A stretch of DNA of 53,160 bases from Rubripirellula sp. GTDB lineage: Bacteria > Planctomycetota > Planctomycetia > Pirellulales > Pirellulaceae. The DNA lies in the NCBI GenBank assembly GCA_051010815.1, contig JBPCVD010000761.1, forward strand, positions 1 to 53,160, written 5' to 3'. The position numbers and the translations under genes are program-made. Below, one piece after another: positions 1 to 53,160 of the stretch. The number at the start of each line of letters is the position of its first letter. Position 1 is the first letter of the stretch. The notes under the pieces were generated by a model. That model made no database searches, had not been told where the DNA came from, and was given only the letters and a program-made list of their open reading frames with translations.

Positions 1-131
1 GGATTCTCGGGCAGCTTGCCATCAAGCTTTTTGCGGACCCTCTCCACAAGTTGATCCGACGCTTTGGATTCAACGACGCCGCTCTTGGCGACCATTTGCA
101 GGAAGCGTTCCGATGTTAGCTTTTGCGTCAT
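1..131 (-). CDS. 5' end of a gene running off the window (MTQKLTSERFLQMVAKSGVV...), probably a planctomycete Ser/Thr protein kinase
   Basis: ATG at 131-129 with an open frame to the window edge. The N-terminus resembles the F(L)xxxxxSG(L/V)(L/V) leader of planctomycete Ser/Thr kinases, but the kinase domain is not visible. Confidence 0.5.
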   Translation of the reverse strand, partial: MTQKLTSERFLQMVAKSGVVESKASDQLVERVRKKLDGKLPEN

Positions 132-433
132 GGGCTGCCAGCCGTGACCCCATGGAGTAGAAGGAGTTGGTGTGAGAAGATAACAGGTTTAGCCTGGCTG
201 GTTAAGCGATAAGCGAAGTTTCAGACTCCGTTTTCGTTTCACATGAATCATGGTTCGACCGCGATCGGGGTCGACTTTGACTCCAGAAACCAATGTAATT
301 GTACCGCCAACGGAGTGCGACGATATTTCTCCACTCGGCGGGTTCTGGGGGATGTCACGGAGCGGATATACCGGTTAGTGCCAAATTCCGCGAACGATTC
401 ACGCGTGTATTCAGCTGATTGCCCCGCACGAAC

Positions 434-1171
434 ATGCCCTTAACCTCCAAACCCGACGATCCTGTCGTTCTCGGACTGATGACAAAGTATTGGGAACCGG
501 GCCGGGTGAAAACCCGCTTGGGCCAATCGATCGGGATGGAATCCGCCGCTTTACTGCACCGATTATTCGTCTCCTACCTGTGCGAAAATTTGGTCGAGGT
601 TGGCGGGCGACTTGAGCTCTGCGTCTCTCCGCCACAGTCGTTAACCCTAATCGGGGAACAACTCAGAACATGGGGGCTCTCCGACCGCTGGGGGATCACC
701 AGTCAGTGTGATGGCGATCTGGGCGTTCGGATCCGCCATTGGTTCCACCGAACCTTGATGGAAAATCCCAATGCTAGCGCTTTGTTGATTGGCAGCGATT
801 GCCCGACGCTGACCCGTGGAGATATTCAGTGCGCTGCGAAAGCATTGGACAACGACGACGTCGTGTTAGGTCCTGCGGTGGACGGCGGATACTACCTCAT
901 CGGTATCCGGGGACCCTGGCGTCCCGAATTCGATTCCCTATTTCAAGCGATCCCTTGGAGTACCGATCGTGTCTTCACGGTCACCAAAAAGCGATTAGCC
1001 GAGACGAAACTGACATCATCCGATCTTGATCAACGAGAAGACGTCGACACAATCGAGGAACTCATGAACTTGCGTCGTGCTTTGATGACCTGCACCGAGC
1101 ACAGTCCATTGAGATCCCGCATGAACGAGATTCTAAAAGCGTTTCCAACGACACTCGAGAAGACCGAATGA
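434..1171 (+). CDS. TIGR04282/DUF2064-family glycosyltransferase-like protein (CofC-like nucleotidyltransferase fold)
   Basis: Motifs KxxxPGRVKTRL, QxxGDLGxR, IGSDCP, VLGPAxDGGYYLIG, IPWST, DVDT. ATG at 434 is preferred over TTG at 419. Confidence 0.85.
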   Translation: MPLTSKPDDPVVLGLMTKYWEPGRVKTRLGQSIGMESAALLHRLFVSYLCENLVEVGGRLELCVSPPQSLTLIGEQLRTWGLSDRWGITSQCDGDLGVRIRHWFHRTLMENPNASALLIGSDCPTLTRGDIQCAAKALDNDDVVLGPAVDGGYYLIGIRGPWRPEFDSLFQAIPWSTDRVFTVTKKRLAETKLTSSDLDQREDVDTIEELMNLRRALMTCTEHSPLRSRMNEILKAFPTTLEKTE

Positions 1172-2304
1172 AGCGACACGCAATCGTCGTAGGCGGTGGA
1201 GTGATTGGGCTGAGCTTGGCCTGGGAACTTGCAAAACGTGGAACACAGGTCTCTGTAGTCGACCGCGCCCTAATGGGACGTGCGACTTCTTGGGCTGGCG
1301 CCGGAATTCTGCCCCCCGCCAATCGCGCGACGGCGACTGACCCCATTGATCAACTGCGCGGGCTAAGTCACGAACTGTATCCCAAATGGGGACTCGAGTT
1401 AAAGTCGGCCACAGCGATCGATCCCGAACTTCATCGCTGCGGCGGGTTATATCTGGCAGAGACTCCGGGTGAACGAGCCTCGATGTTAGGCATGACCGAG
1501 TACTGGCGTGAGTTGTCGATCAACTGCGAGAGATGGGAACCCTCCGACTTGGTGCAGAGAGAGCCGGCGTTGGAGTCATGGATCCATCGTGTGGACAATG
1601 CGGCCGCGTGGTTCGTCCCCGATGAATATCAAATCCGGCCTCCTCGGTACTTACGCGCGTTATTGGCCGCATGCCGAGATTGCGGAGTTGAATTGATTGA
1701 CGCCGCAGAGGTTACGGACGTGCGTGTAAGCGATGGAACGGCGGCAATCCACTATCTCGATCAGTGGCATTCGAGCGATGCCATCGTCCTGACGAGCGGT
1801 GCATGGACCGGCCGCATCGCTCCCTCATTACAACTCGATCACAGTGTGATTCCAGTTCGCGGACAGATCTTGTTACTCAAGACTGAAGCACCAATTACGA
1901 GAAGTGTGATCAACGTTGGGCAACGTTACATTGTTTGTCGCGACGATGGTCACACGCTGATCGGGTCGTGCGAAGAGGAAACGGGTTTCGAACTCGGAAC
2001 AACGGATGCGGTACTCGATTCGCTTCACCAATTCGCAAGCGAGCTCATTCCGGAACTGGGGATGGCTAGGCGAGCCGGAGCTTGGTCTGGACTTCGTCCA
2101 ATGACGTTCGACGGGTTCCCCATGATCGGACGCATGCCTGATTGCGAAAACCTGTTTGTGGCCGCGGGCCATTACCGAAGCGGGCTGCACCTTGCTCCTG
2201 GAACGGCGGTGGTGGTTGCAGATCTAATTGATGGTATGCAACCATGCATCGACCTCGCTCCTTTCCGAGTGGGAAAGCAGCAACACGACCAGACGACTCA
2301 ATAG
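1168..2304 (+). CDS. FAD-dependent oxidoreductase, glycine oxidase/DAO (ThiO-like) family
   Basis: GGGVIG Rossmann motif, ATSWAGAGIL, PVRGQ, WSGLRPxTxDGxPxIG, GHYRxGL. ATGA overlap with the upstream gene. Confidence 0.85.
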   Translation: MKRHAIVVGGGVIGLSLAWELAKRGTQVSVVDRALMGRATSWAGAGILPPANRATATDPIDQLRGLSHELYPKWGLELKSATAIDPELHRCGGLYLAETPGERASMLGMTEYWRELSINCERWEPSDLVQREPALESWIHRVDNAAAWFVPDEYQIRPPRYLRALLAACRDCGVELIDAAEVTDVRVSDGTAAIHYLDQWHSSDAIVLTSGAWTGRIAPSLQLDHSVIPVRGQILLLKTEAPITRSVINVGQRYIVCRDDGHTLIGSCEEETGFELGTTDAVLDSLHQFASELIPELGMARRAGAWSGLRPMTFDGFPMIGRMPDCENLFVAAGHYRSGLHLAPGTAVVVADLIDGMQPCIDLAPFRVGKQQHDQTTQ

Positions 2305-2315
2305 CCGACATTTCA

Positions 2316-3005
2316 ATGAATCAACCAGAGCCTCCCGACGCGGAAATGACGCTTGATCCACCGGGCTCCATCGCAATCGTCGGTGCGGGGCCCTTGGGGC
2401 TGGAAGCTGCACTGTACGGTCGATTCTTAGGGTATGACGTCGTTGTTTTAGAGGCAGGAGTGATCGGTCAAAACCTATACCCACTCTTTAGCGAGGTGCC
2501 ACCCGTTTTGCCGGATCAATGCCTTTCCGCGCTCGCACAATCTGCGTTAGCGGCACAACTCGAAGCTGATCCCAGTGCCTCCCTAACGTTGCCGACGACG
2601 GTTGAGCAATGGGTGCAACTCGGTTTGGAGCCGCTCGCCCAAACCGACTTATTGCGAGGGCGTGTTTTCGCCTCCACCCGAATCACAATGATTCAGCCGA
2701 TCGTGGTAGAGGCTGACGAAGTGGGCGAAGACACGACTGATTTGCCTTCAGACTTTCAGCTCACGTCCGCTGACGACGACGGTGCCGATGAAAACCGGAG
2801 GGTTGAGGCTGTTATTCTGGCTACCGGAAATCAGTGTGATATTGATGTGAAACTGGAAAGCTCCTGCCCCTATTTTTTCCGGATCGGTGGAACGGGTGCT
2901 GCAAATGATGTTGACCTGCTGGAAGGGCGTCGACAGATCGCGGGCATTTTTGCGCAGCTAGCGGGACGATCTGACTTGGACCTCTATCGCCCGCGACGCG
3001 TCTGA
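2316..3005 (+). CDS. short NAD(P)/FAD-binding Rossmann-fold protein
   Basis: IAIVGAGPLGLEAA and VILATG motifs; only about 229 aa. Confidence 0.7.
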   Translation: MNQPEPPDAEMTLDPPGSIAIVGAGPLGLEAALYGRFLGYDVVVLEAGVIGQNLYPLFSEVPPVLPDQCLSALAQSALAAQLEADPSASLTLPTTVEQWVQLGLEPLAQTDLLRGRVFASTRITMIQPIVVEADEVGEDTTDLPSDFQLTSADDDGADENRRVEAVILATGNQCDIDVKLESSCPYFFRIGGTGAANDVDLLEGRRQIAGIFAQLAGRSDLDLYRPRRV

Positions 3006-3233
3006 GATCTCAAGGTCATGCCGGTTGTACGGGCTTTTCCAGTTGAGCCTGCTGCAGAAGCAAGCGTTTCTTTTTTGCGACATCCGTCTCGTGTCCACAA
3101 CGTGATCTAGCTTTGTGTGGCGATTTGTACTCGCGACCGGCTTGGTTGCGATTCCGATCGTTTTGCGACACAAACGAACGCCGGGCATCGGTTCCTTCGA
3201 TCGTTAGCGTACAAGCAGCTCGGGGGACCCTTC

Positions 3234-3473
3234 ATGATCAAGCTGACTCGACTCGACGGCGAAGCATTCGTGCTGAACGCCGACCTCATTCGATATGTCG
3301 AGCGTCGACCCGATACGTTCATCACTCTGACCAATGGCGAACGCATCGTCGTCACCGAGTCGATGGAAATGGTGATCGAGCGTGCTGTGCAATATCAACA
3401 ACAGAAGCACTACATGCCGATGCCCACGGTGATTCCCACCGTCGACCCGACTTCGACGCCAGCCACAAACTGA
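3234..3473 (+). CDS. flbD: flagellar protein FlbD/SwrD
   Basis: MIKLTRLDGxxFVLNADLIxYVExxPDTxITLTNG is the FlbD pattern. GGGGGA RBS; directly upstream of motA. Confidence 0.9.
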   Translation: MIKLTRLDGEAFVLNADLIRYVERRPDTFITLTNGERIVVTESMEMVIERAVQYQQQKHYMPMPTVIPTVDPTSTPATN

Positions 3474-3488
3474 TCGCAGACACACACC

Positions 3489-4250
3489 ATGGATATTGCC
3501 AGTCTTATCGGTTTGATCCTCGCGATTGGTCTGATCATCGCTTCGATCGCGCTCGGGAATGCGCCCTTCACCGCCTTCGTCGATATTCCGTCAATGCTGG
3601 TGGTCTTTGGCGGTGCGAGCGCTGCTGCGTTGATCTGTTTCCCACTCAACAGCATACTCAAGGCGCCAATGATCGCATTGAAAGTGCTGTTGAACAAAAG
3701 TGAGGATCGACTTGGCCTGATCAAGCAGATCGTTGGGCTTGCCGAAACAGCTAGACGTGACGGACTTCTCGCTCTCGAAGCAAAAGTCACGGACATCGAG
3801 AACCCATTGGTTCGCACAGGAATTCAGATGGCTGTCGATGGCAGCACACCGGACGTCGTCGAAGAGGTTCTACGCACAGAGGTAGAAGCCATCGCAACAC
3901 GACACCGCGAGGGCAAGAGCATCATGGAGCAACTCGGACGATTTGCGCCTGCCTACGGGATGATCGGAACGCTGATGGGACTGATCATGATGTTGCAGGA
4001 CATGAGCGACCCCTCTGGAATCGGCGCGGGCATGGCCATCGCCTTAATCACAACGCTGTACGGCGCGATTGTAGCGAACGTCTTTTTCAGTCCCTTCGCA
4101 GCAAAGCTTGGACTGATGAGTCGCAATGAAATGGTGAGCTTCGAGATCGCAATTCGAGGCGTGATGGCGATTCAGTCCGGCGAGAGTCCGCGTGCCATCG
4201 ACCAAAAACTTCGTACATTCTTGCCTCCCAAACAGCGTGACGCCGAGTAA
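3489..4250 (+). CDS. motA: flagellar stator A subunit (MotA/PomA type)
   Basis: ARRDGLLALE, APAYGMIGTLMGL, ALITTLYG, IQSGESP. Confidence 0.95.
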   Translation: MDIASLIGLILAIGLIIASIALGNAPFTAFVDIPSMLVVFGGASAAALICFPLNSILKAPMIALKVLLNKSEDRLGLIKQIVGLAETARRDGLLALEAKVTDIENPLVRTGIQMAVDGSTPDVVEEVLRTEVEAIATRHREGKSIMEQLGRFAPAYGMIGTLMGLIMMLQDMSDPSGIGAGMAIALITTLYGAIVANVFFSPFAAKLGLMSRNEMVSFEIAIRGVMAIQSGESPRAIDQKLRTFLPPKQRDAE

Positions 4251-4253
4251 GCA

Positions 4254-5030
4254 ATGAATGACGAACCCGAAGAGATCGGCATCCCCGAGTGGGTGGTCAC
4301 GTTCGGTGACATGATGAGCCTCTTGTTGACGTTCTTCATCCTGTTGGTCTCGCTTAGCGAAATCAAAGAGGAAGAAACCTATCAGGCTCTTGTCGATTCC
4401 ATGCAACGGCAGTTCGGGTATTCCCGAACGCTCGACGCTCTGACGCCAGGTGAGTCGCGTCCGAGAAGTGCGGCGTTCACTACGCTCGCAACGACTGGTC
4501 GTGCCAAGAAGAAAGACACGGCTCAGGGTGGCGTGCCCGAGAAGGCCCCGAGTGGCGAAGCACCTCAAGTCCGCATCGTCCGTCCCGGTCAAATGACTGC
4601 AGTTGGATCGGTCGTCTTCTTCGAATTGGGATCCGAGAAAATCACACCCGCCGCAAATGCGATCATCAAAGATCTGGCGATACAGTTGCGTGGCAAACCG
4701 CAAAAGATCGAAGTTCGCGGGCATGTTTCTGCTGAATTCGCTGCCAGAACTGCCGGCACAGACGAAGCCGTGATGCTCGGTTTCCGAAGGGCCGCAGCGG
4801 TCCGTCGAATACTTGTCGAACGCGAGGGCCTCCACTCGGCGCGTTTCCGCATCTCATCCGCCGCCGACAGCGAGCCGATGAGCCGGACGGGCCGAAGCAC
4901 CGCCATCGCACGTAACCCGCGAGTCGAGGTCTTCATGCTGGATGAAACCGTAGAAGATCTTCATGGTACGGCTGATGAAAGACAGGCAGCAACCATCCGC
5001 TCAAGTGGGGCAACTCCAAAGGATCAATGA
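4254..5030 (+). CDS. motB: flagellar stator B subunit (MotB/PomB type, OmpA-like C-terminal domain)
   Basis: WVVTFGDMMSLLLTFF transmembrane motif with the conserved Asp; IEVRGH...RAxAV...NPRVEV peptidoglycan-binding domain. Confidence 0.92.
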   Translation: MNDEPEEIGIPEWVVTFGDMMSLLLTFFILLVSLSEIKEEETYQALVDSMQRQFGYSRTLDALTPGESRPRSAAFTTLATTGRAKKKDTAQGGVPEKAPSGEAPQVRIVRPGQMTAVGSVVFFELGSEKITPAANAIIKDLAIQLRGKPQKIEVRGHVSAEFAARTAGTDEAVMLGFRRAAAVRRILVEREGLHSARFRISSAADSEPMSRTGRSTAIARNPRVEVFMLDETVEDLHGTADERQAATIRSSGATPKDQ

Positions 5031-5590
5031 TGTCAAACGAAAAGAAGAAAACCAACGCAAATGACGAATTGGATCTCCACCCTCACAGTGGCGAGGGAGG
5101 TCGAGGCTTGATCATCGCATTCGTTGCAATGGTCGTCCTAATGGAAACGGGGATGTTCTTCTTCCTTGTCCCCAGCGCGGACGAAGTCAGCGCGCTGGCG
5201 GAAGCAAATCTGATCCGATCGGTGCAGGAAGGCGAAGCAGCAGCCGAGGAAATTACCTCCGATGAGAACACCGTCAAGGAATTCAAACTCGGACTCTGTG
5301 GCGAAACATTCAGTCCCATCGATACCGAACGCACCTATCGCGTCGAAATCGATTTGTACGGTCTCACACGCAAAAAGAACCGTGATCAGATGCAACGAGA
5401 GTTTGACGACAAGGAAGGCCGTCTACGGCATGCGATCCGAATGAAGATTCGCAACAGTGCTCTTGAGGAGCTGAACGAAAACAATTTGGGGTTGCTTGAA
5501 CGACGTATTTTGACGACATGTAACCACTTATTGGTGGACGATCTGTTGCTTGGCGTTGGATTCAAAAGCTATCAACTCATTGAACAGTAA
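5027..5590 (+). CDS. fliL: FliL-like flagellar basal-body protein
   Basis: Single N-terminal TM helix, suitable size and position between motB and fliN. The sequence is divergent, so the call is mostly positional. Confidence 0.6.
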   Translation: MMSNEKKKTNANDELDLHPHSGEGGRGLIIAFVAMVVLMETGMFFFLVPSADEVSALAEANLIRSVQEGEAAAEEITSDENTVKEFKLGLCGETFSPIDTERTYRVEIDLYGLTRKKNRDQMQREFDDKEGRLRHAIRMKIRNSALEELNENNLGLLERRILTTCNHLLVDDLLLGVGFKSYQLIEQ

Positions 5591-5615
5591 TTCACAGATT
5601 GGTTCCTCGTTGCAT

Positions 5616-5643
5616 TGTGAAACCAACGGTGTGAAACTCCCGG
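5616..5643 (+). repeat. 14-bp imperfect tandem repeat TGTGAAAC-N3-CGG x2 upstream of fliN
   Basis: TGTGAAACCAACGG (5616-5629) and TGTGAAACTCCCGG (5630-5643). Confidence 0.6.
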
Positions 5644-5662
5644 TCCAAGGAAGGACAACCCA

Positions 5663-6130
5663 ATGGCTGACTCAAAAGACCCTTCTGCGCAGCCAGATGC
5701 GATTGAAACTGCGTCGCCGCAGACGTCAGACCCAGGCGTTGCCAGCGATAGTCTGAACACGGATGACATCGAAAAGCTGCTAGACCAGGCGACGGAATCG
5801 CTTGAACACGCAGCCGGCGAAAAAGCCTCACCCCAGGCGACGCCTGCCCCCTTTAGTCTTGGCGATCTGTCACCGGAATCTGAATCGGCTGAACGCCAGC
5901 CCATCGACCTCCTCGGTGAGGTCGAAATGGATCTACGCATCGAACTTGGACGCACACAAATGCGTTTGGAGGAGGTCCTGCAGTTGCGAGGCGGATCGGT
6001 TGTCGCACTCGATAAATTGGCGGGAGACCCCGTGGACGTCTTTGTGAATGGACGGCTCATTGCCCGTGGAGAAGTCTTGGTCATGAACGACAATTTCTGT
6101 ATACGAGTCACTGAATTGGTCGGTGCGTGA
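5663..6130 (+). CDS. fliN: flagellar motor switch protein FliN
   Basis: SpoA domain: IELGRTxMxLxEVLxLxxGSVVxLDKLAGDPVDVxVNGRLIARGEV. AAGGAAGGA RBS. Confidence 0.93.
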   Translation: MADSKDPSAQPDAIETASPQTSDPGVASDSLNTDDIEKLLDQATESLEHAAGEKASPQATPAPFSLGDLSPESESAERQPIDLLGEVEMDLRIELGRTQMRLEEVLQLRGGSVVALDKLAGDPVDVFVNGRLIARGEVLVMNDNFCIRVTELVGA

Positions 6131-6200
6131 TCGAAGTATCGTGCCGCAAGCGACACCCAAGAAGTCATGACGTAAGCAGCTCCACGATAAGACGCCAGCC

Positions 6201-6941
6201 ATGAAGACGCTGTTCCCCTTACTGCTCATTCTGCTCCTCGCCTCAGGCAAATGGCCGCCTGCTAGCCACGCCCAGGAGGGATCCAGTTTGATCCTGAATC
6301 GTGGCCAGATCTCGAGCGTCGCAGCAACGTCGCCGACGGCATACGTTGCAGCGTCGGGCACAAATCATGTGGTGCCCGATCGCAACCAAATACAAGCGAA
6401 CGGCGTCGCACCAGATGCGTCCTACGCGACGACCTCAACGCCAGCATTCCCAAGTCTGTCCCCCGCTGCCGCGCAAGCAGACGCTATCGGCGAAGCATCA
6501 GACGCCAAGACAAGTCGCGTCGCCGGCCCTGCAATCACCGTGACTTCGAGCTTGGCGGTTGTTCTGGGCCTATTCGCAGCCTTGATTTGGTTGACCCGAA
6601 AATTTGGCGGACGCTCCACAAGCCAGGGCACGATCCCGAAAGATGTCTTGCAGAATCTCGGCAGCGTCTCGATCGACCCGCGCACTCAAGTCACCATGCT
6701 TCGCTGTGGCGACCGTATCTTGATCATGGCTCGCACAAGCACGGGCGTGCATCCGCTTGGCGAAATCACCAATCCAGAAGAGGTGAGCAGTCTCACATCT
6801 GCCTGCCTCGGCGATTCAAAGCAGGCATTCGCATCCGCATTGAAGTCGATCGAATCGGAGTCAAACGATCCTGGCTACATCGGCAACGAATCCGACTCGG
6901 CCAACGCCAGGTCCCGCGGGCGTCTTTTCGCAACGGCATAA
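6201..6941 (+). CDS. fliO: FliO/FliZ-family flagellar biosynthesis protein
   Basis: Signal-like N-terminus, TM SSLAVVLGLFAALIWL, then a FliO beta region (VTMLRCGDRILI...PLGEI). Follows fliN. Confidence 0.8.
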   Translation: MKTLFPLLLILLLASGKWPPASHAQEGSSLILNRGQISSVAATSPTAYVAASGTNHVVPDRNQIQANGVAPDASYATTSTPAFPSLSPAAAQADAIGEASDAKTSRVAGPAITVTSSLAVVLGLFAALIWLTRKFGGRSTSQGTIPKDVLQNLGSVSIDPRTQVTMLRCGDRILIMARTSTGVHPLGEITNPEEVSSLTSACLGDSKQAFASALKSIESESNDPGYIGNESDSANARSRGRLFATA

Positions 6942-6960
6942 GCGGGTGGACTACCCACGT

Positions 6961-7884
6961 TCATTTCGCCGTGACAATGCCGAGCCCTCTCATCCACTGC
7001 TCGCAAAGGCTCGGCCATTGCGATGCACCAGGCTTCTTCTTCGCAAGTCCCAGCCCATGACTGCCGGCGGGAAACAGATGCATCTCAGCTGGCACACCGT
7101 TTCTGACACATGCCAAGTAATACTGAATGCTGTTATCGACAGGGACGACCGTGTCAGCCATCGTGTGAAATAGAAAGGTCGGTGGCGTCCGCTCGCTAAC
7201 CTGACGCTCGTTGGACAACGACGCAACCAGCTCCGGACTAGGGGAGTCTCCCAACAGATTTCGCTGACTACCTCGATGCGTGTAAGCTTGATCAAAGGCT
7301 ATCACGGGGTAGCACAAGATCGAAAAATCTGGCCGTGAAGAGACGCGTTCGATCGGATCGGCAGACGCTGCATCGGCATCAAGGAAGTGGGTGGAGACGG
7401 TCGAACAAAGGTGGCCACCTGCGGAGAAACCGATCACGCCGACCCGGTTTGGATCGATATTGAGTTCGTCCGCTCGCGCGCGAAGCGTCTGAATCGCTCG
7501 TTGAGCGTCTTGCATCGGTCGCGGATGGCCATAGCCCTTGCCATCGTTCCCCTTGCCACGCAAACGATAAGTGCAAATCGCGGATGTCACGCCCAGTGAT
7601 GCAAACCATTCGGCGAACTCATGCCCCTCGTGATCCATGGCGTGACCGTGGTAACCACCGCCGGGAAGGATGACAACCGCTGCAGTAGGATCCTCAGAAT
7701 CCACCACCGTGAAGACCAATTCGGGAACGTCACCCGCTTGTTCGCCGACGGAGCCGGGCGCACCATCTGCCCACAAAGGTTCGGTCATCAAGCGTGGCTG
7801 CCCTGCGGCGGCAACATCGACCCCGAGGAATACAAACGCTAGAAAAGGCGTGACGACGAATTTCATCAAGAGAGACCTGCTCAT
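6961..7884 (-). CDS. exported alpha/beta hydrolase (acetylxylan/feruloyl esterase-like)
   Basis: PGGGY oxyanion motif, GFSAGG nucleophile, PPTFL, DxxVP, HGLG; signal peptide. Confidence 0.88.
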   Translation of the reverse strand: MSRSLLMKFVVTPFLAFVFLGVDVAAAGQPRLMTEPLWADGAPGSVGEQAGDVPELVFTVVDSEDPTAAVVILPGGGYHGHAMDHEGHEFAEWFASLGVTSAICTYRLRGKGNDGKGYGHPRPMQDAQRAIQTLRARADELNIDPNRVGVIGFSAGGHLCSTVSTHFLDADAASADPIERVSSRPDFSILCYPVIAFDQAYTHRGSQRNLLGDSPSPELVASLSNERQVSERTPPTFLFHTMADTVVPVDNSIQYYLACVRNGVPAEMHLFPAGSHGLGLAKKKPGASQWPSLCEQWMRGLGIVTAK

Positions 7885-8102
7885 CCACGAGTAGTAATTG
7901 AGAACCCCAAGATCGTATGGAAAAACGCCCCCTCCCGAAGGACGACGGGGTTCTACATTCTCTGCGGCGAATCAATCGCTTGCGCGGTCATTCAATCGAG
8001 GGGACTCCCCAGCCCCGCCTAAAACCGATATCACTCGTCAAGACGGCGGCGACTTGAGCCGCGGTTTGTAGATTCTCGCATCGCCAAAGGAGCGGAAACG
8101 AC

Positions 8103-8981
8103 TTGGCTGGCGCATTCTCAAGCACAGAACCCGTCACTCATGAGAGTGGTCTACGCTGGCGTCTATCGCTTTGGTGGACGGTTCTGCAAACGGCCTTGGA
8201 GGAACGGCTCGTCTATCGCGGTGACTTCGCACTCGGAACGTTGATGCGTTTCCTTCCGATTGTCACTCAGATTTTCCTTTGGTACGCCGTCTTCGATTCG
8301 ATCAAGCCAACCGATGGGGAAAAAACCATCGGTGGGTTCGGATTTCAAGACATCGTTGCCTACTACTTGCTGACGATGATCGCGCGCGCCTTTTCCAGCA
8401 TGCCGGGACTCGCATCGGGGATTGCAAGACAAATTCGCGATGGGGAGATCAAACGCTACCTGATTCAACCGATTGACCTGATCGGATTCCTGCTACTGAA
8501 TCGGATCGCGCACAAGTTGGCCTACTATGCCGTTGCGGCTGCTCCCTTTGCGCTAGTGTTCTATCTATGCCGGCACTACTTCGTTGCCGGTTGGCCGTCG
8601 CTTCCAGTGTTCTTCGCTTTCCTTGGATCGCTGGTGATGGGCTTTCTGATCGGCTTCTTCTTGGAAGCCGCGATTGGCATGATCGGCTTTTGGTTCCTGG
8701 AAGTCTCGTCGTTGCTATTCGTGTACATGCTTTTCAGTTTCTTCTTGTCGGGACACATGTTTCCCCTCACGATGCTGCCTGATGGGATCGAGTCCGTTGT
8801 CAATTTCTTGCCATTCAAGTACCTCGCCTATTTCCCCGCCGCAGTCTTCTTAGGGAAAATCCCGGCAGAAGACCTGCCGATGGAAATGGCGATCGAGGCA
8901 GCGTGGCTTGTCTTCTTTATCATCGTTTGTCGTGTCGCGTACTCTCGCGGCGTCAATCGATACAGCGGATTCGGGGGCTAA
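8103..8981 (+). CDS. ABC-2 type permease (DUF990/ABC2_membrane_6 family)
   Basis: Six TM helices, IRDGxIxRYLxxP, SGxxFPL, LPF. Start codon uncertain. Confidence 0.85.
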   Translation: MAGAFSSTEPVTHESGLRWRLSLWWTVLQTALEERLVYRGDFALGTLMRFLPIVTQIFLWYAVFDSIKPTDGEKTIGGFGFQDIVAYYLLTMIARAFSSMPGLASGIARQIRDGEIKRYLIQPIDLIGFLLLNRIAHKLAYYAVAAAPFALVFYLCRHYFVAGWPSLPVFFAFLGSLVMGFLIGFFLEAAIGMIGFWFLEVSSLLFVYMLFSFFLSGHMFPLTMLPDGIESVVNFLPFKYLAYFPAAVFLGKIPAEDLPMEMAIEAAWLVFFIIVCRVAYSRGVNRYSGFGG

Positions 8982-8985
8982 ACCA

Positions 8986-9855
8986 ATGTCCGCAGATCCG
9001 GCATCTCATCATCCAAACTATTGGAAAGTGTTCCTGACTTTCGCGCGAAACAGCTTGGTCAGAGACATGACGTTCCGCACCAACTTTTTCATCCAATGCA
9101 TCAGCAGTCTTGGCTGGACGCTGATGAACGTCGGCTTCTATTTGATCATCTTTCAGTACACCGATTCGATCGGGCAAAATAGTGGATGGGACCGGGACAA
9201 GTTCTTCTTGTTCATCGCAACAACTTGGTTCATCAACAGCCTCGTGCAGGCTTTCTTCATGCCCAACGCGGAGGAGTTCAGCGAACTTATCCGAACTGGC
9301 GGTCTCGACTTTGCGCTCTTGAAGCCGATCGACACACAGTTCCTGGTTTCGTTTCGTCGAATCGACTGGAGCGCGCTGTCCAACTTCTTCGCTGGGTTTG
9401 TCATCGCGGCCTTCGCTTTGTACGCGTTAGGGACTCGCGATACAGACCCAATGATTCCTTCCATGATTTCGATACTGCTCTATGTCGTATTCGTCGCGTG
9501 CGGTGTCGCGATCATGTATTCTCTCATGATCTGCTTAAGTGCAACGAGCATTTGGCTAGGCCGCAATCAAACGCTTTACAACTTTTGGTTCTACATCACA
9601 AATTTCAGTCGGTACCCGATGGAGATGTACAACCGCGGTTGGGGAAGGCCACTCTTTGGGTTCTTCACGTTCGTGGTGCCGGTGCTGCTCGTCGTCAATG
9701 TTCCTGCAAGACTGCTGGCGAAACCGATCAGCCCGAGAACACGAGAAGAATGGCTGCTCGTCGCTTGGGCCGTTGTCGCAACATTTCTCAGCGTCTTGGC
9801 GAGTCGCTGGGTCTTTAAACGTGCTCTATTGAGTTATCGCAGCGCGAGCTCCTAA
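8986..9855 (+). CDS. ABC-2 type permease (DUF990/ABC2_membrane_6 family), second subunit
   Basis: IRTGxLDxxLLKP, RYPxxxY, C-terminal YRSASS typical of the family. Confidence 0.85.
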   Translation: MSADPASHHPNYWKVFLTFARNSLVRDMTFRTNFFIQCISSLGWTLMNVGFYLIIFQYTDSIGQNSGWDRDKFFLFIATTWFINSLVQAFFMPNAEEFSELIRTGGLDFALLKPIDTQFLVSFRRIDWSALSNFFAGFVIAAFALYALGTRDTDPMIPSMISILLYVVFVACGVAIMYSLMICLSATSIWLGRNQTLYNFWFYITNFSRYPMEMYNRGWGRPLFGFFTFVVPVLLVVNVPARLLAKPISPRTREEWLLVAWAVVATFLSVLASRWVFKRALLSYRSASS

Positions 9856-9932
9856 CAATATCTTGGACGTGCTGCCAAGATGAAGGTTCGCATTGCGAAC
9901 CGCATGTCAGAAAGCACCAACGAGCAATTGAA

Positions 9933-10457
9933 ATGAGCACTCAAGCGTCATCGCCCCCCCAAGACGACTTTCAGGTCAGCGACCTGAAACGCCCCGCCCC
10001 CGCCTTGCTGCGCTACTACTTTCTGTGCAGTTGCTTCTTAGGCCCCTTTTTCCCGCTCATGTTCATTCCCTTGCTATGCAAGTACGTGACGCTGCAGTAT
10101 CGCTTTGACGAAAGCGGAATCGCGATGAAATGGGGAGTTCTTTTCCGTCGAGAGATCTACCTGACCTACCGACGCATCCAGGACATCCATCTAACACGTA
10201 ACATCTTTCAACGATGGCTTGGACTGGCGACGCTTGATGTCCAGACCGCTTCGGGGAGTGCAACGCCGGAAATGAGCATTGAGGGGATCCTGGAAGCGGA
10301 GCCCTTACGTGACCATCTCTATGCCATGATGCGTGGTTCCCGTAACGAAGCCGATCACCCGGAATCAGAACCAGAGTCCGACGAAGCACTGTCCCTGCTA
10401 ACGGAAATACGCGACTCGATGCGTCAGCTTGCCGGAACGAGGTCAGACGATGAGTAG
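9933..10457 (+). CDS. membrane-anchored bacterial PH-domain (bPH_2) protein
   Basis: TM region, then GVLFRRExxLxYxRIQDI...QRWLGLATLxVQTASG. Confidence 0.85.
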   Translation: MSTQASSPPQDDFQVSDLKRPAPALLRYYFLCSCFLGPFFPLMFIPLLCKYVTLQYRFDESGIAMKWGVLFRREIYLTYRRIQDIHLTRNIFQRWLGLATLDVQTASGSATPEMSIEGILEAEPLRDHLYAMMRGSRNEADHPESEPESDEALSLLTEIRDSMRQLAGTRSDDE

Positions 10458-11193
10458 TGCAACATCGCCGCGCACGTCGTGGATCTATGAAGGCATCTGG
10501 GGAATGCTGACGAGCCTCTTCTGCGTACCACGCGATCCCCCAGAACTTCCCCTCCATACCAAAGCGAGTGTGGTCACCAGAAAACCATCACCGGGTTTTG
10601 TCCGGTATTTGAAGTTTCAGTTTTGGATCGTCATGATGATTCTTTTGGTGGTCCTGGGCATTGGATCGGTGATCGCATTGATCGCGTCAGAGAGCGCCTG
10701 GGTTCTACTCGGCAGCATCGTGCTACTGACGCCCATCGTCGTAATCGGTGCGATCAACTACCTTGCCATCTACTTGCGTTTTGACACAACGTGGTATGTA
10801 TTCAGCGATCGCAGCATGCGACTTCGACGCGGAATTTGGTTCATTCGAGAGTCGACGATCACCTTCGAAAACGTTCAAAACGTGAAAGTCACCCAAGGCC
10901 CATTGCAACGCTATTTCGGTATCGCCAATGTTGTCGTTGAGACGGCAGGCGGTGGTAGCAATCCGAACAATCCTCATGCGGGAGCTGCAATGCATGCTGG
11001 CTTGATCGAGGGTGTTGCTGAAGCGTCTGAAATTCGCGACTCCATCATGAGTCACGTCCGCCTCGGTCATACCTCAGGACTCGGCGACGAGGCCGAAACG
11101 CGGGCGACGACAGGAATGTCATCTAATCAGCTGTCTGTGCTGCGTGAAATCCGAGACCTCGCGAAAACTGTCGCAGCGAGACAAAACCCGTAG
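10450..11193 (+). CDS. membrane-anchored bacterial PH-domain (bPH_2) protein
   Basis: Two TMs, RRGIW...ITFENVQNV.VTQGPLQRYFGIAxVxVETAGG. Overlaps the upstream paralog. Confidence 0.85.
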   Translation: MSSATSPRTSWIYEGIWGMLTSLFCVPRDPPELPLHTKASVVTRKPSPGFVRYLKFQFWIVMMILLVVLGIGSVIALIASESAWVLLGSIVLLTPIVVIGAINYLAIYLRFDTTWYVFSDRSMRLRRGIWFIRESTITFENVQNVKVTQGPLQRYFGIANVVVETAGGGSNPNNPHAGAAMHAGLIEGVAEASEIRDSIMSHVRLGHTSGLGDEAETRATTGMSSNQLSVLREIRDLAKTVAARQNP

Positions 11194-11226
11194 CAATGAT
11201 CGTGCGAATGGTTCCGGGAACCGAGA

Positions 11227-13440
11227 TCATTCCATGACGATTTCGGAAGCTTCAGATTCAAGCCCGAGGCTGTTCACACTGATCACGCGGTAGGTCACTG
11301 GCCCCTCCGTCACACTCACTGCATCCTTGAAGCACATCTCAGCCAAAGGTTGCGATGGGGTCCCCGAGTAGGTCATCACCTGGAAAATGGGACGTCCGAA
11401 ACGTGAAGTCGGCTCGGCGGGTAGTACTGCGATCGAGTTTCCGTTTCTTTCGATTCGAAAACTTCCGATTCCACTTTCAAAGTCTGCCTCCGCCGACCAA
11501 CGCAGCGTGACTTCGTCGGGTCCACGAACTGCTTGCACATCCATCGGTGGACTGGGCGGCGTCTCGTCGACCACATTGCCAGTTCGCACAAAGCTTGACC
11601 AAGCCCTCGCGAATTCGGCGTTCGGCAACCACGACAACGTCTCCGATGCCTCGCTTCGTTCCGCAGCCGCCACAACGTTTCCATCGGCGTCGCCAAACCG
11701 AGACTTGGTGAAGTCGATAGCTCGCAGGGCCTGTGCAGGCGACCGTCCAGTCGGAAGTCGCAACTGTAAACAAGCGTCAAAGAATGGAATTGCAAGGTAG
11801 CGGGAATCGCCACACTCATGACCAGTTCGGGGGTCCGGGGCGATTCCGAAAGGTGCATTCTCTCGCCGGTACGCCGTTTTCATGTCATGCAGCCCATCCC
11901 AAGCGCGATGGAAACGCTCGTGCGACTTTTCCTCGAAACCTGGGCAAGCCATCACCGGCACCGCGAATACCGCCGGGGTCAAATCGGGCTTTTCTACCTC
12001 GCCTGATTCCCAATAGCCGAACGCGGTTCCCGATTGCAACCAAACAGCCGCAACTCGCTCAGGATGCATCGTTTGCATCAAGCTTGCCCAAAACCCACCC
12101 CCTGAGTGCCCCCACAAACACCACGGAGCCGTCCGCAATTCTTCATGCCCGGTCGACGTGGCGAAGTGATCAATTGCGGCCAAGAAAGAATCACGCGACC
12201 CATTTCGCGGATCGCACCACAAACGACATGCGGCGCCTGCTCGGCCTTCGTAGGACGATCCCATCAACGCACAGTTCCAGCGTTTCGCCAAAGCACGCCA
12301 ATGCAAATCATCGACTGCAGTCAATCCCGCGTTCGATGCTCCAGGCCCACAGCCGTGTTGATGAACGACAATTCCTCGCAGCGGTTCGCTGCCTGCCGGA
12401 ATCCAAAGATCATAGTCGACGAACAACGACAATTCCCCCGAACGGCTCGAAGCTGGGATGTGCAAGCTATGGACATCCTCCGTTTTTTGACGATCCAATT
12501 GCCGCTGAGCGCGAGGGCCAATCTGCTTCCCAAGCTCGTCAGCCTCGGCCTTTGCTTCCGTGATGGGTTTCCCAGCTTTAACGCCGGGGCGCAGGTGTCC
12601 GACCTCTGACAGCCACGCGTTGTGCATCAGTTGCTGGCGACGGGATATCAGAGTTTGTAGGCCTTCATCGGGAGCTACCAAATCACCGAGTCCCCATGCG
12701 TTCGAAATGGCCTGCGCAATGACTTCCTGTCCTTCCTTGTTCACGTGGACGCCATCCGGCGACATCGTAAATCCGGGATCGACTGCGCGTTTTGAAGCCA
12801 GATATTCTGTCACCGCCGAGTGAAGGTCGATCGTCATCTCAACGCGATCGTTCTGAGCCAGCACCCAAGCCGCATATTTCTTCATGACGTCGTCGTAGTC
12901 CTCGTAGATTGCATTCCACGAATACTTCTCCGCTCCAAGAGCGAGTAAACGATCCTTCTGACGCATCGGAAGTGGATCGAACGCTGGTGGCGTCATCAAC
13001 ACAAGCTTGGCCCCAGATGCATTTACCTTGCTGATAATTTCGTCAATCCCTTCTCGATAGGCCTGAAAACGCTCTTCCGAAAAGGGATAGTAGATCCCGT
13101 CGTTCATCCCGTAACATGCGACCACCACATCCGGCTTCACCTTAGCGAGAGCGCGGTCCAATCGTTCACGTACGTCGGGACGAGGAAATGGGTGCTCAGG
13201 TTCCGACAACCCACTGCAAGTTTCACTTGGCAATCCGAGGTTGAGCAACTCCATTTCAGATGCATGACCTTGCAGTCGCAATTGCGATTCAAGCAGCGTG
13301 ATGTAGTGCCCCGCATGCGTAATCGAATCCCCCAGGAACAGGACTCGCTTTGCATCGGCCGGGAAGACCGGTGATTCACCTAACCCAACCGATGAGGAAC
13401 AAGCGATGAATGCGATGAGGAGGATTCTTCGATACCACAT
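11227..13440 (-). CDS. exported fusion of an SGNH/GDSL esterase, an alpha/beta hydrolase and an FN3-like domain
   Basis: FLGDSIT, YGMND and DGVH (SGNH blocks); HQHGCG and GHSGGG (second hydrolase); PPSPP...W...Y.V.SVN..G.ES (FN3). Start MWYRR at 13440 gives a signal peptide. Confidence 0.82.
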   Translation of the reverse strand: MWYRRILLIAFIACSSSVGLGESPVFPADAKRVLFLGDSITHAGHYITLLESQLRLQGHASEMELLNLGLPSETCSGLSEPEHPFPRPDVRERLDRALAKVKPDVVVACYGMNDGIYYPFSEERFQAYREGIDEIISKVNASGAKLVLMTPPAFDPLPMRQKDRLLALGAEKYSWNAIYEDYDDVMKKYAAWVLAQNDRVEMTIDLHSAVTEYLASKRAVDPGFTMSPDGVHVNKEGQEVIAQAISNAWGLGDLVAPDEGLQTLISRRQQLMHNAWLSEVGHLRPGVKAGKPITEAKAEADELGKQIGPRAQRQLDRQKTEDVHSLHIPASSRSGELSLFVDYDLWIPAGSEPLRGIVVHQHGCGPGASNAGLTAVDDLHWRALAKRWNCALMGSSYEGRAGAACRLWCDPRNGSRDSFLAAIDHFATSTGHEELRTAPWCLWGHSGGGFWASLMQTMHPERVAAVWLQSGTAFGYWESGEVEKPDLTPAVFAVPVMACPGFEEKSHERFHRAWDGLHDMKTAYRRENAPFGIAPDPRTGHECGDSRYLAIPFFDACLQLRLPTGRSPAQALRAIDFTKSRFGDADGNVVAAAERSEASETLSWLPNAEFARAWSSFVRTGNVVDETPPSPPMDVQAVRGPDEVTLRWSAEADFESGIGSFRIERNGNSIAVLPAEPTSRFGRPIFQVMTYSGTPSQPLAEMCFKDAVSVTEGPVTYRVISVNSLGLESEASEIVME

Positions 13441-13493
13441 GTTTTGACTCGAATTGAAGAACTGGCGATACCCTACCAGGGCACAGAAGAAGG

Positions 13494-15680
13494 CTAGCTG
13501 CCAATGGATGCAAGCCAAATCAGCAACCCGATGATCAAGACGCACACAATGCAGGAAGCCATGAATCCGAATACGTCCATGAAAGTGGGACGGACGAATT
13601 CCCAATCCGAACCGGGCAACAATTTGCGACCCTGGGTCGACTCTGGATCGGCGTACGCGATCGACAGAGCTTGTGCGTCTTTTTCGGGATGGGGATCCAC
13701 GGGAGTGTTCATTTTGGCGAAGTACCGATTCAAAACGGTCTCGGTACCACGTGGCGTGAAATAGCTAAGCAAGAGCAGCACCGCAAACGGAGCCAACAGG
13801 CGAGCGGGAAGACGCAGCGTTTCCAGAGTAGCCTTGCTGGAATTCGACAAGTCGACACCAATCAACGAGTACAGCAGGAAATCGAGATTGAGCGAACCGT
13901 TCCCTTTTTGAGGTCCGATGATTCGCTCCGTCTTGATCAGAACCCCATTCACCGTTTCCTCGCCCACCAACTCCACTTCGCGACCAGTGCCCCCCGTGGG
14001 TTCGACTCCGCCACGCCAAAAAATCGACTGACCTCCGCTCTTTGTTTGGATCGTGATCGGCTCCCCGACGTTGGCAGACGGTGGCTGCATCCCCAGTGCC
14101 TTCAATGCGTCATCGTGATCCTTCTTTTGGGCTGGATCTTGCGTGTCTCCGTACTGGCGATCAATCTCCGCTTTTGCTGTGGCCCAAGCCTCGTGACGGG
14201 CGATATCTGACTCTGTCGCAGGACGTTCGAACGTCTTGGTCACCAGTTGCGTCGTCGTCGAAAGCGCCGCGTTGGTCCGGATCGAACGACTGAACATTGG
14301 GATACAGACTGGTAGCACAAAGAAGACCAGCAGAGAAAACAGAATCGTTCCCCAAACGGCAGTTCGGTTCACACGTCTCCAATACATCCCCAGCCAGAAT
14401 GGCGCCGCGAACAGAATCGGTAATTCCATCGCCATCTTGAATTGGGCGAAGACGTCGGCGTAGGTCAACGCGACAACGGCCGCACCCATGATGATCACCA
14501 AGCCCGTCAAACGTCCCACCAGCACGTACTGTTTTTCACCTGCATTCGGATTGATGTACGCCGCGTAGACGTTTCGAACGACCAACCCCGATGTCACGAT
14601 CATGTAGGTGTCTGCGGAACTCATCATGGCCGCGAGCAGGCATGCCAACATCAACCCGACCAACCCCAGATTCAGGGGACCGAGAATCTCCCTTGCTGCG
14701 ACTCCCCAAACTTGATCTGGATCTTCAGCAATCTCAACGCTACCGGCCAACAGCGCCAAGGATATTAGCGCCGTCAACGCCCAACCCACGGTACATATCC
14801 GTTTGAGAAAGTTGCCAACGACCAGTCCGATTCTCGCCTCATCCTCCGACTTGGCGGAGCCGCCACCGGTCGCGATAAAGTGAGGCTGAACCACAATGCC
14901 GACCATTCCCAGCAGCGACAGCGAGATGATGTATTGAACCGGAAAATCGCCGCTACTGGGTCCAGAGAAAAGGCTGAAATAGTCCGACGGGACACGTTCG
15001 TGCATGATCCGGAAACCATCCATCAACCCCTGTTCACCCGGGCCGCCAAATTCCGCAGCCAGAGCCCAGAGCCCATAGGGGATGAGCAACACGGAAAGGA
15101 GAATGATGAACAAGCCCTGAATCAAGTCAGTCCAGTACGCGGCGGTGAGTCCACCCAGTACGCCATATAGAATCACGATGCCCGCGATCAAGGGAACCAG
15201 CGTGTACTTGAGTTCGTAACCAAACCACCCGTTTTCGACGCCCAACAAGGGGCCGGCAAACTTGGCGATCGCAGAAAACATCGTCGACAGATAGACCATG
15301 TAGAAGACGATGGCGAACAACGTGTAGGCCACACCCATGGAACGTGATTCGTAGCGTTCGACAAACCAGTCCCCCAGCGTGAGATGACGCATCCGCCGAT
15401 ACCAAACTGCGGTGATCCAATAGATCGGCGTCACAAACAACCACATCAATGCTGACCACACGCCGCTAAGCCCACTTGTCCAGGCCGTACTGCCGACCTG
15501 TACCGGTTCGTGTGCCCCCGTCCCCGCACCAAAGGCCGCGAACGTCTGCAACAACTTTCCGAACCCACGCCCCCCCATGAAGTAGTCCTCCTGATCGCTC
15601 ACCCGTCGCATCGCCCAGATCCCGATCGCGATCATGACGAGGAAGTAAGTGATCAGTACCAGATAGTCGATGAGTTGCAT
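13494..15680 (-). CDS. sodium:solute symporter (SSS) family transporter
   Basis: EDYFMGGR, YGVLGGLxA..WTDxIQG, LAAMMSSAD; many TM helices. Confidence 0.92.
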   Translation of the reverse strand: MQLIDYLVLITYFLVMIAIGIWAMRRVSDQEDYFMGGRGFGKLLQTFAAFGAGTGAHEPVQVGSTAWTSGLSGVWSALMWLFVTPIYWITAVWYRRMRHLTLGDWFVERYESRSMGVAYTLFAIVFYMVYLSTMFSAIAKFAGPLLGVENGWFGYELKYTLVPLIAGIVILYGVLGGLTAAYWTDLIQGLFIILLSVLLIPYGLWALAAEFGGPGEQGLMDGFRIMHERVPSDYFSLFSGPSSGDFPVQYIISLSLLGMVGIVVQPHFIATGGGSAKSEDEARIGLVVGNFLKRICTVGWALTALISLALLAGSVEIAEDPDQVWGVAAREILGPLNLGLVGLMLACLLAAMMSSADTYMIVTSGLVVRNVYAAYINPNAGEKQYVLVGRLTGLVIIMGAAVVALTYADVFAQFKMAMELPILFAAPFWLGMYWRRVNRTAVWGTILFSLLVFFVLPVCIPMFSRSIRTNAALSTTTQLVTKTFERPATESDIARHEAWATAKAEIDRQYGDTQDPAQKKDHDDALKALGMQPPSANVGEPITIQTKSGGQSIFWRGGVEPTGGTGREVELVGEETVNGVLIKTERIIGPQKGNGSLNLDFLLYSLIGVDLSNSSKATLETLRLPARLLAPFAVLLLLSYFTPRGTETVLNRYFAKMNTPVDPHPEKDAQALSIAYADPESTQGRKLLPGSDWEFVRPTFMDVFGFMASCIVCVLIIGLLIWLASIGS

Positions 15681-15918
15681 GGCAATGCCTGCGAATCACT
15701 GCAGCGGAGGATGGGGAAGTTGTCGACCAAGATCAGGCCGACTGCCGATTCAGGTGGGAAGGCAACAGTTTAGTGGGAATCCGAGAGCAGATGCGCCACA
15801 GCAGGCTTCAGAAACAGCATTGGGCGACCGACGCGATCCTGCTGATCTTTCCCGTCTCTCCTGCTCCTTGAATCCCTGCGCGGTTGTCGGATGACGCCCA
15901 CCGCACTACCAATTACTC

Positions 15919-17850
15919 ATGCCAAGCAAACCCAGCCGAACGCGATTCGCCGAATATCGACAGACCGTCCGTGACCGAAATGCCAGTGGCCAGCGACCTT
16001 CATCGCACGGTCACGGCGATCGGAACCCGAAGAAACTGGGGGAAAAGGATCGGAAATTCTGGGAGCTGTTTACTCAATTCCTGAAATTGATCTCAGGGCA
16101 TCGCCGCCAAATCATGACGGCCCTCGCTCTACTGACAGTCGGAATTGGACTCCGGTTGATCCCACCGTTGGGCACGAAACTGGCAATCGACTCGGCACTC
16201 ACCGCGCCCCCCAAGCCATTGCCAGGATGGCTGGCGTCTTTGTCCTTGCCAACGGATCCGATGGACCTGCTCCTGACCATCGCTGCCGTCGTGGTTGGCG
16301 TCACGATGCTGTCGACGGTCGTGCATCTGTCCAGCCGCTGGATTGCCACCAAAGCGGTTAATCAGACTCAAGTGTCGATCCGGCGTGAGGTCTTCGAACA
16401 CGCGATCAAATTGCCGCTCAATCGAGTCTATGACATGAAGAGCGGAGGCGTTGCGAGCCTGATTCGCGAAGACGCAGGTGGTGTCGCCGACCTCATTTTC
16501 AGCATGCTGTACAACCCTTGGCGCGCGATCGTGCAGTTCGTCGGCAGCCTGATCATTTTAATGCTGGTCGACTGGAAACTGATGGTTGGCGGATTGTTAC
16601 TCCTTCCCGTCGTGTGGGTCACGCACCGAACGTGGATCAACCGAATTCGTCCGCTCTACCGCGACATTCGAAAACAGAGACAGCGGATCGATGGGAACGC
16701 GACGGAGACATTCAGCGGTATCCGCGTGGTCCGTACATTCTCTCAGAATCGCAATGAGTCGTCACGTTTCGTTCGTGAAGGCGACTACTTAGTTCGACAA
16801 CAACTATTCACGTGGTGGTGGACACGCATCATCGAGACGGTATGGGAAGTCGTGATCCCACTGGCGTCGACAGGCCTGCTGCTCTACGGCGGCTACCAAA
16901 TCATCCAAGGCGAGCTAACACTGGGCGATCTGATGATGTTTCTGGTCTACCTCACGATGCTACTCGATCCGCTTGCAACGATCGCCGCAAGCGCCGTTAC
17001 GTTTCAAAACAACCTTGCCGGTCTCGACCGTGTATTGGATGTGTTGGAGATTGATCATGAATTAGAAACACGTCCTGACGCCGTCGCGCTGCGACGTTCG
17101 GATGTGAGAGGAGCGATCTCCATCCGCGATGTCTCGTTCAGCTACCCCGATTCCGAGCCAACGGTATTGCATGATCTTTCCCTCGAAGTTGAGGCTGGAC
17201 AGACCATTGCGTTGGTGGGTCGCAGCGGTGCCGGCAAAACAACGCTCACTAATTTGATTGCTCGGTTCTATGACGCGAATTCCGGAAGCATTTGCCTGGA
17301 CGGTCGTGATCTGCGTGACATCGAACTGAACAGTTATCGCAACCTGCTTGGCATTGTCGAACAGGACGTGTTTCTCTTTGACGGAACGATTCAAGAGAAC
17401 ATCGCCTACGCGCGACGACGAGCCAGCCGGGTCGACGTCATTGCTGCTGCCAAGGCAGCAGCCGCCGACGAATTCATCCAAAATCTGCCGGACGGATATG
17501 AGTCGGTAATTGGCGAACGGGGCGTGAAGTTGTCGGGTGGTCAACGACAACGAATCGCTATCGCGCGTGCCATCCTTGCCGATCCAAAGATCCTGGTGCT
17601 CGATGAAGCGACCAGCAACCTCGATAGTGAAAGCGAACGTCTGATTCAGCATAGCCTAGCCGAACTGCTTCAAGATCGAACTGCTTTCGTGATCGCTCAC
17701 CGCCTCAGCACGATTGCCGGTGCCGACAAGATCGTCGTTCTCGAGGATGGACGGATCGTAGAAACAGGCACGCATGAAGAGCTTCTGAATGACGGTGGAC
17801 GCTATCGGGACATGGTGTACTTGCAGATGAGCGAAGGTGTCGCAAACTAG
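15919..17850 (+). CDS. ABC exporter, fused permease/ATPase (MsbA/MdlB-like)
   Basis: Walker A GRSGAGKT, signature LSGGQRQR, Walker B ILVLDEATS, IAHRLST; N-terminal TM domain. Confidence 0.95.
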   Translation: MPSKPSRTRFAEYRQTVRDRNASGQRPSSHGHGDRNPKKLGEKDRKFWELFTQFLKLISGHRRQIMTALALLTVGIGLRLIPPLGTKLAIDSALTAPPKPLPGWLASLSLPTDPMDLLLTIAAVVVGVTMLSTVVHLSSRWIATKAVNQTQVSIRREVFEHAIKLPLNRVYDMKSGGVASLIREDAGGVADLIFSMLYNPWRAIVQFVGSLIILMLVDWKLMVGGLLLLPVVWVTHRTWINRIRPLYRDIRKQRQRIDGNATETFSGIRVVRTFSQNRNESSRFVREGDYLVRQQLFTWWWTRIIETVWEVVIPLASTGLLLYGGYQIIQGELTLGDLMMFLVYLTMLLDPLATIAASAVTFQNNLAGLDRVLDVLEIDHELETRPDAVALRRSDVRGAISIRDVSFSYPDSEPTVLHDLSLEVEAGQTIALVGRSGAGKTTLTNLIARFYDANSGSICLDGRDLRDIELNSYRNLLGIVEQDVFLFDGTIQENIAYARRRASRVDVIAAAKAAAADEFIQNLPDGYESVIGERGVKLSGGQRQRIAIARAILADPKILVLDEATSNLDSESERLIQHSLAELLQDRTAFVIAHRLSTIAGADKIVVLEDGRIVETGTHEELLNDGGRYRDMVYLQMSEGVAN

Positions 17851-17921
17851 GGCGTCCTTGGGCATCCTATGGCGTCGCTGAGGTCGTCGATCAATCGCGA
17901 TTTCTGCCTCGAGCGGTTGTT

Positions 17922-17930
17922 TGCTATAGT
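17922..17930 (+). promoter_or_regulatory. candidate extended -10 promoter element TGCTATAGT
   Basis: Close match to TGnTATAAT, about 50 bp upstream of ATG 17979. Confidence 0.4.
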
Positions 17931-17978
17931 TTGATCGCCTGCCTTTCCAGCCAACCCGATCCTACCAGCCTCATTCGA

Positions 17979-19274
17979 ATGATGAACCGCAGCCTGATCC
18001 GATTGATCTTTGCCTCCGCCTTGATCCCTTGTACCACAAGCGCGCTCGCGGAAAACGCTGACTGGCCGCAGTGGCGGGGGACAAGTCGAAATGGACATGC
18101 GGCGCCTCAAGAGCTGATGCAATCTTGGCCAGAGGGTGGCCCCAGTGTGCGATGGAGTTTCGAAGACGCCGGGGTCGGCTATTCGACCGTTGCAGTCGTC
18201 GATGGTCGCCTCTACACATTGGGTGCGAACGAAGAGAATTGCTTCGCGATCTGCTTGGACATGAAAGACGGGTCACTCGTATGGAAACGTGACTTCGCGC
18301 GGGCCAGCACGTCCGATGACTACAACCATGGCTGGGGCGGAGGCCCCAGAAGCACGCCAACGGTCAATGGCGACCAGGTTTTCGTGCTAAGCGATGTGGG
18401 CATTTTGGCCGGCCTCGACAAGGCAACCGGCGACGTACAGTGGAAGACCGATCTTGTGACAGAACATGGCGGCAAGATTCCTGTGTGGGGCTACAGCGAT
18501 TCGCCCTTGGTCGACGAGTCACGCGTGGTGGTGACCCCCGGCGAGTCCAAGTTCATGGTTGCTGTCGACCGAAGCAATGGCAAAGAAGTTTGGCGCAGTA
18601 AGGGGGTCGACGCACCGGCTCAATATGTATCGATCATGAAGGGACGCGTTGGAGAAACCGATTATTACGTCACGGCCAACAAGGAGGGTCTGGTGGCCTT
18701 CGATTGCGTTCGCGGCGAAAAGTTGTTTTCCGATCCCACCACGGGGAACGGTGTGGCCGTCATTCCCACTCCCATCCTCGAAGGGAACCAGCTTTATCAC
18801 ACAAGCGATTACGGCGCCGGAAACACGCTTCTTGATCTCAGCAGTGAAGGGCAGGGGAGTATCAAAGCCGATTCTGTCTATCACCTGAACGCAAAGACCA
18901 TGCAGAACCATCACGGTGGAGTGGTTTTGGTAGAGGGGACCATTTACGGCTTTACCAAAGCGAATGGCGGAGCGTGGATGGCGCAGGACATGGAGAGCGG
19001 AGAAACTCTTTGGGATGAACGCATCAAGCCGAACAAGAGTGGCTCCATCTGTTACGCCGATGGACGTCTCTACTGCTACAACGACAAGGAAGGAACGGTG
19101 TTCCTCGTCGAGCCAAGTCGCGAGGGTTGGCTACGCAAAGGGGACTTGAAGATTCCACGTCAAACAAAGATCCCAAGGAACAAAGGGGCGATTTGGGCGC
19201 ACCCTATCGTGGCCGACCAAACCCTGATCATTCGCGACCAAGATCTTATCTACGCTTTTGACATCGCCCAGTAA
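17979..19274 (+). CDS. exported PQQ-like beta-propeller repeat protein (BamB-like)
   Basis: Signal peptide, DWPQWRG, GPRSTP, YSDSPLV, WAHP; typical planctomycete family. Confidence 0.9.
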   Translation: MMNRSLIRLIFASALIPCTTSALAENADWPQWRGTSRNGHAAPQELMQSWPEGGPSVRWSFEDAGVGYSTVAVVDGRLYTLGANEENCFAICLDMKDGSLVWKRDFARASTSDDYNHGWGGGPRSTPTVNGDQVFVLSDVGILAGLDKATGDVQWKTDLVTEHGGKIPVWGYSDSPLVDESRVVVTPGESKFMVAVDRSNGKEVWRSKGVDAPAQYVSIMKGRVGETDYYVTANKEGLVAFDCVRGEKLFSDPTTGNGVAVIPTPILEGNQLYHTSDYGAGNTLLDLSSEGQGSIKADSVYHLNAKTMQNHHGGVVLVEGTIYGFTKANGGAWMAQDMESGETLWDERIKPNKSGSICYADGRLYCYNDKEGTVFLVEPSREGWLRKGDLKIPRQTKIPRNKGAIWAHPIVADQTLIIRDQDLIYAFDIAQ

Positions 19275-19332
19275 CGTCTTTGCCAATGACCGCCCTTAGC
19301 GATCCGGTGAGCCAAGCGTGAATCGTGAAATT

Positions 19333-20382
19333 CTAACGCTGGTAGATCGGAAGGTAACTTTTATCGAGTTGCAACATGATCAGATTGCACGCGGTCACGT
19401 ACACCGGATGAATCTGACCCTCCCAGAAACCATCCGGGCGTTGTTCGCTCACGATTCGATCGTACAAGCGATCTCGAAACGGTTTCCATAAATCGTCTCC
19501 CTGACGATATACAACCTGACTGTAATACAGGTAGGTGTAGTGCCAGTGCCCGAAGGCACGTGTTCCATCACTGATATCGTGCAGCGAATCTTTCGCGTAC
19601 TTCAGCATCTCGGGAACGTGATCACTGTCATAGTCGCCGGCGTTGTAGAGCGCCGCGAGTGCCGCCGCAGTGATGGCGGGACGACTGCTTCCTTTTTGAC
19701 GGCTGCTGTAACTGATTCCCCCGTCAGGATTTTTGCAACCGTAAATGTACTCTTTGGCATTCTCGATGACCTTCCCACTTACGGGGATGCCAGCGTTTCG
19801 GCAGCCGCGCAAACCTTGGACCTGCGTGATCGTCGTCGAACCCTCGTCGAAGTCGTTGCCCTCGCGCGCGGACACATAACCCCAACCACCGGCTGCGGTC
19901 TGTGCGTTACCGCTAAATTCGACAGCCTTGGTGAGTACATCGACCAACTCTTCTCGACGATCAAGTAAGCCCTCTTCGCCCAAGACTTGGGAAAGCAGCA
20001 GCATCGAGAAGCCATGACCGTAGGTGTATCGCGAGTCGGTTTGTGGATCACCGATCAAACCGTTATCCCGGCTCTTACTGATCAAGTAATCCGACGCTCG
20101 GGCGATCTCCTTTGCGTACGGTCCCTGAGTTGTGGTGCTGCCGCTAGAAATCAGAGCGGTTCCCGCGAGCGCCGCCATCGCCGTCGGATAGACCTGCGTG
20201 TTCCACTGACCGCGGGAGGACTGCGTCCGACTGAGCCAATTCAGCCCCTTGGTAACCGCCTCGCTCCAACGCGAGGTTCGATTCTCGTCCGCAGCCTGTG
20301 CGGAACTCCCCATGGCTCCTGCAGCCGTCAGAATGGTGGCGTTTCGAAGCCAATCGCGGCGTGTCTGTGGTTGTCTCATCAT
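19333..20382 (-). CDS. Tat-exported prenyltransferase/squalene-cyclase-repeat (alpha/alpha barrel) protein
   Basis: TRRDWL twin-arginine leader; QW-like repeats QSSRGQW, QTAAGGW, QRPDGFW; YGHGF. Start placed at MMRQ (20382). Confidence 0.8.
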   Translation of the reverse strand: MMRQPQTRRDWLRNATILTAAGAMGSSAQAADENRTSRWSEAVTKGLNWLSRTQSSRGQWNTQVYPTAMAALAGTALISSGSTTTQGPYAKEIARASDYLISKSRDNGLIGDPQTDSRYTYGHGFSMLLLSQVLGEEGLLDRREELVDVLTKAVEFSGNAQTAAGGWGYVSAREGNDFDEGSTTITQVQGLRGCRNAGIPVSGKVIENAKEYIYGCKNPDGGISYSSRQKGSSRPAITAAALAALYNAGDYDSDHVPEMLKYAKDSLHDISDGTRAFGHWHYTYLYYSQVVYRQGDDLWKPFRDRLYDRIVSEQRPDGFWEGQIHPVYVTACNLIMLQLDKSYLPIYQR

Positions 20383-20504
20383 ATCTTTCACATGCGTCGG
20401 ACCCTGACACGGGCCTGCAGGCAAGCAAACCGATGGCATGTCAGGAGTCGGAACGACTTTCTCGCTGGTCGCATTGTACCGTCCCGTGTCAACGCAAAGA
20501 AACT

Positions 20505-21368
20505 TCAAACCTCGGGCACTGACGGGTGCATTCCACGTTTACGCTGGCAATTCGGGCAAAAAAAGGTGCTTCGCTGTGCCTGGATGATTCGACGAATTTT
20601 GGACGATCGACATCGGGGACACCCCTGATCGGCACGGTCATAGACACGATGGTAGTTCTGATAGCCACCCTCTCCGTTGAGAGCATTTCGGTAGGTGCCA
20701 TCGCTAAGCGTGCTGCCTTCGTGCTCGATGGCGTCTCCTAACACCAATCGCGTTGCCCGAACGATCCGGTGCCACTGGTCACGTGTCAGACGATCGCAAC
20801 GCGTCCGCGGGTCGATTCCGGCCAGGAACAAGATCTCCGCAGCGTACAAATTTCCGATCCCCGCCACAGCAGCCTGATCGAGCAACGCAACCTTGATCTC
20901 TCGCCGGCTCCGGAACAATCGATCTCGAAGTTGGTCCCCACTGATCACAAGCGCGTCGATGCCCAATTTGGATTCAACTTGCCTTTCCAATTCTTTCGCT
21001 GTCAGCAATCGGACAGTTCCAAGACCTCGCCGATCCCAAAACAACAGTTGCCGATTAGGACCTCCGCTAAGAGAAAGCCGCAGTCGAAGGTGTTCCTCTC
21101 CAGGCGGGTCCGCGAGCAGAACCAAACCGGTCATACGCGGTTCGATCACGATCGTTTGTTCATTCTGCAAGTGGATCATCACACGCTTCCCGCGTCGTCC
21201 GATATCCGTGATGGTCTGCTCTCGAACGTTGCGATCAAAAGCGTCGATACGTGGCTGCAACAAGATTGGTCGCAATCGGCAGGGCGGGCGTTCCGCTTTG
21301 AGGATACGGCTGCCAACCACGGGCAACACACCTCGACGCATCGTTTCAACTTCAGGTAGCTCAGGCAA
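20505..21368 (-). CDS. mutM: formamidopyrimidine-DNA glycosylase / AP lyase
   Basis: PELPEVE N-terminus (TTG start), RRGK, LLDQ..VAGIGNLY H2TH motif, C-terminal CPRC...CPNCQ zinc finger. Confidence 0.95.
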   Translation of the reverse strand: MPELPEVETMRRGVLPVVGSRILKAERPPCRLRPILLQPRIDAFDRNVREQTITDIGRRGKRVMIHLQNEQTIVIEPRMTGLVLLADPPGEEHLRLRLSLSGGPNRQLLFWDRRGLGTVRLLTAKELERQVESKLGIDALVISGDQLRDRLFRSRREIKVALLDQAAVAGIGNLYAAEILFLAGIDPRTRCDRLTRDQWHRIVRATRLVLGDAIEHEGSTLSDGTYRNALNGEGGYQNYHRVYDRADQGCPRCRSSKIRRIIQAQRSTFFCPNCQRKRGMHPSVPEV

Positions 21369-21439
21369 TTTTCAGATCCATGCTTCGCGACACAACGAGC
21401 CGAATCCTGGGCGAGGAATCGGACTGCGTAATCCTACAC

Positions 21440-22423
21440 TCAGACAAAGACGAAACCCTCCATCGGGTAACGATCATCACCTGCGACTCGCAGATGATCA
21501 GCGTCGCGGACAGCATTCCATCCACCCACACCAGCTAAGACTGCATCAATCGCGTCGCCGCCAGAGTCTTTCATGATCAAACGTCGTCGATGATCGGAGA
21601 TCGTTGCGCCGACGAATCGGTGACTTTGTTCGCAAGCTTCGGTCGTACCTGGAGATCTTGGACGGAGGGCGCCGAGAATTACTCGCCTCGTCTGTTGATG
21701 AATTTGACTGGGGGCTCGACCGGCGGTCTGCTTGTACCGAGTCGAAGGCAGCTTCGATCGTTTCAAAAAGGAAGCAGGACAGGATTCGACAACCAGACGC
21801 TGAGCTGAGCGAACCTTCTCGTACTGAAACGGTAAAATCGCCGTGCACGCGGACTCCGAGAGGGGAAGGAGAACGTCCCGCATGCCATGAAAGGTCTGGT
21901 AAATGATGCGGTAGTGGTAGCTGTCGAACGGGGTTGCGGTTTCGAGGTCCGTTCGACGTCGCACTCTGCCTGACGAACGCCGGGAAGCGAGCTGAGCGAT
22001 CGTTCGTCCGAATTCGGCGGCCAAGTTCCGGGTGTCGCTCAATGATCTTTCGAAGCTCTGAACCTGCCACAATTGCCCGGTCCAGGACTCTCCTCCAAGT
22101 TCCAGGGGCAAAGCAAACGGGAAGTCCATCGCCCACAAAGTGTGCTGACTGGCAAGAATGCGTTGGACCAGGAACTCGCAGACGAGCTCCCGATTATCCG
22201 ACCCAGCAAGCCTTCCCAACGAACTTAGGCCCGTCAATTGAAGCGCCGAATCGTCGCCGCAGACCTCAAATTCCGCCAGCCACGCCGTTTTCCCCGAATT
22301 TCGGGCGCCGCTGAAGTCGACACCGCAGACGCGTTGGATCGGCGGCAATGGCGGTGGAACGTCATCGGTCGCGTTGACGAGGTCGGTCGAGCTAGTGAGA
22401 ATCGGGTTTGGTGACGTTGGCAC
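21440..22423 (-). CDS. DUF429-like predicted nuclease (RNase H-like fold)
   Basis: GVDFSG, DFPF.LP, RRxTD, VESx[10 protein letters not shown]. Start uncertain (GTG 22423 or ATG 22474). Confidence 0.7.
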
Positions 22424-22502
22424 GTGTCTTGCGGTCAGGTTTGTGAGACTGAGGCTTGGTCCCGCTCGCCCCATTGAATTGATTCACCGAGAATTTGCTT
22501 TT

Positions 22503-23726
22503 ATGAGTACCGTACCCGACACGTCGAGTGCCTCGGCAGCTGTCCCTGATGCCCGAGGTCGCTTTGGCGAGTTCGGCGGAAGATTTGTCCCAGAAACGCT
22601 GACTCGAGCGCTCGACCAGCTCTCGAACGAGTACGAGACGGCAAAGAAGGATCCCGAATTTCAAAGAGAACTGAAGGGTCTGCTGAAAACGTTCGTTGGT
22701 CGTCCGAGTCCCCTTTATTTCGCGCGTCGCCTGACCGAGGCAACCGGAGGAGCCCAAATCTGGCTCAAACGCGAGGACCTCAACCACACTGGCGCCCACA
22801 AAATCAATAACACGGTGGGGCAAGCCCTACTCACGTTGCGGATGGGCAAGACGCGTGTGATCGCCGAAACGGGTGCCGGGCAGCATGGCGTTGCCAGCGC
22901 AACGGCCTGTGCTCACTTTGGGTTGCCGTGCACCGTCTACATGGGAAGCGAAGACATCCGGCGGCAGAAACCGAATGTCTTTAGCATGAAGCTTTTGGGC
23001 GCTGAGATATGCCCCGTGGAAAGCGGTTCCAGGACACTTCGTGATGCGGTCAACGAAGCGATGCGGGACTGGATGTCCTCTGTCGAACACACCCACTACA
23101 TCATCGGCAGCGCGATCGGACCTCATCCGTTTCCCATGATGGTTCGCGACTTTCAATCCGTGATTGGAAGCGAAACCCGCGAACAATGTCGTGATTCATT
23201 TGGGAGACTTCCCGACTGCGTCGTGGCTTGCGTTGGCGGCGGAAGCAATGCGGCAGGGATGTTTTATCCGTTTGTGGAAGATGAGGACGTAAAGCTGGTG
23301 GGTGTTGAAGCCGGTGGACGAAGCAGCGAGCCAGGTGATCACGCTTCACCACTTTCGTTTGGTCATCCCGGTGTGCTGCATGGCAGCTACAGCTATGTCA
23401 TGCAAGACGACGACGGCCAAACCTGCGATGTGCACTCGATGAGTGCAGGCCTCGACTACCCCGGTGTAGGCCCGGAACACAGCTATTGGAAAGAGACGGG
23501 TCGTGTCGACTACTCCGACTGCGGCGACCAAGCTGCGATGGGCGCCTTTGACAAGCTCGCTCGGAGTGAAGGGATCATCGCCGCGTTGGAATCGAGTCAC
23601 GCAATCGCCAAAGGCATGGAGGTCGCCGCGTCGATGCCAAGCGATTCGCATCTCGTCATTTGTCTCTCCGGGCGTGGAGACAAGGATGCCATGGAGATTG
23701 CCCGACTTCGTGGTGAATCGTGGTAG
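22503..23726 (+). CDS. trpB: tryptophan synthase beta chain
   Basis: [28 protein letters not shown] (PLP lysine), [35 protein letters not shown]. Confidence 0.97.
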
Positions 23727-23807
23727 ACGCATCAGCCAGTTGCTGCATGTCAAGAATTCGCACGGACAACCGAGCCACGATTCGACTTCGAGAAAGATAG
23801 GCGAAAG

Positions 23808-24494
23808 ATGACCAAACTGACTTGGCTCGGACACGGAAGTTGGTTGATTGAAACTCCGGATCATCGAGTACTGCTCGATCCGTTTTTCACGGACAACCCA
23901 TCGGCCAAGGCGTCCCCAAATGATTTCCAGGACGTCAGTCACATCCTGATCTCCCATGGTCATTTTGATCACGTCGCCGACGCGGCTGAGATCGCCAACG
24001 CGAGCGGTGCGACTCTCGTCGCCATCTTCGAGATCGCCCAGTGGTTTGCGTCGAACCACGAGGTTCAAAATACGGTGGGCATGAACATCGGCGGCAACTT
24101 GGAACTGCCCTTCGGTTCGATTCAAATGACGCCCGCTGTTCACAGCAGCCAGCTTCCTGACGGTTCGTACGGCGGAGAGGCTGCTGGATTTGTCCTCACC
24201 ATCGATCGGAAGAGAATCTACTTTGCATGCGATACGGCACTCTTCACCGACATGAAGGTTTACGCTCAAAGTGTCGATGTCGCCGTCCTTCCGATTGGCG
24301 ATCTATTCACAATGGGAATCGAAGACAGCGTGGCTGCCACGCGTTTGATTGAGGCAAGAAAAGTTCTGCCAGCCCACTACGGGACGTGGCCACCCATCGA
24401 ACAGGATGCCCAGCACTGGGCCGATCGGATTCGAAAGGAAACTTCTGCGGAGCCAATCGTGCTCTCCGTCGGCGCATCGATGGAAGTTTCCTGA
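23808..24494 (+). CDS. metal-dependent hydrolase, metallo-beta-lactamase fold (UPF0173-like)
   Basis: WLGHG, IDPF-like LDPFF, SHGHFDH, AVHSS, LPIGDxFTMG, PxHYGTW. Confidence 0.9.
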   Translation: MTKLTWLGHGSWLIETPDHRVLLDPFFTDNPSAKASPNDFQDVSHILISHGHFDHVADAAEIANASGATLVAIFEIAQWFASNHEVQNTVGMNIGGNLELPFGSIQMTPAVHSSQLPDGSYGGEAAGFVLTIDRKRIYFACDTALFTDMKVYAQSVDVAVLPIGDLFTMGIEDSVAATRLIEARKVLPAHYGTWPPIEQDAQHWADRIRKETSAEPIVLSVGASMEVS

Positions 24495-24777
24495 CCCCTC
24501 GATCTAGATCCCGCTCTTTCCCACCCGTTTGTGGGTGTATCGGCCGAAAAACATGGTTTCGACGGTCTACTCCGTCGCTTATCGAGTGGATCACGTGAAG
24601 TTGCTGGCGTTTCAGTAAGGCAGAAGACGCCTTTTTGAGCGGAACCTGTGGGCTCAACGGCGGTTTTCAGTAATAACATCTTCCAAACGCCCTTTTCATC
24701 AATACCCTGCGGCCTGCTTTCGCCGTGGCTCGTGATTCGCCGGCCCACGGTCCTGCAGCGGACCCAATGAGATCAGT

Positions 24778-25476
24778 GTGACACAACTACAAGAAGCCTG
24801 GAAACAACTCGAAGGGACGATCACGACGGACCAGAACATCTCGGCTCTGCGTCTGACCGCGTATCTTTTTTTCGCTGGATTCCTTGCGTTGTACCTCCGA
24901 CTTCTCTATCGCAAGTGCAGCGCGTCGCCGTCTGATACCGAATCATTTTCGCGAGTCTTCCCGCTGCTTGCCATCATCACGACGGCTGTTATCGCCGTGG
25001 TGAAATCTTCCTTGGCGCTGTCGCTGGGGCTGGTCGGTGCGTTGTCGATCGTACGGTTCCGGGCGGCCATCAAGGACCCAGAGGAGCTTGTCTATCTGTT
25101 CCTGTGCATTGCGGTTGGCTTGTCGCTTGGTGCCGAACTGCCCCTCTTGGCGATCGCGCTGGTCGCAGTCGCTACGTGCTTCATCTTGATCATGCATCTT
25201 TCGGTCAACAGTCAACGCCGACATCGACTGTTGCTGACGATCACGGGTGATTCGGATCGCCACTTTTCGTCAGGTGATCATAGCGTCCTGCCGACGGTTG
25301 AAGCGATCGCGGGTAAGTACACGTTGCAGCGGTTCGACGTGGAAGACGGCCGTGGCCAAGTTCGAATCGTCTTGGGTGAATCTAATCCTGAGAAGACCGC
25401 CAACATCGTTGCGGAACTTCGAAAGCGTCTGCCCGATTGCGACCTGTCTTACGTCAATCTCAACTCAACGCTCTAA
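24778..25476 (+). CDS. DUF4956-family membrane protein
   Basis: SSLALSLGLVGALSIVRFRAAIKDPxELxYLF signature, 4-5 TMs and a soluble C-terminal domain. GTG start. Confidence 0.88.
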   Translation: MTQLQEAWKQLEGTITTDQNISALRLTAYLFFAGFLALYLRLLYRKCSASPSDTESFSRVFPLLAIITTAVIAVVKSSLALSLGLVGALSIVRFRAAIKDPEELVYLFLCIAVGLSLGAELPLLAIALVAVATCFILIMHLSVNSQRRHRLLLTITGDSDRHFSSGDHSVLPTVEAIAGKYTLQRFDVEDGRGQVRIVLGESNPEKTANIVAELRKRLPDCDLSYVNLNSTL

Positions 25477-25489
25477 GCTTATCGCTCCA

Positions 25490-26248
25490 GTGATCGCCAA
25501 ACTCCCTCGTCCGTCATTAGCGCCAACGTTCACCGTTGTCGATGCGGAAACGCGTGAGGACTTGGTCAGTCGCCGCGAAGTCAAGTACGCAATCGATCGC
25601 GTCGATGTTGGCAAACTCCGCCGACTCTTGGATGGGAATTGCGAACGTTTAGTTCACAACCACAAAGTCTCGCTGGTGCGAAGCATCTACTTTGATGACG
25701 CACAGCTGTCCGCCTGCCGCGCCAACTTGAATGGACTCAGTGCTCGCCGCAAATTTCGCTTGCGTTGGTATGACTCGTTGCAGCCGCAAAGAGATTTTTT
25801 CTTCGAGATAAAATGGCGCGACAACCGCGTGACTGGAAAGCACCGTTTTCAACTCAGGTCCGAGACGCCGCTTCATGAGATGACTTACGCTCAAATCGTG
25901 CGGCAACTCGAACATCGCACGCCCGAGTACTTGATTCGCGATCTGCTTTTGTACAACGAGCCGATTGTCATCGTCGAATACAAACGCGAACACTTCTCAA
26001 CGGGTGACGGATTGCGAATCACGCTGGACTATGACCTTACCTACTACGACCAAACAGCGAAACGCAGTGTTTCAACTCGGTTTCCGCGGCCGCTAGAGGG
26101 GCTTGTAGTTTTGGAAGGCAAGACGCCGGTGGGGCGGGAGACCGAACTGAGACGCTGGCTACATCCGCTTCAGGCTCGAGCGACACGATGCTCCAAGTAT
26201 GTGCACGGCTGTCGCATCGTTGGCCTCATTCGAGACAGCGAACTGTAG
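25490..26248 (+). CDS. VTC / polyphosphate polymerase domain protein (CYTH-like tunnel fold)
   Basis: RxExKY, SIYFD, RxKFRLRWY, FEIK, YxR, RITLD, VLExK, SKY. GTG 25490 lies 13 bp after the DUF4956 stop. Confidence 0.88.
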   Translation: MIAKLPRPSLAPTFTVVDAETREDLVSRREVKYAIDRVDVGKLRRLLDGNCERLVHNHKVSLVRSIYFDDAQLSACRANLNGLSARRKFRLRWYDSLQPQRDFFFEIKWRDNRVTGKHRFQLRSETPLHEMTYAQIVRQLEHRTPEYLIRDLLLYNEPIVIVEYKREHFSTGDGLRITLDYDLTYYDQTAKRSVSTRFPRPLEGLVVLEGKTPVGRETELRRWLHPLQARATRCSKYVHGCRIVGLIRDSEL

Positions 26249-26289
26249 TCTGTTACGCCAGCAAGTTTAAACGCAAGAGAACGAACCCG

Positions 26290-27834
26290 ATGCATCGAAT
26301 CGCGATTGGATTAGGCGCGCTGCTGCTTTCGGGTAGCTTCCTGGCCGTCGCCCCCCAGTTGCTTTCTCAGTCACCGTCCGAGGGTGATCTCGAAACATCG
26401 GTTGTCAATCTCTTTGGCAATCGAGACCAAGATCAGTCCAGACCACAGGCATTTCGAAGCTACCACGAAAGCGACATGTGGGGTGCAGACGCCACCTTTT
26501 TGCCGTTGAATCCAGGGGTTGCTGTTGGGCGTCTCCGCCTGATCCAACCGGATGAAATACCGAACCGGCGTGACATCGCGGTTTACGACTCTTTGCCCGA
26601 GGAAGTGCCTCCGGTGGCCGGCGTGATCTCGTCTTTTCGCCAAAGGCCCCTGGATCATCTCAACTTGCGTGCCGTGCGGGACGCCGTACCGAATGCGTAC
26701 ATCGCCCAGGCCACGACCGACGAATCCATCAGGCCGCTGATTGGCAGTTGGGTCGCCTACGACGTGACAATGAATGGGTTCGGCATTCGGGAAGCGACAG
26801 CGGAGGAGATCGATGCGCACGTCGCACACGTTCGCCCGATCAGACCACAAGTGCCCTCTCGAGATCTATCACCAAAACGCATTCGAAGGCTCACCGAATG
26901 CAGGTTTGGGGATGCGCCGAGCATCGGGGTAAAGGCCGCAAATATCGCAGCCATGCACGATTTCGGATTTGCGGCGGAAGTCGTCCCAAATGGTTTCGCG
27001 ATTCCGTTTTCGTGCTACGACGAATTCATGAAGCACAACGACCTGTACGACTACGCGAAGCACATCCTCAACAATCCCGCTTTCCGCCGCGACAGAGACG
27101 TTCAGATTTCCGAGCTGAAAAAATTCCGGACGTTGATCAAGAAAGGAAAGATGCCGGATCGCATGATGGAATCACTCGCTGAGCTTCAGCGGTCGTTTCC
27201 GGTCGGCACGTCGATTCGGTGCCGCAGCAGCACAAACAACGAAAACATTCCTGGATTCAGCGGCGCGGGTCTCTACGACTCGTTCACGCATCATCCCGAC
27301 GAAGGACATTTTTCGAAGTCAGTCAAGCAAGTATATGCGAGCCTCTGGAACTTCCGCGCGTTCGATGAGCGTGAACTCTACGGCGTCGATCACTTCGCAT
27401 CGGCCATGGGCGTTCTTGTCCACCCAAACTTTCAAAGCGAACGAGCGGGCGGCATCGCCGTCACGAGCGATATCCTTCACCATACTGACGATTATCACTA
27501 TGTGATCACAGAGCTTGGTGAAGATCCTTCGCAGGAAGCCAATGACGCCGCACCTGAGGAACTGCTATTGAGTTGCCGGGGCATCGGGAAGGATCACCAA
27601 ATACAATATCCCGGGCAGGCAATTCGTCAAAAAACCCTGCTTCCTGAGGCGTCGCGAGAAGAGCTTCGCCAATACCTGGGAACGATTCACCACAAGTTCA
27701 TGCAGCTTTACGGAATCAGTCCCGAGACATCCGACTTCGCAATGGAAATCGAGTTCAAGATCACCAAGGACGGCGAACTTGCGATCAAACAGGCACGCCC
27801 TTGGGTCGCCGCAACCATCAATCCAGCAAGATAG
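26290..27834 (+). CDS. exported PEP/pyruvate-binding (PPDK_N, ATP-grasp) dikinase-like protein with an upstream phospho-His-type domain
   Basis: Hydrophobic signal-like N-terminus; AGVIS...PLDHLNLRA; GVKAAN, VPNGFAIPF, RSSTNNEN.PGFSGAGLYDS, VYASLWN.RA, MGVLV, EIEF, QARP. Confidence 0.82.
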   Translation: MHRIAIGLGALLLSGSFLAVAPQLLSQSPSEGDLETSVVNLFGNRDQDQSRPQAFRSYHESDMWGADATFLPLNPGVAVGRLRLIQPDEIPNRRDIAVYDSLPEEVPPVAGVISSFRQRPLDHLNLRAVRDAVPNAYIAQATTDESIRPLIGSWVAYDVTMNGFGIREATAEEIDAHVAHVRPIRPQVPSRDLSPKRIRRLTECRFGDAPSIGVKAANIAAMHDFGFAAEVVPNGFAIPFSCYDEFMKHNDLYDYAKHILNNPAFRRDRDVQISELKKFRTLIKKGKMPDRMMESLAELQRSFPVGTSIRCRSSTNNENIPGFSGAGLYDSFTHHPDEGHFSKSVKQVYASLWNFRAFDERELYGVDHFASAMGVLVHPNFQSERAGGIAVTSDILHHTDDYHYVITELGEDPSQEANDAAPEELLLSCRGIGKDHQIQYPGQAIRQKTLLPEASREELRQYLGTIHHKFMQLYGISPETSDFAMEIEFKITKDGELAIKQARPWVAATINPAR

Positions 27835-27836
27835 TA

Positions 27837-29264
27837 CTAGACCAAAATGTCTCGGACGACATGAGCCTCTTCAACGCCGGTCAAACGCATATTGAGGCCT
27901 TGAAACTTAACGCTGAATCTCTCGTGGTCGATGCCTAAGAGGTGCAGAATTGTCGCGTGCAGGTCTCGTACGTGCACGGGGTTGTCCACGACCGAGAGCC
28001 CAAGTTCATCTGTCTTGCCATAACAGATTCCCGGCTTCACACCTCCACCAGCCAACCAGAGTGTGTAGGCGTCGATGAAGTGGTCTCGACCCCCGACTTT
28101 GTTATTGCGTGTCTCACCCATCGGAGTGCGTCCAAATTCGCCGCTCCACAACACGAGCGTTTCGTCCAGCAACCCTCTTTGTTCGAGATCTTGAACGAGT
28201 GCTGCAGAGGCTTGATCGACTTGCGAACAACACTTTTCTAAATCTGTGCCAAGCGTCTGTCCGGGCCCCCCGTGATGATCCCAGTCCGTATGGTACAGCT
28301 GGACGAATCTCACACCACGTTCCACCATGCGTCGTGCCAGAAGACAATTGTTTGCGAACGAGGCATCACCCCGTTTTGCCCCGTACAGCTCCATCGTCGA
28401 ATCGGATTCGTCGGAAACGTCCATCAGCTCAGGCGCGCTCGATTGCATTCGGTACGCCATCTCGTACGCAGCGATGCGAGTTTCGATCTCACGATCACCC
28501 GTCGCCGCCAATCGCTGCTGATTCAGCGTCGCAACCGCGTCGTAAAACTCTTGCTCCCTGCGACCGCGAAAACCCTCCGGACTCGTTAAATTCACGATCG
28601 GATCCCCGCTACTGCGAAAGGGGACACCCTGGTGCTTCGAGGGCAAGAAGCCGCTCGACCACAATGCCGCTCCCGCACGAGGGCCTCGGGGTCCGGATTG
28701 CAGCACCACAAAACCGGGAAGGTTGTCACACTCACTGCCGATTCCGTAATTCACCCACGACCCCATACTGGGACGACCCGGCTGCGGCGATCCCGAGTTC
28801 ATGAAAATCTTGGCGGGACCATGGTTAAAAACGTCGGTGTGCATACTGCGCACGAAACAAAGTTTGTCGGCGATTTTTCGGTGATGCGGCAGTAACTCGC
28901 TAATGTCTACGCCTGAATCGCCACACTGCTGAAACTTGCGTTGACTCCCCAACAATTTCGCTTTCTTGCCAAGAAAAGAAAAACGTTTGCCTTCGATGAA
29001 TTCTGCGGGTGTCGCCTTTCCGCTGAACTCATTGAGCTTTGGCTTGTGCGAAAACAACTCGAGTTGACTTGGTCCGCCAGCCATGAACAGGAAGATGACG
29101 TTCTTGGCGCGAGGTGGGTGGTGAAGAACACCGATACGCTCTTCGCTGGCAGTCGCTTCGCGCGCCAGCAAATTCGCTAGCGCAATCGATCCCAAGCCGA
29201 TTCCACAATCTTGGAATAGTTGCCGTCGAGTCGCAGTTCGGCGAGAAAAATCGTCTGTATGCAT
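27837..29264 (-). CDS. DUF1501 domain protein (planctomycete sulfatase-like family)
   Basis: TRRQLF Tat-like leader, FLFMAGGPSQLE, ARRxVERGVRFVQ, WDHH, GEFGRTP, GRDH, VHVRDLHATILH. Confidence 0.92.
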   Translation of the reverse strand: MHTDDFSRRTATRRQLFQDCGIGLGSIALANLLAREATASEERIGVLHHPPRAKNVIFLFMAGGPSQLELFSHKPKLNEFSGKATPAEFIEGKRFSFLGKKAKLLGSQRKFQQCGDSGVDISELLPHHRKIADKLCFVRSMHTDVFNHGPAKIFMNSGSPQPGRPSMGSWVNYGIGSECDNLPGFVVLQSGPRGPRAGAALWSSGFLPSKHQGVPFRSSGDPIVNLTSPEGFRGRREQEFYDAVATLNQQRLAATGDREIETRIAAYEMAYRMQSSAPELMDVSDESDSTMELYGAKRGDASFANNCLLARRMVERGVRFVQLYHTDWDHHGGPGQTLGTDLEKCCSQVDQASAALVQDLEQRGLLDETLVLWSGEFGRTPMGETRNNKVGGRDHFIDAYTLWLAGGGVKPGICYGKTDELGLSVVDNPVHVRDLHATILHLLGIDHERFSVKFQGLNMRLTGVEEAHVVRDILV

Positions 29265-32087
29265 TTACTCTCTCGTAATGAACTCATCCAGATTCATGAG
29301 CACGCGGGCGACCGCCGTCCATGCGTATCGATCGTTATCTTGATCGTTCGTCGCGTTCGTGGATTGTTGATTCTGAAGAAATGACAAAAGAAATTCAGCC
29401 TCGTTCTTCTCGGGTGGACGACAGAGGCATAACTCCATCGCATGACGCAATCGCGATTCATCATCATCACGTTCTTCCAGCACGCGATCCGCCAACGCCT
29501 CCGCCAACTCGAACATTCCGGGGTCATTCGCAACCATCAAAGATTGAAGGGGAGTGTTCGAGCGACTTCGCCTTGTGCAAGTCACATTAAAGCGAGGCGT
29601 ATCAAATGTCGTCAGCATCGGATGGGGTGAACTGCGGTAAAAGAACGTGTACATCGTACGTCGGTATCGATCCTCACCAACGCTTGTCGGCCACGCCTTC
29701 TTTTTCTGCGTGAACGCGTAAACGCCTTCCGGCTGAGGCGGATACACCGATGGCCCACCAACCTTTGTGGTTAGCTTTCCGGACGCCGAAAGGGCGAGAT
29801 CTCGGACGATCTCCGCATCCACACGCAAACGATTCTGTCGTCCCAACAATCGGTTCAATGAATCAACTGATACAAGTTCCTTTCGAGTGACCGATGCTTG
29901 TCGGTACACTGCCGACGTGACGATTTGGCGATGAAGTTGTTTCCGCGACCATCCCCCCGAAACAAACTCGTTGGCCAACCAGTCGAGCAACTCTGGGTGC
30001 GAGGGAGGAGAACCTTGTGCCCCGAAGTCTTCCACCGTCTCGACGATCCCATGTCCAAAGTATTTTTGCCATGTTCGATTGACGACGACCCGCGGTGTCA
30101 GTGGATTCGCTGTGTCCACAATCCACCGTGCAAGATCGAGTCGATTCCCGCTGTGCGACTCCGCGAGTGGCGGATGAAGTTGCGCCAACGTCGATGGCAT
30201 GACTCGTTTACCGGGGCGAAGAAAATCACCTCTGACTAACAGATGTGTGTCACGAGGCGACTCCATTTCTCGCATCACCATCGACTTGACGCGTTTCGCC
30301 TCTAAACGCTTTTTTTCATCGACCAGTGATTCGATCAACGCCGCATGACGGTCCGTCTCCGGTGGCGTCTCGGAAGAGCAGAGCAACTTGAATCGCCCAA
30401 CGTTGTAGGGTTTCGAACCCTGACGACTACGAAGCGTCAGCCGCAGCTGAGCCGGCGTTTCGAACGACACTGAGTCTTGCAACACAAAATTCGCCCAGTG
30501 TTCGACATTTCCCTTCTGATTCGTGTTGATCGCCCATCCGGTTTTCAGATCGCGATCCACCGCCCGAGAAACGTCATGGCCCGGTTGCGAGTAGTCGGCC
30601 GTCGCAATGGATTGCAGCGGCAACTCGTTATCCTTTCCATCTCGTAGGCTTACGTCAACGAGCACAAAATTCCCGTTCGATGCGCGTCCTGGTCCGCCGC
30701 GAGGTAACGACGGATGAGGCAATACAGCAAGCCTTACCGACGCGATCATTTGAGGCGAGACCGCGAAGTCGATGTGATAAGTATCTTCGAGCGAGTTTTC
30801 GCCACTCACCAACAATGAGTTGTCTTCCAAAGTTTCAAAACTCGCCCCTGAATCTGCCAACGCATTGACGGGTTCAAGCGTGCGCCAATTCATCTCGATT
30901 TTCGCTGCAGGTTTCTCTTCGTTAGCCTTCGCGTCACGAAGTTTCGCTAGCCGAGTCTCGATCTCGCGTATGTCATCGGCATTCGGATCCTCTATCGATA
31001 CTTCAGGGCCACGGTTGTTCTTATCCTGCGTGCTGTTAAAGAACGCGAACAATCCGTAGTAATCCTCCTGACTAATCGGATCAAATTTGTGGTTGTGGCA
31101 TTGCGCGCAACCAACCGTCAGAGCGAGCCATACCGTGCCTGTCGTGTTAGTGCGATCGATCACCGACTCCACGCGAAACTGTTCGTCGTCGGTTCCGCCT
31201 TCTTCATTGATCAACGTGTTTCGATGAAATCCCGTTGCAGTCAATTGGGACAGGGTCGGTTTCGGGAGCAGGTCTCCTGCCAACTGCTCAAGAGTGAATT
31301 GATCAAACGGCATATCATCATTGATCGCCCGCACCACCCAATCACGATACGGCCACATCGTGCGCGCATTATCGAAAGTGTAGCCATTGGAATCTGCGTA
31401 CCTTGCTTGATCCAACCAATGCCGCCCCCACCGTTCACCGTAGTGATCTGAACGCAGCAAGGCGTCGACAAGCGACTCGTATGCATTTGGAGAGTCGTCG
31501 TGAAGAAAGGCTTCGACCTGCTTTGGCGTCGGCAACAGACCGATCAAGTCGAGATACAATCGCCGGATCAATGTCCTACGGTCTGCCTCATCCGAAGGCG
31601 CAACACCTGCGTCTTCCAACTTCCGCATCACAAATCGGTCAATCGGATTGCGGCACCAGTTTGAATCCTTGACATCGGGCGGCGCGACGCTTTGAATTGG
31701 TTCATACGCCCAATGTCGTTGATACTCACCGCCAGCGTCGATCCATCGTCGCAGCGTCTCCCTGTCAGCCTCCGAGAGAGTTCCACTTGAGGGCGGCGGC
31801 ATGATCTCATCTGGATCGCTCGACGTGATTCGCTCCATCAATAGCGATTCGCCTGCATTCTCTGGCTCGATGGCCCCTGACCGAATGGCATCCTCACGTA
31901 CATCCAATCGCAGATCAGCCTGTCGTTCCTCGTCATCGGGTCCGTGGCAGGCAAAACACTTGTCTGACAGGATGGGTCGAATGTCGCGGTTGTATTGCAA
32001 CTCGTCATCGGCGCGCAGGCTCAAGGCCATCACGATTTGAAAGGCAAAAATGAGAACGGTGAAGCGAGACGTTGCGAACAAGTTCAC
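29265..32087 (-). CDS. planctomycete cytochrome c protein (PSCyt1 + PSCyt2/DUF1549 + PSD1/DUF1553)
   Basis: CFACH and CAQCH heme motifs, [18 protein letters not shown], [14 protein letters not shown]. The ORF is open to 32213, but a TATAAT at 32150-32145 favours a downstream start such as GTG 32087. Confidence 0.92.
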
Positions 32088-32361
32088 AGCTTTCAGCTTG
32101 GGAAGTGGGATGCGGGGCGGAGTGACCGGTTGGCAGGACATCCGATTATAGACGCTCAGCTCTGACGGATTGCGATCCCCGATGTGGCGATCGATTTGCT
32201 TAAGTGCCGTCAAACCGGGGCCATTCGCCCCCGCAAATCACCGTCGTCGGCGTATCCGCCCTTCGTTCACGCTAGTGGTCGAACGCTTCTATACTGATGA
32301 AGATTGGTGTGACTGGCACTGATTTCCCACCTCCGTTCCTCGCCCACAACTGAATCCCAAT

Positions 32362-35300
32362 ATGCAATTGGAACGATCCGCAATCCCAACCTCGATGTTG
32401 TTCGCCTTGCTCTTCACATCGATCACGGTCGCCCAAGATGATTGGAAATTGCAACCGCTTCGCTTCAACCAGCCTGACTTGGCGGTCGACCTTGGCGTCG
32501 GCCTCTGGGCTTGGCCGATGCCGATGGATTACGACGGCGATGGCGACTTCGATCTACTCGTTGCCTGTCCCGACAAGCCATCCAATGGTGTTTATCTGTT
32601 CGAGAATTCCCAAGGTGCCGGACAGAAATTGCCGGTTTTTAGACAGGGCGTGAGACTCGGCAAGACGACGCACAATTTTCAAGTTAGCTATGTGAACGGT
32701 GTCGCCCGAATCCTCAAACCGGGCTTCGAGTTTCCACGCGACTCCAAAACAGCCAAGTTCGATTTCGATCATCCGGTAAAGATCTATCCGAAATCAAATG
32801 TCCACGAAAACTCAGTTCGCGGAAACATGTGGCGTTACGTCGACTTCGACGACGATGGCGATCAGGATCTGATCATCGGTGCTGGGGACTGGACCGATTA
32901 TGGATGGGACCACGCGTTCGACAGCCATGGCCACTGGAGAAACGGCCCATTGCGTGGCTACGTGTACTTGGTTGAGAACAACGGTAGCGATGACCAGCCG
33001 AAGTACGACACGCCTCAAAAAGTGCAGGCCGGCGGCGGCGAGATCGACGTCTATGGTTGGCCGTCACCAAACTTTGCTGACTTTGATGGCGATGGCGATT
33101 TGGATCTCCTCTGTGGCGAGTTTCTGGATGGGTTCACGTACTTTCAAAACATTGGCTCTCGGTCCAAGCCCCTCTACGCTTCCGGTCGGCGTTTGAAATC
33201 TGAGTCCGGTGCTCCGCTTGTCATGGATTTGCAGATGATCACGCCCACCGCGATCGATTGGGATCGAGACGGCGATTTTGATCTGATTGTTGGTGATGAA
33301 GATGGACGCGTTGCACTGGTCGAACACACCGGTAAGTTGCGAGAGGGAGTCCCAGTTTTCGCAGCCCCGGTTTACTTCCAACAGGAAGCTGACACTTTGA
33401 AGTTTGGTGCCCTTGCCACCCCCTTCGCCTACGACTGGGACGGGGATGGCGACGAAGATCTCTTGTGTGGAAATACAGCTGGCTACATCGGACTCTTCAG
33501 AAATGAGGGAATGGCCTCCAACGGCACTCCTCGTTGGTCTGCTCCCTCGCTGATCTCGACAGGCACCACAAAGTCCGAGCGCAAACCGTTTCGCGTCATG
33601 GCCGGCCCCAACGGATCGATCCAAGGTCCATGCGAAGCCAAATGGGGATACACAACATTGTCTGTCGCGGACTGGGATGATGACTCGCATCCTGACATTC
33701 TTTTCAATTCGATTTGGTCGCGCGTCGGGTTGCTGAAAGGCAAGCAAGATGGCTCTGTGCAGCAGGTGCAATTCCCGGGCACGAACAACGAGTTTCCTCC
33801 TCCATGGTATTGGTGGCGAGAAGATTCGAGCGAGGCAATTTCGCAATGGCGAACGACGCCGGTTGCCATCGATTTTGATGGTGACGACGCTCTTGATTTA
33901 GTCGCCCTCGACCAACACGGATTCCTTACGCTACGACGCAAGGCTGGACCCGCCTCCAGAATTTTTGTTGACGAAAATAACCGTCCGCTTCAATTGAACC
34001 CCAAGTCCTGCGGTGGCTCTGGTCGGATGAAGCTGGCGGTGGTTGACTGGGACGGCGACGGCCGGCTTGATGTGCTGGTCAATTCCGAGAATGCCACCTG
34101 GTACCGCAACTGCGTTGATCGCGATGACACCGTCGTGCTGAAGAGAATTGGAAACCTTGCCAAACGAAATGTTGCTGGTCACACCTCAAGCCCAGCCGTT
34201 TGCGACTTTGACAAGGACGGCAAACCTGACCTGATTGTCGGCGCCGAGAATGGACGGATCTATCACATCAAACACGATGACTGCATCGCGTATGACACGG
34301 CGCAGTTGGAAGCTCATCCGCCAGAACCGAAGTCGCCCCCTCGCTTCCCCGGTTTTGTGAAGGAAGAATTCGTCTTCACCAAAGCGAAGTTCCCGCAATG
34401 CCATGCCTCCACCATCTGTGAAACCTCACGTGGGCTGGTCGTCGCATGGTTTGGCGGAACCCGAGAAAAAGACAAGGATGTAGGAATCTGGGTTTCCTAC
34501 CACGACGGCAACCAATGGACGGGGCCAAAAGAATGGGCGAACGGTGTGCAACACGCGAGTCTGCGTCATCCATGCTGGAACCCTGTTCTGTATCAACCTC
34601 CTGGTGATGCGCCCACAATGCTGTTCTTTAAAGTCGGCCCGGACCCTCGATCGTGGTGGGGGGAAATGATGCTGAGCTATGATCGCGGCAGGTCATTCCG
34701 AGAACGGAAGCGACTGCCGGAGGGAATCGATGGCCCAGTCCGATGCAAGCCCATTCTGTTGGAGGACGGGTCACTCCTTTGCGGTTCCTCGACGGAATAC
34801 GACGGATGGCGCGTCCACTTCGAGAAAGTGGGACTGCATGGTGGCAAAATATCGGAGCCATGGAAACGGGTTGGCCCAATCAATGACGCATCAGAATTCA
34901 ACGCGATTCAACCGACGTTCTTGCGACACAAGGACGGACGAATCCAGGTTCTCTGCCGCACCAAGGAGAGTGTGATTAGCACCAGTTTCTCTTCTGATCT
35001 TGGAGAGACCTGGTCAGCCATGAAGGCGATTGATTTGCCCAATCCGAATTCTGGAATTGAAGTGGTCACTTTGCAGGATGGTCGTCACTTGATGATCTAC
35101 AACCACCTCGGTTCCGGCCAAACTGGCTGGGGACGACGAGGATTGCTAAATCTTGCGATCTCGAACGACGGCCTTGCCTGGCATAAGGTCGCCATCCTCG
35201 AGCAAGAAGAAAAGTCTGAGTTCAGTTATCCCGCGATCATTCAGACGGGCGACGGGATGGTGCACATGACCTACACCTGGAAACGACAACGGATCAAACA

Positions 35301-35373
35301 TGTCGTCGTCGATCCAAGCAAGATTGAAACGGGTGAACCCTTGAGTTTAGAGAACTGGCACGCGCAGCCCTAG
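32362..35373 (+). CDS. exported FG-GAP/VCBS repeat protein fused to a BNR (sialidase-like) propeller
   Basis: About nine DxDxDGxxD repeats; C-terminal CHASTI, WNPVL, Asp-boxes SYDRGRSF and SSDLGETW, PNPNSG, FSYPAII. Confidence 0.85.
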   Translation: MQLERSAIPTSMLFALLFTSITVAQDDWKLQPLRFNQPDLAVDLGVGLWAWPMPMDYDGDGDFDLLVACPDKPSNGVYLFENSQGAGQKLPVFRQGVRLGKTTHNFQVSYVNGVARILKPGFEFPRDSKTAKFDFDHPVKIYPKSNVHENSVRGNMWRYVDFDDDGDQDLIIGAGDWTDYGWDHAFDSHGHWRNGPLRGYVYLVENNGSDDQPKYDTPQKVQAGGGEIDVYGWPSPNFADFDGDGDLDLLCGEFLDGFTYFQNIGSRSKPLYASGRRLKSESGAPLVMDLQMITPTAIDWDRDGDFDLIVGDEDGRVALVEHTGKLREGVPVFAAPVYFQQEADTLKFGALATPFAYDWDGDGDEDLLCGNTAGYIGLFRNEGMASNGTPRWSAPSLISTGTTKSERKPFRVMAGPNGSIQGPCEAKWGYTTLSVADWDDDSHPDILFNSIWSRVGLLKGKQDGSVQQVQFPGTNNEFPPPWYWWREDSSEAISQWRTTPVAIDFDGDDALDLVALDQHGFLTLRRKAGPASRIFVDENNRPLQLNPKSCGGSGRMKLAVVDWDGDGRLDVLVNSENATWYRNCVDRDDTVVLKRIGNLAKRNVAGHTSSPAVCDFDKDGKPDLIVGAENGRIYHIKHDDCIAYDTAQLEAHPPEPKSPPRFPGFVKEEFVFTKAKFPQCHASTICETSRGLVVAWFGGTREKDKDVGIWVSYHDGNQWTGPKEWANGVQHASLRHPCWNPVLYQPPGDAPTMLFFKVGPDPRSWWGEMMLSYDRGRSFRERKRLPEGIDGPVRCKPILLEDGSLLCGSSTEYDGWRVHFEKVGLHGGKISEPWKRVGPINDASEFNAIQPTFLRHKDGRIQVLCRTKESVISTSFSSDLGETWSAMKAIDLPNPNSGIEVVTLQDGRHLMIYNHLGSGQTGWGRRGLLNLAISNDGLAWHKVAILEQEEKSEFSYPAIIQTGDGMVHMTYTWKRQRIKHVVVDPSKIETGEPLSLENWHAQP

Positions 35374-36452
35374 TTCGAGGCGTCTACTGCTGCTGGCGAA
35401 GAATCGTCCTCGGAATCTCGTTCCTGCTGTTGATTCAGCTCGAGTAGCGCTCCGGCCATCGCGCGACCGATGTCGCCATACGTGGATGGGCTCCCCAAGT
35501 AGTGAAAGGGATAGTCGGATCCAACGGTTTGCCATTCGTCCAAGTGTTTTTTCCAACCCTTCTTGAAAACCTCTTCCGCTGTCTTATCCCAGAATTGGTC
35601 GGTCTGGATGACCGCCAGATTTCCGTCGAATTCCGGTAGATCTCCAACCGACGACTGTGCAGCCTTGAACGCTACCTTTCCCGTCGCTTGATCCTCCACT
35701 CCACCCACTCCCAACACCGCGATCACGAAAGGCATCTTCGGTTCCCCGAGGTCCTTTCTTACGTCGCGAATAAGGTTCGCCATGTTTTCAGAATAGGCCG
35801 CCGTGTACTCCGCATTGACCATGTCATTCCAGCCTTGAAACCAGGCGAATCCGGCAATCTCATACCCCTGATCGCCGTACTCGGGGACGTATTGGTCGAT
35901 GTCGCTTAGCGTCGACTGCACGTCCTCCATCATCAGACGATAGTAGACGCCGAAAGTTTGTTCGATATCACGACGCGACGTATCGGGCTTCTTCTTCTGA
36001 GCCTTCTCTAGGAGCGCATCGATGACCGAGGCGTCCGGCTTACTCGAACTCGGTGGCCGAAAGTCACGATAGAGGCTCTTGCCACCCCATGCCGTTTTGA
36101 TGATCAGGACGGGCGATTCCGATGCATCGCCGACGACGAATCCAAAATCTAGTTCCGGCCCAATGCACTTCGGACTGCCATAGCCGACGGTTAGTTTTCC
36201 ATGACGATCCAGGAACTTGATCTGAACGTCATCTCTTTCGATCCATTTGCCATCCTCATGCAGGTGCTCGAATCGTGTTTTCGTTCTAGGATCGCGAATT
36301 TGGTGCTCCAGCAGCGAGACCTTCGCCTTACCTTGCATATTCGACTGGCCAGCAAGGATGTAAACCTGAACCGGCGGCTCCGTCGCGGTGAGTGCCCCGT
36401 AATCACACCACGGAAGAAGAAGTCCAGCCATGATCATCAGCGAGCGGCGCAT
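35370..36452 (-). CDS. exported sialate O-acetylesterase (SASA/CE6-like SGNH esterase)
   Basis: ILAGQSNM, IGPE, KTAWGG, WFQGWND, FHY; signal peptide. Confidence 0.85.
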   Translation of the reverse strand: MRRSLMIMAGLLLPWCDYGALTATEPPVQVYILAGQSNMQGKAKVSLLEHQIRDPRTKTRFEHLHEDGKWIERDDVQIKFLDRHGKLTVGYGSPKCIGPELDFGFVVGDASESPVLIIKTAWGGKSLYRDFRPPSSSKPDASVIDALLEKAQKKKPDTSRRDIEQTFGVYYRLMMEDVQSTLSDIDQYVPEYGDQGYEIAGFAWFQGWNDMVNAEYTAAYSENMANLIRDVRKDLGEPKMPFVIAVLGVGGVEDQATGKVAFKAAQSSVGDLPEFDGNLAVIQTDQFWDKTAEEVFKKGWKKHLDEWQTVGSDYPFHYLGSPSTYGDIGRAMAGALLELNQQQERDSEDDSSPAAVDASN

Positions 36453-36587
36453 AGCGAGTCCGGGTTGAAGGAAATCGTCGGACGGTAATTCAGAAATCGA
36501 TTCAGAGGAAAGTCTAGCAGGAGTCTGTCATCAGCGTTCCGCGACGTCATCGTCTACCATGACCATGGAAAAGAACAAACGAACTGA

Positions 36588-38732
36588 ATGACGCCACAAA
36601 GAATCGTTGCTATGTCGATGCGATTGATCCTCTCCGCAACTCTCTTGGTCCTGCTGGGGCCAGCTTTGCCCGCCGATGATGACGTGTCGGAGCATGACGT
36701 GGTGATTTACGGCGGAACCGCTGCGGGAATCGTCGCAGCCGTCCAGGTCGCTCGCATGGGTCGATCACCGATTGTCATCGAACCGACGAATCGCATTGGG
36801 GGTCTGACCACCGGAGGTCTGGGGCAGACAGATATCGGCAACAAATCGGCGATTGGTGGGATTTCGCGAGAGTTTTATCAACGCATCGCGGCCCATTATC
36901 AAAGCCCGTCGGCCTGGAAGTGGCAGACGCCTGAATCCTATCGCAGCCAGGGACAATCACGCACCCTTCGTGGTGAAACCTCGATGTGGACTTTCGAGCC
37001 GTCGGCGGCATTGGCCGTCCTGCAAGACTTAGTACGTGAGCATCAAATCGACATCATTTTCGCAGAACGACTCGACCGAAGCGGCAGCACCGCAACCGGA
37101 ATGCTCGGATCAGCGATCGAAAAAGTGGGCACAGAAATTCGCTCGATCCGAATGGAGAGCGGAAGAGTCTTCCGCGGTCGAAGATTCATCGACTGCACGT
37201 ACGAAGGCGATCTTTTGGCGACTGCCGGTGTGAGTTACACGGTCGGTCGCGAGCCGAACGACCGATACGGCGAGACATTGAACGGCGTACAAGCCCAACG
37301 CGCGATCCACCATCAGTTTTATCCCAACGTTGATCCGTACGTGGAGAAAGGAAACCCCGGCAGCGGGCTTCTACCTGGCATTGATCCCGGTGGCCCAGGC
37401 AACGAGGGTGGCGGTGATCTTCGTGTACAAGCCTTCTGCTTTCGATCCTGCCTTACAGATCATCCAGAGAATCGAATACCGTTCGCGAAACCGGCCGGCT
37501 ACAACCCGTTGAACTATGAATTGCTGCTGCGCAACTTTGAGTCAGGGCTTACCGGGTTCCCGGCAATCAACTCGGCAATGCCCAATCGCAAGACCGACAC
37601 CAACAATCGGACCGGCTTCTCGACAGATTTCATCGGTCAAAACTACCGCTATCCCGAGGCAAGCTACGCCGAACGTGAGCAAATCGTTGCGGCGCATCGT
37701 ACATATCAACAGGGACTGTTCTGGACTCTTGCAAACCATGAACGCGTTCCCGAGGGGACGCGAACTGAAACCAATCGCTGGGGAACATGCAAAGACGAAT
37801 TCGCCCGAGCCGACGGCTGGCAGCAACAGCTGTACATCCGCGAGGCGAGGCGAATGATTGGCGGTGAAGTGATGACGCAGCATCACTGCCAAGGTCGGGA
37901 AACAGTCGACGACTCCGTGGGCATGGCGGCCTACACGATGGACTCACACAACGTCCAACGTTACGTCGATAACGATGGACACGTTCGCAACGAAGGTGAT
38001 GTGCAAGTTGGTGGATTTCCTCCCTATCCCATTTCGTTCTCTGCGCTTCTTCCGAAATCCAACGAGTGCACGAATTTGTTGGTGCCTGTCTGTCTGAGCG
38101 CCACCCACATTGCCTTCGGTTCCATACGTATGGAGCCGGTCTTCATGGTGCTTGGGCAGTCAGCTGCGACCGCAGCCGTGGAGTCCATCGAGCAAGATTG
38201 CGCGCTTCAACAACTTCCCTATGCGAAACTGCAAACGCAACTCCTTCGGGATGGCCAAGTGCTTGAGCGAGATGCGTCGATGCTCCCGCCTGAAGGGCTA
38301 GCGGTGGAAGATTTGGAGGGCGCGGTCGTGGACGATTCGGCTGCGACGCTGCGTGGATTCGATGGGGTCAGTCATCAAATTGGTCCTTTCGTGGGATCGT
38401 TCTACCGACATGACGGCAACGCAGCCAAGGACCTACAATCCGCCGAGTATGAGTTCAATATCGCGAATGCTGGCCAGTACACGATTCGTCTGTCCTACAC
38501 TTCGAATCCTAATCGAGCGACCAATGTGCCCGTCGCCGTCTCCTCCGAGGATCGTAATTGGGCGCACACGATCAACCAAAAACTCCCACCGGAGAAGGAT
38601 GGATTCGCAACAGTCATGTCGAGCAAATTTGAACCGGGACGCATCGTCGTCCGCATCTCAAATCAAAATACGAACGGCTATGTCGTGATTGATGCCGTTC
38701 AGCTGATCGGCCCCGTGACATCAGACGACTGA
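36588..38732 (+). CDS. exported FAD-dependent oxidoreductase (xanthan-lyase-associated type) with a C-terminal golvesin/CBM-like domain
   Basis: DVVIYGGTAAG, GGLTTGGLG, FIDxTYEGDL, YIREARRM, MDSH, IRMEPxFM; C-terminal NRATNVPV...GYVVIDAVQL. Confidence 0.85.
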   Translation: MTPQRIVAMSMRLILSATLLVLLGPALPADDDVSEHDVVIYGGTAAGIVAAVQVARMGRSPIVIEPTNRIGGLTTGGLGQTDIGNKSAIGGISREFYQRIAAHYQSPSAWKWQTPESYRSQGQSRTLRGETSMWTFEPSAALAVLQDLVREHQIDIIFAERLDRSGSTATGMLGSAIEKVGTEIRSIRMESGRVFRGRRFIDCTYEGDLLATAGVSYTVGREPNDRYGETLNGVQAQRAIHHQFYPNVDPYVEKGNPGSGLLPGIDPGGPGNEGGGDLRVQAFCFRSCLTDHPENRIPFAKPAGYNPLNYELLLRNFESGLTGFPAINSAMPNRKTDTNNRTGFSTDFIGQNYRYPEASYAEREQIVAAHRTYQQGLFWTLANHERVPEGTRTETNRWGTCKDEFARADGWQQQLYIREARRMIGGEVMTQHHCQGRETVDDSVGMAAYTMDSHNVQRYVDNDGHVRNEGDVQVGGFPPYPISFSALLPKSNECTNLLVPVCLSATHIAFGSIRMEPVFMVLGQSAATAAVESIEQDCALQQLPYAKLQTQLLRDGQVLERDASMLPPEGLAVEDLEGAVVDDSAATLRGFDGVSHQIGPFVGSFYRHDGNAAKDLQSAEYEFNIANAGQYTIRLSYTSNPNRATNVPVAVSSEDRNWAHTINQKLPPEKDGFATVMSSKFEPGRIVVRISNQNTNGYVVIDAVQLIGPVTSDD

Positions 38733-38754
38733 ACCGACATCAGACGATTGAACC
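38717..38754 (+). repeat. 19-bp tandem duplication across the stop codon of the FAD oxidoreductase gene
   Basis: GACATCAGACGACTGAACC (38717-38735) and GACATCAGACGATTGAACC (38736-38754), 18/19 identical. Confidence 0.85.
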
Positions 38755-38863
38755 CGCACTGTCAACGATTTCGCCACGGTGATTCTCCAACGGCAATCCC
38801 ATTCCAGCCGTCGAGTTAGAATCAAAGCTGACACAAGTGAACGGTTCGAACCGAGTTGTTGAC

Positions 38864-39964
38864 ATGATGAGATTCACCACGACACTGCTCGCCGCGATCG
38901 TTTCGATGGCGAACGTTGCCTATGGGGATGAGACACAGCCCGCACCGGACGATCGAGTCTCGATCGCTATCGAACGTTCGTTGAGACTGCTGGAATCAAC
39001 CTCTGCGGCCACGGCAGAACAACGAAAGTGTTTTACGTGTCACGGTCAGGCGATGCCTGTGATCGCGCTCGTTGAAGCTCGGAAACGTGGATTCTCGATC
39101 GACGAAAGTAATTTGGAACTTCAACTCGATCACACGGACGCCCATCTTCGGCGTGGTCGCAAGAGCTACCTGGACGGAAAAGGGCAGGGCGGGGGCGTCG
39201 ACACCGCGGGATATGCACTGTGGACACTCGAAGCGGGCGGACGCAGTCGTGACGAAACGATCTCGTCGGTCTTGCAGTACCTCGTTTCGGTCAATTCGAA
39301 ATTAGGATACTGGAAATGCAAGAGCGACCGACCGCCATCTGAATCGAGCCACTTCACCACGACATACCTGGCCTTGCGCGCGATTCACTATTTCGGGGAC
39401 ACCACGCCAGCAGAAGAGGAACGCATCTCCAAGGCATCGGCTTGGCTTCACTCGGCGAAGCCAGTCACCACGGAGGACAAAGTCTTCCACCTTCGATCGC
39501 TTCATTATCTGAGCGCCGAAGAAAGTGTGCTGGCCACGCAGGCGGATTCGCTCGTCGATTCGCAGCGTGACGATGGTGGGTGGGCACAAAAGGATGACAT
39601 GGAGAGTGACGCGTACGCCACGGCGAGCGTCCTTGTAGCGCTGCTCCGTTGCGGTCATCCCGCAAGCGACCATACCGTTTTCGAGCGTGGCCTCGCGTAC
39701 CTACTGGATCGGCAGGCGAAAGATGGTTCTTGGCGGGTAGAAACTCGCAGCAAACCATTCCAAAAGTACTTCGAGTCTTCGTTTCCTTACGCGGAAGATC
39801 AGTTCATCTCCGCATCGGCAACCGCCTGGTCGACGCTCGCGCTGCTGCTTTCGCTTCCTGCAGAAGATGGGAATGGCGAACCACTCGGCTCAAATGCTAA
39901 ACAATCCCAGACTGCAAAATCTTCCCACACCGGAGAATACACCGACACGGACGAGCGTCATTGA
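38864..39964 (+). CDS. exported prenyltransferase/squalene-cyclase-repeat protein with a CxxCH motif
   Basis: Signal peptide, CFTCH, QW repeats QRDDGGW and QAKDGSW, SRS-like ETRSKPFQxYFES. Alternative start at 38837. Confidence 0.8.
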   Translation: MMRFTTTLLAAIVSMANVAYGDETQPAPDDRVSIAIERSLRLLESTSAATAEQRKCFTCHGQAMPVIALVEARKRGFSIDESNLELQLDHTDAHLRRGRKSYLDGKGQGGGVDTAGYALWTLEAGGRSRDETISSVLQYLVSVNSKLGYWKCKSDRPPSESSHFTTTYLALRAIHYFGDTTPAEEERISKASAWLHSAKPVTTEDKVFHLRSLHYLSAEESVLATQADSLVDSQRDDGGWAQKDDMESDAYATASVLVALLRCGHPASDHTVFERGLAYLLDRQAKDGSWRVETRSKPFQKYFESSFPYAEDQFISASATAWSTLALLLSLPAEDGNGEPLGSNAKQSQTAKSSHTGEYTDTDERH

Positions 39965-40020
39965 AACGATTCCGAACGGAGCAGGACATGAGCGCGATTT
40001 CGGTGTCTCAAGAGTAAAAC

Positions 40021-40347
40021 TCAGTCCTCAACAGGAGTCTCTTTCTCGCGAACAAGCACGTCATCGCCCTCAATCTTGACTTCAAAACAATCAACTCGAG
40101 TTCGTGGGTTGTCCTCCCACTTTCCGTCCCGAATGCAGAAACGCCAAGCGTGCCAGGGACATGTCACCGTTTGGTCCTCGACATACCCCTCGGCCAAGGA
40201 AGCCCCCATGTGAGGGCACAGGTCGTCGATCGCGAACCACTCTTCGCCAGTGCGGAATACGGCGACCATCCGACCATCAACAGGGACAGCTCGCCCCTGG
40301 CCATCCTCAAATTCGGAGACTTTTCCGACCGTTTCAAACTCGCTCAC
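40021..40347 (-). CDS. Rieske [2Fe-2S] ferredoxin (NirD/dioxygenase ferredoxin-like)
   Basis: CPH...CPWH ligand motifs; 108 aa. Confidence 0.92.
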   Translation of the reverse strand: MSEFETVGKVSEFEDGQGRAVPVDGRMVAVFRTGEEWFAIDDLCPHMGASLAEGYVEDQTVTCPWHAWRFCIRDGKWEDNPRTRVDCFEVKIEGDDVLVREKETPVED

Positions 40348-40500
40348 AGCTCAATTCTCTTTCCAGGGATGGTTTCCCTTGCGTGAATGGTCACTTGTCA
40401 GACACACTTTAGCGTCTCAGACAATCCAATGCCCGCCCACGACGCACCGAATTCCTCGTGTGCGTCGCCTTCTAGGTCCACCTGCTTCAGCGTTTCCTCC

Positions 40501-42336
40501 ATGATCAATCTCGAAAGACGTCGTTTGCTTGAATCCCGCGTCTGGCCGCATGTTCAAACGCCGGCGCAATACGTCGGCGGAGAACGCAACATTGTTGTCA
40601 AGAATCACGCGGAAGTTTCGGGGAAGCTCTGCTTGGGCTTCCCGGACGCTTACACGATCGGAATGAGCCACCATGGGCTGCAGGTTCTCTACTCCCTGAT
40701 GAACCGCCGCGATGACTGGTGCGCCGAGCGCGTGTTCTCGCCTTGGCCAGACATGGAGGAACTGCTTCAGAAACATGACATACCGCTCTATAGCTTGGAG
40801 ACGTTCACCGCACTCTCGGAGTTCGACGTCCTCGGAGTGTCATTGCAATACGAAATCAGCTCGCCCAACGTTCTGACCATGATCCACCTGGGTGGAATCC
40901 CGCTGGAGGCGAAGGACCGGACGATGGCAGATCCGCTAGTGGTTGCCGGCGGTCCCTGTTGTCAGAACCCTGAACCGATGGCTGACTACTTCGATGTCAT
41001 GCTCACAGGGGATGGCGAACCGGCCTTGCCGGTCATCTGCGACTTGTGGATGAAGCTGAAGAACGAGAGTCGGAAGCAAGATGGATCCTTTGCCGTTGGC
41101 GAAGAGGGCAAGAAAGAACGCGAGAATGCTTTAGCAATCATCGCCCAAAAACTCGACTACGCGTACGTCCCTCGATTCTACCAACCCGAATACGGAAGTG
41201 GGCGAATCGCTACGCTCAATCGGACCCGCGACGACGTTCCGGAAACGATCGCGCCCAGCGTCATCAGCGACCTCGATGGCATCCCGCTGCCGACCAAGCC
41301 GATTGTCCCTTACATCGAGTGCGTGCATGATCGAATTGCGGTGGAGATCATGCGTGGTTGTCCCCATCTTTGCCGCTTCTGCCAAAGCACAGTGATCAAG
41401 CGTCCTCTGCGCGTTCGCGAAGTCGACACGATTGTCGATGGCGCTTTGGAGAGCTATCTCAATACGGGGTACAACGAAATCAGCATCTTGTCACTTTCGA
41501 GTAGCGACTACCCGCATTTTGAGCCGCTCGTTCTCAAACTTCATGAAGTGTTCAAGCCTCTGGGTGTGAACATCAGTGTTCCAAGCCTACGTGTCAACGA
41601 GCAACTCCGGACGCTGCCAATCTTGCTCGGAAGTGATCGAAGACGAAGCATGACATTGGCCCCCGAGGTCGCGCGCGATGACATGCGTGAGCAGATTCGC
41701 AAGAAGATCAAGAACAGCGATCTGATCGAGGGTTGCCGCGTCGCATTCCAAAACGGATTCGACAGCATCAAACTCTATTTTATGTGTGGACTTCCGGGTG
41801 AACGCCCAGTCGATCTGGACGGTATCGTCGACTTGGCGGAGAAGATTGCGACGGTAGGGAAAGAGGTCAACGGTCGCTACGCGCGAGTCACTGCCAGCGT
41901 CTCAAACTTTGTTCCTAAAGCACACACGCCTTATCAGTGGAACGGAATGCAGAGGCGCGAGTACTTCCAGTGGGCGCACAAGTATCTCTGGAGTCGACGG
42001 CGCATCCGTAGCGTCAATATCAAGTGCCATGACATCGAGACTAGCCTGCTGGAAGGCGTGCTCAGTCGCGGTGATCGTCGTACTGGCAAAGCAATCCGTT
42101 TGGCTTGGGAGCGCGGTGCCAGAATGGACGGTTGGCGGGAATTCCTGGATGCTCAGCGCTGGTGGGACGCGATCGAAGATGCGGACATCAACGTCGAAGA
42201 ACAGGTTCATGAGAAGTACGAATTAATGGACAAACTTCCTTGGGACCACGTGAACGTCAAATTTGGCCGCGCTTATCTGGAAAAAGAGCAGGGCAGGGCA
42301 ACCGTACAATTGGCCGAGATGGCCAACGCCACTTAG
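40501..42336 (+). CDS. radical SAM protein, TIGR03960 family (B12-binding-like N-terminus)
   Basis: PAQYVGGE, FPDxYxIGMSH, EIMRGCPHLCRFCQ, KLYFMxGLP, FVPKxHTPYQW, LPWDH. Start placed at ATG 40501. Confidence 0.9.
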   Translation: MINLERRRLLESRVWPHVQTPAQYVGGERNIVVKNHAEVSGKLCLGFPDAYTIGMSHHGLQVLYSLMNRRDDWCAERVFSPWPDMEELLQKHDIPLYSLETFTALSEFDVLGVSLQYEISSPNVLTMIHLGGIPLEAKDRTMADPLVVAGGPCCQNPEPMADYFDVMLTGDGEPALPVICDLWMKLKNESRKQDGSFAVGEEGKKERENALAIIAQKLDYAYVPRFYQPEYGSGRIATLNRTRDDVPETIAPSVISDLDGIPLPTKPIVPYIECVHDRIAVEIMRGCPHLCRFCQSTVIKRPLRVREVDTIVDGALESYLNTGYNEISILSLSSSDYPHFEPLVLKLHEVFKPLGVNISVPSLRVNEQLRTLPILLGSDRRRSMTLAPEVARDDMREQIRKKIKNSDLIEGCRVAFQNGFDSIKLYFMCGLPGERPVDLDGIVDLAEKIATVGKEVNGRYARVTASVSNFVPKAHTPYQWNGMQRREYFQWAHKYLWSRRRIRSVNIKCHDIETSLLEGVLSRGDRRTGKAIRLAWERGARMDGWREFLDAQRWWDAIEDADINVEEQVHEKYELMDKLPWDHVNVKFGRAYLEKEQGRATVQLAEMANAT

Positions 42337-43283
42337 GAAACTTCCGCAGTCTCGTCGTGACGCGGCGCGATGAACGGTTCGATATGTACGTGCACGTCCC
42401 GAACTCGGGGCATCTGAACGAGCAACCGGTCCTTCACTGCGTGCCCAATCCGGTGACCATGATCCACGGTCATGGTTCCATCCACCTGAACATGAATCTC
42501 GATGAAGTACTCGAGACCACTCTTCCTGACTCGAAGCTTCTCGACTTCCTCCACGCCCTCGACCGCCTCCGAGATCACACGAACTTCCTTGACGATTTCG
42601 TCACCAGCTTGCTGGTCCATGAGCTCCCCAGCCGTGGTGAGAAAAATCTTCAGTCCCGTGTAGACTAGCGCAGAACAGATACACAGTGCTGCGATCGGAT
42701 CGACGAATCGCCCCCAATCCCCGAGATGGGGCGCTGCAAGCAAGGAAACCGCGACAAGTCCTGAGCCAAGAGCGTCGCTGCGATGATCCCACGCGACCGC
42801 ATTCAGCGAGGATGAATCGAGTCGTTTCGCGACTCGCACGGTGTATCGATAAATGCATTCCTTGACGATTCCACAAACTCCGGCAATCACACCGGCGATC
42901 GCACTGGGAACTTGCATTTCGACGCCGAAGCGTTTGATGGTCTCCATCGCCAACAGTCCGGCACTGAATGCGACCAGCAGGGAGACGCAAAGCCCGGCGA
43001 TCGACTCAGCCTTGGTGTGCCCATAGGGGTGGTCCTCGTCCTCCTCAACTTGCGCCATGCCGAGCGCACCGCGAACCGCCAAAGCGCTTGCCACATCACC
43101 GATCGAGTTCACTGCATCGGCGATCAAAGCGGCAGATCCCGTCATAATTCCGCCCGTCAACTTTGCGGCCACGAGCACAACATTGACGCTGAGTCCCCAT
43201 ACAGCCGCCCGCGACGCATCGACATAAAGACGCTGTCGGACTGCGACAGATGCTTCGTCGCGTGGGGGAGAAATCGACAACAA
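42333..43283 (-). CDS. cation diffusion facilitator (FieF/MntE-like)
   Basis: SAALIADAxxSxxD, HPYGHxKAE, HRSD, DP; C-terminal HVQV...GH...VHVHIEP domain. Confidence 0.92.
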   Translation of the reverse strand: MLSISPPRDEASVAVRQRLYVDASRAAVWGLSVNVVLVAAKLTGGIMTGSAALIADAVNSIGDVASALAVRGALGMAQVEEDEDHPYGHTKAESIAGLCVSLLVAFSAGLLAMETIKRFGVEMQVPSAIAGVIAGVCGIVKECIYRYTVRVAKRLDSSSLNAVAWDHRSDALGSGLVAVSLLAAPHLGDWGRFVDPIAALCICSALVYTGLKIFLTTAGELMDQQAGDEIVKEVRVISEAVEGVEEVEKLRVRKSGLEYFIEIHVQVDGTMTVDHGHRIGHAVKDRLLVQMPRVRDVHVHIEPFIAPRHDETAEVS

Positions 43284-43296
43284 ACTTTCCTATCGC

Positions 43297-45447
43297 GTGA
43301 CTCTTGGGGAGCGATATTCTAACAACATGGCTGTCGCGCTAAAGATCGGATCCGCGCTTCGATCCGTTATGTTGGCATGCGTGGAATTCTCATCTGCAAA
43401 ACCCAGCCGCCATGCAATCACAGCTTCCAGCTGCCCTTCTTGGGTTCGTGGTTGTGTGATCGTCGTCTCGAGTTTCATTGGTTCGACTACAACGGTCGCG
43501 AGAGCTCACGACAATGCGTTTCTGCCTAGCGGAAGTCACGACATCGGGTGGCCGAATGTTCGTGGGCCGAAGTACGATGGAAAATCGCCAGAAATTCACA
43601 TCGCCGATGAATGGCCTGCTGACGGTCCGCCCGTATTGTGGATCAAGGAGCTTGGACAGGGCTACTCCTCGTTCGTGGTTCAGGACGATCGCGCTTACAC
43701 GCAATACCAGTCGCTTGCCGGACAATACGTCCTCTGTCTAAACGCGAACACCGGTGAAACGCTTTGGAGCTATCGCTACGACTGGCCATTCGAAGCGACG
43801 GGACTCTACCCCGGCCCGCGTAGCACACCCACGATCGCAGCGAATCATATCTTTTTCGCAACACCCGCTGGCGACGTCGGTTGTCTCGATGGAACAGGTC
43901 GACTGAAGTGGCGGAGAGAATTGAAACAGGAATTCGATGGGAAAGGTACAGGTTTCGGTTACGCCTGCTCACCCACTGTTGTTGACGGCAAGGTTTTGAT
44001 GCCGGTCGGTGGAACAGAGGCCAGCATGGTGGCATTGAATGCGGAAAACGGCGACGTTCTTTGGACCTCTGGATCTGCATCAGCTAGCTACACTCCCGCC
44101 TTCCCAATCGAGGTTGATGGCAGACGCCAAGTCATTGGCTATCTCGAACACGAACTCGTGAGTTTTGACATTGAAACGGGAGAGGCCTTGTGGAACACAG
44201 TCCTCTCGCGCGGGTACGACGAACACTCCGCATGGCCAATTTTTGATGGCGAGCATCTATGGTGTTCCGCGCCGTTTCAATCGGGATCGCAATTATTCCG
44301 GCTTTTGGGTGGCGACTCCCCATCGCTGCAAAGAGTTTGGCAATCGACCACGATGTCCAACGATGTCTCATCCAGTGTGGCAGTCGATGGTCATCTGTTC
44401 GGCTTCGATCTTGCGGAAGCCCAAACCAAGGCTCACCGCCCCTCGCGCGGCAGCTTTAAATGCGTCGAATTTCTCACCGGCGATACAAAGTGGATCAATG
44501 GTGATCCACGCGAGCGGCGAAGCACCAGTTACGAAGAGAACGCAAAATCGCAGACCATTGGTCATGCGAGTCTTCTCGCTGTCGATGGAAAGCTCATTCT
44601 CTTCAACGATCTCGGCGACCTCATTCTTGCCAGGGCCGATGCTCAGCAGTACTTAGAACTTGGCCGCGCACCGGCTTTGCCGGGCGAAATCAGCTGGACG
44701 GCACCGGCGATGGATCGTGGACGAGTATTCCTCCGCAACCATTCGCGGGCCGTTTGCATCTACATCGGTGATCCTGACCTGCTGGATCGGACTCGCGACG
44801 TATCACGTATCGCTGACGTTCCTCGAGGAAGACCACGTGACTTTTCGAGGTTGCTCGGGGTTGAGCCGGAGTATGCCATGGATCCGCCGACTCAACGTTG
44901 GTTGTGGACTTGGTATGCCGTGTCGATTGCAATTTTGCTGGGAGCGGCGATCCTGAGTGCGGGATTCGCAGGGGCATTTCGGTTGTGGCGTAGGCCGGAA
45001 TCAATCCGCCTCATCTATTGGGGACTGACATTTTCGCTTGGCTTGGTCACCGGTTCCGTCGTGAGCATGCTGACCAACGATTTCGTATTCACTTGGCCTG
45101 TCTGCCTGTTCATCGCGTGTCAGACCACCTTGTACCACGCCAAACCTCGTCATCTAGGTATGCGAAGCCGCCGCGATCTCTGGCGGGACCGCGTGTTGGC
45201 CGTCGGCTTCTTGGTGGTGTGCATGCTCTATCTTTGGGTTTGTCGCCGTCTGAGTTTGGTCACGGAATGGGTATTCCTGTGTGGACTGATGGGAGGGATT
45301 CCTTTCTTACTGGCTGGACGTCGCCTAACGTCACGGGGGCTCGGTGGCCTTGCGGTTGAACTGGCGATGACCCTTCTCGGTTTCAGCGGTTTCTACGCGC
45401 TGTCCGTGTTGATTCTCAGCTGGAAGTACGAACTCAACACCTTCTAA
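43297..45447 (+). CDS. PQQ-like beta-propeller protein with a C-terminal multi-TM domain
   Basis: WPNVRGP, GQGYSS, GPRSTP, YACSP, WTAPA, followed by about six hydrophobic helices. True start is probably downstream of 43297. Confidence 0.8.
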   Translation: MTLGERYSNNMAVALKIGSALRSVMLACVEFSSAKPSRHAITASSCPSWVRGCVIVVSSFIGSTTTVARAHDNAFLPSGSHDIGWPNVRGPKYDGKSPEIHIADEWPADGPPVLWIKELGQGYSSFVVQDDRAYTQYQSLAGQYVLCLNANTGETLWSYRYDWPFEATGLYPGPRSTPTIAANHIFFATPAGDVGCLDGTGRLKWRRELKQEFDGKGTGFGYACSPTVVDGKVLMPVGGTEASMVALNAENGDVLWTSGSASASYTPAFPIEVDGRRQVIGYLEHELVSFDIETGEALWNTVLSRGYDEHSAWPIFDGEHLWCSAPFQSGSQLFRLLGGDSPSLQRVWQSTTMSNDVSSSVAVDGHLFGFDLAEAQTKAHRPSRGSFKCVEFLTGDTKWINGDPRERRSTSYEENAKSQTIGHASLLAVDGKLILFNDLGDLILARADAQQYLELGRAPALPGEISWTAPAMDRGRVFLRNHSRAVCIYIGDPDLLDRTRDVSRIADVPRGRPRDFSRLLGVEPEYAMDPPTQRWLWTWYAVSIAILLGAAILSAGFAGAFRLWRRPESIRLIYWGLTFSLGLVTGSVVSMLTNDFVFTWPVCLFIACQTTLYHAKPRHLGMRSRRDLWRDRVLAVGFLVVCMLYLWVCRRLSLVTEWVFLCGLMGGIPFLLAGRRLTSRGLGGLAVELAMTLLGFSGFYALSVLILSWKYELNTF

Positions 45448-45527
45448 TGACGAGAGGTTTGCAGCAGGTCGGTAGCGTAAACCATGACCTAGGTTTCATC
45501 GGTGTCTACACATTGAGAGGAACCCAG

Positions 45528-47651
45528 ATGGCCACACAACCAGAATTATCGTCAAGCGCCGACCGAACATCCGCTTCGGTGACCCGCGGATCCATGTTCT
45601 GGTTCGCTGCGACAACGCTGCTGGGGGCTTTTCTGGTGTTTCAAGTCCAACCGGTGATCAGCAAGTGCGTATTGCCTTGGTTTGGCGGAACGCCGGCCGT
45701 GTGGACGACCTGCATGCTGTTCTTTCAGCTGCTGCTGTTCGGCGGTTACCTATACGCACACATTCTCCGCACCTGTTTTCGTCCGTTTTTTCAAGCATGC
45801 ATTCACTTGGTGCTGCTAAGCCTGGCTGCGATGGCACTTCCGATCGAGCCCTCCGACGCCTGGAAACCTACAGGACTCGAGTCCCCAACGCTCCATTTGC
45901 TGTGGATGCTGGCCGCCCACGTCGGCCTGCCGTATTTCGTGCTTTCGAGCACGGGACCACTCGTGCAGGCTTGGCTCAGCTATCGTGACGGGTCAGAACG
46001 TGTCTATCGGCTCTACGCGTTGTCCAATGCCGGATCTCTTGTCGCCTTGCTGAGCTATCCGTTCCTGGTGGAGCCAATCTTGTCGGTTAGCCATCAATCG
46101 ATGGTCTGGTCCCTTCTGTTCTGCCTCTTTGTGTTGGTTCAGGGCGCTGTTGCCATCGGCCTTTTCCGCACGCCGTCTCTCACCAGTAAAGCCTCTTCTG
46201 CGTCAAAGCAAACCTTGAACGAACACGCGTCGGCTCCAAGCAAGGCAAGCTGGAATCTTCGATTCATTTGGATAGCGTTGCCTGCCGTTGCCTCAACCGT
46301 TCTGCTCGTGGTTACCAATCATGTTTGTCAGGACGTCGCAGTCATTCCCTTCCTGTGGGTGTTGCCTTTAAGCCTTTACCTCCTCAGCTTTATCATCTGC
46401 TTTGACTCACCGCAGTGGTACAAACCAAAGTGGATCGCTGCCGGGACGCTAGTCGCAATTCTCATGATTCAGGCGAAGCATCTTCTACCGGGATCGATGC
46501 AGCTTATCGCCGAAGCATTGAGCTACATGATGATGTTGCTGGGCGTATGTTTGCTATGTCACGGTGAGGTCGCGAGGCTAAAACCTGACTCTTCCAAGTT
46601 AACGCAGTACTACATGCTGCTGTCTGCCGGTGGCGCCGTGGGCGGCATCATCGTCGCAATTGCATGCCCGATGTTGCTAAGCACCAATGTTGAATTGCCG
46701 TTTTCGCTGGCGTTGGTGACCGCTTTCGCATTCACGATGTTCTTCGCGTCAAGAGACTGGAACCGAGCGGCATATGATTGGACCTCGGCCTACCGATTGC
46801 GTTACGCCACCATGGGATTGATGGTCGCACCACTCTTTGCCATGGCTTTCGCGCCCCAAGACGAAACGATCGCATCGGAACGAAACTTCTTTGGCGTCTT
46901 ACAAGTGCTACGTGACCATCGCGGACTTCGACTCGTCCATGGCAGCACGATTCATGGCATGCAGCTCGATGGTGAGCGACGGAACGAACCGACGACCTAC
47001 TACGGTCGCGAAAGCGGGGTCGGGCTCGCGATCGCAGCCATGCAGACCGAGAAAGCGAATTTGCGAATTGGTGTCGTCGGTCTAGGTTGCGGCGTTTTGG
47101 CAACCTACGGGCGCGAGCAGGATCGATTCGACATGATCGAGATCAATCCAGCCGTGGTCGAGATCGCGAATCAGCACTTTACCTTTCTCTCCGGAAGTGA
47201 CGCGACCGTGCAAACGCACCTTGGCGACGGTCGCCTCGTCCTGGAACGCATGCAGAACGCACGCTTTGATCTACTCGTCCTCGATGCCTTCAGCAGTGAC
47301 GCGATACCCGCGCATCTTTTGACACGAGAGGCGATCCAGCTCTATCAACAGCGTCTTCAGTCCGATGGGCTGCTTGCAATTCACGTTTCCAACAACCACC
47401 TTGATCTCGTCCCCCTCGTACACCGCCTCAGCCAAGACGCCGGTTTGGATTCTCGCGTCGTGCGAAGTAGCGGTCGAGACGACGAGGGTACGCAGCACTC
47501 GACTTGGATGCTCATCGCCGCTGCGGACTGCTCGCTCTGGAGCGAAGTCGAACTTGCCGGGGCTCAGACTGCTAGCAAATCTGAACTCGCCAACGCGCCT
47601 TTATGGACTGACCAGCATCACAATCTGGTTAGCGTTCTAAGACTTTGGTAG
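45528..47651 (+). CDS. fused membrane (MFS-like) / spermidine-synthase-like SAM-binding protein
   Basis: FQVQP...LPWFGGTPAVW, YRLYALSNAGS, HGSTIHG, PTTYY, VVGLGCG, EINP, GDGR, DAFSSD, WTD. GAGAGGA RBS before ATG 45528 (ORF open from 45447). Confidence 0.88.
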   Translation: MATQPELSSSADRTSASVTRGSMFWFAATTLLGAFLVFQVQPVISKCVLPWFGGTPAVWTTCMLFFQLLLFGGYLYAHILRTCFRPFFQACIHLVLLSLAAMALPIEPSDAWKPTGLESPTLHLLWMLAAHVGLPYFVLSSTGPLVQAWLSYRDGSERVYRLYALSNAGSLVALLSYPFLVEPILSVSHQSMVWSLLFCLFVLVQGAVAIGLFRTPSLTSKASSASKQTLNEHASAPSKASWNLRFIWIALPAVASTVLLVVTNHVCQDVAVIPFLWVLPLSLYLLSFIICFDSPQWYKPKWIAAGTLVAILMIQAKHLLPGSMQLIAEALSYMMMLLGVCLLCHGEVARLKPDSSKLTQYYMLLSAGGAVGGIIVAIACPMLLSTNVELPFSLALVTAFAFTMFFASRDWNRAAYDWTSAYRLRYATMGLMVAPLFAMAFAPQDETIASERNFFGVLQVLRDHRGLRLVHGSTIHGMQLDGERRNEPTTYYGRESGVGLAIAAMQTEKANLRIGVVGLGCGVLATYGREQDRFDMIEINPAVVEIANQHFTFLSGSDATVQTHLGDGRLVLERMQNARFDLLVLDAFSSDAIPAHLLTREAIQLYQQRLQSDGLLAIHVSNNHLDLVPLVHRLSQDAGLDSRVVRSSGRDDEGTQHSTWMLIAAADCSLWSEVELAGAQTASKSELANAPLWTDQHHNLVSVLRLW

Positions 47652-47780
47652 CACGCGGAGATTCCGCGGAAAGATCTAAATCTCGTGTTTTCCAACACGA
47701 ACTTTGCTCTTGATGGTTGTTTCACGCCTCTGCTACTTTCCCATTGTCCCTGTTCTCAGTGAGCTTTTTGCGGGAATGGC

Positions 47781-47902
47781 TGAAGGCGTCAGTACGAAGC
47801 GGTCGATACATCCCAATGTTTCCGCCCGCTTTGCGCTGAAAAGTCTCTCTTCGCTTACGGATTGCTTCCTGGGACAAGGATCGCGGCGCTGACGACCGAT
47901 GC
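47781..47902 (+). promoter_or_regulatory. two candidate sigma-28 (FliA)-type promoters upstream of flgM
   Basis: GAAG-N16-GTCGATAC (47782-47809) and CAAG-N16-ACCGATGC (47875-47902), compared with consensus TAAA-N15/16-GCCGATAA. Confidence 0.4.
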
Positions 47903-48058
47903 GGAAACGGCCAATACCTTCATCATGCCAGGAGGGTTTGATGTCGCTGGCCCGGTCATTACGCGCTTTCGCATCCATTCGACTCGACAGGATTTCGTCA
48001 CATTGTTGGCGTGATCGATTCGGTGGAAGTTCCAGTCCCACACGGGAGCAATTCGACC

Positions 48059-48361
48059 ATGCAAATTTACGGCCCTTTCCGGGTTTCGACGACGCAACCC
48101 AATGCGGCTGCCCAACGTGCGCAGCCCCAAAAACCCGCTGATTCGGCTTCCAAGCCTAATTCGGCTCCGGTCGACCAACTCGACCTTTCCAGTGCCACCA
48201 CGGGCGTCAATCGGCTCGATTCGACATCTCACATCGCCGGCGGCGGCGAGATTCGAATTGATCGCGTCGCTGAACTGCGCCGTCAGATCGCAGACGGGAG
48301 CTATGAAACGCCCGAGAAGCTCGATGCAGCACTCGATCGGCTACTCGACCAGTTCGCTTAG
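48059..48361 (+). CDS. flgM: anti-sigma-28 factor FlgM
   Basis: DQLDLS...IRxDRVAELRxQIAxGxY pattern; low-complexity N-terminus; 100 aa. Confidence 0.88.
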   Translation: MQIYGPFRVSTTQPNAAAQRAQPQKPADSASKPNSAPVDQLDLSSATTGVNRLDSTSHIAGGGEIRIDRVAELRRQIADGSYETPEKLDAALDRLLDQFA

Positions 48362-48376
48362 CCCGAGTTTTAGGCG

Positions 48377-48401
48377 ATTCCACGTTTTTGAGACGTGGAA
48401 T
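48377..48401. other. 9-bp perfect inverted repeat between flgM and the Fur-family gene (hairpin or operator)
   Basis: ATTCCACGT-ttttgag-ACGTGGAAT, followed by a TAGAAT -10-like hexamer at 48414-48419. Confidence 0.55.
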
Positions 48402-48507
48402 TCGACAGCGGGATAGAATATCTGTGTCGTAGGCTGGTGCTTTTTGGCCACCTGCGGCATCTTGGGTATGTGCTGCCGTTCGATCCACCCTCTTTTCTAG
48501 CTTAGCT

Positions 48508-49008
48508 GTGTCGACTGCCGATTCACTGGAACCGCTCAACGTCTCGTCGTCTCCTCAAGAGCGATTTGAGGAGTACCTTCAGACCCGTGGTCTTCGGCAG
48601 ACGAACCAGCGAAAGTTCCTGATTGAGGCTGTATTCCAGGAGCACGACCATTTCGACGCTGACGAGCTAATCGATCGGTTGCCTCGTCGAGGCGAAAAAA
48701 ACTATGTCAGCTCCGCTACCGTCTATCGGACGCTCCGAGAATTTGTCGATGCGGGCCTGCTTAAAAGCTTCCAGCTCGATGGGCGAACCGTTTACGAACT
48801 CGACTACGGCTACCCGCAACACGACCACCTTTACTGCACGCGTTGCCGAAAACTGGTTGAGTTTCAGAGTGACGAATTAGTGAAATTGCGTGACAAAGTT
48901 GCCCTCGAGAAAGGCTTTCGCGTCAGCGGTCACCGCATGATCATTCAAGGTGTCTGTCGCGATTGCGCGAAGAGCAAGCGGAAAAAGCGTAAGCAAGATC
49001 TCGTTTGA
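48508..49008 (+). CDS. Fur-family transcriptional regulator
   Basis: GLRxTxQR, HFDAD, SxATVYRTL, HDHLYCxxC, C-terminal CxxC. Confidence 0.92.
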   Translation: MSTADSLEPLNVSSSPQERFEEYLQTRGLRQTNQRKFLIEAVFQEHDHFDADELIDRLPRRGEKNYVSSATVYRTLREFVDAGLLKSFQLDGRTVYELDYGYPQHDHLYCTRCRKLVEFQSDELVKLRDKVALEKGFRVSGHRMIIQGVCRDCAKSKRKKRKQDLV

Positions 49009-49020
49009 CACGCTCAGACT

Positions 49021-49443
49021 TCAACCTCGAATCTGTTTCAAGATCGCGGCGAATACGAGTTCGTTTTCGTCAAAATCGCGACTCTCGGCCTGCATCTGAA
49101 TAACCACAGGGATGCCTTGCGCCGATGTGATGACGAGACGTGAGACGATCATTAGATCCAGGTAGTAAAAGCGAAAGTTGACGCACCGTTCGCCAGCGGT
49201 CGCTCCCTCGAGCTGTGCATCCTCGCGTTCCACTTCGTCATAGTCTTCGGAAATCGAATCGGCGACATCCTCGATGATCTCCTCGGCGATTTGGCCCTGG
49301 AGTTCCTTCTCCAACGTGAAGAAGCCACCGCTGGGAAGCTCCAGCGTCACCCCATCACCGCCTTCATCCTCATCCCGGTCAATCGTCTTCCAATTGTCCG
49401 GGTAGAGGAATTTGACGCCAAAGGATTCGAAGGTAGAGGGCAT
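49021..49443 (-). CDS. acidic hypothetical protein
   Basis: Protein-like segment from MPSTFESFGVKFLYPDNW. The upstream ORF extension overlaps the TPR gene and is discounted. Confidence 0.7.
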   Translation of the reverse strand: MPSTFESFGVKFLYPDNWKTIDRDEDEGGDGVTLELPSGGFFTLEKELQGQIAEEIIEDVADSISEDYDEVEREDAQLEGATAGERCVNFRFYYLDLMIVSRLVITSAQGIPVVIQMQAESRDFDENELVFAAILKQIRG

Positions 49444-49582
49444 GAGAGAGTCTCGGTTTAGGAAGCGGGCACTAAATGATGCACTAGATTGCTCCCCAAT
49501 CCCAGCCGTCCGCTCCGCCACCTGTGAGTCGCATTGCTTTATGTCACGCGTTTTTGGTACCTGAATCGTTTGAGCCGTCCCG

Positions 49583-50524
49583 ATGGGCCGAATGATGAAG
49601 CCGAAGGTAACACGAATTCTGTGCGGATTGCTGGGGTTGATTACGATCTCCAACAGCGGATGTCGCGCCATTCGGCACTTCGGTGAGGGCAGGCAGTCGA
49701 TCGCCGCGCGGCGTCTCTCTGGACAAGGATTCCAGGCGATGCACGACGGCCAGTGGGAAATCGCCGAAACGCTGTTCACCGACGCGCTGGAGGTCTCGAC
49801 GGCTGACGATCGTGCCCATTGGGGCCTGGCGGAGTCTTACTGGAAGCGTCAGGAAACCGAGCTTGCGATCGAGCAGATGGAACAGGCAGTCCGCCTGAGT
49901 GCGGGTGATCCCAAAATGGTCCAACGCCTGGGACACATGTATCTGCAGATCGGAAGACTTCAAGAGGCTGAGTCACACAGTCTATGGGCGCTCGAGACAG
50001 AGCGTGATTCAGCTCAGGCCTGGGCGTTGCGTGGCAATTACCTGAAAGCTGCGGGCAAAGACGACGAAGCGCTGGCAGCTTACCACCGAGCACTCGCGTT
50101 GCAGCCCGATTACCCCCAAGTTCAGTTGCAAGCCGCAGAGATCTATCACCTGAATCTCGAGTACGACCGGCTGCTGGCAACCCTGGATCGTTTGCAAGAC
50201 AGTGTCGGCACGGATGCCGCACCGGCGCGCGTTGACGTGTTGCGGGGAATCGCGATGAGGAATCACGAACGCTTCGAAGAAGCGCGGCGATGTTTTGCGC
50301 GCGCCTCAATCAAACCTGATGCCGATGCGACGGCCCACTTGGAATTGGCATCATTGGAAATGCAGACCGGCAACATTCCGCAAGCTCGTGCTTCCTTGGA
50401 AGTCGCCCATCAGATCGATCCCGACCTGGTCCGCGACGGCAGGTGGATGGAACAGCTGGACGATCACGAGCAAAGATTGGCGAAAGAGCCAACTGAAACT
50501 CCTGGCGTACCACAGCGTCGCTAA
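49583..50524 (+). CDS. tetratricopeptide-repeat lipoprotein
   Basis: Lipobox-like ISNSGC and multiple TPR-pattern helices (AxxxLA/LG...A...Y/F..A...P). Confidence 0.85.
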   Translation: MGRMMKPKVTRILCGLLGLITISNSGCRAIRHFGEGRQSIAARRLSGQGFQAMHDGQWEIAETLFTDALEVSTADDRAHWGLAESYWKRQETELAIEQMEQAVRLSAGDPKMVQRLGHMYLQIGRLQEAESHSLWALETERDSAQAWALRGNYLKAAGKDDEALAAYHRALALQPDYPQVQLQAAEIYHLNLEYDRLLATLDRLQDSVGTDAAPARVDVLRGIAMRNHERFEEARRCFARASIKPDADATAHLELASLEMQTGNIPQARASLEVAHQIDPDLVRDGRWMEQLDDHEQRLAKEPTETPGVPQRR

Positions 50525-50759
50525 TCAAAACGATGTGTTGTACGGATCGTAACGAAAACTCCGGTGTGGTCAGCGACTTTACCTTTCGTTTTAGTATTCC
50601 TAGCGGTAATCACTAAACCGACGCCGGCTAAGAGAGTTCGGGGATTTCATCACGGACACTCGACCCGCACAGTCTTTCTGGGCTAGGTTTTCTTCGGATG
50701 CTCACTCTGGGCGAATCCGCAATTGTCTTTGCAACCCGCGTTTCAATTGAGAGCCTTTA

Positions 50760-51053
50760 ATGTCGCTGCAAAACGCACCGAGCCACTCGACCTCCGCATA
50801 CCCGGTCAGATCGACTTCCGCACCAGAACTGGAGCGAGTTGGATTCGTTGAACGTCGGGGCAGCGACGGAGACGTCACGACACAAGCTGAACGTCGCCAA
50901 TTCGGCAGCTCTCACGCCGAACTCTCGGACGATGGGCGTGAACTCGCTCTTGCGATCGATCGCTACAAGATCGAGAACCATCGTCGATACCTTACCTGCG
51001 ATGAATTATTGGTTGTGATCGCAGAACTCGGCTTCACCAAAGACGCTACTTGA
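50760..51053 (+). CDS. small hypothetical protein (planctomycete type)
   Basis: Fills the gap between the TPR and CNNM genes; ERRQF.SSH.ELS...ELA.AIDxYK...RRY helical core. Confidence 0.72.
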   Translation: MSLQNAPSHSTSAYPVRSTSAPELERVGFVERRGSDGDVTTQAERRQFGSSHAELSDDGRELALAIDRYKIENHRRYLTCDELLVVIAELGFTKDAT

Positions 51054-51987
51054 TAAGCGGGTGAATCAACTGACGACGAGTGACGATATTTCGCACGTTG
51101 CCGTTATCATCAAACAACACCGCTACCTCACTGACGGCGTCATACATCCGTAGCAGGACCTGAAGATGCCGATCCTCTACACGACAACGGATCACAGGTT
51201 GCAGCTCTAGACTTGGTTCCGCACTGCACAAGTCGGCATACCATAGGAAGCCTACGATTCGTTCGTTTCGCTTGACCAACACCATGGGATGATTGTGTCG
51301 GCGAGCACCGTTACGAGCCTTCTCCGCGTCAACCGGTGCGGAAACGAAGGCAAATCTGTCGACGGGAACACCAAAAGAAACTGCCGGCTGGTTTCCAACC
51401 TCAAATAGCTGCTGAGCTAGAGAGCGTTGTCCCGCCGCCAAGATCCCAGCCTCATGGCCGTGCCGAAGAACCTGATCCAGTTCGCCCCGCGCCATCGCTA
51501 GCCGAAGTTGAAACGGCGTCTGCCTGGTAATTCGCTGCAAGGCCCTGCCGAGCAAGCTCAGAATCAATGAGATCGGCGCAAATATTACGGTTGCCGCCAA
51601 CAGTATCGGCCGCGTCGCGTGAATCAATCGATAGGGCGCATGGTAGAAGAGATACTTGGGAAGAAGTTCCCCAAACACAAACACGATGGGAGTCAGGCAC
51701 ATTGGGCCGAGCAACTCCGCGGTTGAACCGGAACCAAAGAAGGTTGCGACTCCCATCACGATTGCGAGACTGGTTAGGTAGTTGGCAAGATTATTCCCCA
51801 CCAAGGTGGTGGCGACGAAAATCGTGGGATGATTCAACAGCCACACGATCCCACGGGCCGACCGCGAACCGCTCAAACCATCCAGCACGAGTCGAGTCCG
51901 CGAAACGCGATACAAACCCGTCTCGCTACCACTGAAGAACGCGCTAAGCATTAGCCCGATCGCGAATAGGATGCTCGCCAAAATCAA
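51046..51987 (-). CDS. CNNM/DUF21 domain membrane protein with degenerate CBS region
   Basis: LSAFFSGSETG, TLVGNNLAN, FVFGELLPK. Confidence 0.88.
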   Translation of the reverse strand: MILASILFAIGLMLSAFFSGSETGLYRVSRTRLVLDGLSGSRSARGIVWLLNHPTIFVATTLVGNNLANYLTSLAIVMGVATFFGSGSTAELLGPMCLTPIVFVFGELLPKYLFYHAPYRLIHATRPILLAATVIFAPISLILSLLGRALQRITRQTPFQLRLAMARGELDQVLRHGHEAGILAAGQRSLAQQLFEVGNQPAVSFGVPVDRFAFVSAPVDAEKARNGARRHNHPMVLVKRNERIVGFLWYADLCSAEPSLELQPVIRCRVEDRHLQVLLRMYDAVSEVAVLFDDNGNVRNIVTRRQLIHPLIK

Positions 51988-53160
51988 TTGACCGCCTCCG
52001 ACTCGGATTCATCCTTCACGACATCAATCCAGATTCCGTCCTCTTCGGAATCCAACACGGTCAACACGTAGTCACCAAGGGTCGCTTGATCACCCGTGCG
52101 TGGCAGTCGCTCGTTTTGTCGTTGAATGAGGCCCGCGACGGTCGTGATCGCCTCCCCAGGCGTCTCCGCGCCCAGTCGCTTCGACAATTCCCTGACACTC
52201 ACCGATCCCGAAACCCGATAATGTTCCGTCGCGACTTCTTGAATCACCGCCTCGCCGAACAGATCCTCCTGGTGCCGTGGTGCCAAGACACGACGCATGA
52301 TTCCGTCAATCGAAACCGCCCCAACCAACTCACCGAATTCGTTTACAACCGCAGCTACCGATCGCTGTTCTTCGTTCAAACGATCAAGCACCTGCGATAC
52401 GGGAGCCGACCATGGAACACATATCACCGGCTCGCAGCTGGCGTGCAAGTCATCAAGTTGACTAGGGCGAAGCATACGCACCGGTACCGCCTTGATGATC
52501 ATTTCTCCCGCCGCATCGGTCACCATCAAATAGCCGCTCGGCAGTACGCCACTCTCGACGATACTGCGATCTGGTGGATCAACGCATGTCCATAATTTGT
52601 TTCTCGGCCGCATCAACTCGCTAACTCTGGTCTCAGCGATCTCCACCAATCCTCGCAGCGCCACCCGCTCTCTCTGCAGCAACGCTGCGTCGTCGGTACC
52701 GAGTTCGATCGCCCGCTCGATGTCCGCGAGATCGATTTCGGGTTCTGGCTTGAACGTGGGCCAAATGAGCCGACTGACCGCGAGATTGGTAACGTTGACA
52801 ACCGGCAAGACAGGTCCGACGACTCCGACCGCAAGCGAAAGCGGGGGTCCGACCAACACAGAGATGCGGACCGGAGCCATCACAGCAACGCTCTTTGGCA
52901 ACATCTCGCTGAAGAAGATGATCGTGAGCAGGCTCAACACCGTAAACGCAATCGCCGCAGACGGACCGAAGGATTCATTGTCATCCAGTCTCGATCCAAC
53001 GATCGCCGCAATCGCAAAGTACGTCATGTTGATCAGCAGATTCCAAAACAGAATCGCCGACAACAATCTTTCCGGGTCGGAGAGCAAGTCCGATGAAATC
53101 CGACCACCGATCCCAGCCCTTGATAAGCTTTTGCGCGTCCGATGGTTCAAGGAGAACAAC
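51984..53160 (-). CDS. CNNM/DUF21-CBS-CorC_HlyC (hemolysin/TlyC family) protein, 5' end outside the window
   Basis: LLSAILFWNLLIN, FSEMLPK, MRPR, VVNEFG, TTVAGLI...RLPxxGD. Confidence 0.9.
   Translation of the reverse strand, partial: LFSLNHRTRKSLSRAGIGGRISSDLLSDPERLLSAILFWNLLINMTYFAIAAIVGSRLDDNESFGPSAAIAFTVLSLLTIIFFSEMLPKSVAVMAPVRISVLVGPPLSLAVGVVGPVLPVVNVTNLAVSRLIWPTFKPEPEIDLADIERAIELGTDDAALLQRERVALRGLVEIAETRVSELMRPRNKLWTCVDPPDRSIVESGVLPSGYLMVTDAAGEMIIKAVPVRMLRPSQLDDLHASCEPVICVPWSAPVSQVLDRLNEEQRSVAAVVNEFGELVGAVSIDGIMRRVLAPRHQEDLFGEAVIQEVATEHYRVSGSVSVRELSKRLGAETPGEAITTVAGLIQRQNERLPRTGDQATLGDYVLTVLDSEEDGIWIDVVKDESESEAVN

Follow-up and report, generated by a model that had tools for sequence, protein, structure and literature searches.

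In the window, by which we mean the whole stretch of 53,160 nucleotides of Rubripirellula sp. that was analysed, we detected a cassette encoding a DUF4956 membrane protein, a VTC-domain enzyme and a dikinase with a PPDK_N-type ATP-grasp domain. The trio recurs at 12 other distinct loci in other genomes (nine in the order DUF4956-VTC-dikinase and three in the order dikinase-VTC-DUF4956), which bears out the linkage suspected in the first-pass annotation. We tentatively propose that VTC makes polyphosphate, that DUF4956 hands it on into the periplasm and that the dikinase relays phosphate to some acceptor, a reading that we regard as possible. The window's own dikinase gene lacks one of the family's domains through loss and is probably in decay.

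The earlier description of three closely spaced, co-directional genes with their own upstream region holds: all three lie on the + strand, separated by 13 bp (DUF4956 to VTC) and 41 bp (VTC to dikinase), behind an upstream region of 283 bp. The features are:

24495..24777, gene-free intergenic region 5' of the cassette, 283 bp
24778..25476, + strand, DUF4956 gene, 232 aa (Pfam PF16316, E 2.9e-13, above cut-off)
25490..26248, + strand, VTC gene, 252 aa (Pfam PF09359, E 1.7e-27, above cut-off)
26290..27834, + strand, dikinase gene, 514 aa (Pfam PPDK_N, E 1.5e-26, above cut-off)
26290..26376, + strand, signal-peptide-like N-terminus of the dikinase, residues 1-29, sharing homology with the N-terminal stretch in relatives of full length
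26377..26424, + strand, in-frame deletion junction, about 246 residues gone (EF hands and the family's N-terminal domain)
26494..26808, + strand, phosphohistidine swivel domain, approximately residues 69-173, with His123 at 26656-26658
26869..27810, + strand, PPDK_N-type ATP-grasp domain, approximately residues 194-507 (Pfam match, residues 210-505)

A sigma-70 promoter scan of the 283-bp upstream region gave no match on the + strand; its single match lies on the opposite strand and is at chance level. A DUF1501 gene converges on the cassette and ends at 27837, and the genes flanking the cassette vary between relatives.

The linked loci were retrieved by an alignment-based scan; a single-protein locus scan yielded none. 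The VTCs of the trios split into two clades, a single clade being rejected (AU p=0.013; 13 versus 31 rows), and the split was repeated in a set of 94 rows. In these two VTC lineages the gaps between dikinase and VTC range from a few to about 100 bp. Among 85 VTC loci, 46 carry CotH, 25 carry HlyD (six of them also TolC) and five, chosen for its presence, carry the dikinase, and none combines the dikinase with CotH or HlyD. Every dikinase-VTC-DUF4956 cassette lacks both CotH and HlyD, the absence of CotH agreeing with the earlier proposal that the dikinase fills the CotH slot. In the window's genome, CotH is found on contigs C12 and C790 and nowhere adjoins the cassette. Across 301 Planctomycetota genomes, in which kin are not independent, VTC is present in 16 of the 17 genomes with the dikinase versus 69 of the 284 others, and CotH in 69 of the 85 VTC genomes versus 14 of the 216 VTC-less ones. 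Sixteen VTC genomes lack CotH, four of which are trio genomes (no CotH match at E<=0.001; one of the four is a single contig). The presence of VTC in nearly all dikinase genomes and these four trio genomes without CotH thus support a replacement of CotH. VTC occurs once in each of five trio genomes, alongside 1-13 CotH matches that are unlinked. In Stieleria marina K23_9 (L035), which is in culture, the trio is intact, VTC is single-copy and the CotH genes lie unlinked. A divergent VTC or CotH among the recurring neighbours of the dikinase was considered and rejected, the 236-aa protein being SRAP and the 537-aa protein UbiD.

An accessory set of cotH, polyphosphate polymerase and DUF4956 genes is described beside Gram-positive pel loci in the accessible part of 10.1101/768473, and the cotH/VTC/DUF4956 set also occurs in C. 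perfringens NELoc-2 (accessible part of PMC2879425). As in these sets, the VTC and DUF4956 genes adjoin and a predicted extracytoplasmic kinase is present, whereas CotH is here replaced by an unrelated His-swivel dikinase and no pel genes flank the cassette; the accessible text of the two papers assigns the VTC/DUF4956 pair no function.

The VTC protein is soluble and consists of the VTC domain alone (252 aa), with neither a signal nor a membrane segment, and its gene is single-copy, no second VTC being found in the window's genome. A profile search with it matched Vtc4 (3g3q) at E 1.3e-32, and the solved structures matched were exclusively Vtc4, Vtc2 and Vtc3 (10/10). In the profile alignment, R90, R92 and E209 correspond to the catalytic R264, R266 and E426 of Vtc4; these residues are invariant in 90/90 VTCs and are the ones mutated in the available sections of PMC9911596. 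Closeness to Vtc4 thus suggests a polymerase, and the cytoplasmic enzyme would likely build polyphosphate from ATP. In the same genome (84.5% complete), PPK1 was not found and three PPK2 genes were.

The DUF4956 protein has five likely membrane helices followed by a C-terminal ACT-like domain (structure model, pLDDT 88), and two arginines located where the third helix ends, Arg93 and Arg95, are invariant (80/80). In a structure search the ACT-like fold gave matches at Z 8-10, among them MgtC C-terminal domains (2lqj, Z 8.7; 7qa5, Z 8.1) that score level with many unrelated ACT domains. Foldseek returned no match to the model at E<=0.001, and the matches listed in the structure searches were filled by the ACT domain. 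The likeness to MgtC/SapB lies in the membrane-plus-ACT layout, and the membrane domain of the MgtC family was not found by Pfam (DUF4956 alone at E<=0.01). Because of the near-constant adjacency to VTC, the two invariant arginines and the HlyD/TolC neighbours of other cassettes, DUF4956 is a likely conduit for polyphosphate across the inner membrane. The eukaryotic VTC complex (Vtc4/Vtc3/Vtc1; 3g3q, 7ytj, 8i6v) resembles the cassette, as far as the accessible text of PMC9911596 goes: the catalytic residues of Vtc4 are present in a tunnel enzyme, a small membrane protein in which arginines are conserved accompanies it, and a coupling of synthesis and transfer is proposed. It differs in that enzyme and membrane part are here separate genes, that SPX was not found and that no similarity between DUF4956, with its ACT-like domain, and the VTC membrane part was detected; the VTC membrane chain is absent among the structure matches listed, which are mostly to the dominating ACT domain, and the two may still be kin.

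Alternatively, VTC could be a triphosphatase or polyphosphate hydrolase and DUF4956 an importer or MgtC-like regulator, the pair recycling or sensing the phosphate products of exported kinases, which we consider unlikely. Most tunnel enzymes hydrolyse triphosphates, and the hydrolases carry an N-terminal ExExK motif with two glutamates (PMC9582702, in its accessible part). In bacterial VTC this motif reads RxExK: the second glutamate is retained as E30 (88/90), a hydrolase-like trait at a position where Vtc4 has Thr, and the first is substituted, being Arg in 76/90 as in Vtc4. The layout and fold matches that DUF4956 shares with MgtC would fit this alternative, but the latter tie with those to many unrelated ACT domains. 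This alternative is further opposed by the arginine, by the exclusive match to Vtc4, Vtc2 and Vtc3 structures and by HlyD/TolC at 25 of the 85 VTC loci, which points to export.

Within the dikinase the swivel domain comes first and the ATP-grasp domain second. His123 is invariant in two alignments of relatives (30/30 and 75/75), and K215, R312, E488, Q501 and R503 of the ATP-grasp domain are retained. In the structure model of the relative L035, residues 213-317 match the His domains of PPDK, enzyme I and pyruvate kinase (Z 8.2-10.1), and residues 338-651 match rifampin phosphotransferase (RPH, 5hv1) at Z 30.4, with an rmsd of 2.5 over 290 residues. GWD (alpha-glucan water dikinase) and PWD (phosphoglucan water dikinase) have a catalytic His domain ahead of a C-terminal ATP-grasp domain, carry starch-binding modules and a large glucan-binding region, and use ATP to phosphorylate alpha-glucans with release of AMP and Pi. 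Compared with these dikinases (accessible part of PMC12892837), the order of His domain and C-terminal PPDK_N ATP-grasp domain is the same and four relatives give weak PF22973 matches (E 0.001-0.008; none in the window protein), whereas Pfam found no starch-binding module in the window protein or the 13 linked rows, and the family has a 175-residue N-terminal domain, a signal peptide and EF hands. Judged by its sequence, the dikinase has a GWD-like domain order, yet is not a GWD. PEP synthase and PPDK consist of an ATP-grasp domain at the N-terminus, a swivel His domain and a C-terminal pyruvate-binding domain (PMC4844700, as partly available). The dikinase shares with them and with RPH (2ols, 5hv1) the ATP-grasp fold, the swivel His and the nucleotide-site residues, but its domain order is reversed, the pyruvate domain is absent and it is likely exported; its NCBIfam scores are 81.5 versus a cut-off of 598 bits for PEP synthase/PPDK and 47.5 versus 999 bits for RPH. 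The rifampin-binding domain, which lies between ATP-grasp and His in RPH, is also absent, the match being to RPH residues 1-315.

The ATP-grasp domain has ordinary PEPS/RPH nucleotide motifs, in which nothing points to a change towards polyphosphate; this speaks against the polyphosphate reading. Residues corresponding to the ATP-binding Lys22 and Arg117 of RPH are retained. The CotH kinase is ATP-dependent. The retained residues and the ATP dependence of CotH are consistent with a pair whose exported product would be a nucleotide, either ATP or a nucleoside polyphosphate, instead of polyphosphate; the dikinase and CotH, the latter described as a protein kinase in the available part of 10.1101/768473, would use this nucleotide as a normal ATP substrate. 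We hold this to be quite improbable, since nucleotide export would not call for a Vtc4-like enzyme, whereas the VTC catalytic residues are invariant.

The dikinase start at 26290 agrees with that of the closest relative of full length, with identity at 15 of 29 residues, and the N-terminus is basic and then hydrophobic. Signal-like N-termini, called by our own hydropathy rule, are found in 100 of 113 dikinases. Seven of 18 relatives scanned have T9SS signals, one of them below the cut-off, and dockerin, LTD, cadherin and Fn3 modules occur on other relatives. Given the T9SS, dockerin and cadherin modules, export is likely, and the exported location claimed earlier can be kept at that strength. 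Many relatives are carried on long surface stalks. In the 13 linked rows Pfam found no glycan-binding module, and the linked dikinases bear a signal peptide and EF hands alone, from which we infer that they would stay periplasmic. Three residues of the family's N-terminal domain are invariant: a Lys, a His and a Gly. It has no Pfam match (69 members) and no PDB sequence match, and an Atlas search gave low-score leads and the family's own clusters, nothing else. By this domain, the family comprises 686 clusters at 50% identity.

The link between dikinase and VTC/DUF4956 is facultative. It was found at nine of 160 fetched dikinase loci (8/66 and 1/37 of those with enough flank), and linked and free copies are interspersed in the dikinase tree, with at least five changes. 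Of 50 genomes whose dikinase is unlinked, 22 lack VTC, among them all 15 of the Poribacteria clade, and so do three genomes of the window's genus. As 25 of the 26 VTC-less dikinase genomes have CotH, dikinase and CotH persist without VTC/DUF4956. The earlier idea of VTC/DUF4956 as a general device is borne out as to recurrence, but the link is weaker than first put. Such a distribution, with most copies unlinked, and the surface stalks would suit a loose co-regulation of extracytoplasmic phosphate genes, the dikinase using environmental or host ATP independently of VTC/DUF4956 in a proposed role of scavenging or surface modification. This is rather improbable, given two VTC lineages each tied closely to the dikinase and the retention of VTC in the four trio genomes without CotH. 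A dikinase working in reverse, whose His would receive phosphate from polyphosphate at the N-terminal domain and whose ATP-grasp domain would form ATP (AMP + PPi) for exported CotH, is very unlikely: PPDK-type chemistry is reversible (accessible part of PMC5371819) and CotH is present in 12 of 17 dikinase genomes of the phylum sample and in the 25 of 26 others, but it is absent from the four trio genomes, and the few invariant residues of the N-terminal domain are not a basic polyphosphate-binding surface.

In the proposed polyphosphate relay, the phosphoanhydride would bind the ATP-grasp site, His123 would take the phosphate, and phospho-His123 would swivel to the N-terminal domain as the presumed acceptor site. 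That a split, VTC-like unit for synthesis and export provides polyphosphate as a general extracytoplasmic supply (in the periplasm, or at the surface via HlyD/TolC), replacing ATP for CotH and the dikinase as interchangeable users, seems to us doubtful.

Residues 1-29 of the window dikinase align to residues 1-29 of its relative L016 and residues 46-508 to residues 292-755, so about 246 residues are missing in frame. The N-terminal domain is present in 173 of 181 close relatives and absent from the window's genome. An assembly artefact was rejected, contig 20 of run X3 spanning the junction (depth 3.6); this run may share its study with the source assembly. Lineage-specific changes number 46 in the window dikinase versus 11 in L016, with no excess in DUF4956 (5 versus 7) or VTC (3 versus 5), and 22 of 143 conserved columns are changed (family median 3). 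dN/dS against L016 is saturated, and the six read differences in the gene (three silent, three non-silent) are too few for judging selection. Against decay, the gene is an open frame of 514 codons, it retains His123 along with the core residues of the ATP-grasp domain, and variable columns in the first part of the ATP-grasp domain change at or below the family average. Since the presumed acceptor site is missing, transfer activity has probably been lost, which we hold at somewhat better than even. The three-gene device proposed earlier is thus real as a cassette, but its dikinase is here shortened and fast-evolving. The VTC/DUF4956 pair would be maintained in this genome, perhaps serving the unlinked CotH on contig C12.

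Our literature search, which covered few subscription papers, found no paper on the VTC/DUF4956/dikinase combination, in line with the earlier statement that it had not been characterised, and no paper on the large exported dikinase family flagged here was found in the mostly freely accessible literature. We know of no settled account of the source of the phosphoryl donor of exported bacterial kinases, for which the cassette is a candidate supply route. As a shortened copy, the window dikinase is a poor test subject; the intact trio of the cultured Stieleria marina K23_9 makes the idea directly testable. An unrelated second class of kinase has become attached to VTC/DUF4956 twice, the kind of swap that one would predict were a common donor provided by the pair.

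The cassette in the window consists of three open reading frames (ORFs):

24778-25476, plus strand, DUF4956 protein
25490-26248, plus strand, VTC protein, a Vtc4-like tunnel enzyme
26290-27834, plus strand, dikinase with predicted export (514 aa)

The ORF positions and the intergenic gaps of 13 and 41 bp agree with the first-pass annotation, and the upstream region of about 280 bp that it assigned to the set is a gene-free stretch of 283 bp; a convergent gene lies 2 bp past the 3′ end. Its family assignments were also confirmed, with Pfam scores over the cut-off for DUF4956, VTC and PPDK_N, and the NCBIfam models of PEP synthase and rifampin phosphotransferase (RPH) scored far under cut-off against the dikinase. 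Three other window ORFs (45447-47651, plus strand, 734 aa; 21440-22474, minus strand, 344 aa; 49021-49779, minus strand, 252 aa) have no Pfam match at E ≤ 0.01.

The best-matching 120 relatives of the window dikinase (51-58% identity, mostly 650-900 aa) share the order signal peptide, optional EF hands, a family-specific N-terminal domain of 175 residues (N-domain), His domain and C-terminal ATP-grasp domain. A His domain followed by a C-terminal ATP-grasp domain is also the order in glucan water dikinase (GWD), to which the protein had been likened, but the family lacks a starch-binding module; the likeness therefore extends to how it would work and not to GWD membership. The structure model (pLDDT 90.5) of the full-length relative from Stieleria marina K23_9, where the trio is intact, matched RPH and PEP synthase. 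Its residues 338-651 superpose on RPH (Z 30.4; PDB 5hv1), and swivel His domains match residues 213-317 at Z 8.2-10.1; the equivalents of RPH Lys22 and Arg117 are conserved. An N-domain profile found 686 clusters at E ≤ 0.001, and His and ATP-grasp domains follow it in 53 of the 55 with enough sequence among the best 150.

Proteins of about 1800 aa (L205:1520-12356, L207, L209 and L212) combine FG-GAP repeats with a distant His/ATP-grasp dikinase core, most with a C-terminal dockerin and, in G242, as a tandem pair. A small histidine-phosphatase gene (PF00300, from the one member scanned) lies just 5′ of long dikinase relatives at L159, L162, L166, L167, L170 and L171. A small secreted EF-hand protein is encoded 3′ of the dikinase at L020, L023, L034 and 19 more loci, and likewise at L016:4514-5224, beside the nearest full-length relative of the window dikinase. 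At L176, L177 and L178 (G007, G006 and G011, from the window's genus), a full-length dikinase without VTC linkage lies 3′ of the gene for a surface protein (2000-2700 aa) that carries lectin and dockerin domains.

Export, proposed from the signal-like N-terminus, is likely because the N-termini of 100 of the 113 full-length relatives pass our own basic-plus-hydrophobic rule, T9SS signals occur on 7 of 18 selected long relatives (one of the seven under cut-off; established for L162), and the stalks on the first 26 of the 52 long cluster representatives are mostly of Fn3, cadherin or Ig type. VTC-linked dikinases have only EF hands besides the core, which fits a periplasmic location.

The window copy itself is damaged. 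After the retained signal peptide, about 246 residues are absent relative to the full-length family, and one contig of run X3 bridges the deletion junction. Of 181 close ORFs, 173 contain the N-domain (the other eight are two copies of the window gene, four clipped by contig ends and two others), and none was found elsewhere in the window genome, which is 84.5% complete. Judged by two agreeing outgroups, the window dikinase has 46 unique changes to 11 in L016, compared with 5 to 7 for DUF4956 and 3 to 5 for VTC. Of 143 conserved columns it deviates in 22, against a median of 3 for the family, mainly in the His domain (7/36) and the last ATP-grasp part (10/42). Since the frame is open, and the catalytic His123 of the swivel domain and the core nucleotide residues are kept, its function may be altered.

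Against solved structures, the VTC profile matched only Vtc4, Vtc2 and Vtc3. R90, R92 and E209 fall in the alignment on the positions at which Vtc4 was mutated to abolish activity (PMC9911596, available part), and 90 rows show no variation at R90, K108, K117, R166, R176, D180, E209, K211 and K236. In the DUF4956 model (pLDDT 88) the membrane part is helical and the C-terminal domain ACT-like; R93 and R95, invariant in 80 rows, would face the cytoplasm by the positive-inside rule. As the likeliest of the readings considered, we tentatively propose that the VTC/DUF4956 pair would produce polyphosphate and deliver it into the periplasm, where the dikinase His would carry phosphate on to an acceptor held by the N-domain; all of these chemical steps we infer. 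The window genome encodes three PPK2 genes, and PPK1 was not found in its 84.5% complete assembly. Bacterial VTC keeps E30 where Vtc4 has Thr, so it may instead be a hydrolase (available part of PMC9582702), with DUF4956 as importer or regulator, a reading we consider unlikely; export of a nucleotide by the pair is less likely still.

The linkage predicted in the first-pass annotation recurs at 12 other distinct loci, nine in the window's order and three as dikinase-VTC-DUF4956. VTC and DUF4956 adjoin the dikinase in 9 of 160 fetched loci (8/66 and 1/37 of those with sufficient flank), and five further trio loci came from a Planctomycetota search; L093, L139 and L203 are one organism and were merged. 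Flanking genes vary between loci. Trio VTCs split into two wholly dikinase-linked clades in a quick tree, and a single clade was rejected (p-AU 0.013, 44 selected rows). Linked and unlinked dikinases intermingle in their tree, which points to several gains or losses of linkage. Among 50 genomes whose dikinase is unlinked, 22 lack VTC; these include all 15 genomes tested of a Poribacteria clade, taken from the dikinase tree, which carry the dikinase and 2-5 CotH genes (L018-L090). Three genomes of the window's genus also have the dikinase and no VTC. CotH occurs in 25 of 26 VTC-less dikinase genomes; both kinase types therefore persist without the pair, and there the donor must come otherwise. 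These counts speak against an obligate link, and the putative donor link is facultative. Loose co-regulation with a donor from outside has a small chance of being correct.

Among 301 Planctomycetota genomes, which include kin so that p-values overstate, VTC occurs in 85, CotH (E ≤ 1e-15) in 83, both in 69, and the dikinase in 17 (from only three scored candidates per genome), 16 of them with VTC. Four of the 16 CotH-less VTC genomes are trio genomes, without CotH even at E ≤ 0.001. Locally built profiles identified DUF4956 (67), CotH (46), HlyD adaptor (25) and TolC (6) beside 85 VTC loci (80 chosen by score and contig size, five for the dikinase), and in none did the dikinase occur together with CotH or HlyD. 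In these cassettes the dikinase takes the slot with no CotH beside it, and the four CotH-less genomes favour replacement. Five trio genomes each have a single VTC and, unlinked to it, 1-13 CotH matches. The window genome likewise has a single VTC and an unlinked CotH on contig C12. That the dikinase regenerates ATP for CotH, which these genomes retain and the four lack, is very improbable.

At L222, L223, L225, L226, L227, L229 and 19 further loci (25/85), HlyD directly follows VTC-DUF4956, with TolC in six; the neighbours scanned included no evident gene for a pump. At L251, L262, L263, L265, L294 and L295, VTC without detected DUF4956 precedes a protein of 590-620 aa whose N-terminal part is a thymidylate-kinase domain; in four of them a large LTD protein and a secreted protein of 523-547 aa are encoded 5′ of VTC, and several of these genomes hold dozens of CotH candidates.

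The cotH/polymerase/DUF4956 set is known as a neighbourhood of pel loci, where the available part of the source gives the pair no function (10.1101/768473), and appears in the available part of PMC2879425. In 10.1101/2023.11.21.568195, PPDK_N comes up solely in the legend of a figure about giant proteins. The comparison papers for GWD/PWD and for PEP synthase/RPH were PMC12892837 and PMC4844700, both in part, and our literature search turned up no publication that deals with the trio or with exported dikinases. The cassette is real, recurrent and apparently undescribed. With a facultative, unproven donor link and an impaired window copy as its limits, it is a surprising and testable variant of the CotH-type gene set in which the exported kinase is unrelated to CotH.
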